This document shows positions 1 through 64,000 of a stretch of 64,000 bases of DNA, one piece after another. Made by a program: the position numbers and the translations under genes. The DNA lies in assembly GCA_047600485.1 (NCBI GenBank), contig JASGKS010000001.1, positions 6,912,259 to 6,976,258 on the forward strand, read 5' to 3'. Below the pieces are notes generated by a model that saw only the letters and a list, made by a program, of their open reading frames with translations, ran no database searches and was not told the origin of the DNA. The stretch is from Archangium sp. (GTDB lineage Bacteria; Myxococcota; Myxococcia; Myxococcales; Myxococcaceae). Numbering within the stretch: the first letter of the stretch is position 1; each line of letters begins with the position of its first letter.

Positions 1-1404
1 CAGGCCGGCGACACGCTGCAGCGCATTCACTACACCGGCGTGACGACGGGTCGTGGCCCCATCGTGCTCGGCCCCGACAACGCTTTCGCGCAGATGTCGA
101 CGCGCGGCACGGGCGGCATCAAGGTTCCGCTCGGCGTGGTGGTCGCCCACACCCGCAACAACGCGTACGTCGCGAACTGGGCGGAGCGCTCGCTGTCCAT
201 CGTCGACCTCGCGGCGCAGGTGCTCGACACGGACGTGAACTCCGCGACGCTGCCGACGGCGAACACGCCCGAGGCGCACGTGCTGGCGGGTTTGAAGTTC
301 TTCTTCACCGGCACCGGCCGCTGGTCTGACCGCTCGGTGAACTCGTGCGGCTCGTGCCACCCCGACGGTCTGTCGGACCACATCACCTGGCAGTTCGCCG
401 CTGGTCCGCGTCAGTCGACTCCGCTCGATGGCACGTACGCGAAGAACAACCCGAATGATCAGCGCGCGCTCAACTGGTCGGCCATCTTCGACGAGATGCA
501 CGACTTCGAGCTCAACACCCGCGGCACCGCGGGCGGCAAGGGCGCCATCACCACCGGCACGGTTCCCAACGACGTGCAGTTCAACCTGACCAACGGCGTC
601 ACGCTCGACGGCGGTGTGAACAACGTCACGCGCAACGACAACCTCTCGGGCAGCACCAAGGCGGTCGTGGCGAGCGCGGCGTCGGTGAAGGACTGGGACG
701 AAATCGACGAGTACGTGAAGACCATCAAGCCGCTCAAGCAGCCGCGCGCGCTGGTCGCCGCTGACGTCACCGCGGGTCGTGCGTTCTTCGAGAACAACAA
801 CTGCCAGTTCTGCCACTCGGGCCCGAAGTGGACCATCTCCCGCGTGCCGTACACGCCGTCGCCCGAGAAGAACGGCTCGTTGCCCGGTGTGAACCTGTTG
901 CCTGCCGCCGCGACCGGCCTGCGCACCGAGAACAAGTCGCAGACGCTGCCTGGTGGTCTGCAGGCGAACCAGAACACCGACACCCTGAAGATCGACGTCG
1001 AGCGCGGCGTGATGCTCTTCAACGGCATGACCGGCAACGTCGGTCCGGAGCGCATCACCTGCGTGCTCCGCAACGTCAACACGTTCAACTCGGCGTCGAC
1101 CATCGAGCGCAAGGCTGACGGCACTCAGGCGCAGGGCATCAAGGGCTTCAACCCGCCGGCGCTGTTGTCGGTGAACGCGGGCGCTCCGTATCTTCACCAC
1201 GGCGCGGCGCGCACGCTCGAAGACCTCTTCAAGCCGCCCTTCTCGCACTGCCAGTCGGCGTCGGCGAACTGCCTCATCAACGGCGGCACCACCGCGCAGG
1301 AGCAGACCGAGATTCGCCAGCTGGTCGCGTTCCTGAAGTCCATCGACGAGTCGACCACGACGTTCGCGGTGCCGGCGGCGCAGGACATCTGCGGCGGCTA
1401 CTGA
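1..1404 (+). CDS. Di-haem cytochrome c peroxidase-family protein, C-terminal part (5' partial, continues upstream of the window)
   Basis: Open frame runs from nt 1. Two CxxCH haem motifs (CGSCH, CQFCH), plus ITWQF-GPRQSTPL and APYLHHGAA blocks shared with the paralog at 50832..52844. Confidence 0.6.
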   Translation, partial: QAGDTLQRIHYTGVTTGRGPIVLGPDNAFAQMSTRGTGGIKVPLGVVVAHTRNNAYVANWAERSLSIVDLAAQVLDTDVNSATLPTANTPEAHVLAGLKFFFTGTGRWSDRSVNSCGSCHPDGLSDHITWQFAAGPRQSTPLDGTYAKNNPNDQRALNWSAIFDEMHDFELNTRGTAGGKGAITTGTVPNDVQFNLTNGVTLDGGVNNVTRNDNLSGSTKAVVASAASVKDWDEIDEYVKTIKPLKQPRALVAADVTAGRAFFENNNCQFCHSGPKWTISRVPYTPSPEKNGSLPGVNLLPAAATGLRTENKSQTLPGGLQANQNTDTLKIDVERGVMLFNGMTGNVGPERITCVLRNVNTFNSASTIERKADGTQAQGIKGFNPPALLSVNAGAPYLHHGAARTLEDLFKPPFSHCQSASANCLINGGTTAQEQTEIRQLVAFLKSIDESTTTFAVPAAQDICGGY

Positions 1405-1431
1405 GTCTTCTCAGTCGGTCGTGACTTTCGC

Positions 1432-1470
1432 GGCGAGGTGCCTCACGGTGCCTCGCCGCTGTCGTTTCTC
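1432..1470 (+). terminator. Possible rho-independent terminator after the peroxidase-like gene
   Basis: Hairpin GGCGAGG-N12-CCTCGCC followed by the T-containing tail GCTGTCGTTTCTC. Confidence 0.3.
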
Positions 1471-1512
1471 GGCTCGCCCCGGGGCACGTGAAACCAGACG
1501 GTCTTTCGTGTC

Positions 1513-2868
1513 ATGACCTCTTCCGTGGCATCACGGCCGTACCGAACCCTGCTCGTCTTCGCGCTCTCCTTCGCGCTGACGTTCTCCGCGCTCGAGTGGT
1601 TGCTGCGCGCGTTGAGCAGCCCGATGGCGAGCATGATGGAGCGCTCGCTGTTGCACGCCGCGCTCGCGTTCGTCGGCATCGATTTGGCCGTCGGAGTGGT
1701 GCTGGTCTTCACGTTGGTCGCGCGGCTCCGCCTCGAGAAAGCGCGCACGCCCGAGACGCGAACGCCTCCCGCGGTGAGCGTGCTGTTGCCGGTGTGGAAC
1801 GAGGGCGCGGGTGTGCAGCGCACCGTCGACGTGTGGCTCGCGCAAGAAGGCGTGGAGTTCGAGCTGCTGGTCGGTGATGACGGCTCGAAGCAGCCGGTGA
1901 CCCTGCGGCCCGACCCGCGCGTGCGGCTCTTCCACTTTCCGCACGCGGGCAAGGGAGCGACGTTGAACGCGCTCGCCGTGCACGCGCGACACCCCGTGTT
2001 GCTCACCATCGACGCCGACACGCAGCCTTCGCGCGGCGCGTTGGCGCGGCTGGCGGAAGCGTTCCTCGACGACGAGGTCGAGCTCGCGGCAGGAGTCGTT
2101 TCGATTTCCAACGGGCGCGACGGCTGGCTCACCGCGAATCAATCGGCGGAGTATTTGAAGAACGCGCTCGCGCGCATCGCCTGGTCTTCGCTCGGTGCGC
2201 TGGAGCAGGTGCCCGGCGCGTTCGCGGGAATTCGCGCGTCGACGTTTCACGAGGTCGGCGGTTTCCCCATCGACTCGCTCACCGAAGACTACGAGCTCGC
2301 GTGGCGTTTCGTGGCGAACGGCGTGAATCGCGGCAAGCCGACGAAGGTGGTGACCGTGTTGTCGGCGCAGGTGTTCACCGAGGGGCCGTCGACGGTGAAG
2401 GGCCTCATCGCGCAGCGCACGCGCTGGTTCGCCGGGTTCCTCACCACGTTGATGCGCTTCTGGCATCTGGTGCTCGAGCCGCGCGCGGGCACGTTCGGCC
2501 TGGTGCGCTTTCCGTTGAAGGTCATCGACGCGGTGTTGCCGTTGCTCGCGTTCGTGTCGCTGGTGGTGCTGGTGCGCGGCGGAGTGGACGCAGCGCTCGG
2601 CGTCTCGACGCTGTCCATCGCGCTGTTCGTCACGCGCTGGGTGTGGGACCTGGTGGTGTACGGCCTCGCGTTGCGCGCGTCGCGGCAGCTCGGTGATTCG
2701 CGTGCGTCGGCCGAGGCGGCGCCCACTCCAGTCGTCGGTTGGTGGCTCACCGCGTGGGAAGCGTTGACGTGGGTGTGGCTCAAGCACGTGTCGGCGCTGC
2801 GCGGCGTGGTGTTCGCGGTCGCGCGCGTGCGGAAGTGGGAAGCGTCGCGACGGCTGAGCGGTGTATGA
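1513..2868 (+). CDS. Membrane glycosyltransferase family 2 (poly-HexNAc or cellulose-synthase-like)
   Basis: N-terminal TM helices, then LLPVWNEG...VGDDGS...TIDADT...EDYELAWRF (GT2 DxD/QxxRW-like) and C-terminal TM helices. Confidence 0.75.
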   Translation: MTSSVASRPYRTLLVFALSFALTFSALEWLLRALSSPMASMMERSLLHAALAFVGIDLAVGVVLVFTLVARLRLEKARTPETRTPPAVSVLLPVWNEGAGVQRTVDVWLAQEGVEFELLVGDDGSKQPVTLRPDPRVRLFHFPHAGKGATLNALAVHARHPVLLTIDADTQPSRGALARLAEAFLDDEVELAAGVVSISNGRDGWLTANQSAEYLKNALARIAWSSLGALEQVPGAFAGIRASTFHEVGGFPIDSLTEDYELAWRFVANGVNRGKPTKVVTVLSAQVFTEGPSTVKGLIAQRTRWFAGFLTTLMRFWHLVLEPRAGTFGLVRFPLKVIDAVLPLLAFVSLVVLVRGGVDAALGVSTLSIALFVTRWVWDLVVYGLALRASRQLGDSRASAEAAPTPVVGWWLTAWEALTWVWLKHVSALRGVVFAVARVRKWEASRRLSGV

Positions 2869-3791
2869 GGCACGTCCTGTGGCTGGTGTTGTGTGCGGGG
2901 TGCGTGACCGTGCCGCCGCCGCGTGCCGGGTTCGACGTCGCGCTGACGGTCGATGATTTGCCGCTCCATGGGCCGCTCAGCGCCGAGCGACCGCCGCTCG
3001 ACATCGCCGAACGTTTCATCGCGGTGCTGCGCGCTCACGGCGTGCGCGGGGTATATGGGTTCACCAACGGCTCGCGCGTCGAGCCAGGCACGGAGCCGGT
3101 GCTCACCGCGTGGGTGAAGGCGGGCCATCACCTGAGCAACCACACGTGGTCTCACGGGAGCTTGAACCGACTCTCCGCCGAGGAGTTCCTCGCCGACGCT
3201 TCGCAGAACGAGCAACTGCTCGCGAAGTACGAGCCCGATGCGACGGCGCGCTTGTTCTTTCGGTACCCGTTCTTGTTCGAGGGCGACACGCTCGAGAAAC
3301 GCGAGGCGGTGCGACGCGGGTTGTTCGAGCGCGGCTTCAAGCTGGCGCACGTGTCCATCGATGCTGACGACTGGGCGTTCAACCCGCCGTTCGTGCGCTG
3401 TTTGAAAGCCGGTGAGCGCGAGAAGGTGGCGGAGCTGCGGAAGTTGTTCATCGCCACGCACCTCGACGAGTGGGAACGCATGCGCGCGTTGAGCAAATCG
3501 CTCACGCAGCGTGACGACGTGCCGCAGGTGTTGCTGCTGCACCTCGGTGCGGGTGACGCGGAGTTTCTCGACGAGTTGCTGACGGCGTTCGAGCAACGCG
3601 GCGCGCGTTGGGTTTCGTTGGACCGTGCGCTGGCTGATCCGTTCTATGGAATTGATCCCGCGCTGGCGCAGAAGTCGGGCGCGGCGTTTCCGTATCGCGT
3701 GGCGAAGGCGCGCGCGGTGAGCGTCGATGCGCCCATCTACGCGCGCGGGCTCGAGGAACGGCTGGAGACGTTCTGCGAGGGCGCCGAGTGA
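2865..3791 (+). CDS. Polysaccharide deacetylase (NodB/PgaB-like), secreted or lipoprotein
   Basis: ATG overlaps the GT2 stop (ATGA). Signal peptide MRHVLWLVLCAGC; TVDDLP...HTWSHG NodB-type motifs. Confidence 0.75.
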   Translation: MRHVLWLVLCAGCVTVPPPRAGFDVALTVDDLPLHGPLSAERPPLDIAERFIAVLRAHGVRGVYGFTNGSRVEPGTEPVLTAWVKAGHHLSNHTWSHGSLNRLSAEEFLADASQNEQLLAKYEPDATARLFFRYPFLFEGDTLEKREAVRRGLFERGFKLAHVSIDADDWAFNPPFVRCLKAGEREKVAELRKLFIATHLDEWERMRALSKSLTQRDDVPQVLLLHLGAGDAEFLDELLTAFEQRGARWVSLDRALADPFYGIDPALAQKSGAAFPYRVAKARAVSVDAPIYARGLEERLETFCEGAE

Positions 3792-3816
3792 CCTAGTGCG
3801 CTGAGTCCTACCCCGG

Positions 3817-3859
3817 CCCTCTCCCCGCTGTCGCAGGGAGAGGGTGCTGAGCGCTCAGC
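3817..3859. repeat. REP-like palindromic element (CCCTCTCCCC-N-GGGAGAGGG) plus second hairpin GCTGAGCGCTCAGC between convergent genes
   Basis: Two inverted repeats read directly from the sequence; same family as the copies at 4679, 18284, 30163 and 31139. Confidence 0.5.
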
Positions 3860-4676
3860 GGCGCTTGATCAACAGCACTGCGCCGAAGACTGCTCCGAGC
3901 GTGAGAATGATGGTCGCTCCGCTCGCGACGTTGAGGTGGTAGCTCGCGATGAGACCGATGACCGAGGTCACCACGCCGATGATCAACGCCCAGGCTGCGA
4001 CTCCCGAGAGCGTCTTGCCGAGCATGCGCGCGGTCGCCGCGGGAATGACGATGAAGCTCGAGACCAGCACCACGCCGACCGTCTTCACGCTGACCACGAT
4101 GATGAGCGCCGTGAGGCCGAGCAGCAGATAGTCGAGCGCCGCGACGGGAACTCCGGACAGCGCGGCGAGGTCGGGGTCGAACGTCGCGTACGCGAGGCGT
4201 GACCAGGTCGCGAGCAGCGCGACGAGCGTGATGAGCACCACCACCGCCACCATCCACATGTTCTGCGGAGAGATGGCGAGGATGCTGCCGAAGAGGACGG
4301 TTTCGACGTTCACCGGTTTGGCGTTCACCGAGCGCAGGCCGAGGAAGAGGACGCCGAGCGCGAAGCTGACGGAGAAGAAGACTCCGGTGGCGACGTCGCC
4401 GCGCAGCTTCCCGCGCCGCAGCACGTAGACGATGCCCATCGCCACCGCGAGCGTGAACGGGAGCGAGACCCAGCCGGCTTGATCGACGCTGACTCCGAGG
4501 AAGAGGCCGAGGCCCAGACCGCCGAAGGAAGCGTGCGCGAGGCCATCGCCGAGGAAGGACAGGCCTCGCTGCACGACGAAGACGCCGATGAGCGCGCAGA
4601 GGCCGGCGACGGCGGCTCCGGCGACGAGGGCGCGCTGCATGAACTCGAGTGCGAGGGGCTCGGTGAGGAAGTTCAT
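3855..4676 (-). CDS. znuB: Metal (Zn/Mn) ABC transporter permease
   Basis: Polytopic membrane protein with a TroC/ZnuB-like sequence (MNFLTEPLALEFMQRAL...); last gene of the SBP-ATPase-permease operon. Confidence 0.7.
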   Translation of the reverse strand: MNFLTEPLALEFMQRALVAGAAVAGLCALIGVFVVQRGLSFLGDGLAHASFGGLGLGLFLGVSVDQAGWVSLPFTLAVAMGIVYVLRRGKLRGDVATGVFFSVSFALGVLFLGLRSVNAKPVNVETVLFGSILAISPQNMWMVAVVVLITLVALLATWSRLAYATFDPDLAALSGVPVAALDYLLLGLTALIIVVSVKTVGVVLVSSFIVIPAATARMLGKTLSGVAAWALIIGVVTSVIGLIASYHLNVASGATIILTLGAVFGAVLLIKRR

Positions 4677-4678
4677 GT

Positions 4679-4718
4679 TTGACCCTCACCCCGACCCTCT
4701 CCCTCGCGGGAGAGGGGG
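4679..4718. repeat. REP-like palindromic element copy (GACCCTCACCCCGACCCTCTCCC-tcgc-GGGAGAGGG)
   Basis: Lies in the intergenic gap between the ATPase and permease genes. Confidence 0.5.
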
Positions 4719-4727
4719 ACATGGACG

Positions 4728-5516
4728 TCAGTCTTCATCGGGGGCCGCCTTGTGGTCTTGCGGAGGCGCGAACGCGAGCGCGGTCAGTCGGTCGTGTCCG
4801 AGCAATTCATCGGGCAAGCCCCACGCCACGAGTCTTCCGGCTTCGAGGTACACGATGCGCTCGGCGGTCTTGGTCACCGCCGCCACGTTGTGAGTGACGA
4901 GAATCGCCGCGATGTGGTCGCTCTTCGAAATGCCCGCGAGCAGCTCGAGAAATTCGCCGCGGCCCTTCACGTCGACGCCCGCGGTCGGCTCATCGAGGAT
5001 GAGCAGTTCCGGGTTGGTCACCATCGCGCGCGCGAGGAACACGCGCTGGGTTTCGCCACCCGAGAGCCCCGCGAGTGGCTTGTCGATGAGCTTCTCGCCG
5101 CCCGTCTTCACCAGCGCGAGTCGCGCCTTCTCGCGTTCTTCGGCCGTCACGCGCAGCGGCCACTTGCCGCGCAGGTTCGCGACGATGAGCTCCACTCCGG
5201 TCGCGGGGAAGTCTTGAGCGAACGTCTTGCGCTGCGGCACGTAGCCGATGGCGCCGCGCGTGTTTTCGAGCGGAACTCCGTTCACTTTGATTTCACCGCG
5301 CGTGCGCTTCATCAGCCCGAGGGCCGATTTGAGGAACGTGCTCTTGCCTGCTCCGTTGGGGCCGCAGAGACAGACGAATTCACCTTTGGGAATGTAGAAG
5401 GTGATGCCGTCGATGAGCGTGCGGTCGTCGACGTCGACGCCGAGGTTCACCACGTCGAGCACGCGCGGCAGCGACGGGTCGGGCACGGTGCCCTTGAGCG
5501 TCGTCGTCTCGCTCAC
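4728..5516 (-). CDS. znuC: Metal ABC transporter ATP-binding protein
   Basis: Walker A GPNGAGKST, ABC signature LSGGE, Walker B ILDEP. Start overlaps the SBP stop (ATGA). Confidence 0.8.
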   Translation of the reverse strand: MSETTTLKGTVPDPSLPRVLDVVNLGVDVDDRTLIDGITFYIPKGEFVCLCGPNGAGKSTFLKSALGLMKRTRGEIKVNGVPLENTRGAIGYVPQRKTFAQDFPATGVELIVANLRGKWPLRVTAEEREKARLALVKTGGEKLIDKPLAGLSGGETQRVFLARAMVTNPELLILDEPTAGVDVKGRGEFLELLAGISKSDHIAAILVTHNVAAVTKTAERIVYLEAGRLVAWGLPDELLGHDRLTALAFAPPQDHKAAPDED

Positions 5517-6460
5517 TGCAGCGCCTTCTCCAGCACCGCGGCGTTGGAGCGCAGCAGCTTCTCGTAGCTCTCGACGCCCGGCGTGCCACCGACCGGGTCG
5601 AGCTCGAACAGCGGCAGCTTCGCTTGATCAGCCACGGTCTTCGCCGGAGCACGGTCGAGCTGCGGCTCGCTGAAGAGCGCAGCGGCGCCGGTCTTCTTCA
5701 CCGCCTCGAGCACCTCGGCCATGTACTTCGCGGTCGGCTCGCGGCCGGGGAACGGCTCGATGACGGCGGCGAGCTCCAGCTTGTAGCGCGCGATGAAGTA
5801 GCCCATCGAGGCGTGGAAGGTGACGAGCTTGCGCTTGGTCCACTTCGCTTGCTGCGCGTCGATTTCGGCGTGCAGCGTGGCGAGCGACTTCTTCACTTCT
5901 TCTCCGCGCGCCTTGAAGCCGTCGGCGCCGGCGGCATCGAGCTTGGTGAACTCGGCGACCAGCACGTCGACGGCGGTCTGCATGCGAACCGGGTCGAGCC
6001 AGAAGTGCGGGTCCATCGCGCCGGGCTCTTCGCCTTCGTCTTCGTCCTTCGCGACCTCGGCGGCGGCGGCCTCACCGACGTGGTCTTGCGTGAACGGCTG
6101 CGGGCTGCACTTCGGCGCGAGCTCGAGCGACTGCACGTTGGGCGACGCGGTCTTCACCAGCTTCTCGGCCCACTCGTCCATGCTGAAGCCGGAGAGCACG
6201 ACGAGCTTCGAGTCGGCGACGCGCGCGACCTCTTTCGGCGTGGGCTCGTAGCCGTGCTCCGATTTTCCGGGCGGGAGAATGAGGACCACGTCGAGCCGGT
6301 CACCGGCGACGCGCTTGGCGATGTCGTGCAGCGGGAAGATGGAGACGGCGACGCGCGGCTTGGCGGCGGCTGCGGGCTCAGACGGTTTGTCGGTCTTGTC
6401 TTTGGGACAAGCGGTGAGGACGACGGCTCCGAGCGCGGCCAGCAGGAGGGGTCGGGACAT
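5513..6460 (-). CDS. znuA: Periplasmic metal-binding lipoprotein (TroA/ZnuA cluster A-I SBP)
   Basis: Lipoprotein signal LLLAALGAVVLTAC; acidic/His loop DHVGEAAAAEVAKDEDEGEEPGAMDPHFWLDP. Confidence 0.7.
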   Translation of the reverse strand: MSRPLLLAALGAVVLTACPKDKTDKPSEPAAAAKPRVAVSIFPLHDIAKRVAGDRLDVVLILPPGKSEHGYEPTPKEVARVADSKLVVLSGFSMDEWAEKLVKTASPNVQSLELAPKCSPQPFTQDHVGEAAAAEVAKDEDEGEEPGAMDPHFWLDPVRMQTAVDVLVAEFTKLDAAGADGFKARGEEVKKSLATLHAEIDAQQAKWTKRKLVTFHASMGYFIARYKLELAAVIEPFPGREPTAKYMAEVLEAVKKTGAAALFSEPQLDRAPAKTVADQAKLPLFELDPVGGTPGVESYEKLLRSNAAVLEKALQ

Positions 6461-6475
6461 GGGCGCGCAAACTAC

Positions 6476-7681
6476 TCACTCCATGCCGACCGTGTAGCGG
6501 TACTTCGGGAGCGGGGCGTTGGTGGATTCCTCTCCGTCGTAGCGGAGCTGCGGGTCGGCGCGGGAATGCTCGACGTTCTTCACCAGGGTCTTCAGCGTCT
6601 TCACGTCGTCGTCGCTGAAGCCGGTCTCGCGCACGATGAGTTGGTCGAGCTTCGAGAGCAGTGACGCGTTCTTCGTGAACCACGGCACGTCGGTGCTCGA
6701 CAGTGAGCTCTGCGAGAGATTGAGCACGCGCAGCGTCGGCGGCAGACCGGTCTGCGCGAGGAGTTCGAGCAGCGAAGTCGTCGAGGCGAAGTTGGTGAGC
6801 GTCAGGGTTTCGAGCGGCGACTTCACGAGATTGCGCAGCGCGGAGCCGAACTCGTTCGGCCAGTTCGCTCCCTCGGAGTAGCCGGTGTCGCCCTCGTCTT
6901 CGGGGAAGCTGTCGAACGTGATGTACGAGTCGGTGTCGTCGACGTGATTGACGGTCCACTCTTCGTTGAGGCGCAGCTCGAAGTGCTTCAGCTTCGGGAG
7001 CGTCGCCTGCCCGAGCATGTCGCACGCTTCGCACGGCTCGACGTCGCCGAAGTTCTGACCGGCGAGGCGCAGACCTTGAAGAGTGAAGGACTCGAGGAGC
7101 GGAGCGTTGATGGCGCCGAGGGTGAGCTGGCGCACATCGGCCGTGACGAGCTTGAGCGAGCGGAGTGATTTCCAGAGCGGAGTGAGGGCGCCGAAGTCGA
7201 CGAGGTTGTTGGCCGGGTCGAAGTCGCGCGAGGTGAGGAGCGTGACCTGCTCGGCGCGCCCGTCGATGAGTTCGAGGGCCGGCGGCGAGCTGCTCGCGAG
7301 GTTCGTGATGAGGTCGTCGAGCTCGATGATTCCAGGAGCCATCGGAACGGCGACGACGCTCAAGGTCTGCAGCCGCTCGGAGCGCGGGTTGTCGAGCACC
7401 AGCTTCACGACGTCGACGAGCGTTTCGGCGCGGGTGGCGCGCACCGTGGCGCGGTCGATGAAGCCCCAGCGCCAGTCGAGCTTCACGTTCGCTCCGACCT
7501 TGCCGAGGAGCTCGGGCCCGAGGAACGCGGAGCCGTGCTGGATGAGCCACTCGTTCTGTTTCGTCTCGTCGCCGGCGTTCACCAACATGATGAATTCGCC
7601 GAGCAGGTCGCCCTGTTGCTGGAGCGCGTCGGCGTAGACGAGCCATTCAGAAGCGGGTGCGTCGGAAGGAGGAGCGCGCAT
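6476..7681 (-). CDS. Leucine-rich-repeat protein with N-terminal TIGR02996-like repeat-companion motif (WLVYADALQQQGD)
   Basis: Motif identified from memory of the Gemmata/Myxococcus domain family. LRR-like L-rich body. Start taken at MRAPPSD. Confidence 0.6.
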   Translation of the reverse strand: MRAPPSDAPASEWLVYADALQQQGDLLGEFIMLVNAGDETKQNEWLIQHGSAFLGPELLGKVGANVKLDWRWGFIDRATVRATRAETLVDVVKLVLDNPRSERLQTLSVVAVPMAPGIIELDDLITNLASSSPPALELIDGRAEQVTLLTSRDFDPANNLVDFGALTPLWKSLRSLKLVTADVRQLTLGAINAPLLESFTLQGLRLAGQNFGDVEPCEACDMLGQATLPKLKHFELRLNEEWTVNHVDDTDSYITFDSFPEDEGDTGYSEGANWPNEFGSALRNLVKSPLETLTLTNFASTTSLLELLAQTGLPPTLRVLNLSQSSLSSTDVPWFTKNASLLSKLDQLIVRETGFSDDDVKTLKTLVKNVEHSRADPQLRYDGEESTNAPLPKYRYTVGME

Positions 7682-7731
7682 GGTGGCGCAGCCTACCGAG
7701 CAATGTCGGCCCCGCATGCGATGGGGTGGGC

Positions 7732-8370
7732 ATGCACAAACTGATGAGGTCGTGGGTGGCGATGCAGCAGGCTCTGCGCGCGGTCGACAGCGTGAACCGT
7801 TTCTGGGCGAAGTCGTTGGGGCTCAACCCTGAGGACGTGCTGCTCCTGATGTTGCTCGCGAGGGAGGAGCACACCCTCACCTCGCTCGGAATTGCGACCG
7901 GACGGGTGCGGCAGCAGGTGCATCGCAGCTTGTTCCGGCTCGAGCGCAGGCATGTCGTCGAGGCCGCGTCGTTCGCGCGTCGAGGGCGCGTCAGCCATTG
8001 GCGGCTGACTCAGTACGGTGGGCGGATGGTGCGCTGCCTCGAGCGACGCATGGAGCTGTGGGAGCGAGAGCTCGAAGGGCGCGTGAACGTCGAGACGCTG
8101 GTTCACGAGATGCGTGGTGTGTTGCAGACGCTCGTGAATCGAAAACTCGATGGCTACTTCGCGGGTCTGTATCTGCCGCACGAGGTGGGGACCGACCCGA
8201 ACCTCGAGTTCCTTCGCGAGGCGATGGAGTTGAGGGAGGAGTTCAGTGTGCTCGAGGAGCGCGCCTCACCCGTCGAGTCGCGGAAGGAGCTTGCTCGGCA
8301 GCACGTCGAGGCGACCGATCTTGCGGAGGGGAATGAGTCGGCGGCGGCGTGGGAGCGGCTGTGGAACTGA
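7732..8370 (+). CDS. MarR-like winged-helix transcriptional regulator (hypothetical)
   Basis: LLMLLAREEHTLTSLGIATGRVRQQVHRSLFRLERRHVV resembles the MarR wHTH. Start chosen at ATG 7732 to avoid overlap with the convergent gene. Confidence 0.45.
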   Translation: MHKLMRSWVAMQQALRAVDSVNRFWAKSLGLNPEDVLLLMLLAREEHTLTSLGIATGRVRQQVHRSLFRLERRHVVEAASFARRGRVSHWRLTQYGGRMVRCLERRMELWERELEGRVNVETLVHEMRGVLQTLVNRKLDGYFAGLYLPHEVGTDPNLEFLREAMELREEFSVLEERASPVESRKELARQHVEATDLAEGNESAAAWERLWN

Positions 8371-8525
8371 TGTGAGTGGCACGGCTCTGCCGAAAACTGC
8401 ATTGAGGACGATGGGGTCGCTGTTCTCCGCGCCGTGCCAGACGATGCGCGAGCCTCTCGGCTTCGGGCGACTGGCTCCTCGCGCCGTGTGCCACTTCTGG
8501 CTCGAATTGGTGCTTCATCAGCAAA

Positions 8526-8650
8526 GCTGACAGTGGCGTGCCCCGTCGCGACCCCGAGATTCTCATCAGCAAAGCTGACAGTGGCGCAGCACCGCGCGAC
8601 CCCGAGATTCTCATCAGCAAAGCTGACAAGTGGCGCATGACGATCACGCC
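8526..8650 (+). repeat. Tandem 48-bp repeat array A (2.6 copies; unit CATCAGCAAAGCTGACAGTGGCG-N9-GCGACCCCGAGATTCT)
   Basis: Exact 48-nt period: unit starts at 8526, 8574 and 8622. Confidence 0.85.
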
Positions 8651-8755
8651 TTACCGGGATCCGATGACGCCGCCGCCGAATGAGAGCCGGCGAAAAGGGT
8701 GACGGCACGTAAGCAAGAAGAGCGTGACGTCGTGGTGTCCCAGACTGGTCGCACT

Positions 8756-8920
8756 GTCAGCTTTGCTGATGAGAATCTCTGGGTCGCGCCGAGGCGCGTC
8801 ACTGTCAGCTTTGCTGATGAGAATCTCGGGAGCGCGACCGGGCGCACGACTGTCAGCTTTGCTGATGAGAATCTCGGGGTCGCGCCGGGCAGCGCCACTG
8901 TCAGCTTTGCTGATGAAGCG
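8756..8920 (-). repeat. Tandem 48-bp repeat array B (3.4 copies, reverse complement of array A)
   Basis: Unit starts at 8756, 8804, 8852 and 8900. Conserved core of about 39 bp and a variable 9 bp. Confidence 0.85.
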
Positions 8921-9071
8921 ACCGCCAATTCGACCGCAGAACCGGCACACGGCCCAAAATCGCCAGGCGCTCGAAGCCGAGAGGCTCGTGCATCGTCTGG
9001 CACTGCGCGGAGCACTGAAACACCATCGTCCTCACTGCAGTTTTCCGCCGCGCTCATGCCACAGTCGGCGC

Positions 9072-10406
9072 GTGAGCGATCCACGAGAGACCATCGTCAC
9101 CGCCCAGAAGCAGCACGCGGAAGGCAAGACCCAAGACGCCTACCGAACCCTGCGCGGAGTCTTCTCCGGAGTCGGCGAATCACTGCGCGACGACGCGCTC
9201 TTCTTCGACGCGATCTCGTTGCTCGCCACCCTGAGCCACACCTTCGGCGCCACGAAAGTCTCCGCCGCGCTCAAGCAGTGCGTCGCCAAACGTGACGACA
9301 CGCAGATGCTCTACGACGCCGCGTACCAGCTCTACGAGGAGCAGCAGTTCGCGCCCGCCTCCGCACTGCTCTTCCGCGCGAACCGCCTCGCACCCGGCCA
9401 ACCAGGAATCATCGCCGAGCTCTCGAGCGCGCTCGAAGCCCAGCTCCGCTACGGCGAAGCAGCGCTGGTGCTCGAACAATCGAACACCGCCGAAACAGAA
9501 CCACTCTGCGCGTACCTCGCAGGCTTCAACTGGCTGATGACCGGCGACCTCGAGCGCGCGAGTTCGCACTTGAAGCGGCTCGCGACCGAGACCGACGAGC
9601 GCATGGTCTTTCAGCGCAACATGCTCGCCGGCATGGTGGCGCGAGCCGAAGCCATGCGCGCAGCCGGAATCTCCCTCGAAGGGCTCGCGCTCACCGCCTG
9701 GCAAGGAGCCATCAACGGCACCGTGCTCCTCCACGAATCACCGCACGGCTACGAGCAACCGATGCACGGCCGCTACGCCTTCGTCTCCGACAGCGCCGGG
9801 CTGCAGCGCGAAGGGCTCGAGCGATTGAAGGTGGTGTTGAGCGCGACGAACTCCGCTCCCGCGCGCATCGTGAGTGCTCCGGGCCGCGAGAGTCGACTGC
9901 TCGGCCTCGCAGCGGCGAAGACGCTCGGAGCGCCCGTCGCCGAGTGGACGCCCGGCTCCGAGAAAGGTGCCCTCGTCGTCGCGTGGACGCTGGAGAGCGT
10001 TCCCACCGACGAGCTGCTCAAGGCGTTGTCGACGCACGCTCCGGCGAACCGGCTGTTCGTGCACGCGTCGTCGTGGGTCGAACCGTTCGGCTACGCGCCC
10101 GACGTGACGACGCTGCTGCACCAGACCATCACGCACCCGTACGCGGGCGGTGCGCTGCGCGTCGACCCCGCGACGCAGAAGGTGACTCGCAGTGAACCCG
10201 ACACGCGCGCTGATGAGGTGCTGGTCGAGGAAATCGTCGCCGCGAAGATCTCGGACCCGAGCAAGACGTCGCTCGAACACGTCACCAGAGTGACTGGCGC
10301 GCTCAGGAGCGTCGACGCTTCGCATCGCGCTGGGCTGTTCGCCCAGAGCGGCCGTAGGCTTCGTCAGCGCGCTGGCGGCCCGGTGTTGAGCAATCGGTTT
10401 CTATGA
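9072..10406 (+). CDS. Hypothetical helical (TPR-like) protein
   Basis: Open frame with high GC3. Start uncertain (GTG 9072, after the palindrome). Stop overlaps the GH5 start (ATGA). Confidence 0.45.
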   Translation: MSDPRETIVTAQKQHAEGKTQDAYRTLRGVFSGVGESLRDDALFFDAISLLATLSHTFGATKVSAALKQCVAKRDDTQMLYDAAYQLYEEQQFAPASALLFRANRLAPGQPGIIAELSSALEAQLRYGEAALVLEQSNTAETEPLCAYLAGFNWLMTGDLERASSHLKRLATETDERMVFQRNMLAGMVARAEAMRAAGISLEGLALTAWQGAINGTVLLHESPHGYEQPMHGRYAFVSDSAGLQREGLERLKVVLSATNSAPARIVSAPGRESRLLGLAAAKTLGAPVAEWTPGSEKGALVVAWTLESVPTDELLKALSTHAPANRLFVHASSWVEPFGYAPDVTTLLHQTITHPYAGGALRVDPATQKVTRSEPDTRADEVLVEEIVAAKISDPSKTSLEHVTRVTGALRSVDASHRAGLFAQSGRRLRQRAGGPVLSNRFL

Positions 10407-11764
10407 ACGCGTTTGACCCTCACCCCAACCCTCTCTTGCTTCTGCTGCTGCTGGTGGCTTGCGTGCCGCCGAAGACCGAGCCACCTCCGGCGCGCACGTT
10501 CTCGGTGAGCAACGGCTTCATCCGCGACCCCGACGGACGCGCGGTGATTCTGCGCGGCGCGAACGTGAGCGGCCGCCACAAAGACCCGCCGTACTTCGAC
10601 TTCCACGAAACACCCGACTTCGAACGCATGCGCGACGAGTGGGGCATGAACTCGGTGCGCTTCCTCATCTCGTGGGCCGCGCTTGAGCCGACGCGCGATG
10701 CGTACGACGACGCGTACCTCGACGAAGTGGTGCGCAAGGTGAAGCTCGCGACCGACGCCGGGCTCCTCGTCTTCCTCGACATGCACCAGGACCTGTACGG
10801 AGTCGGTTTCCCCGGCGGAAACGGCATGCCGCGCTGGACCTGCGACGAGTCGAAGTACGCGAGCTACCGCCCGGGCACGACGTGGTTCTTCAACTACCTC
10901 TCCGCCGAAGTGACCGCGTGCTTCGACGGCTTCTGGGGCAGCCGCGACTTGCACGCGAAGTACGCCGCCGCCTGGAGCCACGTCGCGCAGCGCTTCGTCG
11001 ACGCACCACTCGTCATCGGCTTCGACCCGATGAACGAGCCGTACTGGGGCTCGTATCAACCCGACTTGCTCGAGCAGGGCCGCCTCGCGAGTCTGTATCG
11101 AGACGTCATCGCGGCGGTGCGCGTGCATCGACCCGACTGGCTCGCGTTTCTCGAGCCCGTCTCGAGCCGCAACATCGGCCTGCCCTCGAAGTTGCCGACC
11201 TTCAGCGAAGGCAACGTCGTCTACGCGCCACACTCCTACGACGGCACCGCAGAGCAGGGTATGGGCTTCGACCCGACCCGCCGCTCGGTGCTCATGGAAC
11301 AAATCGCGAAGATGCGCACCGAAGCCGACGCGCGCAACGCCGCGCTCGTGCTCGGCGAATACGGCGGCATGACCAACACGCCGGGCATCAGCGAATACAT
11401 GGACGCGGAGTACGACGCCGCGGGGCTCCAGCGCGCCGGCGCGATGTATTGGGATTACGGAAAGAACGACGGCTACGCGCTGCTCTCCGCCGATGGCACG
11501 CCGAAGGCCGACCTGCTGGCGATGGTCGCGCGCCCGTACCCCGCGCGCGTCGCGGGCGAACCCGGAGCGTGGGCAGTCGACGGCGACACGTTCACCTTCC
11601 GCTACGCGCCGAATTTCGCGCTCACCGTTCCCACCGTGATTCGCGTCCCAACGGGCACGTTCACCGCGACGTGTGACGGCTGCACGGTCGAAGCGAAGAG
11701 CGGAGCATTCGAGCTCACGCCGACGAGCGGCGTCACCGAAGTGCACTTCACGCTGACGCGCTGA
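10403..11764 (+). CDS. Glycoside hydrolase family 5 (endoglycanase/endoglycoceramidase-like) lipoprotein
   Basis: GH5 blocks NSVRFLISW, LVFLDMHQD and GFDPMNEP (catalytic NEP). Lipobox LLLVAC. Confidence 0.7.
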   Translation: MNAFDPHPNPLLLLLLLVACVPPKTEPPPARTFSVSNGFIRDPDGRAVILRGANVSGRHKDPPYFDFHETPDFERMRDEWGMNSVRFLISWAALEPTRDAYDDAYLDEVVRKVKLATDAGLLVFLDMHQDLYGVGFPGGNGMPRWTCDESKYASYRPGTTWFFNYLSAEVTACFDGFWGSRDLHAKYAAAWSHVAQRFVDAPLVIGFDPMNEPYWGSYQPDLLEQGRLASLYRDVIAAVRVHRPDWLAFLEPVSSRNIGLPSKLPTFSEGNVVYAPHSYDGTAEQGMGFDPTRRSVLMEQIAKMRTEADARNAALVLGEYGGMTNTPGISEYMDAEYDAAGLQRAGAMYWDYGKNDGYALLSADGTPKADLLAMVARPYPARVAGEPGAWAVDGDTFTFRYAPNFALTVPTVIRVPTGTFTATCDGCTVEAKSGAFELTPTSGVTEVHFTLTR

Positions 11765-11784
11765 GCCCCAGGCCTGCTCCGAGT

Positions 11785-12441
11785 TCACCAGCGGAAGCGC
11801 ACGCCGACGCTGATGCTGCAGTACGGCCACGTCATGAACGGCGGAAAGCGACGCATGAAGCCCGGCTGCGCGGTGCCCATCGTTCCGCGCACGTGCAGCA
11901 CCTTCCACGCGAACTCGAACACGCTGCCGAAGCGAAACGCATCGGGCTCGTTTGAGATGGGCATCCACTGCACGCGCGCTTCGAAGCGCAGGTCGCGATC
12001 TCCGAACAGCACGCCGAACGACGGCCCACCACCGGCGAGGAACGCGAAGATTCCGTACCACTCGCCCGACGCCGCGTAGTGCACGTTGCGCATCTCGCCA
12101 TCGACGCCGATGGTCAGAAATTTCGCAAACACCGCGCGCCCGGAAATCTGGTGCTCGAAGCCCGCGTACTCCGTGAACGGCGGCCACCACACGCCCTGCA
12201 CCCAGCCCGAGAAGATGAAGTGCTCCTCTTCGTGAACGAGGTCGATGCGACCTGATGCGCTGGGGCCCCAGCCGAGGCTGTCGCCGAGCGCGAAGCCGGC
12301 ACCGAGCCCGAGCTCGCCCCGCACTTCCGGAGACGCCATCAACACCGCACTCAACACACACGCGCTCAGCACGCGCGGGCCCTGATCAACATTCGTGCCG
12401 ACCACACCGCGCGGGGAAAGGAGAACACCCGCGACGCGCAC
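11785..12441 (-). CDS. Hypothetical outer-membrane beta-barrel-like protein
   Basis: Alternating amphipathic strands, aromatic C-terminus (...VGVRFRW). Start uncertain. Confidence 0.4.
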   Translation of the reverse strand: MRVAGVLLSPRGVVGTNVDQGPRVLSACVLSAVLMASPEVRGELGLGAGFALGDSLGWGPSASGRIDLVHEEEHFIFSGWVQGVWWPPFTEYAGFEHQISGRAVFAKFLTIGVDGEMRNVHYAASGEWYGIFAFLAGGGPSFGVLFGDRDLRFEARVQWMPISNEPDAFRFGSVFEFAWKVLHVRGTMGTAQPGFMRRFPPFMTWPYCSISVGVRFRW

Positions 12442-12459
12442 GTCATGACGCCGCTGTCG

Positions 12460-13584
12460 TCAGAAGAGGCTGACTTCGGAGCACGCGTTCACTCCACCCG
12501 GGAACTGGAACGTGACCTTCTTCGCCGTCACGCCGCCATCGACCGCCACCGTCACCCACGCGGGAGTCGAGCCGACCAGCAACATGCCCGCGTCGCGACG
12601 ACGCCTCGGCAACGACGACAACGCGCGCTGCGAATAATCGAATGTGCCCTGCTGCGTTGCCGCGAGCCCGCCGTCGGCGTCGAAGAACTGCGCGACGATG
12701 ATGGGCGCTCCGACTTCGAGCTCGCGGAACACGACGCTCTGCACGCGCTGCGGAGTCGGCAGCTCAATCGACACCGACATCCGCGAGCCGAGGTCGAAGG
12801 GCTCGGCCACTCCGTCCGTCAGCGGACACGGAGTTCCGAGCGAGCCGCAGGCCGCGCCGCGGCTCAACGCCGTGCGCGTTCCCACCACGGGAATCTTCTG
12901 GCTCGCCGTCAACCGCACCGCGTTGAACGTCAGCCCGTCGAACGGGCTCGTGCCGCTCCCCATGCGCTGACCCGCCACCGCGCTGAACGAGAGCTCGCCT
13001 GTGAAGTCTTCGGCGTGCAACTCGGAGAACTCCATCGGCCGCGTCACCGGCTCCATCGTGAAGGTGTCGAAGTACACGTCGTCGACTTCCCAGAACAACC
13101 CGCCATCGCTGCTCTCGAAGTCCGCGCGCTGCGTGAGCGTGCCGCCGTCGACCGAGTTCACGTCGTACACCGGCGTCAGCGACAGCAACCCGTTCTCCAG
13201 GCGCGCATCGGGCACCCAGTCGAAGAACGTCGCGAGCTGCGTCTCGTTGGCGATGCCGATGAGGTCCGTCTCCGCGACCGTGCCGGACGCGAACGTCACC
13301 CGCACCTTGAAGCAGAAGAGTCCCTGCTGACTGAGGCTCTGCGTCTGCGCGCGGAACACCTCGAAGAGGAACGCTCCGTCGGCGTCGGTGGTGGTGGTCT
13401 TGAACGCGCGGAACTCGCCATCGCACGCGCCGGAAAAATCGGCCGACTCCGCGCGCAACATCTCGACCGTCAGCCCTTCGACTCCGTTCGCTGAGACGAC
13501 CTGGCCGTGAATCGGAAAGATGTCGTCGGGGTTGAAGCACCCGGCGGCGAGCAACGAGAACATCAGCAGCGCGCGGGTCCGCAT
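12460..13584 (-). CDS. Lipoprotein with carboxypeptidase-regulatory-like N-domain, coupled to the TonB-dependent receptor
   Basis: MRTRALLMFSLLAAGC lipobox. TGATG stop/start overlap with the upstream gene. Confidence 0.6.
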   Translation of the reverse strand: MRTRALLMFSLLAAGCFNPDDIFPIHGQVVSANGVEGLTVEMLRAESADFSGACDGEFRAFKTTTTDADGAFLFEVFRAQTQSLSQQGLFCFKVRVTFASGTVAETDLIGIANETQLATFFDWVPDARLENGLLSLTPVYDVNSVDGGTLTQRADFESSDGGLFWEVDDVYFDTFTMEPVTRPMEFSELHAEDFTGELSFSAVAGQRMGSGTSPFDGLTFNAVRLTASQKIPVVGTRTALSRGAACGSLGTPCPLTDGVAEPFDLGSRMSVSIELPTPQRVQSVVFRELEVGAPIIVAQFFDADGGLAATQQGTFDYSQRALSSLPRRRRDAGMLLVGSTPAWVTVAVDGGVTAKKVTFQFPGGVNACSEVSLF

Positions 13585-16301
13585 CAGTACACCACCTTGA
13601 AACCAATCGTCGGCAGCACGATGGGAGCGCCCTGCTGTTCCTTGAGCGGCGCTCCGTTCTCGTCGAACCCGTAGCTGAAGCCGTACACCTCGGGCCGCAC
13701 CAGCACGTTGAAGACGTCGAGGTAGATGTCGACCGAGAAGTTGTTGAACGAAATCAGCTTCGACGCGCGCAGGTCGAGCCGTCCGAACGCGGGCAAGCGG
13801 TCGACCTGATTCAACGGCACCGGCGCCCACACCTGCCCGCCCATGCCGTCGCTCACGAGGCGCGAGGTGCGCGAGCTGAACTCGCCTGACTCGGGGCGGC
13901 CGGTGTTGAGGTGGAACGACGCGCTCACCTTGAAGCCCGCAGGCAGCTGCACTCCGGCGACGAGGTTGAGCGAGTGCGCCTGGTCGAACGCGAAGGGCAG
14001 CATCTCCGTCGCGTCGGTGACGTTGATCTGATCAGCGTCGTAAATCGCGAACCGCCGCATGCGCTCGCTGCGCATGAACGTGTACGAGAGCCAGCCGAAG
14101 AAACGGCCTTGCTGCGGCAAGCGCACCATCACCTCGAGGCCGTACGCGCGGCCCCAGCGATTTCCCGAGAAGCGGTCGTCGAGCGAGGAGATGCCGGTGA
14201 CGAACTCCGCGAGGCTGCGCTCTCGGGCCTGGAAGATGTGGTTGTAGAAGACGTCGCCCGACACCTCGAGGCCGAACCACGGCAGCGTGCCCACCGCTCC
14301 GACGCTGAACTGCCCGACTTCCTGCAGACCGGTCTTGAGCGCGCCGGCGTCGGTGACCGGCAGCGAGATGAGCAACATCGGCGCTTGATGCGCGAGGCCG
14401 GCGCTGCCGCGGAAGCGCAAGAAGTCCCACGGCTCGACGCGCACCTCGAGGCGAGGATCCACCGACGGCAGCAGGAAACTCGGCGCGAGATGCCACGTGT
14501 CGACGCGCACGCCCGCCACCACCGTCACCGGCTTGTAGAAGAACGCCGCCTCGACGAACGAGCCGGTGAAGACACCCATCACGCGCGGCTGCTTGAGCAA
14601 ATCGCCGCCCGCACCCGCGCCTGCTCCGACGCCCAGCGTGGTCTCGACGTCGCTCGTCTGTCGCTCGGTGTCGAAGCCCGCCTTGAACTGCAGATGCTCT
14701 CCGAGCTCGAGCCGGTACGAGAGCCGCGTGGTCCAGATGAACCGGTTGAGGAGGAAGCTGCCGATGCGTTCCTGCTTCTGGTTCTCGCCGTAGAGACCCA
14801 TCGTCTCCCAGCCGATCCACGTGCCCGCTTCGAGCGTGCCGGGACCGATGGGGTACTGCGCGCGCAAGTCGACGCGATGGAAGATGGACGTCAGGTACAC
14901 GGAGGGCGTTCGCTCGACTTCCGACTTCGTGCCCACGCGGTCGCTCGAACCGAACGCGAGCAGGCGGATGTTGCCCTTCCCAATCTTCTGCTCGACGCGC
15001 GCCTGGTAGTCGTACGACTCGAACACCGGCTTGATGCCTTCGCCGAACGCGCCCGCGGCGGAGAGAGCGCCGAGCAGCCACGCCGAATAATTGATGTGGC
15101 CGCCGACCGAGATGTTGGTGCCGCTCTCCTTGATGGGTACTTCGACGAACGCGTTGGTCTGCAGCGCGTCGGGAGAGACGACGACGTGCACGCGGTCGTC
15201 GCGGGCTTTCGCGACCTGCGCGCTCACCACTCCGCCCGAGATGCGGCCGTACCGCGTCGGCGCGTTCGCCGGGTAGAAGTCGATGCTCTCGATGAACTCG
15301 GGGTGCACCACGGAAGCGCCCGCGAGCAGGTGGTACAGCTGCGGTACGCGCACACCGTCGAGGTAGAAGCCCGTCGCCGCCGGCAGCGAGCCGCGCACCA
15401 CGGGGTAGGAAATTCCCGACGCGGGCGTGACGACTCCGGGGAGCAACATCACCACGCGCAGCGGCTCACCACCGGTGCCCGCGACTTCGCGCAGCTCGGC
15501 GCCGGAGAGCGAGATGCGCGAGAGCTCGGCGCGATCGACCTGACCGCGCACGATGGTCTCGTACGGTTTCGAGTACTGGCGGTCGAGGCGGTAGAGCAGC
15601 TCGACCTGCTGGCCCGGCTTCAGCGTCTCCTTGAAGACGCGCGGCTTGTGATTCGGAGCGATGACGCGAATTCGCACCGCGCCCGCGGGCAACGAGAACT
15701 CGAGGCGGCCTTCACCGTTCGTTTCTCCGAGCGAAACGCCGCCGTCTTCGAAGCCACTCTCGAGCGCGGCCTTCGCGGCCTTCTTGCTGAGCTTCTCGCC
15801 GCTCGCCACGTCGGGCAGCCAGCTGAACTGTGCGAGCGAGATGGTCTCTCGCGTGCCGCGCGTGAGCACCTGGACCTTGAGCGTGGCGTTGGTGCCGGCG
15901 TCGGGTTCTTCGAGGGCGACGGGCGCTTCGAAGCGATAGCGGTACGCGAGCACCACGCTCACCGCGACGCCGTCACGCATCGCGGGGTCGAAGCCGAGAC
16001 CGCGCGCGGCGTTGAGAGCGGCGGTGGTGAACGGCTCGCCCGGGCTGTCCTTCACTTCGACCGCGCTCACGCTGCCGTCGGTCTCGATGGTGAGCATCAG
16101 CTCGACGTCACCGCCGATGAGGCCCGCTTCCCTTGCAGCTTCGGGCCACGGCGCTGGAGAGGTCTGCACCAGCACGGGCGGGAGAAAAATGCCGGCGTCG
16201 ATTTCGGCAGCGACGTCGATGATCAGCCCGCCGTCGATTCCCGCGTCTTGCGCGCGAGCGAGCGAGGCGGCGACGACCACAACCAGAGCAAGACAGCGCA
16301 C
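13584..16301 (-). CDS. TonB-dependent receptor (Oar-like) with N-terminal TonB-C domain
   Basis: Signal peptide; TonB C-terminal-like segment; CarboxypepD_reg-like region; plug (GEPLRVVMLLPGV...FYLDGVRVP); long C-terminal barrel. Confidence 0.7.
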   Translation of the reverse strand: MRCLALVVVVAASLARAQDAGIDGGLIIDVAAEIDAGIFLPPVLVQTSPAPWPEAAREAGLIGGDVELMLTIETDGSVSAVEVKDSPGEPFTTAALNAARGLGFDPAMRDGVAVSVVLAYRYRFEAPVALEEPDAGTNATLKVQVLTRGTRETISLAQFSWLPDVASGEKLSKKAAKAALESGFEDGGVSLGETNGEGRLEFSLPAGAVRIRVIAPNHKPRVFKETLKPGQQVELLYRLDRQYSKPYETIVRGQVDRAELSRISLSGAELREVAGTGGEPLRVVMLLPGVVTPASGISYPVVRGSLPAATGFYLDGVRVPQLYHLLAGASVVHPEFIESIDFYPANAPTRYGRISGGVVSAQVAKARDDRVHVVVSPDALQTNAFVEVPIKESGTNISVGGHINYSAWLLGALSAAGAFGEGIKPVFESYDYQARVEQKIGKGNIRLLAFGSSDRVGTKSEVERTPSVYLTSIFHRVDLRAQYPIGPGTLEAGTWIGWETMGLYGENQKQERIGSFLLNRFIWTTRLSYRLELGEHLQFKAGFDTERQTSDVETTLGVGAGAGAGGDLLKQPRVMGVFTGSFVEAAFFYKPVTVVAGVRVDTWHLAPSFLLPSVDPRLEVRVEPWDFLRFRGSAGLAHQAPMLLISLPVTDAGALKTGLQEVGQFSVGAVGTLPWFGLEVSGDVFYNHIFQARERSLAEFVTGISSLDDRFSGNRWGRAYGLEVMVRLPQQGRFFGWLSYTFMRSERMRRFAIYDADQINVTDATEMLPFAFDQAHSLNLVAGVQLPAGFKVSASFHLNTGRPESGEFSSRTSRLVSDGMGGQVWAPVPLNQVDRLPAFGRLDLRASKLISFNNFSVDIYLDVFNVLVRPEVYGFSYGFDENGAPLKEQQGAPIVLPTIGFKVVY

Positions 16302-16379
16302 GGGCGCTGAGTTGCCACACGTCAGTCGGGCGATCCACCGCGACTCTCGGGAACAGCCCTGGTGAACAGCAGGGCAAAC

Positions 16380-16560
16380 CGGGTTTCGGGCCGTGCTCGA
16401 CGCCGGCAGCCCCTCACTTTGAGCGAATTTCGCTCACTTGGTTCACCACTTCGTGAAAGTGGCTGTGGGCACAGCCAGATCCACGTAGTGGTGAAATTGA
16501 GCCCAATTCCCCTCAAACCAAGGGGCACGCTTGCTTCTCGGCACGGCGAACACAACCCAA
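16380..16560 (-). promoter_or_regulatory. Structured leader/promoter region of the TonB-receptor gene with clustered palindromes
   Basis: 17-bp perfect palindrome TGAGCGAATTTCGCTCA (16420..16436); CCACTTcgtgaAAGTGG; GGCTGTGggCACAGCC; CCACgtaGTGG. Confidence 0.3.
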
Positions 16561-16619
16561 ACCACTACCCATCTCAATGCATTTTCCCGTGGCCCGCCGC
16601 AGCAATCGAACAGCCACTT

Positions 16620-18254
16620 TCACGCAGTGGTGCCCGTCCGCCGACGCGCGCGCCGGCTGAACGCCACGAGCGCGGCGAACGACAACAGACTGACCGGATC
16701 GACCGAGGAGCAGCCCTGCTGTTGCGCAGCCGTCTCACTCGTGTCGAGCAGCGGCACCTTCTGGTGAATCTTCGCGATGTTGTTGGTGAGGATGGTCGGC
16801 GTGCCCTCCTCCGGCACCGTCGCGATGCTGAGTGCCGCCGGCAGTCCGTCGAGCTTGGTGCTCGGCTTCACCATCCACCCCTGCTCGGTGGTGACCTCGG
16901 TCTCGCCGCAGCCGAAGTCCTGAATCGAGCGATGTTCGCGCGCGACGTCGGGCAGCGACGCGTTGAACGCGAACACCGGGTCGACGTTCATGTCCTCGGG
17001 GTTGAGCGTCGTGTACAGCCGCGTGAGCTTCGGGAACTCGTCGAACAGCGCGAACGCCTCGCGCGTCGGCTTCACGTACTGCGTGAAGATGTCGTGCGCG
17101 AGCGCCGGAGCGTCGAGCGTCGCGGTGTACCCCGTGAACTTGTCGGGGTTCTCCGTGCGGTATTGGCCCAGGTAGTAGCCGAGTGAATTCACCCACGTGT
17201 TGGCGTCGACTCCGACGGCGGCGGGCACCGGCAGCTGCTTCACGATGAGCGACACGACGAGCGGATCAAAATTGTCGGCGCGATCGAACTGCGCACTCTT
17301 GAGCTGCGCGACGAAGGCTTCGGGGGTCGTGGCAGCAGCGAGGTCTGCCTCACTGCCGAAGCGCGAGAACGGCAACTTGAGCGGAGTCGTCGGCCCCGCG
17401 TAGTCGGTGACGAACGCGTGCTTGCCCGGCGCTTCACCGACCGCGCGGGTGACGATTTCGGAATAGTTCGTCACGCCGCTCGCCCAGTTCAGCAGCGCGT
17501 CGTTGATGGTGACGTGCGCGTAGTTGCGGGGAATGCCGCGCCCCTGCCCGAGCATGAAGACCTGCACGCCCATGTTCGGCGTGGCGCCGACGCTGGTGAG
17601 CGTGATGGGAATCATCGGGTAGCTCGACTCGTACTCGAGGACGATGGGCGTCACGTCTCCTGCGCTGCGGTCCGACTGCAGCTTGAGCGCGAGGAAGTAC
17701 GCGCCGGGGTTGATGTACGGGTCGACCGCCGAATCCGTGCCGGTGGGGATGAAGTAGCGGTTGTCGTTGAGCCACTTCAGCATCGCGGTCTTGTCGGCCG
17801 CCGAGAGCACCGCGAAGTCGTACGGGCCGACCGAGCCCTGCTTCACCGCGACCGTGCCTGCGTCGACCGTGCCGTCGGTCCCGCGGTTGCTCGCCAGCCG
17901 AGCTGGTGCGAAGGCGCAGCCGAGCTGAATCGGCCGGCACTTCACGTTGCCGGCGGTGGTGAACACCGGGTCGGTCTCCTCGAGCAAGCGGTTGAAGAGT
18001 TCGTCGCTGCCGGTCTTCAACGTCGGCACCGACGGCAACGGCAACAGCCAACCGAAGTCACTCGCGTTGCCCGAGTACTGAATCTGCACGTGCGCGATGA
18101 CCTTGCCGTCGCGGACCGCGAACACGATGCGCTCGCCCGCTTGAATCACGGGCGTGATGGTGGTGCTGGGTGCGAAGCAGCCGCAGGCGTCGGCGGGTCG
18201 GCTCCAGAGCGCGCAGGACAGCGCGACGATCGTGAAAGCGATGCTGCGAATCAT
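16620..18254 (-). CDS. Secreted protein with C-terminal MYXO-CTERM-like sorting signal
   Basis: Signal peptide MIRSIAFTIVALSCALW. C-terminus GCSSVDPVSLLSFAALVAFSRRARRR (Cys, hydrophobic stretch, Arg cluster). Confidence 0.6.
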   Translation of the reverse strand: MIRSIAFTIVALSCALWSRPADACGCFAPSTTITPVIQAGERIVFAVRDGKVIAHVQIQYSGNASDFGWLLPLPSVPTLKTGSDELFNRLLEETDPVFTTAGNVKCRPIQLGCAFAPARLASNRGTDGTVDAGTVAVKQGSVGPYDFAVLSAADKTAMLKWLNDNRYFIPTGTDSAVDPYINPGAYFLALKLQSDRSAGDVTPIVLEYESSYPMIPITLTSVGATPNMGVQVFMLGQGRGIPRNYAHVTINDALLNWASGVTNYSEIVTRAVGEAPGKHAFVTDYAGPTTPLKLPFSRFGSEADLAAATTPEAFVAQLKSAQFDRADNFDPLVVSLIVKQLPVPAAVGVDANTWVNSLGYYLGQYRTENPDKFTGYTATLDAPALAHDIFTQYVKPTREAFALFDEFPKLTRLYTTLNPEDMNVDPVFAFNASLPDVAREHRSIQDFGCGETEVTTEQGWMVKPSTKLDGLPAALSIATVPEEGTPTILTNNIAKIHQKVPLLDTSETAAQQQGCSSVDPVSLLSFAALVAFSRRARRRTGTTA

Positions 18255-18283
18255 GAAACCTGTCTAGCACGCAACCACGCGCT

Positions 18284-18318
18284 CCCTCTCCCCGCAGGGG
18301 AGAGGGTTGGGGAGAGGG
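18284..18318. repeat. REP-like palindromic element copy (CCCTCTCCCCGCAGGGGAGAGGGTTGGGGAGAGGG)
   Basis: Lies 3' of the histidine-kinase gene. Confidence 0.5.
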
Positions 18319-18320
18319 CC

Positions 18321-19979
18321 CTACGCAGCCGCGCGCACGTACTCCGCGAGCGTTTCGAGCAACCGCTCCCGCGTCACCGGCTTCGCAAGGAACCCATTCA
18401 TGCCCGCCGCGCGACACTCATCAGCGTCTTCCGAATGTGCTGACGCCGACACGCCGATGATGGGAAGCGTGTGCCCCGCCGCGCGCATGCGACGCGCGGT
18501 CTCGAGCCCATCGACCTTCGGCATGTGCACATCGAGCAGCACCACGTCGTAGCCCTGCGCGAGTTCACCAACCGCCGACTCACCGTCATCGAGCGTGGTC
18601 ACCGAGCAGCCCGCCGACTCGAGCAGCCGCTGCGCGACGCGTTGATTGACGCGGTTGTCATCGACCACCAGCACGCGGTGCTGCAACCGCTCGTCGGCGC
18701 GCACGGGCCGCTGAGCTTCCAGCGTCGCGACCTCCAACGGAATGCGCAGCGAGAAGGTGCTGCCCTTCCCCGCGACAGAAGTCACTCCAAGCTCACCGCT
18801 CATCAGCGCGGCGAGCTCTCGCGAGAGATGAAGCCCGAGTCCGCTCCCGGAGTGCGTGCGCGTGCGCCCGGTCTCGGCCTGAACGAAACGACCGAACAGC
18901 CGCGCCTGGTCTTCAGCCGAGATGCCGATGCCGCTGTCGCTCACCTCACACGCGAGTGTTGAGCCGTCGGCGCGCAGCATGACCTTCACTCCACCGCGCG
19001 AAGTGAACTTGATGGCGTTGCTGATCAGATTGCTGAGCACCTGTCGCACGCGACGGCCATCGGCGCGCACGGCCTGCGGCAGCTCGGGAGTCACACTCAC
19101 TTCGAGCGTGAGCGACTTCCTTTGCGCGAGCGGCTGCCACAGCCCGCGCAGTTCGGCGGTCAGCAACTGCAGCGACATCGGCGCCGGCTCGAGCTTCAGC
19201 TTGCGCGCCTCGAGCTTCGACAAATCGAGCAGGTCGTCGATGAGCGAGAGCAGCACGTCACCGCTGGAGCGAATGGTCTGCACCATGTCTCGCTCTTCCG
19301 GGTCGAGCGTGCGCGTGAGCAGCGCGTCGGTCATGCCGAGCACCGCGTTCATCGGCGTGCGGATTTCGTGGCCGACGTTGGCGAAGAAGACGGCCTTGGC
19401 CTGCTCGGCCTCGACGAGTCGCACCAGCGCGCGCTCCCGGTCTCTGGCCAGCGCCTCGAGCAACGCCACGCTCGCGCCCAGCGTACAGACGAAGTTCATC
19501 ACCCGCGTGAACACCGGAGCGGGGTCGACCGCAGGAACGGTGAAGCCCGCGTGGCCCGCGACCACCGCCACCGAGCCCGCCAACATCGCCGCGCCGAACC
19601 ACCAGCGCACCTCGCGCGTGTCGAGCAGCGTGGCCGCCATCAGCGGCATGAGGAAGAGGTAGCCCAGCGTGGTGAGCTCCATCGGCGAGGTGGTGAGCGC
19701 TCCGGCGGCGAGCATCACGGTGAAGACGCCCGCTGCCAGGCGCACCACACCGCGCGGAGCTTTCGAGAAGAGTCGCAGCGCGATGGCGGCGACCACCGCG
19801 TCGATGGCGTTGAGCGCGGCGAGCGCCCAGAGGTCGGACGCCGCCGCGAGCACTGCCGACACCACACTCAACGCGAGCGCGATGAGCAGTGTCTTCAGGA
19901 AGACCCGACTCCGCGCGCGTTCGTCTTCGGTCTGGGCCTCGGGGAGAAGGCGATCCAGACGGTGTTGCACCGACGTCAT
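18321..19979 (-). CDS. Hybrid sensor histidine kinase/response regulator
   Basis: TM N-terminus; H-box [11 protein letters not shown]; HATPase motifs (N, G1, G2); C-terminal receiver domain (VVDDN...LLDVHMP). Confidence 0.85.
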
Positions 19980-20072
19980 CGATCAGATTGCTAGCGCCCG
20001 ATTCCAACGAAGGTGAACGTCAAGACGTTGACGCGCGAATGAGTGGCGCCGCGGTGGGAGCGCGTTTCAGCC

Positions 20073-20681
20073 TCAGTCGAGCAGCACACTGACGTCGAAC
20101 TCGCTGCCGCTGTCGCTCGGGTCCGCTCCGGAAATCCACACCCAGACCGTGCCGGCCTGGACCTGCTGAATCAGCGTCTCGCTGGCATCGATGGCGCCCG
20201 TGTCGGAGCAGGCCGCGCTGGTCGCTACCGCGCAGCTCGCGCCGGTGAAGAGCGAGATGACGGGGTCGAAGTGCACGTTGCCACCCGTGCCATGCGGCGT
20301 GACGGTGACGTGGAGCGCGCCCGCGACCGGAGCGACGATTTTGTAGACCACGTCCTTCGTCTTCTGCGCGCAGGTCGGCGTGACGCTCGGAGTCGCGAGC
20401 GAAGTGTCGGAGATGGACGTGCCGACGTAGTCCGTTCCCATCTGGGTGAGCGTGATGGTGCGCTGGTTGTCGCAGGTGTCGCCGTCGAAGCCCGCGCCTT
20501 CGCCGGTCGCTCCGCCTCCGCCCGTTGCGCCGCCGCCCGTGCCGCCACCGGTCGCGGTGCCTCCGCCGGTGCCTCCGCCGGTGAAGAGCCCGCCGCCACC
20601 TCCGGCGCCGGCGTCCTTTCCCGGGTTCATCGAGCCGCACGCGACGAGAGACAGCGAGAGGACCAGCACTGCGTTCCGCAT
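20073..20681 (-). CDS. Gly-rich lipoprotein (hypothetical)
   Basis: MRNAVLVLSLSLVACGS lipobox, a poly-Gly/Thr linker and a C-terminal domain. Confidence 0.5.
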   Translation of the reverse strand: MRNAVLVLSLSLVACGSMNPGKDAGAGGGGGLFTGGGTGGGTATGGGTGGGATGGGGATGEGAGFDGDTCDNQRTITLTQMGTDYVGTSISDTSLATPSVTPTCAQKTKDVVYKIVAPVAGALHVTVTPHGTGGNVHFDPVISLFTGASCAVATSAACSDTGAIDASETLIQQVQAGTVWVWISGADPSDSGSEFDVSVLLD

Positions 20682-20815
20682 TTCATGCTCCTGTTTTTTT
20701 CCGGCCGGGCGGCGCGGCGGAGCAATGCGCGTGCCTCGTGTCTCTCGTGCGCGCACCCCGCGCGAGTTGTCGGGAACAGGCGACAGGTGTCGTGCGCAGC
20801 CGACAGAATGCGCGC

Positions 20816-21265
20816 GTGAAATTCGACGACGCGTCCTGGCACTACGGCGGCAAATTTCCCAAAGGGCTGCCGAAGGAAAATGGCGGCACGCACATCGGTC
20901 TGTTCGTCGCGTGGTGCATCGAGCACGACCTCATCGGACGCAGGCACTTCACCGAGTCACGCAAACAAGTCGACCGCGTGCTCGCGCGGAAGATGACGGG
21001 CCGCGACTTTCTCTTCGAGGTGCTCGACGAGAAGTTCTGCGACGAGGACCTCGTGCCGCTCGGCAGAAAGTTCACGCGCGCCTACTTCAACGACGGCAAG
21101 TACATCGACCACTACCTGAAGACCTTCGGCGTGAAGGACGACGGCTCGGTCTACACGGTGAAGGACACCTGGGAGAACTACGAGCGGCTCAAGCCGGCCA
21201 TCGAGAAAGCGTTCGGCGCGTGGGCGAAGAAGAACCCGTTCGCGGCTCGCAAGAAGCGTCGCTGA
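20816..21265 (+). CDS. Hypothetical cytoplasmic protein (conserved FDDASWHYGGKFP N-terminus)
   Basis: Open frame with GC3 bias. Probable GTG start at 20816; the track ORF starts at 20738. Confidence 0.45.
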   Translation: MKFDDASWHYGGKFPKGLPKENGGTHIGLFVAWCIEHDLIGRRHFTESRKQVDRVLARKMTGRDFLFEVLDEKFCDEDLVPLGRKFTRAYFNDGKYIDHYLKTFGVKDDGSVYTVKDTWENYERLKPAIEKAFGAWAKKNPFAARKKRR

Positions 21266-22156
21266 TCAGCAGTGGCTCGCCGCGAAATTGCCGGCGATGA
21301 AATCAGCGAGCAACCGCACGCGCGCTGGCACGTACTTCGACGCGGGCATCACGAGGTGAACGCCACCGCCGCTGATGCTCCACTCGGGCAACACGCGCTC
21401 GAACGGCGGAGCACCCTTCTTCGCGCACGCCGACGTCATGAAGATGGGCATCAACCCGATGCCGGTGCCGCGCGCGGTGATGGCGCGCATGAAGCCGAAG
21501 TCGTCGACGCTCAACGCGCCGCGCACCGTCACTTCGCGCTCGTCGTCACGCCGCGAGAGCTTCAGCCGCGCCTTGCCCTGACGGCCGCGGAACAGAATCA
21601 GCTCGTGCTCTGCAAGGGCGTCGACGTTCCTCGGCGCGCCGTGCTTGCGCACGTACTCAGGCGTCGCGAACAGCCCGAGGTCCGACTGCGCGAGCTTGCG
21701 TGAGATGAGCGACGAGTCGTCGAGCCGACCCGCACGCAGCGCGAGGTCGATGCCTTCCTCGATGAGATTCACCTGGCGGTTGGTCACCACCACCTCGACG
21801 TGAATGTTCGGGTGGTCCTTCGAGAAGCGCGCGAGCAGCTCGGCCATCGGGTACGCGTCGTTGGGCAGTGAGAGCCGCACCACGCCGCTCGCGTCGTCGG
21901 TGGCGTGACCCACCTCGGCCTGCGCTTCTTCGAGCGCCGCGCGCGCTGCCTTCGCCCGCTCGTAGAACGCGCGACCCGCTTCGGTCAGCTCGAGTGAACG
22001 CGTGGTGCGCTGCAGAAGCTGCGTCTCGAGCTCCTTCTCCAGCGAAGTGACGGCGCGGCTCGCAGTCGACTTCGGCACGCCGAGCGACTTCGCGGCGGCG
22101 GTAAAGCTCCCTTGATCCACCACCTTGAGGAAGACGGGAACGCGGCTCCAATCCAT
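21266..22156 (-). CDS. LysR-family transcriptional regulator
   Basis: N-terminal HTH (FLKVVDQGSFTAAAKSLGVPKSTASR) and a LysR substrate-binding domain. Start taken at MDWSRV (ATG 22156). Divergent from the doxX-rSAM operon. Confidence 0.8.
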   Translation of the reverse strand: MDWSRVPVFLKVVDQGSFTAAAKSLGVPKSTASRAVTSLEKELETQLLQRTTRSLELTEAGRAFYERAKAARAALEEAQAEVGHATDDASGVVRLSLPNDAYPMAELLARFSKDHPNIHVEVVVTNRQVNLIEEGIDLALRAGRLDDSSLISRKLAQSDLGLFATPEYVRKHGAPRNVDALAEHELILFRGRQGKARLKLSRRDDEREVTVRGALSVDDFGFMRAITARGTGIGLMPIFMTSACAKKGAPPFERVLPEWSISGGGVHLVMPASKYVPARVRLLADFIAGNFAASHC

Positions 22157-22231
22157 GTTGCATGAATAGCAACAAAGCGTTCGAAACGCACAATCTAGTG
22201 CTGCTGGCGCAACGGCCTTATTCGTGCGCCC

Positions 22232-22666
22232 ATGACCAAATACCTCGCGCACCTTCCCCGCCTCTTCCTGGGCCTCGTCTTCACCGTGTTCGGCATCGCA
22301 GGGTTGTTTCACCTGATGCCGCAGCCGCCGCTCCCCGAGGGCATCGCCGGCACGTACATCTCCGCGCTCGGCGGCACGTACCTCTTCACGCTGGTGAAGC
22401 TCACCGAGGTGGTGGCCGGCGTGCTGTTCCTCGCCAACCGCTTCAGCGCGCTCGCCGCGATTCTCATCGCGCCGGTGGTGGTGAACATCTTCGCGGCGCA
22501 CGCCTTCGTGCTGCCCGGCGGTCTGGGCCTGCCCATCGCGCTCGTCGCCGCGCTGGTCTTCGTGGCCTGGCAGCGTCGTGAGGCCTACCGCCCGCTGTTC
22601 GTCGCGAAGACGCAGACGGCTGCGGCGGCTTCCGAGCCGAGCGCCCGCACGCTCGCGGCGGCCTGA
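22232..22666 (+). CDS. DoxX-family membrane protein
   Basis: About 140 aa with four TM helices. First gene of the operon with the rSAM enzyme (21-bp gap). Confidence 0.65.
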   Translation: MTKYLAHLPRLFLGLVFTVFGIAGLFHLMPQPPLPEGIAGTYISALGGTYLFTLVKLTEVVAGVLFLANRFSALAAILIAPVVVNIFAAHAFVLPGGLGLPIALVAALVFVAWQRREAYRPLFVAKTQTAAAASEPSARTLAAA

Positions 22667-22687
22667 TTCGTCTACAGTGCGCGGCTC

Positions 22688-23989
22688 GTGACTGCGCCGC
22701 GCCACACGCTCCGACTCGAGGCTGATCGCGCGCTGCTCTACGACCGCGTCGCGCATCAGTACTTCCCGCTCAGCGCCGGCGAGGCGTTCCTCTGCACCGC
22801 CGCTGCCGAGGTCGGGCTCGACGAAGCGACGCGCCTGCTCGCGCAGAAAATCGGCGACGACGACGCGAACGACTTTCGCGCGCAGCTCGAAGACGACGGA
22901 GCGCTGAACGAAAACGGCTTCACCGGCCGGCTCCTCGAGCAGCGCGACATCAAGGGTGCGTACGCCGCTCCGCTGGTGTGCCACCTGGGCGTGACGCTGG
23001 CGTGCAACTTCGCGTGCAACCACTGCTACTCGTCGAGCGGCCAGCGCGCGAAAGACGAGCTCACGCTCGACGACATCAAGGGCCTCGTCGATCAGCTCGT
23101 CGACATCGGCTGCATGAAGCTGGTGCTCGGCGGCGGCGAACCGTTCCTCCGCAAGGAACTGGCCGACATCGTCGCGTACGCCGATTCGCGCGGAGTCGAC
23201 TGCTTCGTCCACACCAACGCCTCGCTGGTGCGCGCTGAAGTCCTCGAGCGCCTCGCGAAGACGCCGCCCGCCTCACTCGCCGTCAGCCTCGACGGCCCCG
23301 ACGCGCACACCAACGACCGCGTGCGCGGACCCAAAGCGTTCGAGAAGACGATGAAGGGCCTCGAGGTGCTGCGCGCCAATTGGCCGCACGGCTTCAACCT
23401 CTCGGTCACCATCACGCCCGAGAACGCCACGCTCACACCGCAGCTCGTCGCGCTCGCGAAGGAACAGGGCGCCAACGTGTTGCTGCTGCGACCCGCGTAC
23501 CCCGCCGGCGAAGCGATGAAGGACACCTCGCTCATCTGCGACCGCGAGACGTTCGCGCGCGCCATCGACCTCGCACGGCCCGAAGCGAAGAAGCTCGGCG
23601 TCACGCTCGACGCGCCGCACCCGCATGAGCAGGGCGAGCCCGACTTCGAAGGCTTCGGCTGCGTCGCGGCGCGCGTGGTGCTCGGTGTCGACCCGCGCGG
23701 CAACGTCACGCCGTGCCTCAATCTCCCGGGCGGCTTCGACAGCGGCAACATCAAGGAGAAGAAGCTGCAAGACCTCTGGAAGAAGGGTCGCGGCTTCGTG
23801 CTGCTGCGCGCGCAGGAAGCGGGTCCTCAGTGCAGCACCTGCAAGCACTACGAGACCTGTCGCGGCGGCTGCCGCGTGCGCGCCCTCTATTCCGAGAACG
23901 GTCTCGGTGGCCCCGACAGTTGGTGTCACTATGAGCCGCGCGAAGTTTCGAAGCAGACCCGCCGCACACGCACAGGAGCAACACGATGA
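22688..23989 (+). CDS. Radical SAM/SPASM-domain peptide-modifying enzyme with N-terminal PqqD-like RRE
   Basis: CNFACNHC (Cx3Cx2C); GGEPFL; twitch/SPASM Cys cluster (CLNLPGG...CSTCKHYETCRGGCRVRA...WCHYEP). N-terminal segment of about 95 aa is RRE-like (YFPLSAGEAFL...). Confidence 0.8.
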   Translation: MTAPRHTLRLEADRALLYDRVAHQYFPLSAGEAFLCTAAAEVGLDEATRLLAQKIGDDDANDFRAQLEDDGALNENGFTGRLLEQRDIKGAYAAPLVCHLGVTLACNFACNHCYSSSGQRAKDELTLDDIKGLVDQLVDIGCMKLVLGGGEPFLRKELADIVAYADSRGVDCFVHTNASLVRAEVLERLAKTPPASLAVSLDGPDAHTNDRVRGPKAFEKTMKGLEVLRANWPHGFNLSVTITPENATLTPQLVALAKEQGANVLLLRPAYPAGEAMKDTSLICDRETFARAIDLARPEAKKLGVTLDAPHPHEQGEPDFEGFGCVAARVVLGVDPRGNVTPCLNLPGGFDSGNIKEKKLQDLWKKGRGFVLLRAQEAGPQCSTCKHYETCRGGCRVRALYSENGLGGPDSWCHYEPREVSKQTRRTRTGATR

Positions 23990-24306
23990 CGGTTCGACGA
24001 ACGGGCACTCGCACGCCGGTGTCCAGTGGTTGTGGTTCTTCTTCGACGCGCGGAACTTCGAAGCCGTCGCCGCGCAAGCCGGTCGCCACGGGCTGCGGCA
24101 CCTCGTCGAGCTCGGGCAGCAAGGGCTGGTCGGCGAAGACCGGCGGCAAGGTGAGCGACAAGGTCAGCCAGCGCAGCAAGGACCTGCTCGACAAGGCCGA
24201 GGGCAAGACCGGGCGTCGCACCACGTCGAGCGGCTGCGGCACGTCGTCGCCGAGCAAGCCGTCGCCGCACAAGCCCACTCCGAAGCCGACGCGCACGGGG
24301 TGCTGA
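23986..24306 (+). CDS. Small basic Ser/Thr/Pro-rich peptide with repeated GCG(S/T)SS motifs (candidate rSAM substrate)
   Basis: ATGA overlap with the rSAM stop. High GC3 in this frame. SGCGSSS, TGCGTSSSS, SGCGTSSPS and a C-terminal TGC. No signal peptide. Confidence 0.5.
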   Translation: MTVRRTGTRTPVSSGCGSSSTRGTSKPSPRKPVATGCGTSSSSGSKGWSAKTGGKVSDKVSQRSKDLLDKAEGKTGRRTTSSGCGTSSPSKPSPHKPTPKPTRTGC

Positions 24307-24307
24307 G

Positions 24308-24613
24308 ATGAACCAGCACCGACTGTCCCGCTTGAAGCGATTGGCGACGGGCGCAGCGTTGATCAGCTCCACGCTCGCGCTCGGCGAAGACGTCAAGGCG
24401 CCGCCCGTGAACCCGGGCCCGCCGACTCGCATGAACTCACCGGGCAAGCAGAAGCCGGTGGCGGTCGACGCGGGCGTCGTCGATGCGGGCGTGACCGAAG
24501 AACCGGTGAAGCCCGATGACGGCCCGCACGTGAACAGCCCGCCGCCGCAGAAGCCCATTGCGAAGCCGCGGCCGCCGAACGTGAACTCGCCGCCTCAGCC
24601 GACCACGAAGTGA
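24308..24613 (+). CDS. Secreted Pro-rich peptide with three (R/H/N)(M/V)NSP..QKP repeats
   Basis: Starts 1 nt after the stop of the preceding peptide. Signal peptide ...ALISSTLALG. High GC3. Confidence 0.5.
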   Translation: MNQHRLSRLKRLATGAALISSTLALGEDVKAPPVNPGPPTRMNSPGKQKPVAVDAGVVDAGVTEEPVKPDDGPHVNSPPPQKPIAKPRPPNVNSPPQPTTK

Positions 24614-24663
24614 ATCGAAGCTGACGTCAGGCCGCGGGTGTCGGCGCTGTCCGACCCTGCGCC

Positions 24664-25281
24664 ATGTCACCGTCGCTCCCCGCTCTCCGCGCCGCCCTTC
24701 GTGCTCGGCCACGAGACGCGGCGTTGCGCGCGGTGTTCGCCGATTTTCTGCTCGAGCGTGGCGACCCCAGAGGCCTCTTCATTCAGGCGCAGCGCGAAGG
24801 ACGCGTCGAAGAAGCGCAGCGCCTGCTCGAGAAATACCGCGTCCACTTCGTTCACCCGTTGCCGCATGGCGCTGACGTGGACTTCGTCGATGGCTTCGTC
24901 GACGCGTGGCGCACGACGCCCGACGAATTTCGCCGCGCGGGCAGAAGGATGTTGCGACACCTGCCGCTGCGCTCGCTCACCTTGAGCGGAGTGCGCCAGG
25001 TCGACCTCCAATACCTGCTCGCCTCGGAAGGTCTGGAGTGCGTCACCACGCTCGTGCTCCACCAGCTGCGCATCGGCGCGCTGCAGTTGCTGGCGAGCAA
25101 CGACTTGCCGCACGTGCGCGTGCTGCAGGTCTCCGGCGCGCTGATGGAATCGCAGCTCGACGCGCTGCCCGACACCGACGTCGCGCGCCGGCTGCGCAGA
25201 GCCGCGACGCCACCGACCCGCGGCCGCCCGTTCTTCTGGATCGACGAGCGCTTCGAGTCACCGTTCGCGCAGTTGGGCTAG
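24664..25281 (+). CDS. TIGR02996-like repeat-companion/LRR protein (short paralog)
   Basis: LRAVFADFLLERGDPRGLFI motif near the N-terminus. Confidence 0.5.
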   Translation: MSPSLPALRAALRARPRDAALRAVFADFLLERGDPRGLFIQAQREGRVEEAQRLLEKYRVHFVHPLPHGADVDFVDGFVDAWRTTPDEFRRAGRRMLRHLPLRSLTLSGVRQVDLQYLLASEGLECVTTLVLHQLRIGALQLLASNDLPHVRVLQVSGALMESQLDALPDTDVARRLRRAATPPTRGRPFFWIDERFESPFAQLG

Positions 25282-25294
25282 ACCTCGCGCTCGC

Positions 25295-26164
25295 GTGACG
25301 AGCACCATCTTCAGCCGCACCGCCGTTCCCGATGGAGACACGCTCGGGCTCACGCGCGAACACGAGCTCGTCGCGCAGCCGCGCAAGGGCACCATCGACT
25401 GGGCGTCGTTCAATCGCTCACAGTTCGATGAAGCGAGCCTCGAGACCGCGCGCACGTTGTGGAGTCACCGCGCCTTCACCGAGTTCCACTCGCTCACGCA
25501 CTTCTCGCAGCTCAGCTCACAGCTGCATCTGCTCGGCGCGCCGCTCGACTGGAGCGGTGCCTTCGCGCGCATGGTGAGCGACGAGGTACGCCACACCGAG
25601 CTGTGTCTGCGAATGGTCGAAGCGCTCGGCGGCTCGCGAGACCTCACGCTTCCTTCGCTCGACGGCGTTCATCAGACCGTTCCGCAGGGCACGCTCCGCG
25701 CGCACGTGCGTCGCACCGTCATCAGCGCGTTCTGCATCGGCGAGACGCTCTCGGGGCGCATGTTCAAGCGCTGCCTCGCGGGCGCGAACGTGCCGCTGGC
25801 GCGCGACGTGGTGACCGCCATTCTCGTCGACGAGACGTTCCACTCCGAGCTGGGTTGGGAATTGGGCGCGCTCCTGATGCGGCCCGACGAGGCGGTCGCG
25901 ACGGAAGTCGCCGCGCTCGAAGCCGAGCTGCCGAAGCTGTTCGCTGATTTTGCGCAGCAGTGTCTGGCGACGAAGAGCGCGGCCTGGGCGCGCGCGCAAC
26001 CCGAGTTCGACGACGGTCCCAACTTCGGCACCATGAGCACCGCGGGCTACGCACACGCCTTCTACGAGGGCATGGAGCACGACGTGGTGCCGGGCCTGGA
26101 AGCCATCGGACTGGGTCACGCGCGCGCAGCGTGGGAGCAATTCATCGCCACGCGCCGCTATTGA
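25295..26164 (+). CDS. Ferritin-like (di-iron, two ExxH) domain protein
   Basis: DEVRHTELCLRM and DETFHSELGWELG suggest di-iron carboxylate ligands. Start uncertain. Confidence 0.5.
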   Translation: MTSTIFSRTAVPDGDTLGLTREHELVAQPRKGTIDWASFNRSQFDEASLETARTLWSHRAFTEFHSLTHFSQLSSQLHLLGAPLDWSGAFARMVSDEVRHTELCLRMVEALGGSRDLTLPSLDGVHQTVPQGTLRAHVRRTVISAFCIGETLSGRMFKRCLAGANVPLARDVVTAILVDETFHSELGWELGALLMRPDEAVATEVAALEAELPKLFADFAQQCLATKSAAWARAQPEFDDGPNFGTMSTAGYAHAFYEGMEHDVVPGLEAIGLGHARAAWEQFIATRRY

Positions 26165-26371
26165 TCAATTCAAGCGCTTGCTGAGCGCGTCGAGCCGCTT
26201 CTTCAAGTCGGCCAGCGCCTCGGTGGTCGCCACCGACGCCGAGCTGAGCGCGCGCTCCAACTGCGGCTCGAGCTGTTCCCACTCACTGCGCACCTCCATG
26301 CCGGCGAGGTGAATCTTCAGCTTCAGCTCATCGCGCAACGACTTGAGGGCTTCGAGATTGGGGCTCTGCAT
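26165..26371 (-). CDS. Small coiled-coil protein (68 aa, hypothetical)
   Basis: Strong SD (GAAAGGAGA) 6 nt upstream of ATG 26371; MQSPNLEALKSLRDELKLKIH... Confidence 0.5.
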   Translation of the reverse strand: MQSPNLEALKSLRDELKLKIHLAGMEVRSEWEQLEPQLERALSSASVATTEALADLKKRLDALSKRLN

Positions 26372-26494
26372 GGTGAGTCTCCTTTCGACTGCGTGATGTT
26401 CCGCAGACACTTCAGGACTCGTGCCGACACCGCGCTTCGCGTGGTTGCACCACTCGACGGCGCAAACACGCCTCATCGCGCGAAAAGGCTGCGC

Positions 26495-27430
26495 TCAGTC
26501 GGAGTCGGTCATCGCCAGCACCGCGAGCCTCGCGTCGGGCCGCAGACACACCAGCCCCACGTCGAGCACCACGTGGGCGAACCAATCGCTGTCGCTCTCG
26601 AACTGCGCCCACTGGCACTGCTCGGCGAGCGCGTTCACCTCGTCGAACGAAGCGTTGTCGGCTGCTCCGGTGAGCGCGCGCAGAGAACGCCACGCGAGCA
26701 ATCTCCCGAAGGCCGCCGAGCGCGCCGCGACGTACGCGCCTCCACACGTCGCGAGTTGCAGCAACAACGCCATCACTTCGCGCGGCGTGCTGGCGCGCAT
26801 CTTCGGCGGTGTTCCCGCGGCGAGGCAGTCGAGCTTCAGGGGAAACAGCGCGAGCGTCTCGACTCGGAGCGGCGCGCGCTCGAGCTTGAACACGCGGCCT
26901 TCCCACGTCGAGTTGGGCGCGAGTGCTTCGTCGCTGAGCACCGACGCCATGACCCGCGCATCGCAGCTCTGCTCGACCGCCGCAGTGGCCCACGTGCCCG
27001 GCGAGCCGTTGACCGCCCAGTTCATGCCGTCGAACTCGAACCAGTTTCCGAGCGTGTCTCCACGGCGCGCCGAGGTGCGGATGCACTTCTCTTCGAGCGG
27101 CAGCACGCGCAAGGGCAGCGCCTTCAGTGGATGTTGCGACGGCAGGCGTTCCCAGAACGCGGTGACGAACGGCGAGCGCGCGACCTCGCTGCCACGCACC
27201 ACGCGCTCCTGAATCCAGCACGCGAAGAGGTCCTGCAGTGAAGGCTCGGGGCCGAACCACTCAAGCTCACGCTCCAGCATCGCGTCGTCTTGCGCGTAGG
27301 CGAGCAGCGCTCCCAGGTTGCGCGCCGGAGCATCGACCAGCGTACGAACGCCGCTTCGGTGCTGCTCGCTCTCTGGAGGCGTCTTCGCGAGTTCCAGGAA
27401 ACGCCGCAGCGCATCGGGCTGCTTCAGCAT
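26495..27430 (-). CDS. Hypothetical protein (start uncertain)
   Basis: The track ORF extends to 28279 but overlaps the 27631..28968 gene. No canonical in-frame start lies between 27430 and 27630. Confidence 0.4.
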   Translation of the reverse strand: MLKQPDALRRFLELAKTPPESEQHRSGVRTLVDAPARNLGALLAYAQDDAMLERELEWFGPEPSLQDLFACWIQERVVRGSEVARSPFVTAFWERLPSQHPLKALPLRVLPLEEKCIRTSARRGDTLGNWFEFDGMNWAVNGSPGTWATAAVEQSCDARVMASVLSDEALAPNSTWEGRVFKLERAPLRVETLALFPLKLDCLAAGTPPKMRASTPREVMALLLQLATCGGAYVAARSAAFGRLLAWRSLRALTGAADNASFDEVNALAEQCQWAQFESDSDWFAHVVLDVGLVCLRPDARLAVLAMTDSD

Positions 27431-27630
27431 GCCGAGCGCGCGAAACGACGACTGGTGCGGCCAGCTCTGCAGCAGCGGGTGCTTGTGACTCGCGCGGTGC
27501 AGCTCGAGCAGGAACGTCTCGTCGTCGCGGCGAATGGCGTCGGTGATGGACGTCTGCAGCAACCGCCAGTCGTCTCCGTCGGCCGGCGCGCCGGTGCGGG
27601 GAAAGCGCGCGACGAGGCGCTCGACTGGAG

Positions 27631-28968
27631 TCAGAAGCCGACCACCCACGCGTTGATTTCGGTGCCCGAGTACGTCGTCGCGGTGCCGAAGGTGGTGGGC
27701 AGCGCAGTGGTGATGGTGAGCGAGCGGTACGCGGTGGTCGCGGTGTTGGTGCCGTGGAACACGCTGGTGTCGGTGCTGAAGTTGCTCATCAACCAGTACG
27801 TGCCCGCGGTGACGGTGGTCTGCGCAGTGGCTGGGATTTCGGTGCGGCCCGCAGTCGACGTGACGGTTGCCGTCGAGGCGACCAGCGTGCCCGGTGCTCC
27901 GGCGGAGTTCGTGTACAGCGCATAGCGCGCGGTGGCGCCGCTCGGAGCGCTCGAGAGATTGATGCCGAAGTGCGTGAGCGTGAACGTGGCCGGCACGGTG
28001 ATGGTGTGCCCGAGCAGATACGGCCCCTGGTGCGTGTTGGCGCTGCTGAAGGTGCCCGAGTTGCCGTAGCGCACCATGCCGCCGCCGCCGGTGCATTGAC
28101 CGGTGCTGCAGGTCTGCGTGCCGCTGCACACGTTGCACGTCGCTCCGTTGATGCCGCACGCCGCGAGCGTGGTGCCGGTCATGCACGTGCCGCTCGCCGA
28201 GCAGCAGCCCGCGCAGTTGGCCGCACTGCAGGTGGTGCTCACGCACTGATTGGTGGTGCACGTCTCGCCGCTGCCGCACGAGACGCAGGCGTCACCGCCG
28301 AAACCGCACGAGGCGTTGGTGGTGCCCGACAAACACGTGCCTCCCGAGTTGCAGCAGCCGGCGCAGTTCGCAGGGCTGCACGACGGAGGCGTCACGCACA
28401 GACCGTTCGAGCACGCGCGCCCGCCGGAGCACGCCTGGCAGAGGTTGCCGCCCGAGCCGCACGCCGCGGTGTTGTCGCCCGCCTGGCAGAAGCCGCCCGA
28501 GGTGCAGCAGCCGGCGCAGTTCGCGGGGCTGCAGGTCGCTCCGCCACCACCGGTCGGGCCGCCGCCACCGCCCGTCACTCCGCCGCCGCCGCCCGTGACG
28601 CCGCCACCGCCGGTCGTTCCACCGCCGGTCACGCCACCGCCTCCGCCCGTGACTCCGCCGCCTCCGCCCGTCGCTCCGCCGCCGCCGGTCGTACCGCCGC
28701 CACTTCCACCGCCGGTGCCGCCACCGCCTCCACCGCCCGCGAAAATCGGCGGCTGGCAGAAGCCGAAGTTGCACTGGTAGTTCGAGATGCACGCCTGGCA
28801 CATCGCGCCGCCGCTGCCGCACGCGGTCGGAAGCGAGCCGGGCTGACACGAGCCCGTGGCGTCACAACACCCGGTGCAGTTCGACATGGAGCACTTGTCC
28901 TTCGCGGGTCCGCACGAGACGACGAGTGAACCCAACGAGAGACAAACGACGAGCGGCAGAAATCGCAT
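27631..28968 (-). CDS. Lipoprotein with five tandem 8-Cys modules, poly-Gly linker and C-terminal beta-rich domain
   Basis: Signal peptide MRFLPLVVCLSLGSLVVSCG. Modules of the form CSxxNCxGCCxxxGxCxxGxxxxACGxxGxxCxxC....C. Confidence 0.65.
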   Translation of the reverse strand: MRFLPLVVCLSLGSLVVSCGPAKDKCSMSNCTGCCDATGSCQPGSLPTACGSGGAMCQACISNYQCNFGFCQPPIFAGGGGGGGTGGGSGGGTTGGGGATGGGGGVTGGGGGVTGGGTTGGGGVTGGGGGVTGGGGGPTGGGGATCSPANCAGCCTSGGFCQAGDNTAACGSGGNLCQACSGGRACSNGLCVTPPSCSPANCAGCCNSGGTCLSGTTNASCGFGGDACVSCGSGETCTTNQCVSTTCSAANCAGCCSASGTCMTGTTLAACGINGATCNVCSGTQTCSTGQCTGGGGMVRYGNSGTFSSANTHQGPYLLGHTITVPATFTLTHFGINLSSAPSGATARYALYTNSAGAPGTLVASTATVTSTAGRTEIPATAQTTVTAGTYWLMSNFSTDTSVFHGTNTATTAYRSLTITTALPTTFGTATTYSGTEINAWVVGF

Positions 28969-29011
28969 GAAGCGTGCTTACCCCAGTTGAGGTGGTGTAG
29001 GCGGGGGGCCC

Positions 29012-30154
29012 ATGACGATCGAGGTTCGCCCCGTCCGCGGAAAGAAAGAGCTCGAAGTGTTCCTGCACGTGCCGTGGAGCGTGGGCATGGACAAGGAACC
29101 CAACTGGGTGCCGCCGCTGCTCGACGACTACCGCAAGCAGCTGAACCCCGCGAAGAGCATCTTCCTCGAGCACGGTGAGCTGGAGATCTGGACCGCGTTC
29201 AAGGACGGCAAGCCCGTCGGCCGCATCAGCGCGCAGATCGACACCGACTACGACAAGGTGTGGCCCAACGAGCCGAAGACGTGCTTCTTCGGTTTCTTCG
29301 AGTGCGCTGACGACGTCGAGGTCGCGAAGGCGCTGTTCGCGAAGGCCGAAGCGTGGGCGAAGGAAAAAGGTCGCGTGCGCATGCGCGGTCCGTTCACGCC
29401 CGACACCAAGGGAGAGGTCGGCGTGCTGGTGAACGGCTTCGACAAGCCGTCGATGATCGGCACGATGTGGAACCGCCCGTTCATGGACAAGCTGATCCAG
29501 GACGCGGGTTACCCCAAGGTGAAGGACGTCATCGGCTGGTGGTACGACCGCTCGCAGCCGATGGACGAGACGACGAAGAAGCTCGCCGACAAGACGCGCG
29601 CGCTTCCGAACGTGAAGATTCGCAAGATGGAGCTGAGCGAGTTCAAGCGCGAAGCGAACATCATCCAGGAGATCTACAACGAGGCCTGGAAGGAGAACTG
29701 GAACTTCACTCCGTTCACCAACAAAGAGCTCGAGGTCATCGCCAACGACTACAAGATGTTCATCGACACGAACCTCACGTTCGTGGCGGAGATCGACGGC
29801 AAGCCCGCGGCGATGTGCTTCGCGATTCCCGACATCAACGAGCTGATCAAGGACTTCAACGGCGAGCTCGGGCCCATCAACATCGCCAAGCTGCTGTGGC
29901 GGCTGAAGTTCAACCGGCCGAAGAACATCCGTCTGATCATGCTCGGCGTGAAAGACGAGTTCCGCGCGTCGCGAAAGTACGGCGCGCTCGTCGCGTGCCT
30001 CTACGAAGACATCGCGACGCACGGCAAGGCGGCCGGCTACCAGTCGAGCGAGCTCTCGTGGACGCTCGAAGACAACGTCGGCATCAACCGTGGCATCGAG
30101 CGCATGGGCGGCAAGGAATACAAGCGCTGGCGCATCTACGAGAAGCCGCTCTGA
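29012..30154 (+). CDS. GNAT-fold acyltransferase-like protein (conserved hypothetical)
   Basis: 380-aa conserved protein; the fold assignment is an inference. Confidence 0.55.
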   Translation: MTIEVRPVRGKKELEVFLHVPWSVGMDKEPNWVPPLLDDYRKQLNPAKSIFLEHGELEIWTAFKDGKPVGRISAQIDTDYDKVWPNEPKTCFFGFFECADDVEVAKALFAKAEAWAKEKGRVRMRGPFTPDTKGEVGVLVNGFDKPSMIGTMWNRPFMDKLIQDAGYPKVKDVIGWWYDRSQPMDETTKKLADKTRALPNVKIRKMELSEFKREANIIQEIYNEAWKENWNFTPFTNKELEVIANDYKMFIDTNLTFVAEIDGKPAAMCFAIPDINELIKDFNGELGPINIAKLLWRLKFNRPKNIRLIMLGVKDEFRASRKYGALVACLYEDIATHGKAAGYQSSELSWTLEDNVGINRGIERMGGKEYKRWRIYEKPL

Positions 30155-30162
30155 GCAATCTC

Positions 30163-30203
30163 TCCCTCTCCTTGCGAAGCGGGGAGAGGGTCGGGGTGAG
30201 GGG
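30163..30203. repeat. REP-like palindromic element copy (CCCTCTCC-ttgcgaagc-GGGGAGAGGG-TCGGGGTGAGGGG)
   Basis: Lies 3' of the GNAT-like gene. Confidence 0.5.
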
Positions 30204-30233
30204 CCGCAGCTGATCAGCTGACGCGTCAACGGT

Positions 30234-31100
30234 GTGGCAGGTGGCACTGGGCGTTGCCCGACGTCACCGTTGTTGATGCGCGTGATGCACGAGAGCGGCG
30301 TGGTGCGGGTGCGGCAGACCCGTCAGGGCGCGATGGCGTACCCGACCACCGACGCACACGTCGGTCGCTCACTCGATCTCTACGGGCAGTGGGCGCAGGC
30401 CGAGCTCGAGCTGTGCGGCCTGTTTCTCAAACCGGGCTCCATCGCCATCGACGTCGGCGCGAACCTCGGCACGCACGCGGTGTCGTTCGCACAGCGCGTC
30501 GGCCCGACCGGAGCGGTCATCGCCTTCGAGCCGCAGCGCCTCATGCACCAGCTGTTGTGCACCAACGCGACGCTCAACGGAGTCTCGTGGCTGCGCGCAG
30601 TGCACGGCGCGGTGGGTGCCGAAGCTGGAGCCATCACCGTGCCCGACGTCGACTACTCGTCGAGCGGAAACTTCGGAGGCCTCTCGCTCGCGGCTCCGGC
30701 GAACGGCGGTGACACCGTGCCCCTGTTCGCGCTCGACACGCTCGGGCTGCCGCGGTGTGCGTTGATCAAGATCGACGTCGAGGGAATGGAAGGCCAGGTG
30801 CTCGACGGCGCGCGCGCGCTCATCGCGTCGACGCGGCCGGCCATCTACTTCGAGCACAACGCGCCGAACGGAGCGCCCGACGTCATCGAGCGGCTGCTCC
30901 GTCACGAGTACGCGTGCTTCTGGCACTTCAGTCCGTTCTTCGACGCGAAGAACTTCGCGGGCGAAACGAAGGACGTGTTCGGCGGGCTCCTCGACGCGAA
31001 CGTCCTCGCAGTGCCACGCGCGATGGCCGGTGGACTCGAGACGGTGCTGCGGCCGGTGCTCAGCCCGCAGGACACCGCGCACCAAGCACTCGCACGCTGA
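30234..31100 (+). CDS. FkbM-family SAM-dependent methyltransferase
   Basis: IDVGANLGTHAV...AFEP...LIKIDVEGMEGQVLDGA. Start may be the internal M at 30276. Confidence 0.65.
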   Translation: MAGGTGRCPTSPLLMRVMHESGVVRVRQTRQGAMAYPTTDAHVGRSLDLYGQWAQAELELCGLFLKPGSIAIDVGANLGTHAVSFAQRVGPTGAVIAFEPQRLMHQLLCTNATLNGVSWLRAVHGAVGAEAGAITVPDVDYSSSGNFGGLSLAAPANGGDTVPLFALDTLGLPRCALIKIDVEGMEGQVLDGARALIASTRPAIYFEHNAPNGAPDVIERLLRHEYACFWHFSPFFDAKNFAGETKDVFGGLLDANVLAVPRAMAGGLETVLRPVLSPQDTAHQALAR

Positions 31101-31138
31101 TTCCGCGCGATGAAGAGGGTCGTGGTGAGAGGCGAGCT

Positions 31139-31174
31139 CCCCCTCTCCCGCGAGGGAGAGGGTCGGGGTGAGGG
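31139..31174. repeat. REP-like palindromic element copy (CCCCCTCTCCCGCGAGGGAGAGGGTCGGGGTGAGGG) between convergent genes
   Basis: A partial second copy lies upstream at 31112..31136. Confidence 0.5.
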
Positions 31175-31185
31175 TAAACCTGCAG

Positions 31186-32211
31186 TTACCCCTCGACGCG
31201 ATTACGCCCGAGCTTCTTCGCGCGATAGAGCGCGGCGTCAGCACGAGCGAGCCACGCACTCGAAATCTCACCACGCTCACGAGTCGCGACCCCGACGCTG
31301 ACCGTCACTCCGAGCTGTTCCCCCGCCCACGGCACGCGCAGCGAAGCGATCGCCTCACGCAAACGCTCCGCAGCCTTCATCGCCTCGCCGTGCGGAAGCT
31401 CGCTGATCAACGCGACCATCTCTTCACCGCCGTAGCGCGCGACGAAATCCGAACGTCCACGGAACGCACGCGCCGCGGCGTTGGCGACCGCCTTCAGAAT
31501 CGCATCACCCGCGGGATGCCCGTACGTGTCGTTCACCTTCTTGAAGTGATCGATGTCGAACAACAACACCGCCGCCGGAGTGCCGCTGATCATCGCGAAC
31601 TCGCTGGTCTGCTCGAAGCGCACGTCGAACGCCTTGCGGTTGAACAGCTGCGTGAGCCCGTCGGTGTTCGCTTCACGCCGAGCGACCTCGAGCTGCGAAG
31701 TCACCGAGCTCAGCTTCGCGGCCAGCGCCGAGAGCTGCTTCTCCTGCCGTTCGCGACGAACCTGCAGCGCGGTCTGCACCTGCTTCACCGCATCGAGCGC
31801 AAGCTTGCGCACGTCGGCCGCCGGAGCGTTCTGCATCGCCGCGCTCAAGTGGCCCATCGATTCGTTCAGCTTCTGATCAGCCACGTCGCTCGCCGACGCT
31901 TCGCGATTGAGCGAAGAGATGAACGTCCACACCACGTCGCGCAACCCGTCGACGCTCAGCGTGAACTCGCTCTGTTCCTGTTTTCGCTGCGCGGTGAACT
32001 GCGCGCGCAATTCAGCGAACGCCTTCGCGCCCGCCCCTGCCGCTCCACCGCTCGGAGGCGCGATGCCGGTCAGCAGGTGCTGCGACCATTGATCGAACAA
32101 CGCCTGCGTCTTGCGCGCGTCTTGCCGCTCGAGGTCGAACGAGAAGCGCCCGTAGTCGCGCACCACGCCCGCGAGCGTGTCGAGGAGCTGATCATCGGGG
32201 CCCTTGCCCAT
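31186..32211 (-). CDS. GGDEF diguanylate cyclase with coiled-coil N-terminus (variant GGEEM motif)
   Basis: DGLTQLFNRKAF...RYGGEEMVAL...LYRAKKLGRNRV. Start chosen at MGKGPDD to avoid overlap with the divergent gene. Confidence 0.65.
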   Translation of the reverse strand: MGKGPDDQLLDTLAGVVRDYGRFSFDLERQDARKTQALFDQWSQHLLTGIAPPSGGAAGAGAKAFAELRAQFTAQRKQEQSEFTLSVDGLRDVVWTFISSLNREASASDVADQKLNESMGHLSAAMQNAPAADVRKLALDAVKQVQTALQVRRERQEKQLSALAAKLSSVTSQLEVARREANTDGLTQLFNRKAFDVRFEQTSEFAMISGTPAAVLLFDIDHFKKVNDTYGHPAGDAILKAVANAAARAFRGRSDFVARYGGEEMVALISELPHGEAMKAAERLREAIASLRVPWAGEQLGVTVSVGVATRERGEISSAWLARADAALYRAKKLGRNRVEG

Positions 32212-32259
32212 CTGAGAACGGTAAGCGCCGGCCACGCACCACGCGCGACAGTCAAAGTC

Positions 32260-33285
32260 GTGACGCGTAGAATTCGCTCGTTCGTGACCGCGGTGCCTGA
32301 CGTGATTCTCGAGTCGCTCGCGGCACGACCCGACGACGTCGGCGTGTGGCAGGTGCTCACCGACTTTCTGCTCGAGACCGGAGCGCCGGGCGCTTCCCTC
32401 GCGATGTGCGAGCTGGAACTGATGAAGGGCATCTCCAACCCCGATCTGCTCGGTGAGCTGGCCGAGGCGCGCGCGCAACGCGAGAAGCTGCCGTTCGAGC
32501 CGTGGGGCGGGTACCCCGCATTGTGGAAGTGCGGCTTCGTGGTGCGCATGCAGCTCTCGTTGCAGAGCCGCACGTCGGAATTGCCCGCAGTCTTGAAAGC
32601 ACCAGCGATGCGCGGGCTACACCACCTCATCTTGAGTGAAGACTCGGGACGCACGGGCGCGCTGCTGTTCGGTACCGAAGAAGAGCGCCTCGCGTGGCCG
32701 ACGATTTCGCAGCGGCTGCCGACGTTGTTGGGAGCGGTCACTCCGCATCTGCGGCGGCTCTCGTTGCGTGTCGAGGAACGCTACGTGCCGCTGCAGGCCG
32801 AAGAGCAGCGCGCCGCGTTGCGTGCGTTGCTCAGCGCGTTGCCCAGGAAGCTCGACCGGCTCGACCTCGCGCTCGGCGTGCTGCACGAACTTTCCATCGA
32901 GCCGCTGCTGGAGCTGATCAGCCAGGTGCCATCGGTCTGCCTCGATGGAACGCGACTCCCGCTGAGCCCGGGCTTCGCTGATCAGCTGCAGAGCGTGAGC
33001 ACCGGACACGTGTATCTGGCCGGCACCGGGCTCTCCCCGCGCAACGTCACCGCCAAAGACTGGCTCGCGCCCGACGTGAAGACCTGGCTCGAGTTGGAGA
33101 GCACGGGCGCGCTGGTGCCGCTCACGGCGGTCGCGACTCCGGACGGTTTCGATTCACCGGCGTGGCCGCGGCTGCGCGCGTATCTGCAGAAGGACCTGCT
33201 CGGCTTCTCGGTGCAGGGCGAGCTGCTCGAGCCCGGAGCGGTGCTCAACCTCGACGACGTGCTCGCCGTGTTCAGGCGGCGCTGA
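32260..33285 (+). CDS. TIGR02996-like repeat-companion/LRR protein (paralog)
   Basis: WQVLTDFLLETGAPGASLAMCEL motif with an L-rich body. GTG start at 32260; the upstream part of the track ORF is off-frame junk. Confidence 0.5.
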   Translation: MTRRIRSFVTAVPDVILESLAARPDDVGVWQVLTDFLLETGAPGASLAMCELELMKGISNPDLLGELAEARAQREKLPFEPWGGYPALWKCGFVVRMQLSLQSRTSELPAVLKAPAMRGLHHLILSEDSGRTGALLFGTEEERLAWPTISQRLPTLLGAVTPHLRRLSLRVEERYVPLQAEEQRAALRALLSALPRKLDRLDLALGVLHELSIEPLLELISQVPSVCLDGTRLPLSPGFADQLQSVSTGHVYLAGTGLSPRNVTAKDWLAPDVKTWLELESTGALVPLTAVATPDGFDSPAWPRLRAYLQKDLLGFSVQGELLEPGAVLNLDDVLAVFRRR

Positions 33286-33286
33286 G

Positions 33287-33709
33287 TCAGCGCGTGCCGT
33301 CCCACTCACCGCCGTCGTCGTCCTGATCTCCGTGACCCCACGTGCCCTCGAAGGAGTGCCCGTCGGCGCGAAACACGAAACGCATGCGACCGTAGCGGTC
33401 TCCACCTTCGTCCCACCGCCCGCGCAATTCGTTGCCGGTGATGGTGCCTTCGAACGAGCCTTCGATGGTGCCTTCCACTCCGGGCTCGGGCCGCGCGGTC
33501 GTGGTGTACGTCGCCGTCACGCGCTCGCCCTGCTGCACCATCGTCACCACCGCGACGTAGTCACCGCCGCCGATCCACTTCGTGTTCCACGGGCCGCTCA
33601 CGTCGGGCACTGGCGTCGACGAAACGGTCTCGGAAATTCCGTACACGTAGCGCACACAACCCGACATCAAGGCGAGCGCTGCGCAGCTAGCAATAAGGAG
33701 TGATCGCAC
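33287..33709 (-). CDS. Small lipoprotein (hypothetical)
   Basis: MRSLLIASCAALALMSGC lipobox. Confidence 0.5.
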   Translation of the reverse strand: MRSLLIASCAALALMSGCVRYVYGISETVSSTPVPDVSGPWNTKWIGGGDYVAVVTMVQQGERVTATYTTTARPEPGVEGTIEGSFEGTITGNELRGRWDEGGDRYGRMRFVFRADGHSFEGTWGHGDQDDDGGEWDGTR

Positions 33710-33740
33710 GAGGGACTCCGACGGAGAGCCCTCAGCCTGA

Positions 33741-33789
33741 CTTCACTTCCCGAGCACGTCCATCGCGGCGTTCACCACGCCCGAGTACT
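33741..33789. repeat. Left copy of 49-bp direct repeat (duplicated 3' end of the hydrolase gene), islet boundary
   Basis: CTTCACTTCCCGAGCACGTCCATCGCGGCGTTCACCACGCCCGAGTACT, identical to 35628..35676. Confidence 0.85.
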
Positions 33790-33830
33790 CCTGCACGGTA
33801 GTCGGCGTGTGTGCGTTGCCGCAGAACCAT

Positions 33831-34232
33831 TCAGGGAGACGCGCGTCGCCTTGGTCTCTTGGTTCCGGACAACGCCGTTTTCAGCACTGCGCGTCGCCGC
33901 TCGACTACTTCTGTCGGCGGTAAAGCTGGCTCCATTCGAGGGAATATCAATCCCACCGCTCCTCCGACCGGCCGGAGTACGGCGTTCATCGTGTCGATGG
34001 TCGGGTTCGAATCGGGTTTGTCTTCAACGACCTGCAGTGCCGATGTTGAGATCTTCACGAGGCGTGCAAAGTCCGAGCGATTCTTCCGGAGCACCACAGC
34101 GCGAAGAAACCGCACCGCATCACCGAACCGCCACTCACCCTGGTTTACAAGAGCGGCCACATCTTCCAAGAGATCCTTGCGTTCCATCGGGCCCATCGCT
34201 GCGAGTTCATCGCGCTTCAAAGCAGACCCCAC
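33831..34232 (-). CDS. XRE-family HTH protein (putative antitoxin, HipB-like)
   Basis: HTH GEWRFGDAVRFLRAVVLRKNRSDFARLVKISTSALQVVE. Overlaps the HipA-like stop by 16 nt. Confidence 0.6.
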   Translation of the reverse strand: MGSALKRDELAAMGPMERKDLLEDVAALVNQGEWRFGDAVRFLRAVVLRKNRSDFARLVKISTSALQVVEDKPDSNPTIDTMNAVLRPVGGAVGLIFPRMEPALPPTEVVERRRAVLKTALSGTKRPRRRASP

Positions 34233-35509
34233 TCCTTCAGCCGCTTGTCCGTGCGCTGAAGTCCCAAGCCTGGGAACTCAAGAGTCTCTTTCGGCAAGCC
34301 GAGTTTCATCAGCAGCACTGGCAGATCTGTGAGCTTCTCGCCGAGTTCCCGCAGTCCGTCACGCACTGTCGCCTCATGTTCTCCAAAGGTCGAGATGACG
34401 CCCTGCCAGTTAATGTCGCCGCCCCTCTCGAGAGGCCCCCACGTAGTGGACCGGGCGATACCGTCGAGATCCATCTTCATCGGCGCGAAGTCGTACACCG
34501 GGGACAGACAAACAGCGTCCTCGCTCTTTAGGAGTGACGTGTTCCGACCGTGGTTATCGGAGTTACCGAACACGAGGTTGAGGACGTCTCGCCGGACATA
34601 CTCAAGAAGAAGTGCCGGCCATGAGGATGCCGGGACTACCTTTCGCAACTCCGCGAGCACATCTTGGTGTCGCAGTCGCGAGCCAGGACCAGCAGAGAGG
34701 AGCGAATACATCGACTCCACTCCCAGGCGCACTTCTTGACCGTCACGACGGCGTACGTCGAAGCGGGGCAACCACAGGCTCGGGCCGGCCTGTCCCTCGC
34801 GGAGTTCCATACCCTCGGTAGAGATGGTGTCGATGCCCAACTCTGCGAGAGCCCGATAGAAGACGTACTCCGAGCGGAGGATGAGCTGATCGCGTTCGTG
34901 CCTCGTTCGAGCGAACTTCACGAGTAAGTGACTCGCCGAATCTCCTGGTTCGTCCTGCCAGACATCGATCCAGACTCGGCCATCGGGATCTTTCCGCAGC
35001 AGCAGTTTGGGGGAATCACCGCCAGCGCCGGTTGCTCCGCCAACCTGCGCGCCATGCTCAGCGGCCCATTCGATGAAGTCGTGTTCTCGCTCGACGACAG
35101 CGTCCGCGGGAAAGCGGCGTGGCGGGCTATTTGACCTTGGTGGCACCGACTCTGCGATGCGCAGGTTACCCACTGGCGCCACGGTGCCTTGGCTCAGGAG
35201 ACGTAGATCGCTGCTGGGTGCGTCCGCAAGCCCAAGCCGATTGAGCCACCAGCGCCGCGCATTGGCCATTGGTCGGACGTCATCAAGAAACGAAGGCCAT
35301 TTCGGAGAGAGCGTCGGACCGAAGGTCAGTGGAAGGCGCAGGCTCGCTGCTGTGTCGAAGCGGTGCGATCCCAGCCGAGCCTCCAAGTAGGCGAACTCGT
35401 ACTCGAAGTAGCACCGTCCAACGTCGCCAGTGGCGTCTGGAAACTCAAGGATCGCAGCCTTCTCCCAGCGGCCGTCCAAGAGCATCTCCAGCGTCAGAGA
35501 AGCTGTCAT
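34217..35509 (-). CDS. HipA-like Ser/Thr kinase toxin
   Basis: HipA C-terminal catalytic motif LVFGNSDNHGRNTSLL with HipA N-domain-like sequence. ATG 35509 is preceded by an AT-rich promoter. Confidence 0.7.
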   Translation of the reverse strand: MTASLTLEMLLDGRWEKAAILEFPDATGDVGRCYFEYEFAYLEARLGSHRFDTAASLRLPLTFGPTLSPKWPSFLDDVRPMANARRWWLNRLGLADAPSSDLRLLSQGTVAPVGNLRIAESVPPRSNSPPRRFPADAVVEREHDFIEWAAEHGAQVGGATGAGGDSPKLLLRKDPDGRVWIDVWQDEPGDSASHLLVKFARTRHERDQLILRSEYVFYRALAELGIDTISTEGMELREGQAGPSLWLPRFDVRRRDGQEVRLGVESMYSLLSAGPGSRLRHQDVLAELRKVVPASSWPALLLEYVRRDVLNLVFGNSDNHGRNTSLLKSEDAVCLSPVYDFAPMKMDLDGIARSTTWGPLERGGDINWQGVISTFGEHEATVRDGLRELGEKLTDLPVLLMKLGLPKETLEFPGLGLQRTDKRLKEWGLL

Positions 35510-35627
35510 AGTATTTTATAATATCTTATCCAGCCTGGTTCCGACGCCGAAAATATACTTTAAAGTACTATGGGCGCTCGCGGACCCGCACAATTACTAC
35601 TAAAGAAGTAATCCGCCTCAACGCGAG
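35510..35627 (-). promoter_or_regulatory. AT-rich promoter region of the islet operon
   Basis: Minus-strand sense TTTAAAGTATATTTTCGG...GATAAGATATTATAAAATACT directly upstream of the HipA-like ATG. Confidence 0.4.
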
Positions 35628-35676
35628 CTTCACTTCCCGAGCACGTCCATCGCGGCGTTCACCACGCCCGAGTACT
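35628..35676. repeat. Right copy of 49-bp direct repeat (functional 3' end of the hydrolase gene)
   Basis: Identical to 33741..33789; encodes ...QYSGVVNAAMDVLGK*. Confidence 0.85.
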
Positions 35677-36745
35677 GGACCTGCCAGAGGTGCGCGAGCG
35701 GCGTGTTGTGCGGCCCTTCCATCAGCACCGTCTTCGCGCCCGGCATGGCGAGCTGCGCGGTGGGCATGTAGCCGTCGCCGTCTTCGAACACGCCCTTCTT
35801 CGGGCCGAGCGTCGGAGTGCCGGTGGTGCCGATGATGGTCACTCCACCGCTGACCTGATTCTTCTGACGGTCCCAGTTGGTGTTGAGGTCGTTGATCATC
35901 TTGCTGCCCACCGCGAGCTCGCGCGCGGCGTCGTCGACGTTCTTGATGGGGTCGCCCACCACGTTGCCGATGTTGCCCAGGTACGTGCCGTGTGACGCGG
36001 GGCCGATCATTACGGTGCGATCGATCTTCGGGCCCTTCGACGGGTCGCGCTGATCCAGATACAGCCGGAAGTCGGTGCCGCCCGCGGAGTGCGTGATGAC
36101 GTCGACGTCACCCGTGCCCGTCGCCTTCGAGATCGCCGCCATCGCGTTCGCAATCTGCGGAGCCTTCAGCGTCGGCGACGCCCACGGGTCTTTGTATTCG
36201 ACCTCGAAAATCTTCGCGCCCTTCACCTCGGCCGCCGTCGCCTCGCGTCCCTGCGAATCGTTGAGGCGGAACTTGTTCTGCTCCGCGACGTAGACGACGA
36301 CCGGACCGTTGGCCTTGTTGCTCGCGAGCTGATCACCCAGCCCGTCGAAGCTCTTCGCCGGCATTGTCAGCCCGGGAATCATCACCACCGGCCGCTTCAA
36401 CACCGGCGGTGCGTTCTTCGGCCCGTACGCCACGCGCTGCGCACCCGTCAGCGCTTCCGGCGCGCCACCCGGCTTCAGCTTGTTGAACACGCGATCCGAC
36501 ATCCAATCCTTGCTGGCATTGAAGAGGTCGATCTTCGGACCCGGCCCCTGCTTGAAGGCGTCGGGCGTCACCGCGTTCTTCAGGTTCTCGAACCCGTTCT
36601 TCAAGTTGTTCAACGGAGCCCACCCGCGCGCCTTCGCCGCAGGAGCAGGAGCAGCAGCAGGAGCCGCGGTCGCCGCAGCCTTCGGAGCCGAAGTCGGAGC
36701 GCTGCGAACCGCCGGACGTGAAGCATCGATGCGCGAGGTAGCCAT
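35630..36745 (-). CDS. Alpha/beta-hydrolase (lipase-like) protein
   Basis: VITHSAGG nucleophile-elbow-like motif with an Ala/Pro-rich N-terminus. Start taken at MATSRID. Confidence 0.55.
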   Translation of the reverse strand: MATSRIDASRPAVRSAPTSAPKAAATAAPAAAPAPAAKARGWAPLNNLKNGFENLKNAVTPDAFKQGPGPKIDLFNASKDWMSDRVFNKLKPGGAPEALTGAQRVAYGPKNAPPVLKRPVVMIPGLTMPAKSFDGLGDQLASNKANGPVVVYVAEQNKFRLNDSQGREATAAEVKGAKIFEVEYKDPWASPTLKAPQIANAMAAISKATGTGDVDVITHSAGGTDFRLYLDQRDPSKGPKIDRTVMIGPASHGTYLGNIGNVVGDPIKNVDDAARELAVGSKMINDLNTNWDRQKNQVSGGVTIIGTTGTPTLGPKKGVFEDGDGYMPTAQLAMPGAKTVLMEGPHNTPLAHLWQVQYSGVVNAAMDVLGK

Positions 36746-36870
36746 GTGCGCATTGTCGTCAGAGGTGCGCTCCGGTTCATCGGCAGAGCGCGACAATCTG
36801 ATGTGCAAACCGCGACATCTCACGCATCGTGGCTCTGCACTCCGACTCACTCTCGAGGGTTTGGCACTCC

Positions 36871-39800
36871 ATGCGTTTCCAGTTCGCCGTCTTCCCGCTC
36901 GCGCTCGCGTTCGCGGTGTCGTTGTCCGCCTGTTCTCCCGCGTCGCAGAAGTGTTCGGCGTCCACCTGTCCCAACGGTTGCTGTGACGCTTCAGGCTCGT
37001 GTCAGGCCGGCTCGTCGGGCCTCGCGTGCGGCGCGGCCGGAGCGATGTGCACGCAATGCCAGCTCGGAGAAATCTGTACCTTCGGACAATGCAGCTCCAT
37101 CACCGGCAACGGCGGTGGCGGCGGCTCGAGCGGCGGCGGTGGCGGAACGGGTGGCGGCTCGACTGGCGGCGGAAGTGCGGGCGGCGGTAGCGCGATGGGC
37201 GGCGGCAGCGCGATGGGCGGCGGCAGCGCGATGGGCGGTGGCAGCGCGATGGGCGGTGGCGGCGGCTCGACTGGTGGCGGCGGCGGCTCGACCGGCGGCG
37301 GCGGCGGAATGCTCGACCCGTGCGCCGGCACGCTGACTCTGTGCGGCACGCGCTGTCTCGATCTCTCCGCTGACCCCGAGAACTGCGGCACCTGCGGCCG
37401 CGTGTGTGGCCAGGGCGAGGTGTGCAACCGCGGCTCGTGCAACGTGCTCCCCAACGACTGCACCATGCAGAGCAACGGCTGCGGCGCGGGCTACTACTGC
37501 GACCCCGTCAGCAAGCACTGCATGACCGGCTGCCGACTCACCACCGACTGCCCGATGGGAGCGACCTGCAGCATGGGCACCTGCTCGTGCGGCCCGGGCC
37601 AACACGCGTGCGGCCAGGAATGCGTGGCTGACGACGCCGCGACCTCGTGCGGCTCCCGCTGCGGAGCGTGCCCGCAACCTGCGCACTCCACCGCGACCTG
37701 CGTCGCCGCCTCGTGCGACTTCACGTGCGCCAGCGGCTACGTGCTCAACAGCGCCATGTGCGTCGACGTCGATGAGTGCGCCACCAACAACGGCGGCTGC
37801 AGCGCGAACGCGGCGTGCACGAACACCGACGGCTCCCGCACCTGCGCGTGCAACGCGGGCTTCACCGGCGACGGAGTGACCTGCACCGACATCAACGAGT
37901 GCGCGAGCAACAACGGCGGCTGCGACGTGAACGCGATGTGCACCAACACCCCGGGCTCGCGCACCTGCACCTGCGCCACCGGCTACACCGGCAACGGCAC
38001 CTCGTGCGTCGACATCGACGAGTGCGCAGCGGGCAACGGTGGCTGCGCGACGAACGCGACCTGCACCAACACTCCGGGCGCGCGCACCTGCGCGTGCAAC
38101 GCGGGCTTCACCGGCAACGGCCTCACGTGCACCGACGTGAACGAGTGCCTCACCAACAACGGCGGCTGCGCGGCGACCACCGCGGGCGGCGTGTGCACCA
38201 ACACTCCGGGCACGCGCACCTGCTCGTGCGCGACGGGCTTCACCGGCGACGGCTTCACCTGCACCGACGTGAACGAGTGCCTCACCAACAACGGCGGCTG
38301 CGCGGCGACCACCGCGGGCGGCGTGTGCACCAACACCGCCGGCTCGCGCACCTGCTCGTGCAACACCGGCTTCACGGGCAACGGCTTCACCTGCACCGAC
38401 ATCAACGAGTGCCTCACCAGCAACGGCGGCTGCGCGGCGACCACCGCGGGCGGCGTGTGCACCAACACCTCGGGCTCGCGCACCTGCTCGTGCAACACCG
38501 GCTTCACCGGCGACGGCTTCACCTGCACCGACGTGAACGAGTGCCTCACCAACAACGGCGGCTGCGCGGCGACGACTGCTGGTGGCGTGTGCACCAACAC
38601 CGTCGGCTCCCGCACTTGCTCATGCAACACCGGCTTCACGGGCAACGGCTTCACCTGCACCGACGTCAACGAGTGCCTCACCAACAACGGCGGCTGCGCG
38701 ACGACGGCGAACGGTGGCGTGTGCACCAACACCGTCGGCTCACGCACCTGCTCGTGCAACACCGGCTTCACCGGCGACGGCTTCACCTGCAGCGACGTCA
38801 ACGAGTGCCTCACCAACAACGGCGGCTGCGCGGCGACCACCAGCGGCGGCGTGTGCACCAACACGCCGGGCTCGCGAAACTGCACCTGCGCCTCGGGCTG
38901 GACGGGGAATGGACTGACCTGCACCGACGTCGACGAGTGCCTCACCAACAACGGCGGCTGCTCGGTGAACGCGACGTGCACCAACACGCCGGGCTCGCGG
39001 AGCTGCGCGTGCAACTCCGGCTACGCGGGCAACGGCATCACCTGCACGCCGAACGGAGACACCTGCGCGGCGCCGGTGACGTTGACGCTCAACACGCCGT
39101 TCTCCGGCTCGACGGTGGGCGCGGTGAACGACTACGCGACGGCGCTCTCGCAGCTGTGCGATGGCGCGACGCTGCCCGGCTCCGACACGGTGCACGTCTT
39201 CACGCCCGCGACGACCGGCTCATTCCGTCTCGGCATCACCGGCTTCGCGGGCATTCGCGTGTGGCTCGCCCCCACCTGTGGAGCGGCAGCGAGCTGCGCG
39301 GGTCTGGCGCCGGAATACAGCTCGAGCACCGCGCTCAACTTCCGCGGCACCGCGGGCGTGCCGGTGTTCATCGTCGTCGATTCAACGAGCAGCCCGGGCG
39401 CGTACACCTTGAACGTCACGTCCATCGCGACGGTGGCGAACGAGACGTGCGCCAACGCGGCACCGCTCACGCTCGGCACGCCGGTGACGGCTTCGCTCAG
39501 CAACGCCATCAACGACGTGACGCTCCTCGCGTCGTGCGCGAGCCCGCCGTACACGCAGCCTGAGCTCGTCTACAGCTTCACGCCGTCGAGCACCGGCAAC
39601 TACGTGCTGCGCGAGACGACCTCGGCCGACGTGGTGATGTGGGTCGGCACCGGCTGCACCGGCACCTGCGTGCTCGAGACCGATGAGCCGGAGTCGATGC
39701 AGGTCGCGCTCACCGCCGGCACGCAATACTTCTTCTTCGTCGAGCCCTACACGACGGCGACCTCGTTCACGATTTCGCTCGATCAAATCGTCACGCCGCC

Positions 39801-41286
39801 CAACGACACCTGCGCCGGAGCCGTCACCCTCCCCGTCTCGACCACCGTGAGCGCCACCACGCTCGGCGCGGCGAACGACTACGCGGGTCCGCTCTCGTCG
39901 GCGTGCTCGTCGATTGCGGTGCCGGGCAATGACGTCGTCTACACGTTCACGCCCGCGACGACCGGCTCGTACTTCGTGACGGTCACCACCAGCAACGGAG
40001 CGACCGACACCTGGGTCAGCACCACGTGCGGCGATTCGAATTCCTGCGTCGCGGTCGAGCCGGCCATCGGTTCCAACTTCGTGTTCCGCGGCACCGCGGG
40101 CGTTCCGGTGTTCCTCACGGTCGATGGAACGTCGGCTACGAGCCCGGCTGACTTCGGCATCTCGGTCGAGCCCATCACGCCGCCGGCGAACGACACGTGC
40201 GCGACTGCGCAGACCATCTCGGTCGGCATGCCCACCAGCGGCACCACCATCGGAGCGGCCGACGACCTCAACCCCGTCACCGCGTGCGGACCGACGCGGC
40301 GCGCGGCCGACGTGGTGTACAGCTTCACGCCTCCGACGACCGGCCCGTACGTGTTCCGCGAGACGACCTCGGCCGACGTGGTGATGTGGGCCTCGAGCGC
40401 GTGCGATGGAACGTGCAGCGGCTACACCGATGAGCCCGAAGAGCTCATCTTCAACGGCACCGCGGGCGTGCCGGTGTTGCTCTTCCTCGAGCCGTACTCG
40501 CAGCGCGCGGCGTTCACCGTCGAAGTGCTCGCGGGCACCGTGCCCACCAACGACACCTGCGCGGCGACGCAGGCGCTCACGCTCGGCACTCCGGCCAACG
40601 GCACCACGTCGTTCGCCAACAACGACTACTCCGGCACGCTCAACACCACGTGCGGCGGGCTGGCGGTGAACGGCCGCGACGTCGTGTTCTCGTTCACGCC
40701 GGCGTCGTCGGGCAACTTCAGCATCGTCACCACCACCACCGGTTGGTCGCCGACGGTCTGGGCCTCGACGGCGTGCGGCGCGACGGCGAGCTGCGTGTCG
40801 GCGCAGTCGAGCACGTTGACGCAGGTGGTGCGTGGCACGGCGGCGACTCCGTTCTTCGTCACCGTCGATGGCACCGACATGACGAACTCCGGCAGCTACA
40901 CGCTCACCGTGAACTCGGTCGTGGCGCCGGTGAACGACACGTGCGCGACGGCCACTCCGTTGACGAACGGCGTCTCGGTGAACTCCACCACCGTCGGCGC
41001 GGTGAACGACGTGCACCCGCTGCCTTCGTGCACCACCAGCACGCGGCGCAACGGAGAGGTGATGTTCAGCTTCGTGCCTCCCACCAGCGGCACGTGGTTC
41101 TTCCACGAGACGAGCGGCTCCGACGTGTTGATGTGGGTTGGCACGGTGTGCGACGGCTCGTGCCTCGCGTACGTCGATGACCCGGAAGACATCGGGCTCA
41201 CGCTGACCGCGGGCGTCACGTACTACCTCTTCGTCGAGCCGTACTCGACGCCGGGTCCCATCACCGTCATCGCGAGCCCGAATTGA
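36871..41286 (+). CDS. Giant lipoprotein: 8-Cys module, poly-Gly linker, 13 cbEGF-like repeats, 8 alternating PPC-like beta-domains
   Basis: Lipobox LALAFAVSLSAC. Repeats of the form D(V/I)(N/D)EC.(T/S)NNGGC...C.NT.GSR.C.C..G(F/Y)TG.G..C. Eight repeats of about 90 aa with NDTCA...DVVY.FTP.TTG.Y. Confidence 0.7.
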   Translation: MRFQFAVFPLALAFAVSLSACSPASQKCSASTCPNGCCDASGSCQAGSSGLACGAAGAMCTQCQLGEICTFGQCSSITGNGGGGGSSGGGGGTGGGSTGGGSAGGGSAMGGGSAMGGGSAMGGGSAMGGGGGSTGGGGGSTGGGGGMLDPCAGTLTLCGTRCLDLSADPENCGTCGRVCGQGEVCNRGSCNVLPNDCTMQSNGCGAGYYCDPVSKHCMTGCRLTTDCPMGATCSMGTCSCGPGQHACGQECVADDAATSCGSRCGACPQPAHSTATCVAASCDFTCASGYVLNSAMCVDVDECATNNGGCSANAACTNTDGSRTCACNAGFTGDGVTCTDINECASNNGGCDVNAMCTNTPGSRTCTCATGYTGNGTSCVDIDECAAGNGGCATNATCTNTPGARTCACNAGFTGNGLTCTDVNECLTNNGGCAATTAGGVCTNTPGTRTCSCATGFTGDGFTCTDVNECLTNNGGCAATTAGGVCTNTAGSRTCSCNTGFTGNGFTCTDINECLTSNGGCAATTAGGVCTNTSGSRTCSCNTGFTGDGFTCTDVNECLTNNGGCAATTAGGVCTNTVGSRTCSCNTGFTGNGFTCTDVNECLTNNGGCATTANGGVCTNTVGSRTCSCNTGFTGDGFTCSDVNECLTNNGGCAATTSGGVCTNTPGSRNCTCASGWTGNGLTCTDVDECLTNNGGCSVNATCTNTPGSRSCACNSGYAGNGITCTPNGDTCAAPVTLTLNTPFSGSTVGAVNDYATALSQLCDGATLPGSDTVHVFTPATTGSFRLGITGFAGIRVWLAPTCGAAASCAGLAPEYSSSTALNFRGTAGVPVFIVVDSTSSPGAYTLNVTSIATVANETCANAAPLTLGTPVTASLSNAINDVTLLASCASPPYTQPELVYSFTPSSTGNYVLRETTSADVVMWVGTGCTGTCVLETDEPESMQVALTAGTQYFFFVEPYTTATSFTISLDQIVTPPNDTCAGAVTLPVSTTVSATTLGAANDYAGPLSSACSSIAVPGNDVVYTFTPATTGSYFVTVTTSNGATDTWVSTTCGDSNSCVAVEPAIGSNFVFRGTAGVPVFLTVDGTSATSPADFGISVEPITPPANDTCATAQTISVGMPTSGTTIGAADDLNPVTACGPTRRAADVVYSFTPPTTGPYVFRETTSADVVMWASSACDGTCSGYTDEPEELIFNGTAGVPVLLFLEPYSQRAAFTVEVLAGTVPTNDTCAATQALTLGTPANGTTSFANNDYSGTLNTTCGGLAVNGRDVVFSFTPASSGNFSIVTTTTGWSPTVWASTACGATASCVSAQSSTLTQVVRGTAATPFFVTVDGTDMTNSGSYTLTVNSVVAPVNDTCATATPLTNGVSVNSTTVGAVNDVHPLPSCTTSTRRNGEVMFSFVPPTSGTWFFHETSGSDVLMWVGTVCDGSCLAYVDDPEDIGLTLTAGVTYYLFVEPYSTPGPITVIASPN
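37183..37254 (+). repeat. In-frame 18-bp tandem repeat x4 (GGCGGYAGCGCGATGGGC, encoding GGSAMG) inside the giant gene
   Basis: Four consecutive near-identical 18-mers. Confidence 0.8.
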
Positions 41287-42455
41287 GCCACAGAGTCTTC
41301 GGTCTTTGCGTGGCGGCGTTGATCAGCACCGGCTGTCCCGGTGTGGTGTCGGGCGACGATGCGGGCAGCATGGTGGACTCGGGAGTCACCGCGATGGACG
41401 GCGGTGACGTCGACGCGGGCACCGGCACCGACGCGGGCCTCACGTTGCCGCAGTGGCGCGTCGGCCTTCCGCTGCTGGAGTGGACCGAAATTCCCAACAC
41501 CAGCGGCGCCGGCGGAGCAGCCATCGACGCCTGGGGCGCGCTCGCCGAGAACAAAGCGACCGGCGAGCTCTACATCGCGGCGTCGGGCGGCCACAGCGAC
41601 AGCGCCGACAACCGCGTGGTGAGCATGAACCTGATGGCCGACGCTCCGACGTGGACGTTGCGACACGCGGCGAGCGCGAACCCGATGACCGACGTTCTCT
41701 ATTACGCCGACGGGTTGCCCACCGCGCGTCACCTGTACGCGCATCTGCACTACCTGCCGTCGATAAACGCGGTGCTGCTCGGTGGTTGTCGCTACGGCTA
41801 CGGCGGTGGCACGCCGACCGGCCCGGGTATGGACGCGTTCGACCTGACGACGAACCAATGGCTGCCGCGCCAGACGCTCGCCGACATCACGCCGTTCAAC
41901 GGCTACGTGGTGGAAATCGACGGCGCGGGTTCAGCGTGGTCCACCTCGGGCAATCGCTTCGTGCCGTCGACCAACACGTGGAGCACGCCAGGCACGGGCC
42001 CGGGCCTCGGCCGTTTTCCGCATGCCACCGCGCCCGCGCGCAATCTCATCTTCAGCCTGCAGTACGGAGACGGTCAGGGCTACGACCTGAACCTCGGCGT
42101 CGTCGCGCGCAAGCTCGACACCACCACGGGAAACTCGGTGGAGATTTCGTTCACGCCGAGCACTGCGCTGACGGAGTTCATCGCCGCGCAGCCGACGTAT
42201 GCGGGCATGGACTTCGACGCGGCGAACGACCGCTTCCTTTTCTACCACGGTGGTGAAACCGGGAAGGTCTACGCCATCACGCCCAACGCGACGAACACGT
42301 GGAGCATCAGCGTGCTGACGACGACTGGCCTGCCGGGGGTCACGCCGACCTCAGGCTCAGGCATCAACAAACGCTTCCGCTATCTGCCCACACTGGACGG
42401 CTTCGTGTTGATGCCGCGTGGTGGGAGCAACTTGTACTTCCTGCGCACACGGTGA
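41283..42455 (+). CDS. Lipoprotein, probable beta-propeller (hypothetical)
   Basis: ATGA overlap with the giant gene's stop. Lipobox ALISTGC. DAGTGTDAG linker. Confidence 0.55.
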   Translation: MSHRVFGLCVAALISTGCPGVVSGDDAGSMVDSGVTAMDGGDVDAGTGTDAGLTLPQWRVGLPLLEWTEIPNTSGAGGAAIDAWGALAENKATGELYIAASGGHSDSADNRVVSMNLMADAPTWTLRHAASANPMTDVLYYADGLPTARHLYAHLHYLPSINAVLLGGCRYGYGGGTPTGPGMDAFDLTTNQWLPRQTLADITPFNGYVVEIDGAGSAWSTSGNRFVPSTNTWSTPGTGPGLGRFPHATAPARNLIFSLQYGDGQGYDLNLGVVARKLDTTTGNSVEISFTPSTALTEFIAAQPTYAGMDFDAANDRFLFYHGGETGKVYAITPNATNTWSISVLTTTGLPGVTPTSGSGINKRFRYLPTLDGFVLMPRGGSNLYFLRTR

Positions 42456-42477
42456 CTTCACGTAGCATTCCGGTGCG

Positions 42478-42924
42478 ATGTCGAACCTGCGCGCAGCGGT
42501 GGTTGGTGAGACGGTGGTGCTCGTCACGAACGCGACGAACCCCGAGCAGGAAGAGTGGGACGCGTACCTCGTGAAGCTCGGCGAGCATCTGAACGCGCGC
42601 GCCGGAAAACCGGGGCGACTCATCGTCTTCGCGGGTGGCGGCACGCCGAGCTCATCGATGCGGCTCGGGCTGCGCAACGTGGTGAAGGAGCGGCCGCTGC
42701 AGACCGCGGTGATTTCTGATTCCGCCGTGGTGCGCGGCATCATCGGCGTGTTCGCGCTGTTCGTGAAAGGCACGAAGCCCTACGGCGTGCGCGATTGGAA
42801 GGCGGCGCTCGAGTACGTCGGCTTTCCGTACGACAAGCTCAACGACCTGGTGAACGAAGTGAAGGCGATGGACTCGCAGATTGGCGGCTGCGTCGCGGTG
42901 GCTGATCTCGTGAAGACGAAATGA
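42478..42924 (+). CDS. Hypothetical protein (148 aa)
   Basis: Open frame with codon bias consistent with coding. Confidence 0.45.
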   Translation: MSNLRAAVVGETVVLVTNATNPEQEEWDAYLVKLGEHLNARAGKPGRLIVFAGGGTPSSSMRLGLRNVVKERPLQTAVISDSAVVRGIIGVFALFVKGTKPYGVRDWKAALEYVGFPYDKLNDLVNEVKAMDSQIGGCVAVADLVKTK

Positions 42925-42939
42925 GCTGACGCGAATCTG

Positions 42940-43707
42940 TTACTCCCACGTTGCGTCGTCGCGCAGCGCCGTTCCGATTTCTTTCACATCACGCGCGGCA
43001 AGCTCGCGAGGCAGTCGTGTGAGGTATTCCACGAGGTCGTCGAGACCAACGACGTGAACGCCGTCAGGTTCGCGCGTACCTCGGACATCTGCGAGAAAAA
43101 CCAGGACGGGTTGAATCCAGGTTCTCAAGCCGACTTCGGACAGACGCGCGTTGATCTCTCGCGCCTGCTCCTGAACCTGCTCCGCCATGTCGCTCTTTCG
43201 CCCGTCGACAACGATGCCGCGCTTGCTCGTCTTCACGTCGCCGCTTCGAAATTTGGTATCGAGCACGAACGCGCCGGGCGGGCCAACGACGACATGATCA
43301 GCGTTCCAGCGTCGCCCAATCATGCGGTCGTGCACCACGACCCACTGGCTCCCCAATTTCGCCAGCTCTCGACCAACGGCTTCTTCAGACTCGGCGCCGA
43401 CGCGCCATGAACGATCCGGAGAACTGACGAGTCCGCCTGTCACTCTGCTGAGAAAGCTGCGGACAGGGTTCTGCTTCGCAAGCGCATCTGCGATGTCGCG
43501 CGCGCCTTGCCCAGCCTTGCGATTACTCGACTCCGTGAGGGCGGCACATTTCGAGCACAGCGAGAGTTCTGCTTCGGTAAGCGCGCCGCAATTCTCGCAA
43601 CGCCCGAGTTGTCCGTTCTGTTGCGCACTCCAGTGCGGCTTGCACAGCGTGTGACCCTTCTTGTTGATCTCCCGCTTGCACCCATCCACCGCACACGAAC
43701 TCGCCAT
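42940..43707 (-). CDS. NERD-domain protein with N-terminal Cys4 zinc ribbons
   Basis: CAVDGCKREINKKGHTLCKPHW and CENCGALTEAELSLCSKC, followed by a NERD-like core (VVVHDR...HVVVGPPGAFVLDTK). Confidence 0.55.
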   Translation of the reverse strand: MASSCAVDGCKREINKKGHTLCKPHWSAQQNGQLGRCENCGALTEAELSLCSKCAALTESSNRKAGQGARDIADALAKQNPVRSFLSRVTGGLVSSPDRSWRVGAESEEAVGRELAKLGSQWVVVHDRMIGRRWNADHVVVGPPGAFVLDTKFRSGDVKTSKRGIVVDGRKSDMAEQVQEQAREINARLSEVGLRTWIQPVLVFLADVRGTREPDGVHVVGLDDLVEYLTRLPRELAARDVKEIGTALRDDATWE

Positions 43708-43754
43708 CGCTCAACGATAGCGAGATCGAACCGATAGGCCACGGAGCGCAAGAC

Positions 43755-44816
43755 TCAGTCCGCGGAGTGCTCACGGAACGTGCCGGGGGTGACACCAGTC
43801 CAAGTGCGGAACGCGCGCACGAACGCGGCACTGTCGGCGTAACCCACCTGCTCAGCCACTTCCGCGAGAGGCTGGTCGGTGTGCCCGAGCAATCGCTCCG
43901 CCTGCGCGCGACGCACTTCGTTGAGCAGCGCGGCGAACGAGCCGCCATTTTCTTCGAGCCGACGCTGCAGCGTGCGCGGAGTGACGTGCAGCCGCTTCGC
44001 CACCTTCGCGAGCGTCGCACCACCATCAGGCAAGAGCTCGATGACCGCTCCGCGAGCGCGCTCGTACGCGTCGTCGACGTCACCACAGCGCTCGAGCACC
44101 GCCGCGCCATGCATCTCGAGCGCGCGATTGAGCTCGGCGTCTGAGCCCGTCGGCACGCGCTCCAGCGTCTTCGCTGAGAACGAGATGCCGTTGCTCGCTC
44201 GCCCGAACGCGATGTGTTTGGTGCCCAGGAACTTCGCCACCTCATCCGGACAGCTCTTCTCGTCGTGCGCAAACCACGCGCGCACCGGCAGCACGTCGTC
44301 GCCCATCATCTCGCGCGCAATCTGCAGAATGCGCGTCACCGTGAAGAGGTTGCCCTGCCGCCCCACGCCACCCTTCTTCGGAGCGCGGTGGTGCAACGCC
44401 ACCTCGTCGCCATCGACCTCGAGACTCCAGCGCACCAGCGGGTTGATGAGCGCTCCGTAACGCGCCAGCTGCTCCATCGCGATGCGGCCCGTCGGCGCGG
44501 AGCGCAGCCCGAACTCCAGCAGCCCATACGCGCCGCGCGACATGCCGAGCGCGCAGTGCAGACCGAACAACGGGTCGCCGAGCAGCTTCGAAGCATCGGC
44601 GAGCAACGCACCCAATTCGTCGAGGCTCACTTCGGGCGCCGCGATGCCATCGGCGGTGCGCACGTGCAGGTACTTCTTCTCGAGCGACTTCGGGTCCTTC
44701 CCGCTCATGCGCGCGTACGTGAGGACGTACGGAACGAGTGCACTGGTGAAGCGCTTCGCCTTGAGCGGTCGAGCCATGCGGTGGCGCACGATGCCACATC
44801 GACGGTCAGGGACCAC
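43755..44816 (-). CDS. AraC-family transcriptional regulator
   Basis: C-terminal double HTH (AKRLHVTPRTLQRRLEE...GYADSAAFVRAFRTWTGVTPGTFR). Start may be the internal M at 44777. Confidence 0.7.
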   Translation of the reverse strand: MVPDRRCGIVRHRMARPLKAKRFTSALVPYVLTYARMSGKDPKSLEKKYLHVRTADGIAAPEVSLDELGALLADASKLLGDPLFGLHCALGMSRGAYGLLEFGLRSAPTGRIAMEQLARYGALINPLVRWSLEVDGDEVALHHRAPKKGGVGRQGNLFTVTRILQIAREMMGDDVLPVRAWFAHDEKSCPDEVAKFLGTKHIAFGRASNGISFSAKTLERVPTGSDAELNRALEMHGAAVLERCGDVDDAYERARGAVIELLPDGGATLAKVAKRLHVTPRTLQRRLEENGGSFAALLNEVRRAQAERLLGHTDQPLAEVAEQVGYADSAAFVRAFRTWTGVTPGTFREHSAD

Positions 44817-44879
44817 GAGGCTGATCAGTCCGCACGCGCGACTCGCTTAAGAGTCCATTTGACTTGATTCAACGACACC

Positions 44880-45659
44880 ATGCGACTCGATCATCCCGAC
44901 ACCCATCTCTTCGTGCTCACCGGCGCCGGCGTCTCGGCCGAGAGCGGCATCCCCACCTTCCGCGGCAGCGGCGGTGTGTGGAACGGCGAGTCGGTCGCGC
45001 GTGTGGCTTCGCTCAGCGGTTTCGTGCACGACCCCGCGCGCGTGTGGCGCTTCTATTCGGAGCGACGCGCCGCCGCCAGCGCGAAACCGAACGCCGCGCA
45101 CTACGCGCTCGCAGAAGTCGAACGTCGCCTCGGCGACCGCATGCTCCTCGTCACGCAGAACATCGACGGCCTGCACGCCGCGGCCGGCAGCACGCAGCTG
45201 CTCGAGCTGCACGGCAATCTCTTCAAGTCGCGCTGCTCACGCTGCGAGCGCGAGCCGTTCGACGACGCCGCCAGCTACGAGGCGCAGCGACTGCCTGCCT
45301 GCGGTCGCTGTCACGCGCGCGGTGAGTTCGCGCTCCTGCGTCCGCACGTGGTGTGGTTCGGAGAGCGCATCGCGCGCGCCGACCTGGAGCGCATCGAAGC
45401 CTTCATGCGCCGCGCCTCGACCTCGAAGCACTTCGTGTTCCTGGCCGCCGGCACCAGCGGGCTCGTCGCGCCGTCAGCGCAGCTCGTCGACGCCGCGCGC
45501 TCGCTCGGAGCAGACACCTGGCTCGTCAACGCCGACACGCCCGCCAACGCGGCGAGCTTCCACCACGTGGTGCTCGGCAACGCGTCGACCGAGCTGCCGA
45601 AGCTACTGGCACTTCCCGCCAGCGGTGCCGGTCGGGCTGCTGGCGACGCACATCTGTGA
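44880..45659 (+). CDS. cobB: NAD-dependent protein deacylase (Sir2/CobB family)
   Basis: GAGVSAESGIPTFRG, TQNIDGLH, and Zn-binding CxxC...CxxC. Confidence 0.75.
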   Translation: MRLDHPDTHLFVLTGAGVSAESGIPTFRGSGGVWNGESVARVASLSGFVHDPARVWRFYSERRAAASAKPNAAHYALAEVERRLGDRMLLVTQNIDGLHAAAGSTQLLELHGNLFKSRCSRCEREPFDDAASYEAQRLPACGRCHARGEFALLRPHVVWFGERIARADLERIEAFMRRASTSKHFVFLAAGTSGLVAPSAQLVDAARSLGADTWLVNADTPANAASFHHVVLGNASTELPKLLALPASGAGRAAGDAHL

Positions 45660-45842
45660 GCCCGGACACGCGACACAATCGGCGCCGTCGTGACCACACA
45701 CCGCGGTGTCGCGGCCCGTCACGCACTTGCCGCTCGTCGGGTCGCAGCACCCGTCGCAGTTCGCGGTGCTGCACGTCGTCGAAGGGCCGCAGCCGGTGAT
45801 GAGGCTTCCTGCCACGAGAACGATGAAGAGGAATGAGCGCAT
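45603..45842 (-). CDS. Small lipoprotein consisting of a single 8-Cys module
   Basis: MRSFLFIVLVAGSLITGC followed by CSTANCDGCCDPTSGKCVTGRDTAVCGHDGADCVACPGSQMC. Its 3' end overlaps the cobB 3' end (convergent). Confidence 0.5.
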   Translation of the reverse strand: MRSFLFIVLVAGSLITGCGPSTTCSTANCDGCCDPTSGKCVTGRDTAVCGHDGADCVACPGSQMCVASSPTGTAGGKCQ

Positions 45843-45916
45843 CACGCGGCGGTAGCAGAGCCGCTCACGCGCACAACGCTCGCGCACTGCAGTGAGGAAT
45901 CACGCCTCGACCGAGC

Positions 45917-47698
45917 TCAGGTCTTCTGAGTCGCAGGCACGGTGGTGCCGATGAGCTCGCCCGCGTTGAAGCGACGGTCCACCTCGGCCTTGATGAAGCG
46001 CTCGATTTCCTCGGCCGAGCTGAACTTCATCGCCTGCTCGAGGATGTTCACCGCGTCTTCCTTCGTCATCTGGCGAATCACGTTCTTCACCATCGGAATC
46101 TGGCCGGCGGTCATCGAGAACTCCTCGAGGCCGAGCGCGAGCAGCACGATGGTGAGCGCGGCGTCACCGGCCATCTCGCCGCACATCGCGACGGGAATGC
46201 CGGAGTTCTTGCCGGCACGAATGATGTTCTCGAGCGAGCGCAGAATCGCGAGGTGCAGCGGCCGGTACAGGTACGCGACGTCGCGGTTCTGCCGGTCGAT
46301 GGCCAGCGAGTATTGAATGAGGTCGTTGGTGCCGATGCTGAAGAAGTCGGCTTCCAGCGCGAGGCGGTCCGCGATCCACGCCGCGCTCGGAGTCTCCACC
46401 ATGATTCCGATGGGGAACCGCTTGCCGACCGGCACGCCCTGACGCGAGAGCTCGCTGCGGCACGCTTCCAATTCCGAGCGCGCTTCGCGCAGTTCCGAAA
46501 TCGAAGACACCAGCGGGAACATCACGCGAATGTTGCCGTACGCCGACGCACGCAGCAGCGCGCGCAGCTGCACGCGGAACAGCTCCCGGTGCGAGAGGCA
46601 GTAGCGAATGGCGCGCAGGCCCATCGCCGGGTTGTTCTCTTTGTCGTGCTTCTTGCCCGGCACCTTGTCGCCGCCCAGGTCGAGCGTGCGAATGGTCACC
46701 GGCCGATTGCCCATCGCCTCGAGCACCTGCTTGTACGACTCGAAGTGCTCTTCTTCGGTCGGCGGGTGCGTGCGATTGAGAAACAGAAATTCCGTGCGGT
46801 ACAGCCCGATGCCCTCGGCGCCGTGCGCCAGCAGCGACGGAATCTCCTCGGGGAATTCCATGTTGCCGTTCAACCGCACGCGCACGCCATCGAGCGTGAC
46901 GGCCGGCAATTCGGCGGTGCGCAGCGCGGCCTGCTCGCTCTGCAGCTGCCGGCGCATCGTCTCGCGGAAGAGCGCGAGCTGTTCTTCGCTCGGGTTGACG
47001 AGCACCAGCCCGCGGCGACCGTCGACCGCGACCATGTCTCCGCTGCGAATCGACTCACACGCCTTGCCAAGACCGACCACCGCCGGAACTTCACGTGCGC
47101 GCGCGACGATGGCGGTGTGTGAGGTCTGGCCGCCGAGGTCGGTGACGAACGCGCCGATGCTCCCCGAGCGCACCAGCATCGCCGCGTCAGCCGGAGAGAT
47201 GTCGTGCGCGCACACGATGGCGTGCGGAGGCACCTCGAGCTCCTGGTCCACCACCTCGCCCATCAGGTTGCGCACCAGACGGTCGGCGACGAACTCGATG
47301 TCGCTCTTCCGCTCGCGGAAATATTCGTCTTCGAGGTTGTCGAACTGGTGACGCAGCCGCTTGCACACGCGGCGCACCGCCCACTCGGCGTTGATGGTGT
47401 CTTCTTTGATGAGCCGCGAGACCTCCACGATGAACATGGGGTCGTGCAGCATCATGCGATGCGCCTCGAGAATGAGGCCGTGCTCTTCACCGTCTTCGCC
47501 GAGCCGCTTCTTCAGGTCTTCGAGCTGACGGTCGGACAAATCGATGGCCGTCTTGAAGCGCAGCACTTCCGCTTCGGTCTCGGTCTTCGTCAGCTTGATC
47601 TTCGGAGTGCGAACGCGCTTCTCGTCGAGGACGAACGCGTGCCCGACGGCGACGCCGGGACTTGCACCGATGCCCTGGAAGGAGACTGTTGCACTCAA
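45917..47698 (-). CDS. ptsI: Phosphoenolpyruvate-protein phosphotransferase (PTS enzyme I)
   Basis: Full-length EI with phospho-His region GGQTSHTAIVARAREVPAVVG and a PEP-utilising domain. Confidence 0.9.
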   Translation of the reverse strand: MSATVSFQGIGASPGVAVGHAFVLDEKRVRTPKIKLTKTETEAEVLRFKTAIDLSDRQLEDLKKRLGEDGEEHGLILEAHRMMLHDPMFIVEVSRLIKEDTINAEWAVRRVCKRLRHQFDNLEDEYFRERKSDIEFVADRLVRNLMGEVVDQELEVPPHAIVCAHDISPADAAMLVRSGSIGAFVTDLGGQTSHTAIVARAREVPAVVGLGKACESIRSGDMVAVDGRRGLVLVNPSEEQLALFRETMRRQLQSEQAALRTAELPAVTLDGVRVRLNGNMEFPEEIPSLLAHGAEGIGLYRTEFLFLNRTHPPTEEEHFESYKQVLEAMGNRPVTIRTLDLGGDKVPGKKHDKENNPAMGLRAIRYCLSHRELFRVQLRALLRASAYGNIRVMFPLVSSISELREARSELEACRSELSRQGVPVGKRFPIGIMVETPSAAWIADRLALEADFFSIGTNDLIQYSLAIDRQNRDVAYLYRPLHLAILRSLENIIRAGKNSGIPVAMCGEMAGDAALTIVLLALGLEEFSMTAGQIPMVKNVIRQMTKEDAVNILEQAMKFSSAEEIERFIKAEVDRRFNAGELIGTTVPATQKT

Positions 47699-47746
47699 AA
47701 CGAGTCACGCAGACCGTACAACAACGGCGCAGCGTCTGCGCGTACG

Positions 47747-49705
47747 TCACCGCGGCCGGCGAGAGCCCTGCGGAGTGCCGTGCGCGTTCACCCACCCCGT
47801 CGCCGCGAGACCGAGGTCGGGCACCTCGAAGAACAGCAGCCGCTGCGTCGGCACATGGTCGAGGATGTCGATGTCGGACGGGCTGAGGGCCAGCCACTTG
47901 CCGTTGAAGCCCGCGAGCGCCGCGCCGTAGACGGTCGCTCCGCCCGACTCGTTGAGCTCACAGCGCTCGACCGCGCCGCCGGCCGCCGGCACCAGCTGGG
48001 CGCGCGCGCGGTCCCACGAACTCACGATGAGCGCTGAGCCGTTGCGCGTGAGGAACGCCGACTGCGAACCGTCACTGGCATCGTCGAGCAACGTGGTCAC
48101 CGCGCCGCGGGCATCGCGCCGGTCGACGCGCAGCCGAGGAGGCCGCAGCGCGCCGTCCCACGCGAGACGCCAACGCGCGCCGTCTGACGCCAGCCCGCCC
48201 GAGGCTCGCGGCAGCTGCTGACCGGGTGGCACCACCACCTGCCCGTCGAAGGTGTTTCGCTCGGAGTCGTCGCTCCACACCACCCGCTCGCCATCGACGT
48301 ACAGCGGCGTCTCTTCACCGATAGTCACCGGGCCGCTCGTCGTGCCGTTCGCGTCGACGCGCAGGTACGTCGAGGCCGAAGTCGTCGACAGCGTCGAGAC
48401 CACGTGCGCACGGTGCGCTGAGTCGAGCAGCAACGCGCGCGTGCGCCCCGGCAAGGACACGCGGCCCAGCACGGCACCGCTCGACACGGAGAAGCGCACC
48501 AGCGACCAACCGTTCGCCGTGGTGTGACTGACGGCCCACGCCTGCCCCGAGCCGTCTTCGGCCATCAACTCCACCAACTCGCCGCTCAGCGTGCTCCACG
48601 CCTCCTGACCGGTGAGCTGATCAATCGCATGCAACCCATTGGCAGACACGATGAAGAACGCGCCGGCCAACACCTGGCCCGAGCCCGACGCGGTGGTCGG
48701 CCCGAGGTCGCGGCGGAAACGCTCGAAGCCCGTGGCGGTGAACGACACCGCCTCGCAGCGCGACCCGCATTCCACCCAGAACCAGTTGCCCGCGTCGTCG
48801 TGCAGCCCGTCGAAGCGCAGCCAGCGTCCCGTCGCGACGTACGACCAGCGCGCCTCGAGCGGCTCCGGCGCGGGCCGCACGCAGCTGCGTTGATGACACG
48901 CACCGGCGCCCTGACAGAGCGAAGCCTCGGCGCACGTGAAGCCCTCGGGCGGAGTCACCGCGCGGCACGCACCCGCGAGACAGACGTTGGCGAGCTCGCA
49001 CGAGACGTCACCACACGGCGTACCATCGGCGACCGGCCCCACGGTGCAACCCAGAGCCGGGTCGCAGCGCGCGGCGAGGCAGGGCTCGGTCGGCGCGGTG
49101 CACTGCAGCGTCGTGTGCTGGCAACCGGAACCCACGGCGCACGAATCGACGGTGCACGGGTTGGCGTCGTCACAAAGCGCCGCGCGGCCGATGCACACGC
49201 CGGACGAACACGAGCCCGAGTCGACGCACGCCGCGACGTCGGAGCAGGCCGTCCCTTCTTCCGCTGCCTCGCGCACGCAGCGCAGTTGATCAGCGTCGAA
49301 GCGCACCACCTCGCACGGCCCGGCGGCACCGCACGCTTGCTGCTCCACGCCTTCACCGCGCAGCACGACCGTCGCGCCACCCAGCTCGAGCACGCCGTCG
49401 CTGAGGCCGGCTTCCGTCGGACTGAAGGTGACCTCGAGACGCTCCTCGGTGCCTCCGCCGACGGTCACCTCATTGCGCACCGAAAACGGAGCGGTCGTCG
49501 AGGGCGTCAACGTCACTGGAACGCGCGTGCGGTTGGTGATGGGCAGCACCGCGACCCTCGAATATCCGAGGGCGGTGGCGGGGAACTGCAGCGAATCTGG
49601 CAGCTCGAGCGAACCCTCACCGACGCCAACCACGCGCGGTCGCTCGCATCCCACCAGCGCCAACAAGAGCACCACCCCGAACGCACGTCGCACGTCCCGC
49701 CGCAC
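47747..49705 (-). CDS. Lipoprotein with Myxococcus-type Cys-rich (CDDxNPCTxDxC...GC.H) repeats and beta-propeller-like C-terminus
   Basis: Lipobox LLLALVGC. CDDANPCTVDSCAVGSGCQHT-type repeats. Confidence 0.55.
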   Translation of the reverse strand: MRRDVRRAFGVVLLLALVGCERPRVVGVGEGSLELPDSLQFPATALGYSRVAVLPITNRTRVPVTLTPSTTAPFSVRNEVTVGGGTEERLEVTFSPTEAGLSDGVLELGGATVVLRGEGVEQQACGAAGPCEVVRFDADQLRCVREAAEEGTACSDVAACVDSGSCSSGVCIGRAALCDDANPCTVDSCAVGSGCQHTTLQCTAPTEPCLAARCDPALGCTVGPVADGTPCGDVSCELANVCLAGACRAVTPPEGFTCAEASLCQGAGACHQRSCVRPAPEPLEARWSYVATGRWLRFDGLHDDAGNWFWVECGSRCEAVSFTATGFERFRRDLGPTTASGSGQVLAGAFFIVSANGLHAIDQLTGQEAWSTLSGELVELMAEDGSGQAWAVSHTTANGWSLVRFSVSSGAVLGRVSLPGRTRALLLDSAHRAHVVSTLSTTSASTYLRVDANGTTSGPVTIGEETPLYVDGERVVWSDDSERNTFDGQVVVPPGQQLPRASGGLASDGARWRLAWDGALRPPRLRVDRRDARGAVTTLLDDASDGSQSAFLTRNGSALIVSSWDRARAQLVPAAGGAVERCELNESGGATVYGAALAGFNGKWLALSPSDIDILDHVPTQRLLFFEVPDLGLAATGWVNAHGTPQGSRRPR

Positions 49706-49735
49706 AGCAAATGAGGTGCCGCCGCGTGAACCCCG

Positions 49736-50764
49736 GTGCTACGGCGCACGGCTGACGTGAGCGGGCTCGTCAAACGCCTCGAGTGGTTGATGAAGGTGTG
49801 CCTCGCGGTGGCGATGTCCATCGTGTGGTGGCGTGCGCGCCGTTCGGTGGAGCCGGCCCGCGCGAAGCAGCGCGTGCTGCTGGTGCGCATCGACAATCGC
49901 GTCGGAGAAGCGCTCCTCACCACGCCGCTCATCGACGCGCTCGCGAACGCCGGCCACGAAGTGCACGTGCTGACGCACCCGAAAATGCGCCGCGTGCTCG
50001 ACGGCCACCCGAACGTCGCGAAGCTCCACGACTACTTCGCGAAGTGGAGCGTGCTCTCCGCCCTGCGCGCGCTTCGCTTCGACGTGGTCATCAACTGCGG
50101 CAACTGGGACCTCGAGTCCGTGACTTCCGCGCTCGTCGCGCGCGCGTGCGGCCCGAAGTCGGTGGTGGTCGGCCCGGCGAACTTCCCCTCGGGCTGGTTG
50201 ATGGACGTGGGCGTCGCTGCGATGCGCGATTCGCGCTCGGAAGCCGCGCAGCGCAGACATCTCGGCTCGCCGCTGGTGAAGATGGAAGGCCCCGCGAAGC
50301 TCTCGTTTCGCCCGACGCGCGAGTTCCGCGTGGTCGAGGGCCGCTATGCCGTCGTGAACCCGGGCGGGCGGCTCGGCTTTCGTCGCGTCTCGCCCGAGCG
50401 TTTCGCCGCCGGAGCGCGCGCGCTGCTCGAGCGCGGAGTGACTCCGCTCGTCACCTGGGGCCCCGGCGAAGAGGCGCTGGTCGACGAGGTGGTGAAGCTC
50501 GCTCCGGGAGCGGTGCGCGCGCCGGCGACGACGATTGATGAGCTCGCCTCGCTCATGCGCGGCGCGGAGCTCACGCTCTGCAACAACACCGGCCCCATGC
50601 ATCTCTCGGTGGCGGTGGGCTGCCCGACGGTCGCACTGTTTCTCCACATGGAGGTCGCGCGCTGGGGCCACGCCTTCGCTCCGCACCGCATGATTGACCT
50701 CACCAACGCCGCGAACGCTGATCAGCTCGTTGCCGCTGGTGTGCAGGTCTCTGCACAGTCATAG
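49736..50764 (+). CDS. Glycosyltransferase family 9 (heptosyltransferase-like)
   Basis: KILVVR-type N-terminus (VLLVRIDNRVGEAL) and C-terminal NNTGPMHLS motif. Confidence 0.65.
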   Translation: MLRRTADVSGLVKRLEWLMKVCLAVAMSIVWWRARRSVEPARAKQRVLLVRIDNRVGEALLTTPLIDALANAGHEVHVLTHPKMRRVLDGHPNVAKLHDYFAKWSVLSALRALRFDVVINCGNWDLESVTSALVARACGPKSVVVGPANFPSGWLMDVGVAAMRDSRSEAAQRRHLGSPLVKMEGPAKLSFRPTREFRVVEGRYAVVNPGGRLGFRRVSPERFAAGARALLERGVTPLVTWGPGEEALVDEVVKLAPGAVRAPATTIDELASLMRGAELTLCNNTGPMHLSVAVGCPTVALFLHMEVARWGHAFAPHRMIDLTNAANADQLVAAGVQVSAQS

Positions 50765-50831
50765 TGTCTGTCGTTGTTTTGTACCGTCAGCATCTGGCGT
50801 GGCCGACGCCGATGCGCTGAGGTTCCCCGCC

Positions 50832-52844
50832 ATGACCCCATTTCGTTCGACGTTGCTCGCAGCGCTCATGTTGCTCGGTGCGTGCGCCGAGCCTTCCGTT
50901 CCCCCGCGTGCGTCAGGTTCGCTCGCCGTCTCTCAAGACGGTCTGACCGTGTTCGCCGCCGACACCGACAACGGGCTGCTGCTCGTGGTCGATGCGAAGA
51001 CGCTCGAGAAGAAGGGCGAAGTGAAGGTCGGCGCCCAGCCGTTCCGCGTCTCGGTCGGCAACGACGGCACCGTCTACGTCGCGAACCGCGGCAGCCGCAG
51101 CGTGAGCGTCGTCTCCCCGAAGGACTTGAGTGTGGTCGCCGAGCTCCCCACGGGCGTCGACCCGGTCGGCATGCAGCTCTCCGCCGACGGCAGCAAGCTG
51201 TACGTCGTCTCGGCGACGTCGGCCGATGACACCAGCTTCGGCACGCTCACCGCGTTCGACACCGCCACGCGCGAGCAGCGCTGGGTGTTGCCGGTCGGCG
51301 AGGAGCCGCGCGGCCTCGGGTTGATCAGCGGCGAGCGCGCGGTCATCAGCCAGTACAAGTCGGGCCGCCTCGTCGAGGTCGACCTCGCGAACGGCACCGT
51401 CAGCAAGCCGAACGTCGAGTTCTACGGCGCGCTGAACGCGCAGGCGCTGCAGGGTCCGCGCAGCGCGTACGGTCTCACCTCGTTCGCGCCGCGCGCGATG
51501 ACCGACGTCGCGGTCAGCCCCGACGGCACGCGCGCCTTCGCGACCATGATGCTCTCGCGTGAAGCGCCCATCCTCACGCAGCCCACGCCCGACACGCCTT
51601 ATTACAAGGGCCAGGGCCCGCAGCTCGCCGGCTCGGTCTCGACCGGCGGTCTCGTCACGCTCGACAACAGCACCGGCTCGCTGACCCCGCAGGTCGATGA
51701 CGTGAGCGGCTATGGCTACGGCATCCGCTACGACGCCACCATCGGCGGCACCGCAGCGACGACCGCCGGCGACCACCCGCAGACCAGCTTCGCGGTGAAT
51801 GGCTTCGACTCGTCGCCCATTCTTCAGGGCCCGAGCGTGGCGGTGGTCGACAGCTCCGGTGACTGGCTGTTCGTGGTGAACAAGGAATCGAGCAAGCTCG
51901 CCATCGTCAGCGCGAACCGCAACGTGGCGAAGCCGAACCAGGCCGCGAGCTCCAGCCCGTACGCGTACAACCAGGTGCAGCTGCCCTCGGTGCACAGCAC
52001 GGCCTCGATTGGTGCCGGCGCCGACGGAGTCGCCATCCTCACCGACAACAAGACCACGCTCGTCTACAGCCAGTACGAGCACAAGCTGCAGAAGTTCTCG
52101 CCGGCGAACGACGGCACGCTCGCCCTGCAGGGCACGTCGATCGCGCTCGCGCCCGACACGCTGCCGGCCGACGAAGTGCTCGGCCGCAAGATGTTCCACG
52201 ACGCCAACAACCGCATGATGTCGGCGGTCGAAGCGTCGGTCGCGTGCAGCAGCTGCCACCTCGAGGGTCGTGACGACGGCCACACCTGGCAGTTCCCCGA
52301 TGGTCCGCGCCAGACGCCGACGCTCGCGGGTCGCGGCATCAAGGCCACCGCGCCCTTCCACTGGAGCGGCGAGTTCCCCGACCTCCAGGCGTTCCTCACG
52401 CACACCATCACCGCGCGCATGGGCGGCAAGGGTCTGTCGCAGATCGAGGTCTCGCAGCTGAACGCGTACGTCGACTCGGCGCCTGCTCCGGAAAACCCGT
52501 ACCTGCAGAAGAACTCGCCCGAGCAGATTGCGCGCGGCTCACAGGTCTTCGCGCGCGCGGGCTGCGACACGTGCCACTCCGGTCAGTGGCTCACCAACAA
52601 CACCAACGTCGACGTCGGCAGCCTGGTGCTCTCGGGCATCAACCCCGACAACGGCCTCGTGATGCAGGGCCTCAACGTTCCGTCGCTCAAGGGTCTGGCG
52701 CGCAGCGCGCCGTATCTGCACGACGGCTCGGCGATGTCGCTCAAGGCGCGCGTGCTGAAGAACCCGGGCGACAAGCACGGCGTGACCAGCACGCTCTCGA
52801 CGGCTGACGTCGACGACCTCGTGGCGTACCTCGAGACTCTGTAA
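50832..52844 (+). CDS. Lipoprotein with YVTN-type beta-propeller fused to di-haem cytochrome c peroxidase domain
   Basis: Signal LLAALMLLGAC. CSSCH and CDTCH haem motifs; blocks shared with the 1..1404 paralog. Confidence 0.7.
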   Translation: MTPFRSTLLAALMLLGACAEPSVPPRASGSLAVSQDGLTVFAADTDNGLLLVVDAKTLEKKGEVKVGAQPFRVSVGNDGTVYVANRGSRSVSVVSPKDLSVVAELPTGVDPVGMQLSADGSKLYVVSATSADDTSFGTLTAFDTATREQRWVLPVGEEPRGLGLISGERAVISQYKSGRLVEVDLANGTVSKPNVEFYGALNAQALQGPRSAYGLTSFAPRAMTDVAVSPDGTRAFATMMLSREAPILTQPTPDTPYYKGQGPQLAGSVSTGGLVTLDNSTGSLTPQVDDVSGYGYGIRYDATIGGTAATTAGDHPQTSFAVNGFDSSPILQGPSVAVVDSSGDWLFVVNKESSKLAIVSANRNVAKPNQAASSSPYAYNQVQLPSVHSTASIGAGADGVAILTDNKTTLVYSQYEHKLQKFSPANDGTLALQGTSIALAPDTLPADEVLGRKMFHDANNRMMSAVEASVACSSCHLEGRDDGHTWQFPDGPRQTPTLAGRGIKATAPFHWSGEFPDLQAFLTHTITARMGGKGLSQIEVSQLNAYVDSAPAPENPYLQKNSPEQIARGSQVFARAGCDTCHSGQWLTNNTNVDVGSLVLSGINPDNGLVMQGLNVPSLKGLARSAPYLHDGSAMSLKARVLKNPGDKHGVTSTLSTADVDDLVAYLETL

Positions 52845-54524
52845 TCAGTACGCTTCAACGCCGTTGCCGACCGGGACGAACAACATCCCGTCGGCGGCGG
52901 CAAACCCGGCGAGCGGATTCGAGACGTTCTGCTCGTCGGGAGTCCGTACCCCGCTCACCGCGAACGACGACGCGAGCGAGCCATCAATCACGTTCACCGC
53001 GAAGAGATGTTGGCCGCTCGCCACGATGACGTGCGGGCCGACGACGATGGGCGCGGTGTTGATGGTCTCGGTGCCCGCGTCGAACGTCCACGCGATGGAG
53101 CCACCGTCGAGTCGCAGCGCGCGCACCGACGTGCCCGGCGTGGTGAACGCCACGTCACCCGAGAACGCGGGAATGAAGCGGCTCGAGTACGTGCCCAGCT
53201 CGAGACCCGTCGTGGCGCCGAGCATCAGGTTGCCCATGAAGTCGCGCGTGAAGATGCGGCCCTGGTACGCCGCCACGTTCTTCCCGCCGCCGCCCGAGCA
53301 CGCACCCGAGTGGTGCCACAGCTGCGCACCCGTCGAGGGATTGAAACCCCACGCCTGATTGCACGCATACGAGACGAACACGCCGTTCGGCGTCACCGCC
53401 GGTGAGCTCGTGTTTCCGTTCGCGACGGGCATCGTCCAGCGCACGCCGCCGTCTCCTGCGTTCAGCGCGTACACGGTGCCGCCGCTGCCCGCGGCGCCCG
53501 TGTAGACGAGTCCGTTCGCCGCCGTCGGCGCGGAGTCACACGAGTACTGACCCGGCACCTGGCGCGCCCACAACACGGCGCCGCTCGCTGCATCGACGGT
53601 GGTCATGAAGCCACTGGCGTTGATCGCGAACACGCGGCCGTTGTCGTACGCCGCCGCGGCCCACCAGTACGTGCCGCCCAAATCGACCGGCCCCCACACC
53701 ACGGCGCCGGTGAATTGATCGAGCGCCCACAGGAGATTTCCGTAACCGGCCTGGTTGGTGTGCGAGACGACGTACACGCGGCCGTCGGCGACGACCGGGT
53801 AGCCGGCGGCTCCACCCAGGTCGCGCGACCAGCGACGGCACAGCGGGAGTCGGAGCAGATCATTCGGCTGCGCGCCGGTGTGCGCGATGTCGACCTGGTA
53901 CGTGACCGAGCTCGTGCCGGTGGGAATGCGCGGGTAGCAGCCGGCGTCGTCGGGGCCCGCGTCGGGGTCGAAGAAACCCGCATCGCGCACTCCGGCATCG
54001 GGAGTTCCAGCGTCCGGCTCTCCGGCGTCGGGTTCGCCCGCGTCTGGTGTTCCCGCATCGGCTTCACCGGCATCGGTCTCTCCAGCATCAGGCGTCCCCG
54101 CATCGGGCCGGCCCGCGTCGATGAAGATGCGCAACGAGCGCCCGAGAATCGACACGCGCACCTGAGGCGACGTGCTCGCGTTCGACTCGATGAGCAGCGT
54201 GGCGCCGTCAGCTCCTTCGGTCATCGGCGCGCGGTAGCGAACGTTGAGGGTGAAGCTCGCTCCGGCTTCGAGCGTGGGCGGGAGCATGCCGACCATGAAC
54301 GCCTGCCGCGTGTCTCCTTCGAGCGTCGCGTTGGTGAGCGAGAGCGGCGCGTTGCCGGTGTTGGTCAGCTCGAGCGTGAGGTCGTTCATGCTGCCGGGCG
54401 AGCGGTTGCCGAAGTCGAGCGCGAGCGGCACGACCTGCAAGTCACCGCGCGCCGAGGAGATGTTGGGCCCGCAGTCACAGCCCGACACCACGACGAGCAG
54501 CAGTCCCGCCAGAGCGATGCGCAT
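52845..54524 (-). CDS. Lipoprotein with DAG(T/E)PDAG repeats and PQQ/BamB-like beta-propeller
   Basis: Lipobox VVSGC. Seven DAGxPDAG repeats, then WAL..FTGAVVW-type propeller blades. Confidence 0.6.
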   Translation of the reverse strand: MRIALAGLLLVVVSGCDCGPNISSARGDLQVVPLALDFGNRSPGSMNDLTLELTNTGNAPLSLTNATLEGDTRQAFMVGMLPPTLEAGASFTLNVRYRAPMTEGADGATLLIESNASTSPQVRVSILGRSLRIFIDAGRPDAGTPDAGETDAGEADAGTPDAGEPDAGEPDAGTPDAGVRDAGFFDPDAGPDDAGCYPRIPTGTSSVTYQVDIAHTGAQPNDLLRLPLCRRWSRDLGGAAGYPVVADGRVYVVSHTNQAGYGNLLWALDQFTGAVVWGPVDLGGTYWWAAAAYDNGRVFAINASGFMTTVDAASGAVLWARQVPGQYSCDSAPTAANGLVYTGAAGSGGTVYALNAGDGGVRWTMPVANGNTSSPAVTPNGVFVSYACNQAWGFNPSTGAQLWHHSGACSGGGGKNVAAYQGRIFTRDFMGNLMLGATTGLELGTYSSRFIPAFSGDVAFTTPGTSVRALRLDGGSIAWTFDAGTETINTAPIVVGPHVIVASGQHLFAVNVIDGSLASSFAVSGVRTPDEQNVSNPLAGFAAADGMLFVPVGNGVEAY

Positions 54525-54539
54525 GGAGCGCGATGCTAC

Positions 54540-55337
54540 TCACTCCAGGCGAGGCGGTAACGGAACGCACTGCGTCCCCGCGCACGCGACGACCACGCGC
54601 ACCTGCCACGCGTCGAGCGTCCACTCGTTGCCGGACCACGTGACGTCTTCGGCCGTCGTTCCGTCGAGCACGCGAATCGTCCCCGTCGTCATCGAGTCGG
54701 GGAACACGAGTCGCTGCCGCGCGGACAAGCTCGCGCCGATGGTCTGTCGAGCGGTGTCGAGCAACTTCGACTGCGGTCGCACGCGATCGACCTCGAGCAA
54801 CATCGTCGCGTTGCGCACGTTGCGGGTGCGCGCCTTCTGCACGGTCACCACGCGGCGCGACAAATCGAAGTCGAGCCACTGCCATTCCAGCGGAGGACTC
54901 ACCGCGAAGCCGGGAATCGAGAGCACGTTCTTGCGCCCGTCGAACTTCCATTCCGGCGGCTCGTGCCACGCGCGCAGCAGCTTCGAAGTGCCTTCTTCGA
55001 GCGCGTCGAGCACCGAACTCAATTCAGCGCGCGTCACCCTCGAGGTCGGAGCGAGCGTCACGCGCTGCTCGGTGCCCAGCGCCGCGACGTCGACGTTCCA
55101 CGTGCGGCCTTCTCGCGTGAGGCTCAGCGTTCCCGCGAGGCGGTCGTCGGCAACGACGCGAAAGCCGCGCCGCTCGAGCGTGAGCCACGTGGCGTCGAAG
55201 ACTTCGTCGGTCGCGCCGCTCCACGAGCGCGTCGCGAGCGCACGCGCTTCGGTCTCACTGAGCGGACCACTCGAAACACAGCCGCTGATCAGCACCACGA
55301 AGAAGAGAGACCGCGCCAGGTTCAGAAGCACTTCCAC
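54540..55337 (-). CDS. Lipoprotein (hypothetical)
   Basis: MEVLLNLARSLFFVVLISGC. Confidence 0.45.
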   Translation of the reverse strand: MEVLLNLARSLFFVVLISGCVSSGPLSETEARALATRSWSGATDEVFDATWLTLERRGFRVVADDRLAGTLSLTREGRTWNVDVAALGTEQRVTLAPTSRVTRAELSSVLDALEEGTSKLLRAWHEPPEWKFDGRKNVLSIPGFAVSPPLEWQWLDFDLSRRVVTVQKARTRNVRNATMLLEVDRVRPQSKLLDTARQTIGASLSARQRLVFPDSMTTGTIRVLDGTTAEDVTWSGNEWTLDAWQVRVVVACAGTQCVPLPPRLE

Positions 55338-57157
55338 CGCTTCACGGGCACGGGCGCAGAGAGTGCCTTCGACTCGTACGCCACGTCTTCCACCACGCGG
55401 CCGTTCAAGAACTCACGCACGCCGCGCGCGCTCCACACCGAATCACTGAGCGCGACCTCTCCCGCTTCCGCGAGCGACTGCAGCTTGGCCGCGAGGTTCA
55501 CCGTCTGACCGAAGTAGTCGATGCTGGCGTTCAACTTCACGGCGATGCACGGCCCGGTGTTGAGCGAGATGCGCAGCCGCGTCGCCGAGTCCTGCCGGTC
55601 CTTGTGAAACAGCGCGTGAATTTCGGCGCACGTCTTCACCGCGTCGAGCGGGTCGGTGAACGAAGCCATGATGGCGTCACCGATGGTCTTCACCACCGCG
55701 CCGCGATTCTTCGCCACCAGCGGGAACACCTCGGTGAAGTGCTTCTTCACTTCCATGAAGGCCGCCGGGTCGCCGCGCTGCGCGTACATCGCCGTCGAGC
55801 CCACGATGTCGGTGAAGAGAATCGTCTGCTCGCCGATGGCCAGCTGCACGTCGGCGGCGAGGTAGTCCTCACTGAAGAGGTCGCGGTACTCCTGCAGGTT
55901 GAACAGCTGCGCGGGTCGCAGCGCGAAGTCGTTCCAGCCGGCGGCCTCGAGCACGAAGCGCTTCGTCTCGGCGCTGTCGTTGATGAGCTTGATGGCCGGC
56001 TTCGGAGCGCCTTCGAGCTTCGGGTGCTCGGTCGCCTTCCACTCGAGCGCGCTGGTGACACCTTCGTGCGTGTCGAGCACGCCGTACGACTTGCTGCCGT
56101 GGGTGCGCAGGCGCCAGCGGCCCGAGCCGAGCTTCGGCTCGACGACGTACGACTCGCCGGGCTTCAGGTCGCGCTGCAGACGAATGTGTTCCTTCTTCGC
56201 CGGCTCCGCGCTGCAGAAGGTGCGCACGGCGATTTCACGAATCGCCGGGTGCACGTGGAACGTGATTTCCACCGACTCGGGCGTGTTGGAGCCGAAGTCG
56301 ATCTGACACACCTCGCAGCTGCCGCTGGCCTTCAGCTCGCCCAGCTCTTCGGACTTGCTCGTCGGGCCGCGGCAGTGCGGGCAGATGAGGTCCCAGCTGA
56401 TTTCGAGCAGGCCTTCGCGCGTGGCGTGCAGCGCGACGCGGAGCAATTCCTGCTCGTCGACCTTCCACGCCCGCGCGCGCTCGCGAATCTGAATGCGGAA
56501 GAGATCGATTTCATCGCCGGTGCGAATCCATTCGACGAGCTTGTCGACCAGCTTCACGTCAAGCGAGTGCTTCACCAGCTCGGCGCGAATCTGCGCGATG
56601 CGGCCCTCGGCGTCGGCGCTCAGCGGGTCGGCCGGAGGAAGCTCGAAGACCGGCTGCAGCGCGTTGAGCTGCTCCGTCACTTCCTTGAACACGCGCACGA
56701 AGTCCTTCTGCAGCGTGGGGAAGCCGAGCTTGTTGATGAACTTGCCGAAGAAATTTCGCGGCACCGCGCCGAAGTAGACCGACACGCGCGTGCGCTTTTC
56801 GTCGAGCGGCGTGAAGACGAACACGCCGAACACGGCCTTGCTGAACCCGCGCTTGTAGACGCGCAGCGACTCAATCCACTCGCCCGACACCCAGTTCCAG
56901 GGAACCTCGAGCCATTCCTGCTCGATGCCCAGCGGCGCCGAGCTGCCCCAGCGCTCCGAGCCGCGGTCCTCGAACTTCATTTCCTGCACGCCGAGCGCGC
57001 GATTCATGCGCGAGCTGTCGGCGACGATGGGCCACACCTTCTCGACGGGGAGGTCGACCTCGAAGTGCCACAGCCACTCGACGCGCGGCTCCTTCGCGAA
57101 CTCCGCGGGCCAGGGGTGGAGCGCGAGAACTTGCTCCAACGTGAGGGCGCTGCTCAT
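55322..57157 (-). CDS. Class III adenylate/guanylate cyclase with large N-terminal domain
   Basis: C-terminal cyclase domain (ILFTDIVGST...KTIGDAIMA...). ATGA overlap with the upstream gene's stop. Confidence 0.7.
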   Translation of the reverse strand: MSSALTLEQVLALHPWPAEFAKEPRVEWLWHFEVDLPVEKVWPIVADSSRMNRALGVQEMKFEDRGSERWGSSAPLGIEQEWLEVPWNWVSGEWIESLRVYKRGFSKAVFGVFVFTPLDEKRTRVSVYFGAVPRNFFGKFINKLGFPTLQKDFVRVFKEVTEQLNALQPVFELPPADPLSADAEGRIAQIRAELVKHSLDVKLVDKLVEWIRTGDEIDLFRIQIRERARAWKVDEQELLRVALHATREGLLEISWDLICPHCRGPTSKSEELGELKASGSCEVCQIDFGSNTPESVEITFHVHPAIREIAVRTFCSAEPAKKEHIRLQRDLKPGESYVVEPKLGSGRWRLRTHGSKSYGVLDTHEGVTSALEWKATEHPKLEGAPKPAIKLINDSAETKRFVLEAAGWNDFALRPAQLFNLQEYRDLFSEDYLAADVQLAIGEQTILFTDIVGSTAMYAQRGDPAAFMEVKKHFTEVFPLVAKNRGAVVKTIGDAIMASFTDPLDAVKTCAEIHALFHKDRQDSATRLRISLNTGPCIAVKLNASIDYFGQTVNLAAKLQSLAEAGEVALSDSVWSARGVREFLNGRVVEDVAYESKALSAPVPVKRWKCF

Positions 57158-57951
57158 CGCGCGCGAGCGTACCGTCGTCGCAGCCAGCACAACACGGCAA
57201 TCAAGACCGCCACCGGGCTGGTGGAGCAGGAGCCACGCACACCCTCGTCGCTCGGCTCACTCGGAGTCTCCACGCCCGCGTCGGCCTCTTCGCCCGCATC
57301 GACGTCTTCGATCCCAGAGTCGGGAGTTCCCGCATCTGGAGTTCCCGCGTCGACTCCGCCTGCGTCGAAGTCCGCGTCAGGAGTTCCTGCGTCGACGACG
57401 ACCATGCCCGCATCGAAGCCTGCGTCGGGCGGCACGTACGTTCCACCCGGCGAGACGATGGTCACCGTCACGCGCAAATCGGTCGGCATGTAGAGCGCAG
57501 ACACCGTCGCACCGACGTTTTCCGGAGCGGGCTTCACGTTCATCGTGTCCTTCAAGATGAGCGCGACGCGTCGCGTGCCCTGCGACCAGTCGACCTGGTT
57601 GTATTGGTAGAAATTCGTGAACGACGTGGTCCACGTGTAGACGCCGGGCGTCGTGTACGCCGGAGCCTGGTCGGTGCACGCGTAGCTCGGCGTCGCCTCG
57701 AAACAGATTTGGTAGCGCGTCGCGGTCGTCGTCGGTTTGGTGAACACCTGCAGGCGCACCACCGCCGTGCCGTGCGAGTAGTCGATGGGCGACACCCAGT
57801 TGCTCGGCGTGCCAGGCAGCGGATCGACGCGGTAGTGCGAGTCGGTCGTGGTGGTCGCCGAGTGCGTGTACGTCACTTCGGTCAGCACAAATTGATCAGC
57901 CAGCGCCACCGCGCTCGACATCACCAACCACGCCGACACGAGCCGCGTCAC
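57154..57951 (-). CDS. Secreted protein with DAGTPDAG repeats and MYXO-CTERM-like tail
   Basis: C-terminus GSCSTSPVAVLIAVLCWLRRRYARAR. Confidence 0.55.
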   Translation of the reverse strand: MTRLVSAWLVMSSAVALADQFVLTEVTYTHSATTTTDSHYRVDPLPGTPSNWVSPIDYSHGTAVVRLQVFTKPTTTATRYQICFEATPSYACTDQAPAYTTPGVYTWTTSFTNFYQYNQVDWSQGTRRVALILKDTMNVKPAPENVGATVSALYMPTDLRVTVTIVSPGGTYVPPDAGFDAGMVVVDAGTPDADFDAGGVDAGTPDAGTPDSGIEDVDAGEEADAGVETPSEPSDEGVRGSCSTSPVAVLIAVLCWLRRRYARAR

Positions 57952-58457
57952 TCGAGCTTCACTTCGACCATCTCGCTGGTCGCCGGCTCGCCATCACCCG
58001 CTTCGAAGTCGATGACGAACACCACCATGCGCCCCGTGGGGTCGGGGTACGCGGCGACCTTCGCCTTGCGCACCTTCTTGCCGACGTAGTCCGCAATCAT
58101 GCTCTTGCCGGTGAACTTCTTCTTTCCCTTCTCGGCGATGAGCTCGAGCTTCACCGCCTTGCCCGCGCCTCCGAAGGTGGTCGCCGCCTTGCCGTCGGCC
58201 TTGATGGTGACCTTCACGCCGTCGAGCGTGGTGCTCTTCGTGAGCGCGTGCGTCTTCTTCCATTCCTCGAGGCCGGTGACGTCCTGCTCGTCACCGCGCG
58301 CCGTCGTGACCTCACGCCAGCCGAACGTCTTCTTGCCGTTGAACTCGTTGGTCCACGCGTAGGTCTCGCCGTCGGCGGTCCACCCGAGAAATTCGCCCTG
58401 CGTGAACGACAGCGGAGCACCGTGCAGCACCAACGAGAGCGCGAGAGCAGTGAGCAT
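57948..58457 (-). CDS. Secreted Lys-rich protein (hypothetical)
   Basis: Signal peptide MLTALALSLVLHGAP. Stop overlaps the next gene's start. Confidence 0.5.
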   Translation of the reverse strand: MLTALALSLVLHGAPLSFTQGEFLGWTADGETYAWTNEFNGKKTFGWREVTTARGDEQDVTGLEEWKKTHALTKSTTLDGVKVTIKADGKAATTFGGAGKAVKLELIAEKGKKKFTGKSMIADYVGKKVRKAKVAAYPDPTGRMVVFVIDFEAGDGEPATSEMVEVKLE

Positions 58458-58474
58458 GCGCCCGCAGATCTAGC

Positions 58475-60148
58475 TCAGCGGCGGCGCGACTTCTTCGCCA
58501 TCAACCACGGAGGCACCGGCGCGTCGTCGTTCTTGCGGCTGGTGCGCTTCTTCTTCGCGCTCGCGATGGCCTTCATCGGTTTCGCTTGCGCCGTCGCGAC
58601 AGACTCGGGAACCGCGAGCAACTCGGGCTCGTAGGTCGCTTCGGCTTCGGCGCGCGAAGACGTCGGCTGCTCGAACGCCACGCTCACCGTTTCAGTCTGC
58701 GCGTCGTCGAGCCACACCAGCGGCGGCTTCGGCGGAGCGGGAGGCGGCGCCAGCAATTCGGGCAACACCATCACGCCAGCGACTCCGGCGAGCCCCACCA
58801 CGAACGCGGCGAGCACCGGCCAGCGACGCTTCGGCGGCGGCACGTTCTTCTTGCGCTTGCGCGACGGAGCGACCGCCTCGAACAACTGCACGCGCGGCGG
58901 CGGCGCAGCCGTGACTCCCTCGCCCTGCAAGCGGGGAGAGGGGCCGAGTGCAGCAGAAGCGTCCGGCGTCGGCATCGGCGTCGGCGCACGCACCGGCATC
59001 GGGTCGAGCTTGGGCAGCTGCGCGCGCAGCGACTCCTCTTCCTTGCGGCGCGGCTCGAAGTGACGCGCGACGAACTGCGCGCGGAGTTCTTTTCGCCACG
59101 TGAACGCCGCCGCGGCCTCGCTCAACGCGAGCGCAAACTCACGGCCGTTGGCGTAGCGCTTCGAGCGGTCAGCGCTCAGCGCGCGGGAGATGACCTCGTC
59201 GAGCTGCGCGTTCACCGTGACGTTCAGGCGCGACGCGGGAATGAAGTGGCCCTCGCTCGCGAGCTTGAAGTGCTGGTCGAACGACTTCGCCTTGCGCACC
59301 TTCTCGCCGGTGAGGCACTCGTAGAGCACCGCGCCGAGCGAATACACGTCGGCCTTCGGGTCGGGCAGCCGACCTTCGAGCAATTGCTCCGGAGCGAAGA
59401 ACGCCGCCATCGCCTCACGCAATTCGAGCCACGAAGCGCCCTGCCCCATGCAGCGGAACAAGCCGGTGTCGTGCAACCGCGCCGAACCATCGAAGCCAAT
59501 CGCCACCGACTGGTCGCTCACCAGACCGTGCGCCGCGCCGTGCGAGTGCAATTCACCGAGCGCGCGCGCGACGTCGAGCACCGCACCGAGCGCGAGCCCG
59601 AGCGGCACCGACTGCCCGTTCTTCTTCATCGCGACGGTGAGCTCGGTGAGCGTCGCGCCGCTGGCGAGCTCGGTGACCCAGAACACACCTTCTTCACTCG
59701 TCTCGCAGGGGAACACCTGCACCAGCGCGGGGTGCGTGAAGTGGCCCGCCCACTCGGCGTGATTGCGAACGTCGCGCGCGAGCACCTCGGGCAGCTCGAG
59801 CCGGCGCATCACGACCAGCGCCGGCGTGACACCTTCTTCACGGCGCACCGCGAGCAGCGTCTTCGCTCCGCCGTCGGACAATCGACGCAGCACGGTGCAC
59901 GAGCCGAGCTCGAAACCCTCGAACGGGTCGGCCTTCGCTCCGTCACCGCGCAGCGTGAGGCGCGCGAGCGGCGACTTCGCTTCGGCGATGCGGCCGTGCT
60001 TCGGCAGCTCGGCGCGGTCCCAGGGCAGACCGATGCAGAACTCCTGGCCCGGGAGGAGGAAGGTCTGCGTCGGGATCCGGAGCTCGGTGGAGGTGCTCAA
60101 GGCGTGGAGCAGAGAGCAACGACAATGCCTGCTCCGCAAACGCTGCAA
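58475..60148 (-). CDS. Membrane-anchored Ser/Thr-kinase-like protein, predicted pseudokinase
   Basis: Kinase fold with VVMR in place of VAIK, HGLVSDQS in place of HRDLKPxN, and FDG in place of DFG. APE is retained. One TM segment plus a periplasmic tail. Start uncertain. Confidence 0.55.
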   Translation of the reverse strand: MQRLRSRHCRCSLLHALSTSTELRIPTQTFLLPGQEFCIGLPWDRAELPKHGRIAEAKSPLARLTLRGDGAKADPFEGFELGSCTVLRRLSDGGAKTLLAVRREEGVTPALVVMRRLELPEVLARDVRNHAEWAGHFTHPALVQVFPCETSEEGVFWVTELASGATLTELTVAMKKNGQSVPLGLALGAVLDVARALGELHSHGAAHGLVSDQSVAIGFDGSARLHDTGLFRCMGQGASWLELREAMAAFFAPEQLLEGRLPDPKADVYSLGAVLYECLTGEKVRKAKSFDQHFKLASEGHFIPASRLNVTVNAQLDEVISRALSADRSKRYANGREFALALSEAAAAFTWRKELRAQFVARHFEPRRKEEESLRAQLPKLDPMPVRAPTPMPTPDASAALGPSPRLQGEGVTAAPPPRVQLFEAVAPSRKRKKNVPPPKRRWPVLAAFVVGLAGVAGVMVLPELLAPPPAPPKPPLVWLDDAQTETVSVAFEQPTSSRAEAEATYEPELLAVPESVATAQAKPMKAIASAKKKRTSRKNDDAPVPPWLMAKKSRRR

Positions 60149-60246
60149 TCACTCGCGCGATGTAAAGGAATGAGGCGCGAAGTGGTGTGGAGAGGCACCG
60201 CGCCCCGCCCGGAAATCGGGCACATCCGAACCAACGGCGTTTGCAG

Positions 60247-60678
60247 TCACCCGGGCGTGACGTCGATGCGCGCGGGCGTCCAATTCTTCGCGCGGCGAGC
60301 GCGGCGCGCCTCGGCATCTTCGGAGTCGTAGGCCGTGAACTGCGTCGGATCAGCCGTGAAGCCTTCCGCGCGCTCGAGCACGTCGAGGTTGATGACCGCA
60401 CGCGCCGCGGAACCGGTCTCGACGGCAGCGACGAAGACTCCGCACGCGGAGCAGATGAGAAAGTCGGCGAGCCGCAGACCGAAGCGGTAGCGAATCACCT
60501 TCGACTCGTCTGCGAAGCGCACCACCACGAGCCCTTCGGGGTCCGACGTGTAGCGCGGGCGGTGTTTCTTGCAGAACGTGCAGCCACAGAGCCGCACCGG
60601 GAGTTGATGCGGTTCGCGCATGGTCGCCAGCTCGACCGTGAGCGCACCGCAGTGACAGGAACCGCGAAGCATCGGCAT
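60247..60678 (-). CDS. GFA-family (CENP-V/glutathione-dependent formaldehyde-activating-like) zinc protein
   Basis: CHCGAL...CGCTFCKK Cys pattern. Confidence 0.65.
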   Translation of the reverse strand: MPMLRGSCHCGALTVELATMREPHQLPVRLCGCTFCKKHRPRYTSDPEGLVVVRFADESKVIRYRFGLRLADFLICSACGVFVAAVETGSAARAVINLDVLERAEGFTADPTQFTAYDSEDAEARRARRAKNWTPARIDVTPG

Positions 60679-60680
60679 GG

Positions 60681-61142
60681 CTAGACCAGAGTGAGCGCCT
60701 TCTCGACGAGGGGAATCTGAGCGGGGTTGATGGCGACGCGCGCGCGCTCGAGCGAAGCCCACTCGGCGCGGTCGACCTCGGGAATCTTGATGCGCTTGCC
60801 GCTGCGAGGTGGGTGTTCGATTTCGATGATGTTCGAGTCGAGCGTCTCGACGTCGAAGTCGCCCACCAGGCCGAACGCGACGACCTTCTTGCCGCTCTTC
60901 TGCGTCACTTCTCCCAGCGGAGTTGCGGGACCTCCGGGCGCGGGCGAGCCCGTCTCCTCGAGAAATTCACGCCGCGCGGCGGTGAGCGGCTCTTCGCCCG
61001 CTTCGATGAGACCTTTGGGCAGGCCCCACGCGCCGGCGTCTTTCTTCGCCCAGAACGGCCCACCGAAATGAACGATGAGGACCTGCGGCGTCCCATCGGG
61101 TCCGCGCCGCACGAGGGCGATGGCTGCACTGCGGTCACTCAT
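60681..61142 (-). CDS. NUDIX hydrolase
   Basis: Nudix box GLPKGLIEAGEEPLTAARREFLEETG. Confidence 0.75.
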   Translation of the reverse strand: MSDRSAAIALVRRGPDGTPQVLIVHFGGPFWAKKDAGAWGLPKGLIEAGEEPLTAARREFLEETGSPAPGGPATPLGEVTQKSGKKVVAFGLVGDFDVETLDSNIIEIEHPPRSGKRIKIPEVDRAEWASLERARVAINPAQIPLVEKALTLV

Positions 61143-62175
61143 CGAACACCTCCGTCACCTTCACCTTCCACGAAATTTCCTCGAGCAACTGTCTCAGCTC
61201 GACGTTGCGAGCTATTCGACGGTTGCCGCGCTGAATGATCACTTCGGCAAGCGGCGCCACGTCAGCGAGTTCACGCAGTCCGTCGCGAAGGCGGCGTGCA
61301 GCATCGGACTCCAGCGACTCCTTCACGAGAACACTCGCCACCTTCAAACACGGAGCCCGCGCCGGCAACGTGAACGACTCGTCGGGAATCAGCTCCACCC
61401 GTTCGATCGTGAAGGCCGCGGCGTGCGTGAAGAGCAACCGCAATTCGGAGGTCCACGACGTGGCCGCGCAGATGAAACCGAGCCGCCAATCGAGAGAGAC
61501 CGCGCTGCCCACGAGCGGACCCACCACGCTGCAGTCGTGCTCCACGAGCAACTCCGCACGCCACGACGTCGCGTTCGCAGCGGACAGCTGAATGTACTCA
61601 CCGAGGCTCGCGCCGCCGTTCTGCTCAGCGAGCCACTCGGCGTAGAGCAGTCGGCGTTCGAGTGAGGTCGGTTGTTCGATCACCGCCTGCTCGAGCCCAA
61701 CGTCGCGCGGCAGCGTCAATTCCTTCACGCGCGCGTCGGACCGGTTCCACGCGCGCCAGCGCTCGCGCAGGTTGTCACCCTGCTGGCGCAGCCGATTGAG
61801 TCGCACGATCCAACCAACGTCGCTCGAGAACCCGGGCCCCAGCATCTGCGCAGCGAAGGCATCCTCGACTCGTTGTTGCTCGGAAGGATCCGACAATCGC
61901 GCCCGTTCCACTGACCACGCGTAGTCGCGCTCTTCGGTCGGGAAGCGATTCACGACGTCGAGCACCTTGCGCGTCACGTTCGACGTCGAGTGCAGAATCG
62001 ACAGTACGCCCTCGCGTGCGAGCTTTCTCCAGCGCGCATCGACTTCACGAAGATCATCGTCGTCCACGCCTTCGCCGAGCGCCGCCGCTTCGCGCGTCCA
62101 GAACTGCCGCAGCGGCTGCTCGAGGTCACGAATGAACAACGCACGCGCAATCGACGCTTCAGGGTCGTCGGGCAT
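61135..62175 (-). CDS. Hypothetical protein with internal TIGR02996-like motif (RRLLYAEWLAEQNGG)
   Basis: Motif similarity with the other three paralogs. Start taken at MPDDPEAS. Confidence 0.45.
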   Translation of the reverse strand: MPDDPEASIARALFIRDLEQPLRQFWTREAAALGEGVDDDDLREVDARWRKLAREGVLSILHSTSNVTRKVLDVVNRFPTEERDYAWSVERARLSDPSEQQRVEDAFAAQMLGPGFSSDVGWIVRLNRLRQQGDNLRERWRAWNRSDARVKELTLPRDVGLEQAVIEQPTSLERRLLYAEWLAEQNGGASLGEYIQLSAANATSWRAELLVEHDCSVVGPLVGSAVSLDWRLGFICAATSWTSELRLLFTHAAAFTIERVELIPDESFTLPARAPCLKVASVLVKESLESDAARRLRDGLRELADVAPLAEVIIQRGNRRIARNVELRQLLEEISWKVKVTEVFDE

Positions 62176-63115
62176 GGGCAGCGACGCGTGCACGAGCCTG
62201 GACGCTACTCGGCTCCTCGACCGCGCGCTGCACGAGGCGACGGAACCACTGATGCACCGGGTCACGCCTCAGGAGCTCGGGGAAGTACTGCGCCATCGTG
62301 AAGCCGGGCAGCGGCAGCGGAGCGTCCACCACAGCCAGGCCGCGCACCTCGCGCCACGACTCCGCGACGCGTCTCGGCACCACCGCCACGCTGTCGTCGT
62401 GCAGCACCATCGCGGGCGCCGTGCCGTAGTGCGGAGCGCGCAACACGACGTTCCGCCGCAGCCCCAGCTTCGCCAACGCCGAGTCGACGAAATCAGGCCC
62501 GAGCCCGCGCGCCGAGATCTGCACGTGCGGCAGCTCGGCGAAGGCCTTCGGCGTCCACCGCTGCAGGGCGCGGTTGCGCTGGCCCAGCACGCACACGTTC
62601 TCGTCGGAGAACAGCTTCTGCCGCACCACTCCCGCCGGAGCGTCGACCATCGGCGCCACCGACACGTCGTACTTCGCCGCCGCCACGTCGCTCAGGTTCG
62701 CCGCCATCGCGTCACTGCGAAAGTGAACGTCGAGTCGCACGCGCGGTGCTTCTTCGCGCAACGACTCCATCAGCCGCGGCAACACCACGAGCTGTACGTA
62801 GTCGGACAGCAGCAGCTTGAAGGTGCGCTCCAGCGTGCGCGGGTCGAACACCTCGGCCGCCAGCAACGAGCCCACGCGCTCGTGCACGTCTCTGACTCGC
62901 GCCTCGAGCGAGCGTGCGCGCGGAGTCGCCTCGAACTTCCCGCCGACGCGCACGAACAGCTCGTCGTTGAGCGCCGAACGCAGCGCCTTGAGCGAGTGGC
63001 TCACCGCCGACTGCGTGCGACCCAGCCTTCTTGCCGTCTCGGTGACGCTGCCCGTCTCCAGCAGCAGCCCGAGCACCGGCCAGAGGTTCCAGTCAACTCC
63101 ATCGATGGCGTTCAT
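62159..63115 (-). CDS. LysR-family transcriptional regulator
   Basis: HTH LETGSVTETARRLGRTQSAVSHSLKALR with a LysR substrate-binding domain. Confidence 0.75.
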   Translation of the reverse strand: MNAIDGVDWNLWPVLGLLLETGSVTETARRLGRTQSAVSHSLKALRSALNDELFVRVGGKFEATPRARSLEARVRDVHERVGSLLAAEVFDPRTLERTFKLLLSDYVQLVVLPRLMESLREEAPRVRLDVHFRSDAMAANLSDVAAAKYDVSVAPMVDAPAGVVRQKLFSDENVCVLGQRNRALQRWTPKAFAELPHVQISARGLGPDFVDSALAKLGLRRNVVLRAPHYGTAPAMVLHDDSVAVVPRRVAESWREVRGLAVVDAPLPLPGFTMAQYFPELLRRDPVHQWFRRLVQRAVEEPSSVQARARVAAHARRP

Positions 63116-63164
63116 GAGCACCATCAACGCCATGAATTGGCTTCATGCGCAAGGCGGACGCACC

Positions 63165-63707
63165 ATGCCGCGCATGACCACCACACTCCTGGTTGCACTC
63201 CTGCTGTCTGGTTCCCCCGACGTAAAGGGCTCGTGGAAGAGCGCCGCCGCCGAAGACATGGGCAACGGCTCGTTCTGCACGCGCGACTTCACCCTCACCG
63301 ATTCCACCTGGGCGCTGACCTTCACCATCTACGCGGACAAGGAGCTCAAGACGCCGCTGGTGGCGATGAACTTCGAGGGCGGGTGGAAGGCGACGGGCGA
63401 TTCGAAGAGCGTGCCCGGCGCGAGCGAGGCGACGTTCGAGTTCAAGAAGAAGAGCGTGACGCTGCACGCGAAGGACGCGGCGAAGGGCTTCGGCATGGAC
63501 GGTTGCGGACTCACGCCCGGCAAGGCGAAGGACGTGACGAAGACGGGCTGCAGCTTCGTCGCCAGCGTCGAGAAGTACGGCCGCGAGTTCGACCTGCTCA
63601 AGCGCGACGGCGCGCAGCTCTTCTTCGGCGCGCGACCGGCTGATGGCGACATGGGCTCCGAGGCGAAGCGACCGACCGCGCTCGGAGCGCCGTTGATCAA
63701 GAAGTGA
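63165..63707 (+). CDS. Secreted hypothetical protein (180 aa)
   Basis: Signal peptide MPRMTTTLLVALLLSGSPDVKG. Confidence 0.5.
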   Translation: MPRMTTTLLVALLLSGSPDVKGSWKSAAAEDMGNGSFCTRDFTLTDSTWALTFTIYADKELKTPLVAMNFEGGWKATGDSKSVPGASEATFEFKKKSVTLHAKDAAKGFGMDGCGLTPGKAKDVTKTGCSFVASVEKYGREFDLLKRDGAQLFFGARPADGDMGSEAKRPTALGAPLIKK

Positions 63708-63956
63708 TCACTTCCTGCCGAACAGCTCGTTGAACATCTTCTGCGTGTTCGGGTCGGTGTTGCCGCTGATCTCCGAGGGGTTGAGCTTCGTCAGCAGCTT
63801 CTTCTCGGCGGCGGTCAGCGGCACCATCGGCGTGTTCTTCTTGTCGGCGTCGTTGTTGTACTCCTTGAAATACTGACCGGTCTTCGCGTCGCGGTAGATG
63901 GTGACGTTGTTGTTCCGGTTGCCCATGTCGCGCGTCTCGTCGATGGGCGTCGACAC
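63708..63956 (-). CDS. Small hypothetical protein (82 aa)
   Basis: Lower-GC, Lys/Asn-rich ORF abutting the convergent gene. Weak support. Confidence 0.35.
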   Translation of the reverse strand: MSTPIDETRDMGNRNNNVTIYRDAKTGQYFKEYNNDADKKNTPMVPLTAAEKKLLTKLNPSEISGNTDPNTQKMFNELFGRK

Positions 63957-64000
63957 CGTGAACTCCGTCGAGCCAGGCGAGAGGCCGAGGTACTTCGCGG

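Follow-up and report, generated by a model that had tools for sequence, protein, structure and literature searches.

Opposed 48-nt repeat arrays behind an atypical MarR-like gene in Archangium: putative operator arrays of a small myxobacterial protein family

Directly behind a gene for a MarR-like protein, the window (the whole 64-kb stretch of Archangium sp. DNA analyzed here) carries a large palindrome, each arm of which ends in a tandem repeat. The question raised by this locus is whether such a structure is a coding or RNA-forming repeat, a mobile element, a centromere-like array, or a collection of binding sites, and, if the latter, which protein would bind there.

A palindrome of two opposed repeat arrays

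The palindrome is imperfect, spans positions 8376-9060 (685 bp), and occupies the whole gap between the 212-aa MarR-fold gene and the next gene (Table 1). An earlier note on this DNA had described an imperfect palindrome of about this length with 48-bp arrays in opposite orientation, and the description was borne out by an inverted-repeat search, by gapped alignment of the arms, and by Tandem Repeats Finder. The inverted-repeat search returned two ungapped matches, an outer one of 92 nt (8384-8475 with 8962-9053, 86% complementary) and an inner one of 117 nt (8512-8628 with 8803-8919, 88% complementary). Aligning 8370-8680 of the plus strand with 8720-9065 of the minus strand, gaps allowed, gave a mean column identity of 83%. 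Tandem Repeats Finder reported a period of 48 on both sides, with 2.5 copies and 93% matches on the left (8515-8637) and 3.4 copies and 88% matches on the right (8752-8916). Both arms follow the same plan: an outer "head" of ∼140 nt is followed, toward the center, by the 48-nt tandem units, of which there are three on the left and four on the right. In the gapped alignment, three indels (1, 1, and 4 nt) separate the outer parts of the two arms; frame-breaking indels between the heads had been noticed before, but as a single indel of 2 nt. The unique spacer between the arms was likewise recognized earlier, although it is longer than the ∼100 bp given then (Table 1). From the innermost site of one arm to that of the other, the distance is 143 bp center to center, or ∼3 periods. 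The palindrome is real and far beyond chance, and its origin as an assembly artifact or foldback is very unlikely because the arms are imperfect and because independent assemblies of relatives share the architecture.

Table 1. Position of the palindrome, its parts, and the adjacent genes in the window.
Feature	Position	Strand	Description
Proximal box	7704..7721	+	TGTCGGCCCCGCATGCGA; ends 10 nt before the ATG of the MarR-like gene
MarR-like gene	7732..8370	+	212-aa atypical MarR-fold winged-helix protein; C-terminal helical extension of ∼70 aa
Left head	8376..8514	+	Outer part of the left arm, free of repeats; complementarity to the right head 86%
Left array	8515..8637	−	2.5 units of 48 nt; three 15-bp sites on the minus strand
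Left-array sites	8517-8531, 8565-8579, 8613-8627	−	GTCAGCTTTGCTGAT
Unique spacer between arrays	8629-8754		About 126 nt; 8638..8751 when counted between the array bounds above and below; without repeat or ORF support
Right array	8752..8916	+	3.4 units of 48 nt; four 15-bp sites
Right-array sites	8756-8770, 8804-8818, 8852-8866, 8900-8914	+	GTCAGCTTTGCTGAT
Right head	8917..9060	−	Mirror image of the left head
Downstream gene	9072..10406	+	444-aa helical-repeat protein; third-position GC at least 0.8 from ∼9084
GH5 lipoprotein gene	10403-11764		Start overlapped by the stop of the 444-aa gene

When GC content was resolved by codon position, the third-position value ranged between ∼0.5 and 0.7 across the palindrome, compared with 0.8-0.9 or more in the flanking genes. 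Since this value falls between the coding regions, the whole palindrome is intergenic. Overall GC content was 0.60-0.66 across the region, without any AT-rich stretch, and neither sigma-70 promoters nor terminators were predicted within the palindrome. The right head stops 12 nt short of the probable start (GTG at 9072) of the downstream gene, whose 444-aa product gave only a weak helical-repeat match in Pfam; the protein encoded after it is a GH5 member.

Each repeat unit contains one 15-bp pseudo-palindrome of 6-3-6 geometry, GTCAGC-TTT-GCTGAT, which is exact in all seven copies. The 18-mer TCATCAGCAAAGCTGACA occurred seven times without mismatch (three times on the plus and four times on the minus strand) and nowhere else in the 64 kb, even when three mismatches were allowed, shuffled sequence predicting 0.05 matches. 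Read outward from the center, a unit starts with GTCAGC-TTT-GCTGAT and continues with GAGAATCTCGGGGTCGCG; a 12-nt patch, different in almost all units, and a final ACT complete it. Positions 1-24 and 46-48 were invariant in the five complete units (5/5), and 10 of the 12 positions from 34 to 45 varied. Thirty-six of the 48 unit positions were thus invariant or nearly so, with ∼23 constrained bases beyond the 15-bp site. Mere homogenization of the repeat would not leave a single patch untouched; the pattern speaks instead for selection over a long footprint (∼36 of 48 positions). The internal mini-palindromes pointed out in the earlier note, TCAGC-AAA-GCTGA and GAGAaTCTC, are both present in the window units.

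The MarR-like protein and the sites beside its homologues

The 212-aa protein is 100% identical to an NCBI entry annotated as a MarR family wHTH regulator. Its sequence, taken by itself, stayed below every curated Pfam threshold for MarR and MarR_2: no Pfam match was obtained at E ≤ 0.01 (the sole match was HVO_A0114 at E 0.081), and NCBIfam returned none. Among 30 members of its family, 21 matched Pfam MarR_2 at E ≤ 0.1, the best at 2.5e-7, and the family profile matched solved MarR proteins, the best being AdcR/ZitR (E 2.6e-7). The structure predicted by AlphaFold from a 16-sequence alignment (pLDDT 82, pTM 0.72) has the winged helix-turn-helix core with N- and C-terminal dimerization helices that defines the MarR fold (residues 1-134), followed by a disordered link and two confident extra helices (residues 159-174 and 180-211). 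The protein therefore represents a remote, atypical MarR subfamily. This family is small, comprising 99 members at E ≤ 1e-3 and 47 at E ≤ 1e-10 among 1.84 billion representative proteins. Residues invariant in the family are W25, R58, R60, Q61, R65, L67, G85, W90, G96, W110, and P149; no plausible set of catalytic type was found among these W, R, Q, L, G, and P residues. The proposed recognition helix, RQQVHRSL, is nearly invariant in the family.

An 18-nt box with the consensus TGTCRGACCCNYRTGMGA precedes the gene. It was found once per locus in 12 of 16 loci, begins 27-33 nt ahead of the start codon of the homologous gene, occurs once in the window, and is nearly invariant although the proteins have diverged to ∼27% identity. 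Because the box does not keep a constant frame relative to the ORF, it is a DNA or RNA element, and its placement makes it a candidate for the promoter or primary operator of the MarR-like gene. In one distant locus (L015), the box resembles the core of the repeated arm, which we regard as a lead only.

Arrays of similar sites were present at the loci of all homologues with 46-65% identity. They conform to GTCnnC-nnn-GnnGAC and recur with a phase of 48-50 bp. At L001, sites of the form GTCAACGAAGGCGAC lie upstream (two) and downstream (four) of the gene at a spacing of 49 bp. The metagenome-assembled genome (MAG) that contains L001 also holds a second, diverged cassette, L005, with 2 + 2 sites of the GTCATCAAAGAGGAC type, again spaced by 49 bp; the two cassettes have different sites. 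L009 carries 2 + 2 convergent sites downstream of the gene, as in the window, at a spacing of 49 bp, and L006, whose gene is 5′-truncated, carries two sites downstream at a spacing of 50 bp. Upstream sites were found at L008 (six, spaced 48/45/48/43/48 bp) and L010 (two, spaced 48 bp), and a single site was found at L002, where the contig ends. When ∼150 kb of sequence was searched for phased pairs (43-50 bp) of the pattern GTCnnCnnnGnn[GT]A[CT], such pairs occurred nowhere but next to the homologous gene, namely in the window and at L001, L005, L006, L008, and L009; shuffled windows contained no phased pair.

The linkers between sites, 28-35 nt long, are recognizably homologous across loci but have diverged to ∼50% identity, with the site geometry kept. 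The fact that unit length is held at 48-50 bp in most loci despite such divergence suggests that the phase itself is under constraint. The sites follow the protein clades: GTCAGC-TTT-GCTGAT in the window, GTCAAC-GAA-GGCGAC in L001, and GTCATC-AAA-GAGGAC in the clade of L002, L005, L006, and L009, with the outer GTC/GAC triplets kept. This apparent covariation of site and protein is anecdotal, given that variation is seen at the inner site positions but scarcely in the recognition helix. The truncated copy at L006, a relic at L007, and the several diverged cassettes per genome give the module of gene and sites a selfish flavor, which an operator function of the sites does not require.

At greater distance, 6-3-6 sites in inverted sets were found at nearly every homologue with enough flanking DNA, down to ∼27% identity; a fitting 15-bp pseudo-palindrome and the MarR-like gene occur together in about 15 loci. 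Where the proteins are only ∼27-35% identical, the arrays are reduced to single sites, with the inverted symmetry kept. L013 has a convergent pair, ATCATCAAAATTGAC then GTCAATTTTGATGAT, directly after the stop codon; L017 has two abutting sites; L014 has two sites 20 bp apart, which lie 309 bp apart in its close relative L016; and L011 and L012 have one site on the stop codon. Three sites flank the gene on each side, in opposite orientation, at L020/L021. Inverted arms also bracket the gene at L019 and at L015, where a third copy of the arm precedes the next gene; in the arms of L015, a relaxed scan for the pattern returned no 6-3-6 site, and the site assumed there is our own reading of the sequence.

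Two layouts thus recur. Arms bracket the gene in L001, L005, L015, L019, and L020/21, and a palindrome follows the gene in L009, L013, L014, L016, L017, and the window, which is the most expanded case of the latter. Neighboring genes differ in every locus and are conserved in none; they encode, among others, ZnuABC, an unknown 413-aa protein, a helical-repeat protein, GH5, an aminotransferase, a (hybrid) histidine kinase, radical-SAM enzymes, and a metallo-beta-lactamase-fold protein. As the neighbors are never conserved, the gene and its sites, which alone are constant, form the functional unit. The arms are far more alike within a locus than between loci, which implies gene conversion or repeated re-duplication. 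Derivation of the window layout from the bracketing layout by one inversion or by circular permutation was considered and discarded since neither gives the observed arm orientation. The spacer of the window bears a weak, vague likeness to the proximal box. That it is the remnant of a deleted second gene copy was nevertheless rejected, the likeness being vague and the same layout being shared independently by L009, L013, L014, L016, and L017.

Operator arrays weighed against other explanations

Taken together, sequence comparison favors, with a probability of roughly 0.6, the reading that the palindrome consists of two mirror-image operator or iteron-like arrays cognate to the adjacent MarR-fold protein; the gene and its sites recur as a module throughout a small, unstudied family in uncultured myxobacteria. 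Each 15-bp 6-3-6 pseudo-palindrome has the size and symmetry that a MarR-type dimer would bind. Up to 3 + 4 dimers could load side by side at the fixed 48-bp phase, and the extra C-terminal helices might join a dimer to others of its array, to those of the opposite arm, or to the promoter box. Such contacts would yield a looped, cooperative nucleoprotein complex that autoregulates the MarR-like gene. Looping and autoregulation are proposed with less confidence than the assignment of the sites to the protein. With only 12 nt between the right arm and the next gene, the complex in the window could also gate transcription into the downstream hypothetical/GH5 operon, which makes the 444-aa and GH5 genes a possible target of the arrays. 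Of the three roles offered in the earlier note (foldback, MITE-like, or operator array), that of an operator array is the one supported.

The co-occurrence of gene and sites could instead reflect co-inheritance with a site for another factor. The arrays would then be bound by a global regulator or nucleoid protein, possibly via the second palindrome of each unit (GAGAATCTC or GAGGGCCCTC), and the MarR-like gene would be the regulated target, not the binder. The constrained ∼23 nt beyond the 15-bp site would be explained in this way, as would the recurrence of a short second palindrome in the linkers of several loci and the combination of an almost invariant recognition helix with inner site bases that differ between loci. 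However, arrays were found only beside the gene of this family in the ∼150 kb examined, a dimeric winged-helix protein suits the 6-3-6 geometry and its outer GTC/GAC, and the other factor would have had to co-diverge with the arrays of each paralogue, including L001 versus L005 in one genome, which renders this explanation improbable. A mobile or formerly mobile cassette is also unlikely. Its arms would be terminal inverted repeats with subterminal repeats, the loci with arms on both sides of the MarR-like gene would represent the full element, and the gene-less palindrome of the window would be a foldback or MITE-like derivative, arisen by internal deletion and served by a transposase in trans. 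Inverted arms bracketing one small gene in five lineages, two diverged cassettes in one MAG, truncated or relic copies (L006, L007) together with a solo head, and genomic contexts that are all different would suit such a cassette. The palindrome itself resembles foldback elements and MITEs in its long imperfect inverted arms, inner tandem repeats, short unique center, and lack of coding capacity. In contrast to such elements, it is single-copy in the window (no further copy of the unit was found within the 64 kb, and head-like profile matches elsewhere were weak), and its arms are homologous to arms that bracket the MarR-like gene elsewhere. No direct repeat was seen on inspection of the flanks, CTGATGTGA-GTGGCA ... 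TGCCAC-AGTCGGCG, so that the arm ends lack a target-site duplication. The encoded protein has no plausible catalytic residue set, its fold being a plain MarR, and neither transposase nor integrase was found nearby in the loci examined. Furthermore, no plasmid, phage, or viral contig matched, and the paralogues are old (∼50% identity) rather than recent copies. Random insertion would also not explain why the palindrome directly follows its cognate gene, a gene whose homologues carry like sites.

Alternatively, the arrays could belong to an integrated plasmid-like element, as a centromere-like partition site or as control iterons. Iteron sets flank rep genes, as in P1 (incC/incA around repA) and F (ori2/incC around repE); iterons are ∼19-22 bp long, recur every ∼22 bp, and adjoin an origin that is AT-rich and has DnaA boxes. 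The loci described here share with these sets a winged-helix protein gene bracketed by two sets of repeated, here putative, sites, and this arrangement suggests pairing or looping ("handcuffing") between the sets. They differ in the period of 48-50 bp, the lack of an AT-rich stretch, the non-Rep protein, and the non-plasmid location. Another similar architecture is the F-plasmid sopC, which consists of 12 direct 43-bp repeats next to sopB, each with a 16-bp inverted repeat bound by SopB of the ParB family (PMC3177203). As in sopC, tandem units of ∼45 bp with one short inverted-repeat motif each lie directly downstream of the gene for the (here putative) binder. Unlike in sopC, the protein has a MarR rather than a ParB fold, no partner NTPase is present, and the short arrays come in inverted pairs at a chromosomal housekeeping location. 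Neither a ParA, ParM, or TubZ-type NTPase nor a Rep-family protein was adjacent in any locus, the neighbors are housekeeping genes, the region is not AT-rich, and the source contig is a 9.4-Mb chromosome. Searches for a plasmid, phage, or defense origin all came back empty: tblastn and blastn against PLSDB and INPHARED (with tblastn, the protein matched none of 72,556 plasmids or 50,697 phages), an IMG/VR scan, and searches of PADLOC, PHROGs, and NCBIfam. Such an array is therefore very improbable here. Least probable of all are two convergent copies of a small gene, specifying either a structured noncoding RNA made of repeated modules or a repeat peptide of 16 residues per 48 nt (SSAKLTVAxxxATPRF). 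In the window, the period is a multiple of 3 and one frame is open through both arrays; each site can also form a 5-bp hairpin with an AAA loop, and two of the head folds had z-scores near −3. A coding repeat is nevertheless excluded because the period in relatives is 49 nt (50, 43, and 45 also occur). The frame-shifting indels between heads, the non-coding-like third-position GC, and the absence of any ORF conserved across loci agree with the earlier view of the palindrome as non-coding. As for RNA, RNAalifold found no consensus for the units on either strand and a weak one for the heads, the head z-scores were inconsistent between arms and loci, and no terminator or promoter was found. Rfam gave no match at gathering thresholds over the whole window or at E ≤ 1 over 7600-9200. 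Two further identities were rejected. A CRISPR array, in which direct repeats of 23-47 nt alternate with unique spacers about as long, does not fit since the variable patch covers only ∼12 nt of the 48-nt unit, the arrays are inverted, and PADLOC matched no defense protein. Integron attC sites do not fit either, the arm ends being without RYYYAAC/GTTRRRY cores, the gene having its own conserved upstream box, and no integrase occurring in any locus.

A more unusual proposal, which we consider unlikely, is that the gene, the promoter box, and the phase-locked inverted arrays constitute a self-contained and so far undescribed kind of element, a binder together with its own sites, that would persist and multiply in Myxococcota chromosomes, as several diverged copies per genome and as relics, always with new neighbors and without regulating them in the conventional sense. 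Its purpose would lie in the protein-DNA complex on the inverted arms, which might clamp the DNA topologically or as an insulator, mark the chromosome for anchoring or segregation with no NTPase of its own, or serve as the recognition complex of an unknown mobilization pathway.

The heads are conserved between the arms and in three loci (the heads of the window arms are homologous to those of the arms in L001 and L005), yet the operator model does not account for them. No ORF in the heads is conserved across loci. As for an RNA fold, the RNAalifold energies were weak (−8.9 and −3.1 kcal/mol), the covariation term was positive, and the z-scores disagree between arms and between loci. A solo head-like copy (L001:4612-4713, E 4.8e-5) lies between two convergent genes, away from any array. 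As this copy exists, the head may be a separate repeat or the relic of a lost cassette. Heads as decayed units were rejected since the spacing does not fit. A sigma-54 promoter was rejected as well: TGGCAC(G/T) is found at the outer ends of both heads in the window, but it is not conserved in L001 or L005, and its spacing in the left arm is off. In L005 and L001, the ends of the heads can pair in a long-range stem, but the window, as a check of the alignment by hand showed, does not keep it.

Relation to known MarR systems

MarR-family repressors with (pseudo)palindromic operators of ∼16-20 bp beside their own gene are well known, as exemplified by MarR-marO, MexR, OhrR, and FabT. The loci described here differ from these in having arrays of two to six sites at a fixed 48-50-bp phase, arranged as two mirror-image sets, which lie either on both sides of the gene or together, as a palindrome, behind its stop codon. 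The protein differs in its position below the Pfam MarR thresholds and in an extra C-terminal helical segment of ∼70 aa, and there is no conserved divergent target gene. Thus, a transcription-factor-type protein with repeated cognate sites is a known theme, and the family-wide cis-architecture is, to our knowledge, new and apparently undescribed. In the literature searched for tandem repeats of MarR systems in myxobacteria and for inverted arrays of the centromere-like or iteron kind, nothing relevant was found.

If the operator reading is correct, mirror-image site clusters with a 48-50-bp phase would represent a fixed cis-architecture not reported for MarR regulators, completed by a near-invariant promoter-proximal box and a helical tail that could bridge dimers. 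The module would then be a compact natural model in which to study repression that is cooperative and loop-forming, and to follow how a regulator co-evolves with its repeated sites. It could also supply orthogonal protein/operator pairs, given that the sites of paralogues within one genome are not the same. For annotation, such palindromes and tandem 48-nt repeats beside these genes would have to be treated as regulatory DNA and not as small ORFs, CRISPR-like arrays, or assembly errors. We know of no MarR system with a site spacing of 48-49 bp; this phase corresponds to ∼4.6 helical turns, and neighboring sites do not lie on one face of the helix.

Conserved box upstream of the MarR-like genes

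Among the family members of the MarR-like protein that were examined, an 18-nt box, TGTCRGACCCNYRTGMGA, begins 27–33 nt 5′ of the start codon (12 of 16 loci by count; the Table is a partial list, and further loci also have the box). The box is nearly invariant, whereas the family proteins diverge down to ∼27% identity, and it does not keep a constant reading frame with respect to the ORF across loci. It is probably the promoter or the primary operator of the MarR-like gene; it did not fit the sigma-70, sigma-54, or ECF consensus.

Coordinates of the 18-nt box, the REP-like repeat and genes upstream of the MarR-like gene (L, loci of relatives, in their own coordinates)
Feature	Location	Strand
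18-nt box TGTCRGACCCNYRTGMGA	window 7704-7721	
18-nt box	L001 9943-9960	
18-nt box	L005 6006-6023	
18-nt box	L009 4020-4037	
18-nt box	L013 693-710	
18-nt box	L015 233-250	
18-nt box	L016 388-405	
REP-like GAGAGGGTCGGGGTGAGGG	window 4683-4701	-
REP-like	window 10417-10435	-
REP-like	window 18300-18318	+
REP-like	window 30184-30202	+
REP-like	window 31113-31131	+
REP-like	window 31156-31174	+
REP-like	L001 5780 and 10941	
REP-like	L005 401, 2321 and 5749	
ABC-3 permease	window 3855-4685	-
ZnuA	window 5513-6460	-
413-aa protein	window 6476-7717	-

Arrays, remnants and a dispersed repeat

The site array of one relative (L008 102-365) is a higher-order repeat, in which two unit types alternate to give a 93/91-nt super-period and the sites are spaced 48/45/48/43/48. 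Identity between its copies 1 and 2 reaches 99%, which suggests that the array expanded recently.

A solo head-like sequence (L001 4612-4713; nhmmer E 4.8e-5, profile built from six heads) lies ∼5 kb from the cassette, flanked by two convergent genes and without an adjoining array. Either it is the relic of another cassette, or it is evidence that heads are repeats in their own right. The MarR-like gene itself also occurs in decayed form: as a 33-codon fragment (L007 4792-4890) between two 151-nt direct repeats that are 95% identical (4085-4235 and 5406-5556), and as a 5′-truncated copy (L006 6001-6597) of whose sites only the downstream ones are kept.

The REP-like dispersed repeat GAGAGGGTCGGGGTGAGGG occurs six times in the window versus 0.04 expected. 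Most copies are intergenic; that at 10417 falls in the part of the GH5 ORF that encodes the signal peptide. In relatives, copies of the repeat are often found immediately outside the cassette arms.

Other genes in the window

The MarR-like gene has a ZnuABC-type zinc uptake operon (3855-6460, minus strand) two genes upstream of it, and in the PDB the family profile best matches AdcR/ZitR, which are MarR proteins that respond to zinc. Because Znu genes are absent from the vicinity of the MarR-like gene at every other locus, this is probably coincidence. For the 413-aa protein, a Pfam search gave no match, and NCBIfam matches were weak (STM4015 family, E 6.7e-5; TIGR02996 repeat-companion domain, E 0.0046).

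Elsewhere, window 37764-39047 is occupied by a long tandem repeat that stays in frame (periods 132, 264, and 396 nt; 5–7.5 copies; 82–86% matches). Its consensus (…DVNECLT…) resembles cysteine-rich EGF or calcium-binding-type modules, and the repeat is presumably part of a large secreted repeat protein.

Follow-up and report, generated by a model that had tools for sequence, protein, structure and literature searches.

A radical SAM/SPASM maturase bearing an N-terminal RiPP recognition element (RRE)-like domain, and the cysteine-motif protein encoded directly downstream of it, form a conserved two-gene unit in the Archangium sp. DNA analysed here (a stretch of 64,000 nucleotides, hereafter ‘the window’); together, they look like an undescribed peptide-modification system (Table 1). 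On balance we favour a cassette in which the maturase acts upon its translationally coupled, 106-amino acid substrate, modifying the cysteines of the motif. Taken part by part, it is very likely that the enzyme modifies the small protein and likely that the modification falls on the Cys motif; that the product is a thioether is a more tentative assignment, with a chance we put a little short of even.

Table 1. Features of the locus, in window coordinates
Feature	Position	Strand	Basis and remarks
DoxX-like gene	22232..22666		Upstream of enzyme, 21-nt gap
Radical SAM/SPASM maturase, 433 aa	22688..23989	+	MFT3712196.1 (NCBI), ‘radical SAM protein’, Archangium sp. MAG
RRE-like domain, residues ~1–72, linker to ~95	22688..22903	+	AF2 fold, family conservation
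CX3CX2C radical-SAM cluster motif (C106, C110, C113)	23003..23026	+	Invariant, 35-member family alignment
SPASM domain, seven invariant Cys (C325, C343, C382, C385, C391, C395, C413)	23660..23926	+	35-sequence alignment
AGGAG ribosome-binding site of substrate gene, within 3' end of enzyme gene	23974..23978	+	Read from sequence; 7 nt 5' of ATG at 23986
Cys-motif substrate protein (‘class A’), 106 aa	23986..24306	+	MFT3712197.1 (NCBI), hypothetical protein
Motif 1, P-V-S-S-G-C-G (Cys16)	24016..24036	+	C16, G17 invariant in class A
Motif 2, P-V-A-T-G-C-G (Cys37)	24079..24099	+	Almost invariant in class A
Helical segment V-S-Q-R-S-K-D-L-L-D-K-A, candidate RRE recognition element	24163..24198	+	Class A/B profile alignment; putative binding role
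Motif 3, T-T-S-S-G-C-G (Cys84)	24220..24240	+	C84 invariant in class A
C-terminal motif P-T-R-T-G-C (Cys106, last residue)	24286..24303	+	R-T-G-C invariant in class A
HVNSP-repeat secreted peptide	24308..24613		Follows 106-aa ORF by 1 nt
Ferritin-like diiron protein	25295..26164		

The core of the enzyme is readily assigned: Pfam recognises both a Radical_SAM domain (85.7 bits) and a SPASM domain (31.6 bits against a cutoff of 21.5; residues 325–386), and the canonical Cx3Cx2C cluster and SPASM cysteine set picked out in the original prediction, running as far as the WCHYEP string, are invariant in the 35 members of the family alignment; C413, the last of the SPASM cysteines, sits within SWCHYEP. 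The same alignment contains no eighth conserved cysteine upstream of the SPASM domain and, with only seven available, we infer that one auxiliary-cluster site lacks a Cys ligand. An AlphaFold2 (AF2) model of the whole enzyme (pLDDT 89) most resembles, in Foldseek searches of the PDB, the RRE-bearing maturases SuiB, SkfB and CteB.

Moving to the N-terminus, the first ~95 amino acids are conserved throughout the family (35-sequence alignment), with Y18 and Y25 invariant. Here, the AF2 model places three strands (residues 6–10, 15–19 and 24–28) followed by three helices (30–42, 44–55 and 57–69) with pLDDT values of 89–98; this is the topology of an RRE. In phmmer, the top PDB sequence is SkfB, aligned from residue 4, and the Foldseek alignment to SuiB spans the full length, RRE included. 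Pfam models, PqqD among them, give zero matches to the N-terminal 95 residues even at E ≤ 10, so that it is the fold that carries the RRE call; the predicted domain is borne out in this sense, its ‘PqqD-type’ label finding no counterpart in the sequence models.

As predicted, the enzyme falls into no named subfamily, lying below every curated NCBIfam cutoff. The best match is MftC (TIGR03962; 189.3 bits against 265), followed by AhbD (152 bits) and NirJ2 (151 bits); models for sactipeptide maturases (SkfB, TIGR04403, 82.3 against 300; StsB, NF045574, 111 against 625), for ranthipeptide/ACGX systems (PapB, NF047865, 65.0 against 340; ACGX, TIGR04340, 63.6 against 400) and for PqqE are likewise far under their cutoffs. 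None of the anSME, SCIFF-type or QhpD models appears among the best 25 of 77 matches, and with this the anSME/housekeeping alternative fails. A database search instead delineates a discrete family of ~66 proteins (294–902 bits), the next sequences being MftC relatives at 166 bits; its named members all derive from MAGs that are assigned to Myxococcota, are deltaproteobacterial or, in one case, carry a Pseudomonadota label. The data thus support an RRE-type radical SAM/SPASM protein outside the curated subfamilies.

An ORF check recovered every reading frame named in the original prediction at its coordinates. Also as predicted, the stop codon of the enzyme gene overlaps the start of the 106-aa ORF (ATGA at 23986..23989), which is itself separated from a second small ORF by a single nucleotide, both being read directly from the sequence. 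The two small ORFs, annotated by NCBI as hypothetical proteins in the Archangium sp. MAG, each have coding-type GC3 (0.86 and 0.87, respectively) with a clean switch of frame.

Comparison across related loci demonstrates the pairing of enzyme and substrate genes: a homologous Cys-motif protein lies within 2.5 kb of the enzyme in 18 of the 23 loci with DNA, usually directly downstream, with stop and start overlapping or nearly so. Class A orthologues adjoin the enzyme in loci L001–L006 and L010, and a Cys-motif ORF complete with its motif persists down to 48% enzyme identity; one locus of the Cys clade (L090) has no substrate gene nearby. Enzyme and Cys-motif protein constitute the only gene cluster common to the loci; neither a protease nor an exporter is conserved at them, and no cluster besides the enzyme occurs in more than three. 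The genes previously noted upstream are correctly placed: the divergent gene clearly encodes a LysR (Pfam HTH_1, 71 bits; LysR_substrate, 118 bits), and the DoxX-like product, 21 nt before the enzyme, scores 21.9 bits (E 2.8e-4) with Pfam DoxX (PF07681), against a gathering cutoff of 23.6. Neither is a conserved neighbour, DoxX being kept only in L003. The conserved unit consists of two genes only, those for the enzyme and the 106-aa protein.

The 106-aa protein is polycationic (59% S/T/P/G; 21 K+R), without any hydrophobic stretch, and all four of its cysteines fall within [VT]-x-[ST]-G-C; the probability of four such motifs arising by chance in 106 residues is ~4e-10, given the six-frame background of the window. 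Across 25 non-identical substrates, which comprise both class A and a second, class B, group, [ST]-[GSAH]-C accounts for 95 of 96 cysteines, a V, T or I occupies the −4 position at 89 of the 96 sites, and the C-terminal residue is Cys in every one (25/25). The first motif Cys is invariant in both classes, and two class B sites carry D or P at −2 instead of S/T. The Cys-repeat of the original prediction is therefore real; it is defined by P-[VTI]-x-[ST]-G-C together with a Cys that invariably ends the protein, not by xGCG(S/T)SS. Copy number ranges from 2 to 6 and protein length from 75 to 303 aa, many substrates being 125–300-aa proteins with an EF-hand-like loop (in class B members, Pfam EF-hand matches are sub-threshold only). 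The two classes align by hhalign with a probability of 95% (E 3e-8), the homology covering the helix and the motif that follows it, opposite ‘LSPLAARLL...VSTGC’ of class B. Both are rare: class A amounts to 8 representative clusters in 1.84e9 proteins, all reading ‘MTVGKAG...RTGC’, and class B to 11 proteins in billions of sequences. The dN/dS of the 106-aa ORF (0.28–0.63), together with these clusters uniformly ending RTGC, indicates that it is conserved as coding. Taken with the adjacency in 18 of 23 loci, it follows that neither of the outcomes named beforehand as counter-evidence—enzyme homologues lacking adjacent Cys-repeat peptides, or peptide ORFs not conserved as coding—is what we see. 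The protein matches no Pfam or NCBIfam family (NCBIfam at E ≤ 0.01). A MYXO-CTERM signal or lipobox, considered for the G-C-G-S and [ST]-G-C strings, was rejected, there being neither an NCBIfam match nor a hydrophobic segment in the 106-aa protein.

In the mechanism we propose, the N-terminal RRE would dock the substrate, probably via the conserved helix (V60–A71) or else via the N-terminus (MTV..G), which is conserved as well, and the four cysteines would then be modified one after another, each in its P-[V/T]-x-[S/T]-G-C context, the fourth being the obligatory C-terminal residue. Each Cys thiolate could bind at the auxiliary cluster site without a Cys ligand; in the CteB structure, a substrate Cys binds an auxiliary cluster site of this open kind. 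The 5'-deoxyadenosyl radical would take a hydrogen from a nearby motif residue (−4, beta-branched, or −2, Ser/Thr), and closure of a thioether ring would cost 2 Da, as happens in sacti- and ranthipeptides. In favour of this, SkfB and CteB, two of the three best structural matches, are thioether-forming maturases. With neither a protease nor an exporter conserved, and with many of the homologous substrates 125–300 aa long, the product is probably a crosslinked small protein kept whole rather than an antibiotic released by cleavage and secreted. The absence of those same genes, which RiPP natural product clusters typically contain although they can do without them, makes ‘RiPP natural product’ a less certain description than ‘radical SAM-modified small protein’; of the RiPP-like maturation first envisaged, the RRE-bearing maturase with its conserved precursor-like gene stands.

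Counting against the proposed mechanism, the closest curated HMM is that of MftC (189 bits), with SkfB at 82 and PapB at 65 bits; MftC does not make thioethers, its activities being oxidative decarboxylation at the C-terminus and C–C bond formation. A simple intramotif thioether also leaves the invariant C-terminal Cys unexplained. Furthermore, a sister enzyme clade (41–47% identity) pairs with proteins in which V-S-T-G-C-G has given way to V-x-x-[GS]-Y-G, a Tyr motif that a thiolate-specific mechanism does not predict. The D or P at −2 of two class B sites, the Cys-clade locus without a substrate gene (L090) and the lack of a PqqD match for the RRE also weigh against the favoured cassette. 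It is conceivable, if rather unlikely, that the family performs a modification new to radical SAM/SPASM enzymes, on X of V-x-[ST]-G-X-G (Cys here, Tyr in the sister clade); the free C-terminal Cys would be obligatory among its sites, and a non-exported polycationic or EF-hand-like protein would be the target. Such a reaction might be a Cys-to-Val/Thr crosslink of new topology, or else a desaturation or decarboxylation initiated at C-beta.

More improbable is an MftC-like reaction (for the mechanism of MftC itself, see the summary in PMC9062424), in which C-beta hydrogen abstraction and oxidative decarboxylation of the C-terminal Cys, possibly followed by C–C or C–S bond formation to −2 or −4, would give the peptide scaffold a reactive enethiol or a cofactor-like end group, and the internal motifs would serve as repeats for recognition or as secondary sites. 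Among curated models MftC scores best, its relatives are the nearest database outgroup, and both enzymes have a seven-Cys SPASM domain. MftA must end in Tyr, and the terminal Cys of 25/25 substrates offers a parallel, as do the strict conservation of that residue after Gly and the beta-branched residue nearby; in two sister-clade loci the Tyr-Gly motif also lies at or near the C-terminus (L014, ‘...RDGYGS*’; L082, ‘...SSSYGS*’). MftC relies on a separate MftB, whereas the RRE here is fused. Against the parallel, too, the score is under the MftC cutoff, no mftB/D/E/F-type genes neighbour the loci, and the MftA-type Gly-Val-Tyr end is replaced in class A by R-T-G-C. The internal motifs, present in several copies and a further point of difference, are conserved as strongly as the terminal one, the first internal Cys is invariant, and decarboxylation at an internal residue is impossible.

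We regard as doubtful a C-beta oxidation at the motif residue itself, giving one aldehyde or dehydro residue per motif, either by turning Cys into formylglycine as an anSME does or through alpha,beta-desaturation. Such chemistry could apply to Cys and to the sister-clade Tyr alike and would explain both at T-G-X-G, since anSME and MftC both begin by C-beta hydrogen abstraction; an anSME (4k37, E 2.7e-12) also turns up in the fold search, at mid-rank only. Set against this are the absence of anSME models from the best 25 of 77 NCBIfam matches, of a sulfatase gene nearby, and of the C/S-x-P/A-x-R sulfatase motif from every site (none combines P/A at +2 and R at +4). Moreover, anSMEs are not known to carry an RRE and have auxiliary clusters fully ligated by Cys, unlike the present enzyme with its RRE and seven conserved cysteines.

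Still less probable is that the small protein is a co-evolving partner (such as a Cys-rich donor of metal or Fe-S, a regulator or reductant of the enzyme, or a Ca-binding adaptor), with the true substrate encoded elsewhere. The missing protease and exporter, the EF-hand-like loop of class B and a substrate length unusual for RiPP precursors are compatible with such a role; the fused RRE, however, is a peptide-binding device, a position-specific motif repeated 2 to 6 times is typical of multi-site substrates, and translational coupling also suits a substrate. Finally, whilst long spurious ORFs do occur in every frame of this region (68% GC), a chance 106-aa frame beside a stand-alone housekeeping radical SAM enzyme is refuted by the conservation of ORF and motif to 48% enzyme identity, by dN/dS below 1, by a GC3 frame switch falling exactly at the ORF, and by full-length homologues in protein databases.

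Set beside known systems, our preferred maturase–substrate cassette shares the order RRE–radical SAM–SPASM/twitch with SkfB, CteB, PapB and NxxcB. Its short, repeated, Cys-centred motif recalls PapB substrates, which carry CX3D repeats, and NxxC peptides, which have conserved partner residues upstream of Cys. The likeness to sactipeptide, ranthipeptide or ACGX systems suggested originally thus extends to the SkfB/CteB fold and the domain order, and not to the model scores, all of which are far under cutoff; P-V-S-T-G-C-G with an obligatory C-terminal Cys matches no described class and, unlike in sacti- and ranthipeptide systems, the substrates reach 75–303 aa, some with a folded EF-hand-like domain, and are accompanied by no conserved protease or transporter. 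SuiB (streptide-type, SuiB/StrB) provides the best overall fold (5v1t, E 4e-19, TM 0.70, full length including the RRE) at 18% sequence identity; eight cysteines ligate the auxiliary clusters of SuiB, which joins Lys to Trp through a C–C bond, and the substrates here are without the Lys-Trp crosslink motif. Functionally, the closest analogue of a cassette that has neither protease nor exporter is QhpD, a radical SAM/SPASM enzyme that puts several intramolecular Cys thioethers into the ~100-aa QhpC, the small subunit of quinohemoprotein amine dehydrogenase, which is kept as an uncleaved protein. Unlike for QhpD, genes for dehydrogenase subunits are absent from the neighbourhood, and the acceptor motif differs.

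The enzyme/Cys-motif pair is a genuine, uncharacterised form of radical SAM/SPASM peptide maturation and a good lead for genome mining. Having found neither a curated model for the family nor, in the literature searched, a paper on the enzyme or the Cys-motif protein, we consider it open territory; newly characterised radical SAM/SPASM–peptide pairs have so far tended to yield new crosslinks or radical chemistry. The present pair is unusually clear-cut—two genes, four identical target sites in 106 aa and an invariant terminal Cys—and nature supplies ready controls in the variants with 2 to 6 sites, with or without the EF-hand-like domain, and with Tyr for Cys in the sister clade. Should the product turn out to be a protein that is crosslinked and left whole, protein stapling by radical SAM enzymes, rare as it is, would have an example besides QhpC; should new chemistry on V-x-[ST]-G-X-G prove true, it would represent a new post-translational modification of Myxococcota proteins, not another antimicrobial RiPP.

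The second small ORF belongs elsewhere. The original prediction had coupled both peptides to the enzyme; the NSP-repeat peptide follows the radical SAM gene only in the two closest relatives, and at three independent loci without that gene it lies 4–8 nt upstream of a gene for a ferritin-like protein. It is part of another module, not the enzyme’s: the HVNSP-repeat peptide and diiron ferritin-like protein make up a second pair, more widespread and equally undescribed.

The core of the locus is a radical SAM (rSAM)/SPASM enzyme carrying an RRE and, translationally coupled to and co-conserved with it, a protein bearing a strict, multi-copy Cys motif (pep1 in the window); no other gene is conserved alongside the two. 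The open reading frames named in the original prediction are each present (see table), within a region of 64-71% GC. GC3 is 0.86-0.92 in the proposed frames, and a sliding plot places the change of frame exactly at 23990-24000 and the return at ~24310; both pep1 and pep2, the NSP-repeat peptide that follows it, thus look coding. The coupling proposed between enzyme and pep1 is seen in the overlap of TGA stop and ATG start (ATGA), with an AGGAG positioned 7 nt upstream of the pep1 ATG, and pep2 does begin 1 nt past the pep1 stop. Scanning 21900..26400 for sigma-70 promoters and intrinsic terminators returned 0 promoters and 1 terminator-like site; shuffled sequences gave more. The DUF7832 gene at the far side of the LysR gene appears unrelated to the rSAM finding.

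Coordinates of the genes discussed, in the window and in the loci of relatives
Feature	Locus	Coordinates	Strand	Match, name or arrangement
DUF7832 protein gene	window	20738..21265		124.6 bits; abuts 3' end (stop-codon side) of convergent LysR gene
LysR gene	window	21266..22171	minus	Pfam HTH_1 71 bits, LysR_substrate 118 bits
Membrane protein, 144 aa	window	22232..22666		DoxX 21.9 bits vs Pfam cutoff 23.6 (just below)
Radical SAM/SPASM enzyme, 433 aa	window	22688..23989	plus	NCBI name 'radical SAM protein'
pep1, 106 aa	window	23986..24306	plus	NCBI name 'hypothetical protein'
pep2, 101 aa	window	24308..24613		NCBI name 'hypothetical protein'
TIGR02996-domain protein, 205 aa	window	24664..25281		36.5 bits vs cutoff 29.05
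Ferritin-like protein, ~288 aa	window	25295..26164
TIGR02996-domain protein	L003	6121..6807
Repeat peptide and ferritin-like pair	L001	6653..7787
Repeat peptide and ferritin-like pair	L083	2173..3355
Repeat peptide and ferritin-like pair	L084	2002..3379
Repeat peptide and ferritin-like pair	L085	2110..3346
Polytopic membrane protein, 273 aa	L089	3891..4712		between enzyme and class B partner
Sister-clade partner	L087	1757..3001		same strand as enzyme, stop/start overlap
Sister-clade partner	L082	5321..6670	minus	convergent with enzyme
Sister-clade partner	L013	6332..7579	minus	convergent with enzyme
Sister-clade partner	L014	6375..7289	minus	convergent with enzyme

A profile scan of the GTDB species-representative genomes (185,579; one genome per species) yielded 14 loci of the enzyme family, L001-L014, all from MAGs of Myxococcota or Deltaproteobacteria save a single one labelled Pseudomonadota; no cultured isolate or cultured myxobacterium in that set has a family member, and genetic work would therefore need heterologous expression. 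Exact-protein look-ups added nine further contexts, one of them without DNA; the 23 loci compared are those with DNA, the window counted. A homologous Cys-motif protein accompanies the enzyme in 18 of these: 15 have it downstream, L009 and L080 have it upstream, and in L089 a single gene intervenes. Four loci, forming a sister clade, have a different partner instead, and one (L090) has no recognisable partner nearby. When all neighbouring genes were compared against each other, the only cluster common to more than three loci was the enzyme itself, with no conserved protease, transporter, DoxX or LysR; the proposal that the DoxX and LysR neighbours belong to the system is accordingly not upheld, the DoxX match also being below the Pfam cutoff. 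The membrane protein intervening in L089 occurs once only; it ends in RRRRAARA and has no Pfam match, and its F-x-x-x-H and H-x-x-x-N strings recall intramembrane proteases of the CPBP type.

Pfam identifies Radical_SAM and SPASM domains in the enzyme. Among the best 25 of 77 matching NCBIfam models none reaches its curated cutoff: MftC scores 189 bits (cutoff 265), AhbD 152 and NirJ2 151 (both 500), StsB 111 (625), PqqE 97 (381), SkfB 82 (300), PapB 65 (340) and ACGX 64 (400). The family has sharp bounds; a search of 5.8 billion proteins recovers ~66 members at 294-902 bits and 41-89% identity, beyond which scores drop to 166 bits, at the level of MftC relatives. Across a 35-member alignment C106, C110, C113 and seven SPASM cysteines are invariant, with conservation extending over residues 1 to ~95, where Y18 and Y25 are likewise invariant. 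That this N-terminal segment resembles an RRE, as originally proposed, is corroborated by structure prediction: in the AlphaFold2 model (pLDDT 89, pTM 0.89) residues 6-69 form three strands followed by three helices, the predicted topology being that of an RRE. The folds in the PDB closest to the model are SuiB (5v1t; E 4e-19, TM 0.70, aligned over the full length), SkfB (6efn; TM 0.66/0.74) and CteB (Foldseek), all of them RRE-bearing rSAM peptide maturases, with PqqE, BlsE and anSME ranking after; phmmer against PDB sequences also places SkfB first, its alignment beginning at enzyme residue 4. The assignment rests on structure, since Pfam models, PqqD included, give no match to the N-terminal 95 aa.

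The Cys motif is strict. In 25 non-identical partners, with 96 cysteines between them, 95 cysteines lie within [S/T]-[G/S/A/H]-C; V, T or I occupies position -4 in 89 cases, P fills -5 in 46, and +1 is G in 51 or the protein end in 25, every one of the 25 partners terminating in Cys. The internal consensus reads (R/K)-P-V-S-T-G-C-G and the C-terminal one P-x-R-T-G-C, the latter being the same motif cut at its Cys; later contexts contributed two more sites, in which -2 is D or P. Proteins carry 2 to 6 copies, the minimal set comprising one site in the N-terminal part (in class B, past the helical region) plus the terminal Cys. Window pep1 holds four [VTI]-x-[ST]-G-C sites in 106 aa, for which chance is ~4e-10 given the six-frame translation of the window as background. 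A lipobox or MYXO-CTERM signal was also considered for the [ST]-G-C-G string and rejected, there being neither a hydrophobic segment nor a model match. At the codon level the first motif (24025..24042) is written in T-ending codons, AGT GGT TGT GGT TCT TCT, within a gene of GC3 0.86; motifs 2 and 3 read GGC TGC GGC ACS TCG TCG.

These partners sort into two classes that are homologous to each other. Class A, to which pep1 belongs, consists of polycationic proteins of 75-121 aa (~20 K+R versus 2-4 D+E; 44-65% S/T/P/G) with an N-terminus of 'MTVGKAG'; it is rare, with 8 clusters in 1.84 billion representatives, all 8 ending in RTGC, and dN/dS among orthologs is 0.28-0.63. Class B (L007, L008, L009, L011, L012, L080, L081, L086, L088 and L089) is longer, at 125-303 aa, and combines an N-terminal helical region with an EF-hand-like loop, D-x-[DN]-x-D-G-x-[IL]-x-x-x-E; 11 such proteins were found in 5.8 billion, none named. 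The loop, for example DKDKDGVIDAHE or DANQDGEIGYGEA, is flanked by the first Cys motif and the conserved helix, and its sequence suggests that it may bind Ca2+. Pfam's EF-hand models match class B below threshold only, and neither class (pep1 included), nor pep2, is covered by a Pfam or NCBIfam model. Profile-profile comparison relates the two classes (probability 95%, E 3e-8) through the helix, 'LS.RS..LLEKA' in A and 'LSPLAARLL' in B, and the motif after it. In a neighbour-joining tree of the enzymes, class B-partnered members are basal and class A-partnered ones derived, so the short, window-type substrate is probably a reduced form.

Enzymes of 41-47% identity make up one clade of the same tree, the sister clade, whose partner is another conserved protein of 300-450 aa. 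Tyr-Gly provides the sole invariant residues in its otherwise variable C-terminal half, in the contexts 'VSNSYG', 'VNTGYG', 'INTGYG' and 'RASYGV' (V-[SN]-[NTS]-[GS]-Y-G). At the level of sequence, V-N-T-G-Y-G suggestively parallels V-S-T-G-C-G, with Tyr for Cys, in these four loci. Two of the partners terminate in '...GYGS' or '...SYGS'; such an ending is not general, failing for L013 and L087, and only the internal S-Y-G / G-Y-G is invariant. A gene of ~125-135 aa precedes the partner in L087 and L082.

The window system resembles known RRE-dependent rSAM/SPASM maturases in how it works, whilst belonging to none of the curated families tested (MftC, SkfB, StsB, PapB, ACGX, PqqE, anSME). The RRE would dock pep1, for which the helix common to both classes (V60-A71) and the conserved N-terminal end are candidate elements, and the enzyme would then modify each motif Cys. 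We tentatively favour thioether formation as that modification, giving it a little under an even chance, because the thioether synthases SkfB and CteB are among the enzyme's closest relatives by structure; because the targets are cysteines; because a beta-branched residue is conserved at -4 and, with the Ser/Thr at -2, offers acceptors, as in NxxC peptides; and because seven rather than eight conserved Cys in the SPASM region leave an auxiliary site that could take up the thiolate. In CteB the substrate thiolate binds an auxiliary-cluster site of this kind. Here the motif Cys thiolate could occupy the open site, the acceptor carbons being those of the -4 and -2 residues upstream of it. Oxidative decarboxylation of the C-terminus, as by MftC, seems to us unlikely, and C-beta oxidation/desaturation less likely again; both draw on MftC being the best curated HMM, on the invariant C-terminal Cys and on the Tyr of the sister clade. 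Assignment as an anSME was rejected on target motif, presence of an RRE and Cys count. With no conserved protease or exporter, and with class B substrates that look folded, we would expect the product to be an intact modified protein, by analogy with QhpC, whose modified protein is also kept intact, rather than a secreted antibiotic.

Full-text literature searches returned no description of the enzyme/Cys-motif system; the strings VSTGCG, STGCGS and PVSTGC gave 0 occurrences, and RTGC unrelated acronyms only. A survey of rSAM-SPASM RiPP clusters (PMC9062424) makes no mention of Myxococcota or Deltaproteobacteria, and its excerpted passages describe no system of the window type. Uncharacterised rSAM-peptide pairs are common, and this one is no conceptual surprise; it nonetheless offers a clean system of minimal size that can be tested directly, and the chance of new chemistry is fair.

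The second peptide belongs elsewhere. pep2, in which (H/N/M)-V-N-S-P repeats come after a signal peptide, had been taken for a second coupled substrate of the rSAM enzyme, a role that its distribution contradicts: outside the window it comes after the Cys protein in L001 and L003 alone, these being the two nearest relatives, and in every case a ~288-aa protein accompanies it. The latter belongs to a Myxococcota family with over 365 members, which bear the name 'ferritin-like domain-containing protein' and in some cases match PF11583. Three other members (Labilithrix and other MAGs) were taken, with no radical SAM gene called in their 2.5-kb flanks; in all three the gene for the ferritin-like protein (~285 aa) begins 4-8 nt past the end of one for a small secreted protein or lipoprotein, whose [H/R/T/S]-[V/I/M]-N-[S/A]-P repeats number 4-5. 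As the rSAM-free loci keep this pair and most rSAM loci are without pep2, pep2 pairs with the ferritin-like gene rather than with the radical SAM enzyme. Diiron ligands in the ferritin-like protein (E / E-x-x-H / E / E-x-x-H) are invariant, and the protein's confident model (pLDDT 90) bears a weak likeness to diiron oxygenases, among them aldehyde-deformylating oxygenase, PaaAC, R2lox and VlmB (best match: E 3e-3, TM 0.52/0.66). HVNSP peptide and ferritin-like protein may constitute an undescribed peptide-oxidation pair. In the window and L003, not in L001, the two genes are split by an inserted gene for a TIGR02996-domain protein.

Follow-up and report, generated by a model that had tools for sequence, protein, structure and literature searches.

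The radical SAM/SPASM enzyme and the gene downstream of it

The window, by which we mean the whole 64,000-nucleotide stretch of Archangium sp. DNA analyzed here, carries on its forward strand a gene for a radical SAM (rSAM)/SPASM maturase of 433 amino acids (22688-23989; Pfam Radical_SAM, PF04055, 5e-24, and SPASM, PF13186, 2e-07) and, downstream of it, an open reading frame of 106 amino acids plus stop that we call peptide A (23986-24306, forward strand; MTVRRTG...PTRTGC). The ATG of peptide A overlaps the rSAM stop codon, as an initial annotation had claimed, with ATGA as the overlap, and a Shine-Dalgarno-like AGGAG, read directly, sits 7 nt before that ATG (23974-23978, forward strand). Neighbors in the window are a DoxX-like protein, LysR, peptide B, a TIGR02996-domain protein, an ExxH protein and DUF6183. 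The pair itself is unannotated: Pfam and NCBIfam searches with peptide A gave no match, leaving it without a model, and the enzyme falls under every named cut-off. Searched as a profile against 1.84 billion representatives, peptide A returned 10 members, none outside its own family.

Residues ~1-75 of the enzyme (22688-22912, forward strand) form a predicted PqqD-like RRE domain in the AF2 model, with strands at residues 6-11, 14-19 and 24-28 and helices at 30-42, 44-55 and 57-70 (pLDDT 90-98), and residues 6-70 are accordingly modeled as a predicted beta3-alpha3 RRE; the HMMER alignment of the enzyme to SkfB begins at residue 4. The CX3CX2C radical-SAM cluster motif (C106/C110/C113; 23003-23026, forward strand) is invariant in 55 aligned sequences, and every cysteine of the 7-Cys SPASM motif (C325, C343, C382, C385, C391, C395 and C413; 23660-23926, forward strand) is invariant in alignment A2, with G338 four residues ahead of C343. 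Seven SPASM cysteines are one short of supplying all the auxiliary-cluster ligands, and in CteB-type thioether synthases the position left open is the one that binds the substrate Cys. SkfB, SuiB and CteB are the top PDB folds for the AF2 model of the enzyme (pLDDT 91).

The best NCBIfam model for the enzyme is MftC (TIGR03962), which scores 189.3 bits where 265 are required; the enzyme therefore belongs to no named NCBIfam family. The scores and cut-offs for the other models are 111/625 bits for StsB, 65/340 for PapB, 82/300 for SkfB and 64.6/350 for SbtM (TIGR04082). When homologues are ranked, the enzyme's own family occupies identities of at least 43%, followed by a sharp gap and then MftC at 30-34%. 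Position 284 (Cys284; 23537-23539, forward strand) is class-specific, being Cys in 19 of 19 enzymes that pair with Cys-motif peptides, Val in 4 of 5 that pair with Tyr-motif proteins, and Ala or Pro in MftC.

Coding status of peptide A

The strong GC3 bias previously attributed to the peptide A frame held up (GC3 0.93-0.95 over 24040-24280); however, an antisense ORF at 23751-24296 has the same GC-rich third position, so GC3 alone cannot settle the strand. Were the region non-genic, it would be a 3' UTR, or the antisense ORF would be the actual frame, and some observations lean that way: the antisense frame adds a more typical GC1 > GC2 to its GC-rich third position, antisense frames are open in most orthologues, and the whole-codon usage score is mildly pro-antisense (0.31, versus 0.11 for peptide A), a lean that we attribute to the odd amino-acid composition of peptide A. 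The synonymous-codon score sides with the forward frame, at 0.63 for peptide A and 0.45 for the antisense frame; six of the seven neighbor genes scored gave 0.53-0.76, and the seventh, ORF 26495-28279, which is possibly over-extended, gave 0.36. The antisense ORF would also need a 240-nt overlap with the rSAM gene, and its frame 1 contains a stop at orthologous locus L013.

The boundaries of the forward ORF are conserved at all loci, with a Shine-Dalgarno sequence, an ATG at or beside the rSAM stop and a stop codon straight after the conserved Cys; AGGAG, GAGAG, GGAGG or GGAG lies 5-9 nt before the peptide start in 18 of 18 loci examined. Comparison of peptide A with its homologues showed more third-position than first- or second-position changes, many of them synonymous, with indels in frame, and every Cys is invariant among the close homologues (n=5; alignment A1). 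Type-2 homologues, described below and read in the same frame, form a helical domain in AF2. An Rfam search of the peptide A region gave no match at E <= 1, while promoter and terminator scans were uninformative, with 0 promoter-like sites and 1 terminator-like site, the latter on the other strand. We rejected an ncRNA or 3' UTR on the Rfam result, and rejected the antisense ORF as a true gene on the synonymous-codon score, the conserved forward ORF boundaries, the rSAM overlap and the foldable type-2 homologues, which leaves the chance of a non-genic region close to negligible. Peptide A is almost certainly a real, translationally coupled small gene.

Relatives and layout of peptide A

About 30 relatives of peptide A were found, all unannotated and in MAGs whose labels are almost all Myxococcota; the pair has been seen in uncultured bacteria only, and our search of the literature for the peptide A/enzyme family found no description. 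The relatives come in two architectures, type-1 and type-2, the latter having a folded EF-hand-like N-domain of ~105 aa and then a disordered Cys-motif tail. This N-domain is helical in the AF2 model, its fold search yielded nothing beyond weak matches to EF-hand proteins and lanmodulin (E of 0.02 or worse), and Pfam EF-hand stayed below threshold. With hhalign, residues 56-106 of peptide A pair with the type-2 domain end plus tail (probability 96.7%, E 4e-10), and the central segment of peptide A, KVSQRSKDLLDKA (24160-24198, forward strand; S64, L67, L68 and A71 invariant), is partnered by type-2 KKLSPLAARLLQAA. This alignment points to KVSQRSKDLLDKA as the remnant of the last helix of a leader-like N-domain, the only part that peptide A has kept. 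The initial annotation had seen no obvious leader/core split; that description is now refined, as the type-2 sisters do show an N-domain plus tail from which peptide A retains the last helix only, although no cleavage site could be inferred in the type-2 layout.

As had been noted, peptide A is rich in Ser, Thr, Gly, Pro and Lys (S22, T16, G15, K12, P10 and R9; S/T/G/P/K = 71%). It is also basic (K+R 21 versus D+E 4; pI 11.1) with a GRAVY of -1.07, and its sequence reads without a hydrophobic stretch, in agreement with the earlier statement that it has neither a hydrophobic core nor a signal peptide. A lipoprotein or signal peptide was rejected since the S-T-G-C context has no hydrophobic -3 lipobox residue and no hydrophobic stretch is present. 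The N-terminal segment MTVRRTGTRTPV (23986-24021, forward strand) contains M1, T2, V3, G7, R9, P11 and V12, all invariant in A1, with the pattern MTV(G/R)(K/R)xG at the N-terminus of 14 of the 17 type-1 peptides, and is a candidate RRE recognition strand. Gly47-Trp48 (24124-24129, forward strand) is likewise invariant in A1; Trp occurs in 15 of the 17 type-1 peptides and hence is not universal. A Trp-Lys cross-link at the conserved GW was rejected because P0012, P0014 and most type-2 peptides lack Trp.

Every cysteine lies in a short module

Peptide A has three internal modules, VSSGCG (Cys16; 24019-24036), VATGCG (Cys37; 24082-24099) and TSSGCG (Cys84; 24223-24240), and a terminal module, PTRTGC-COOH (24286-24303), in which Cys106 is the last residue; all are on the forward strand. 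The wider contexts, VSSGCGSSS, VATGCGTSS, TSSGCGTSS and RTGC-stop, uphold the earlier reading that all four Cys sit in (S/T)GC(G), an arrangement with all four after [ST]G that arose in 1 of 200,000 composition-preserving shuffles of peptide A. Among the relatives the motif is [V/I/T]-[S/A]-[T/S]-G-C-G, or terminal P-x-R-T-G-C-COOH, and 97 of the 97 Cys in 25 peptides fall inside it, with 0 outside. After each internal Cys comes G-[AST]-S-x. The terminal R-[TS]-[GS]-C runs straight into the stop codon in 17/17 type-1 peptides. Conservation of the Cys in orthologous loci, which the initial annotation had proposed as the test of its own reading, was examined, and the Cys are kept everywhere. Single-module examples are RKPVATGCGTSS and KPTRTGC.

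Regular spacing of about 30 residues had been offered as an argument for thioether cross-linking. The mean is indeed 30, but the actual spacing is an irregular 21/47/22, and both linkers and Cys number (2-6) vary among relatives, so the argument is wrong. Given that linker length and motif number vary (2 to 6 Cys copies per peptide, spacings of 14-54 residues, and four tandem modules in L011), the modules appear autonomous and unlike those of a hairpin-type sactipeptide. This variation bears on a classical long-range sactipeptide or ranthipeptide, in which Cys sulfur would be bonded to the alpha, beta or gamma carbon of a residue far away in the chain (Gly, for instance, as in StsA) to give a hairpin or nested bundle. 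Such a product would fit the presence of the thioether synthases SkfB and CteB among the best PDB matches, the Cys-to-Gly sactionines made by MftC-like StsB (PMC10288494), and the abundance of possible acceptors (Gly, Ser and Thr) in peptide A. However, it sits poorly with the free variation in Cys number and spacing, with Pro/Lys-rich linkers of low complexity, and with acceptor positions beyond the modules that are not conserved (none in the five sequences of A1). Asp and Glu acceptors are also too few, with 0 Asp+Glu in L013, which has 3 Cys, and 1 in L029, which has 4. We consider long-range linkage improbable, and a Cys-Asp/Glu ranthionine of the PapB/QhpD type is ruled out as the general chemistry because L013 contains neither Asp nor Glu.

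Peptide A as the probable substrate of the enzyme

Every rSAM orthologue fetched (48-91% identity) adjoins a Cys-motif peptide, which lies downstream of the enzyme at all loci except L012, where it is upstream, and an NJ tree showed enzyme clades that match substrate type. No other neighbor gene is conserved across the loci, and no conserved protease, transporter/exporter or oxidoreductase accompanies the enzyme-peptide pair at them; it is therefore possible that this product is not a secreted RiPP of the classical kind. Peptide B, the TIGR02996-domain protein and the ExxH protein were rejected as core parts: besides the window, just its two nearest relatives, L005 and L007, conserve them, and they are missing from L006, whose enzyme is 82% identical. 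Enzyme and peptide form a minimal two-gene cassette in MAGs labeled almost all Myxococcota. Because peptide A is always paired with one rSAM enzyme in myxobacteria, it is very probably the cognate substrate of the RRE-rSAM-SPASM enzyme upstream of it.

Peptide A could instead be a translated, co-transcribed disordered accessory (for metal or Fe-S delivery, as a thiol reductant or as a regulator), with the enzyme acting elsewhere. In favor of such a role, genes for leader cleavage and export are not conserved, and basic Cys-Gly-rich peptides can bind metals. Against this role, the enzyme bears a predicted peptide-recognition RRE, peptide type is tracked by the enzyme clades, the peptide is the sole gene conserved alongside the enzyme, and simple metal binding would call for less than the strictly conserved eight-residue context that surrounds each Cys. 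We regard a non-substrate role as quite improbable and favor peptide A as the substrate.

Chemistry at the modules

Since copy number and linker length vary, modification is probably local to each module, and because the terminal module stops at Cys, the partner atom would have to belong to Cys itself or to a residue before it. By analogy with known enzymes, the chemistry may be a short-range thioether, an assignment that we make tentatively. PapB acts on six repeats of C-X3-D/E and makes its thioethers locally within them (PMC9413430), and StsB is a sactisynthase although MftC-like in sequence (PMC10288494). In the mechanism that we propose, the RRE would dock a conserved non-Cys segment, either the MTVxKxG N-terminus, the S-x-x-L-L-x-K-A helix remnant or both, and the disordered chain would be threaded so that each [V/I/T]-[S/A]-[T/S]-G-C-G and the terminal P-x-R-T-G-C-COOH are handled separately. 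A 5'-deoxyadenosyl radical would take an H atom within the module, the Cys thiolate would probably be held by an auxiliary cluster with an open coordination site, and the thiolate would bond to a carbon of a residue 2-4 positions before it (either Val/Ile/Thr at -4 or else Thr/Ser at -2). The outcome would be one small thioether ring per module, and four in peptide A. None of the thioether-maturase models (StsB, PapB, SkfB) scores the enzyme above its cut-off, which speaks against a thioether, and -4 is weakened as a universal acceptor because this position is Ala or Lys in 3 of the 17 type-1 terminal modules. The exchange of Cys for Tyr in the sister clade described below would follow equally well from abstraction of a C-beta hydrogen from either residue.

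The main rival to a short-range thioether, though less probable, is oxidation of each Cys at C-beta in the manner of SbtM or anSME, giving a 5-thiooxazole, a formylglycine or a thioaldehyde-derived product and possibly turning peptide A into a poly-thiolate heterocycle peptide that binds metal. SbtM abstracts a C-beta hydrogen at a conserved Gly-Cys/Sec to give a thio(seleno)oxazole (PMC9204691), and Gly precedes Cys in 47 of 52 internal and 16 of 17 terminal type-1 modules. Such oxidation needs the preceding carbonyl alone, so it would suit the truncated terminal G-C-COOH as well, and MftC, the nearest named relative, abstracts a Tyr C-beta hydrogen, which agrees with the equivalence of Cys and Tyr in the sister clade discussed below. 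However, the SbtM model scores the enzyme at only 64.6 bits against 350, and oxazole formation does not require V/I/T at -4 or T/S at -2, yet both are conserved. The replacement of Gly -1 by Ala or Ser in some members would be tolerable for this oxidation but indicates that Gly is not essential.

The terminal Cys and a sister clade with Tyr

The C-terminal Cys is present in all ~30 peptides of both architectures, and the invariant Gly-Cys might be the source of a thiol-bearing cofactor or metallophore. Under an MftC-like scheme, peptide A would be a small-molecule or cofactor precursor in which the C-terminal Gly-Cys-COOH is the key site, for example through oxidative decarboxylation to an enethiol and then cyclization; the remainder would act as a scaffold, and the internal motifs would be decoys or additional sites. 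Consistent with such a precursor, MftC is both the closest named family and, at 30-34% identity, the next set of homologues past the family gap, and the P-V-R-x-G-C end resembles the P-V-R-x-G-Y-G-S of the sister clade. Conversely, internal modules are equally conserved and in some members multiplied (the tandem four of L011), the Tyr motif is internal in several sister-clade proteins (L109 and L110), and no conserved MftB/D/E/F-like genes, peptidase or oxidoreductase lie nearby. A precursor role of this kind therefore carries little probability, and local modification of every module remains our preferred reading.

The sister enzyme clade pairs with Cys-free proteins of 300-450 aa carrying [V/I]-x-x-[G/S]-Y-G, in which Tyr takes the place of Cys while V/I at -4, G/S at -1 and G at +1 are unchanged, as would suit autonomous, local modules; the terminal P-V-R-x-G-C context of the peptides has its counterpart at the end of these proteins, although in L109 and L110 the Tyr motif is not C-terminal. 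We speculate, and think it rather unlikely, that the enzyme clade accepts Cys or Tyr without distinction at [V/I]-x-x-[G/S]-[C/Y]-G, for a cross-link or an oxidation. Such a reaction could derive from that of MftC, for example by coupling a beta-branched -4 residue to the sulfur of Cys or the ring of Tyr. If Cys and Tyr are interchangeable, both the bond type and the substrate range, which would extend from a disordered peptide of 75 aa to proteins of 450 aa, would be undescribed for rSAM/SPASM enzymes.

Enzymes of the radical-SAM/SPASM class continue to give new peptide chemistry, and most finds begin at a conserved enzyme-peptide pair. What is unusual here is a long, basic, disordered substrate with autonomous V-S-T-G-C-G modules and an obligatory C-terminal Cys, together with the EF-hand-like N-domain in relatives and a Tyr-for-Cys sister clade that works on protein-sized substrates. 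The system lets Cys versus Tyr substrate switching within one rSAM scaffold be tested with a small, well-defined construct set.

Comparison with known systems

The locus shares with generic RRE-dependent rSAM RiPPs the CX3CX2C core, the SPASM motif, a predicted RRE and a co-varying partner ORF, but differs in that no leader protease or exporter is conserved near the enzyme-peptide pair. The target motif of anSME, which makes formylglycine, is the sulfatase C/S-x-P/A-x-R, whereas the internal Cys of peptide A are followed by G-[AST]-S-x. SCIFF/CteB (thermocellin) likewise pairs a Cys-rich peptide with an RRE-rSAM-SPASM enzyme in a cassette of just two genes, without a conserved protease or exporter. 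SCIFF, which is found in Clostridia, has six clustered Cys in ~45 residues, in contrast to the 106 residues and 4 dispersed Cys (21/47/22) of peptide A and its relatives labeled almost all Myxococcota.

MftC of mycofactocin, the nearest named family to the enzyme, acts on a C-terminal residue that is invariant and uses a Val close to it, and the conserved Val and Tyr are common to mycofactocin and the sister clade here. However, MftA ends in Val-Tyr and peptide A in Thr-Gly-Cys, mycofactocin has a separate MftB as its RRE whereas the RRE is fused to the enzyme here, peptide A has several internal sites, and mftB/D/E/F are absent among its neighbors. The hairpin layout of sactipeptides, with donor Cys in one half and acceptors in the other, contrasts with the Cys spread throughout peptide A, and the enzyme is below the cut-offs of the sactisynthase families (StsB 111/625 and SkfB 82/300 bits).

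The TvgA precursor carries a repeated TVGG motif. Likened by description only, TvgA/TvgB poly-cyclopropylglycine combines many copies of a Val/Gly motif with one rSAM/SPASM enzyme (PMC10878394 for the enzyme), but TvgB chemistry acts on Val methyl groups without Cys, unlike the peptide A modules. The conserved Gly-Cys/Sec site of the SbtM system is matched by the Gly-Cys of peptide A (PMC9204691), although peptide A has no selenocysteine, its conserved motif reaches -4 and the likeness between the enzymes is very weak. StsB and BlaB are also MftC-like enzymes and act on the Cys/Gly-rich cores of StsA and BlaA (PMC10288494), a precedent showing that an MftC-like sequence is no guarantee of mycofactocin chemistry. 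In StsA a normal leader is followed by a compact CxCxCx4GxGxG hairpin as the core, whereas the modules of peptide A are dispersed and variable in number. Compared with PapA, peptide A has no Asp/Glu near Cys, its V-S-T-G-C-G places the conserved partner positions upstream of Cys, its modules and those of its relatives lie 14-54 residues apart, and the PapB model scores 65 bits against 340. Freyrasin PapA/PapB nevertheless resembles the present pair in joining one RRE-rSAM-SPASM enzyme to several short Cys modules, each with its own local ring (PMC9413430).

Peptide A is encoded by the forward frame

Peptide A (23986-24306, + strand; translation MTVRRTGTRTPVSSGCGSSSTRGTSKPSPRKPVATGCGTSSSSGSKGWSAKTGGKVSDKVSQRSKDLLDKAEGKTGRRTTSSGCGTSSPSKPSPHKPTPKPTRTGC, then stop) begins at an ATGA in which its start codon overlaps the TGA of the upstream rSAM gene, with an AGGAG 7 nt 5' of the ATG. 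The initial annotation had placed the frame here and called it strongly GC3-biased, basic and rich in Ser, Thr, Gly, Pro and Lys, all of which was borne out: third-codon-position GC is 0.93-0.95, the five residues make up 71% of the peptide, and 21 Lys and Arg stand against 4 Asp and Glu (pI 11.1). The proposed (S/T)-G context precedes each of the four cysteines (16, 37, 84 and 106), an arrangement recovered in only 1 of 200,000 composition-preserving shuffles; their supposed regular spacing of about 30 residues did not hold, as 30 is the mean of 21, 47 and 22.

An antisense ORF (23751-24296, - strand) has the same GC-rich third position together with the more usual GC1 > GC2 pattern and a slightly better whole-codon usage score (0.31 versus 0.11 for the peptide A frame), which would favour the view that the peptide A region is not a gene. 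We consider this extremely unlikely. The antisense shadow wins on whole-codon usage because the Ser/Thr/Gly/Lys-rich composition of peptide A is atypical, whereas synonymous codon choice favours the forward frame (0.63 versus 0.45, with 0.53-0.76 in six of seven neighbouring genes). Across seven orthologous loci, third-position differences exceed those at the first and second positions, many codon changes are synonymous and every indel is in frame. An SD-like sequence lies 5-9 nt 5' of the peptide start in 18 of 18 loci, the terminal conserved Cys of the relatives is always followed by a stop codon, and AF2 predicts a helical fold for the longer type-2 homologues, which use this same frame. 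The antisense ORF, rejected as a true gene, would also overlap 240 nt of the Pfam-confirmed rSAM gene. Boundaries, SD site and substitution pattern likewise favour coding over the 3' UTR that the initial annotation had named as a possible refutation, and an Rfam search of the region matched no family. Together, these observations decide for the + strand as the real coding frame, and the shadow ORF shows that gene calling by composition needs care where genomes are GC-rich.

The upstream enzyme is a radical SAM/SPASM protein

By domain search, the product of the upstream gene (22688-23989, +) is a radical SAM/SPASM protein of 433 aa that scores under every named-family cut-off; it reached no NCBIfam equivalog, the nearest being mycofactocin maturase MftC (189 bits versus a cut-off of 265). 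Its homologues form about 65 clusters at 42-91% identity, beyond which identity drops abruptly to the 30-34% of MftC-like proteins. The CX3CX2C motif (C106/110/113) and the seven-Cys SPASM motif (C325...C413) are invariant in the alignment. In the AF2 model (pLDDT 91), residues 6-70 form an N-terminal three-strand, three-helix domain whose predicted topology is that of a PqqD-like RRE. The best matches in a full-length fold search of the PDB were SkfB, SuiB and CteB, which are RRE-bearing peptide maturases, and SkfB was also the top sequence match, its alignment beginning at residue 4.

Peptide relatives share a common Cys motif

Direct searching with peptide A returned five proteins, and ten came from searching 1.84 billion cluster representatives with a profile; all are unnamed. 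Further loci were fetched by way of the enzyme and their adjoining ORFs read. A partner peptide was present beside every fetched enzyme at least 48% identical, immediately downstream in all loci except L012, where it is immediately upstream. The source of every locus is a MAG, bearing the label Myxococcota or one of its older names in all cases but one, which is labelled Pseudomonadota. The loci show an RRE-rSAM-SPASM enzyme co-evolving with a Cys-module peptide; that peptide A is not this enzyme's substrate we regard as highly improbable.

Seventeen type-1 sequences (75-121 aa) are disordered and basic, in most cases start MTV(G/R)(K/R)xG and carry 3-5 Cys. About 14 type-2 sequences (126-218 aa) instead have a helical N-domain of about 105 residues, in which one V-S-T-G-C-G is embedded along with a D-x-N-x-D-G-x-I-x-x-x-E loop resembling an EF-hand; a Pro-rich, disordered tail with 1-4 more modules follows. 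In the AF2 model, residues 1-105 are modelled at pLDDT ~80 and the tail below 50. The loop looks canonical in L011 (7317-7883), L031 (3594-4076), L033 (4304-4747) and others, but support for an EF-hand is weak, with Pfam matches below threshold and Foldseek hits to lanmodulin/calmodulin at E 0.02 or worse. Profile alignment joined the two types (hhalign 96.7% probability, E 4e-10), placing peptide A 56-106 on the last type-2 helix and tail. This refines the absence of a leader/core split noted initially: type-2 peptides have a folded N-domain ahead of a disordered tail, and what peptide A retains of that domain is its last helix. A neighbour-joining (NJ) tree of the enzymes nests type 1 inside type 2, so peptide A is apparently derived, most of the N-domain having been lost and two N-terminal modules acquired.

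In 25 peptides, all 97 Cys sit in one motif context and none outside it, which answers the concern that Cys positions might not be kept in orthologous loci. Among 52 internal type-1 modules, position -4 is V (39), T (8) or I (3); -3 is S (39) or A (12); -2 is T (45) or S (7); -1 is G (47), A (3) or S (2); position 0 is Cys; +1 is G (49) or A (3); +2 is A, T or S; and +3 is S in 39. Peptides contain 2-6 modules separated by linkers of 14-54 residues. A C-terminal Cys is common to all peptides of both types, and the last module runs P-[TV]-R-T-G-C-COOH, with Arg in 17/17 type-1 peptides. C-terminal, MftC-like chemistry is given only an outside chance.

Tyr-motif proteins lie beside a sister enzyme clade

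Enzymes at 42-47% identity (L025/L034, L027, L108, L109 and L110) form a separate clade in the NJ tree. Each adjoins a large protein of 304-454 aa that has at most one Cys (L025 6321-7670, -; L027 6375-7289, -; L108 4819-6183, -; L109 4608-5855, -; L110 2257-3501, +) and a small 117-139 aa partner, neither matching a Pfam family; synteny in five loci makes these genes candidates for a functional link to the enzyme. The large proteins carry motifs such as V-S-N-S-Y-G, I-N-T-G-Y-G and V-R-D-G-Y-G-S-stop, of general form [V/I]-x-x-[G/S]-Y-G and often C-terminal (...PVR..(G/S)YG(S/N)-stop). With V or I at -4 from Tyr in every instance read and an otherwise similar context, Tyr thus stands where the other class has Cys. 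All 19 of 19 Cys-class enzymes have Cys at position 284 (23537-23539, +), where 4/5 Tyr-class enzymes have Val and MftC has Ala or Pro; this one residue tracks the Cys-to-Tyr switch, and Cys284 might serve as an additional cluster ligand or as an H-atom donor.

Peptides matured by rSAM enzymes are well known as a general kind; the novelty lies in how the substrate is built and in the sister relationship of the Cys and Tyr classes. Peptide A falls under no Pfam or NCBIfam model, source databases label its relatives hypothetical throughout, and a literature search for the peptide-enzyme family found no description.

Only the enzyme-peptide pair is conserved

The pair comprises the only genes conserved across loci, and no conserved protease or exporter was found near it in the loci compared. 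Peptide B (24308-24613, +) follows the stop codon of peptide A at a distance of 1 nt. Its N-terminus resembles a signal peptide (MNQHRLSRLKRLATGAALISSTLALG), and it contains a Pro-rich (V/M)N(S/P)(P/G) repeat in four copies; its homologues are confined to L005 (7653-7919) and L007 (5682-5957), so it falls outside the conserved pair. Next come a 205-aa protein (24664-25281, +) whose N-terminus carries a TIGR02996 domain (E 3e-09) and which has a homologue only in L007, and a 289-aa protein (25295-26164, +) with two ExxH motifs, DEVRH and DETFH. Only the window, L005 and L007 tie the latter to the cassette. It may be a di-iron enzyme of the ferritin-like type; its match to Rubrerythrin is weak (E 0.23), and a PDB sequence search gave none. 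These three genes recur in just the two or three closest genomes. Similarly local are a DoxX-like membrane protein gene (22232-22666, +), 22 nt upstream of the rSAM gene, and the adjoining divergent gene for a 302-aa LysR regulator (21266-22174, -), of which a listed 648-aa ORF (21266-23212) is an over-extension. Separately, the 697-aa product of L035 (561-2654, +) has a trypsin-like serine protease domain fused to an rSAM/SPASM enzyme that is 32% identical to the window enzyme; this appears to be a different system.

Proposed chemistry and comparison with known systems

Because module number and spacing vary and the terminal module ends at Cys, modification would act locally, module by module. 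We tentatively favour a short-range thioether joining each Cys sulfur to a carbon at -4 or -2, as these are the best-conserved positions apart from glycine and PapB and StsB offer precedents; a C-centred radical could equally attack the Tyr ring in the sister clade. Long-range thioethers are improbable, and a hairpin sactipeptide is unlikely because module layout varies. The main rival, SbtM- or anSME-like oxidation at Cys C-beta, we rate as somewhat unlikely; MftC abstracts the Tyr C-beta hydrogen, and such chemistry would also account for the Cys/Tyr equivalence.

PapB acts on six repeats of C-X3-D/E, closing rings locally (PMC9413430), whereas some relatives of peptide A are without acidic residues, which excludes PapB/QhpD-type Cys-Asp/Glu links as the general chemistry. 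StsB, an MftC-like enzyme, is a sactisynthase (PMC10288494), and MftC is also the nearest named family of the peptide A enzyme (189 bits versus 265). SbtM makes a thiooxazole from a conserved Gly-Cys (PMC9204691), in favour of the oxidative rival, and Gly likewise precedes Cys in 47 of 52 internal type-1 modules.
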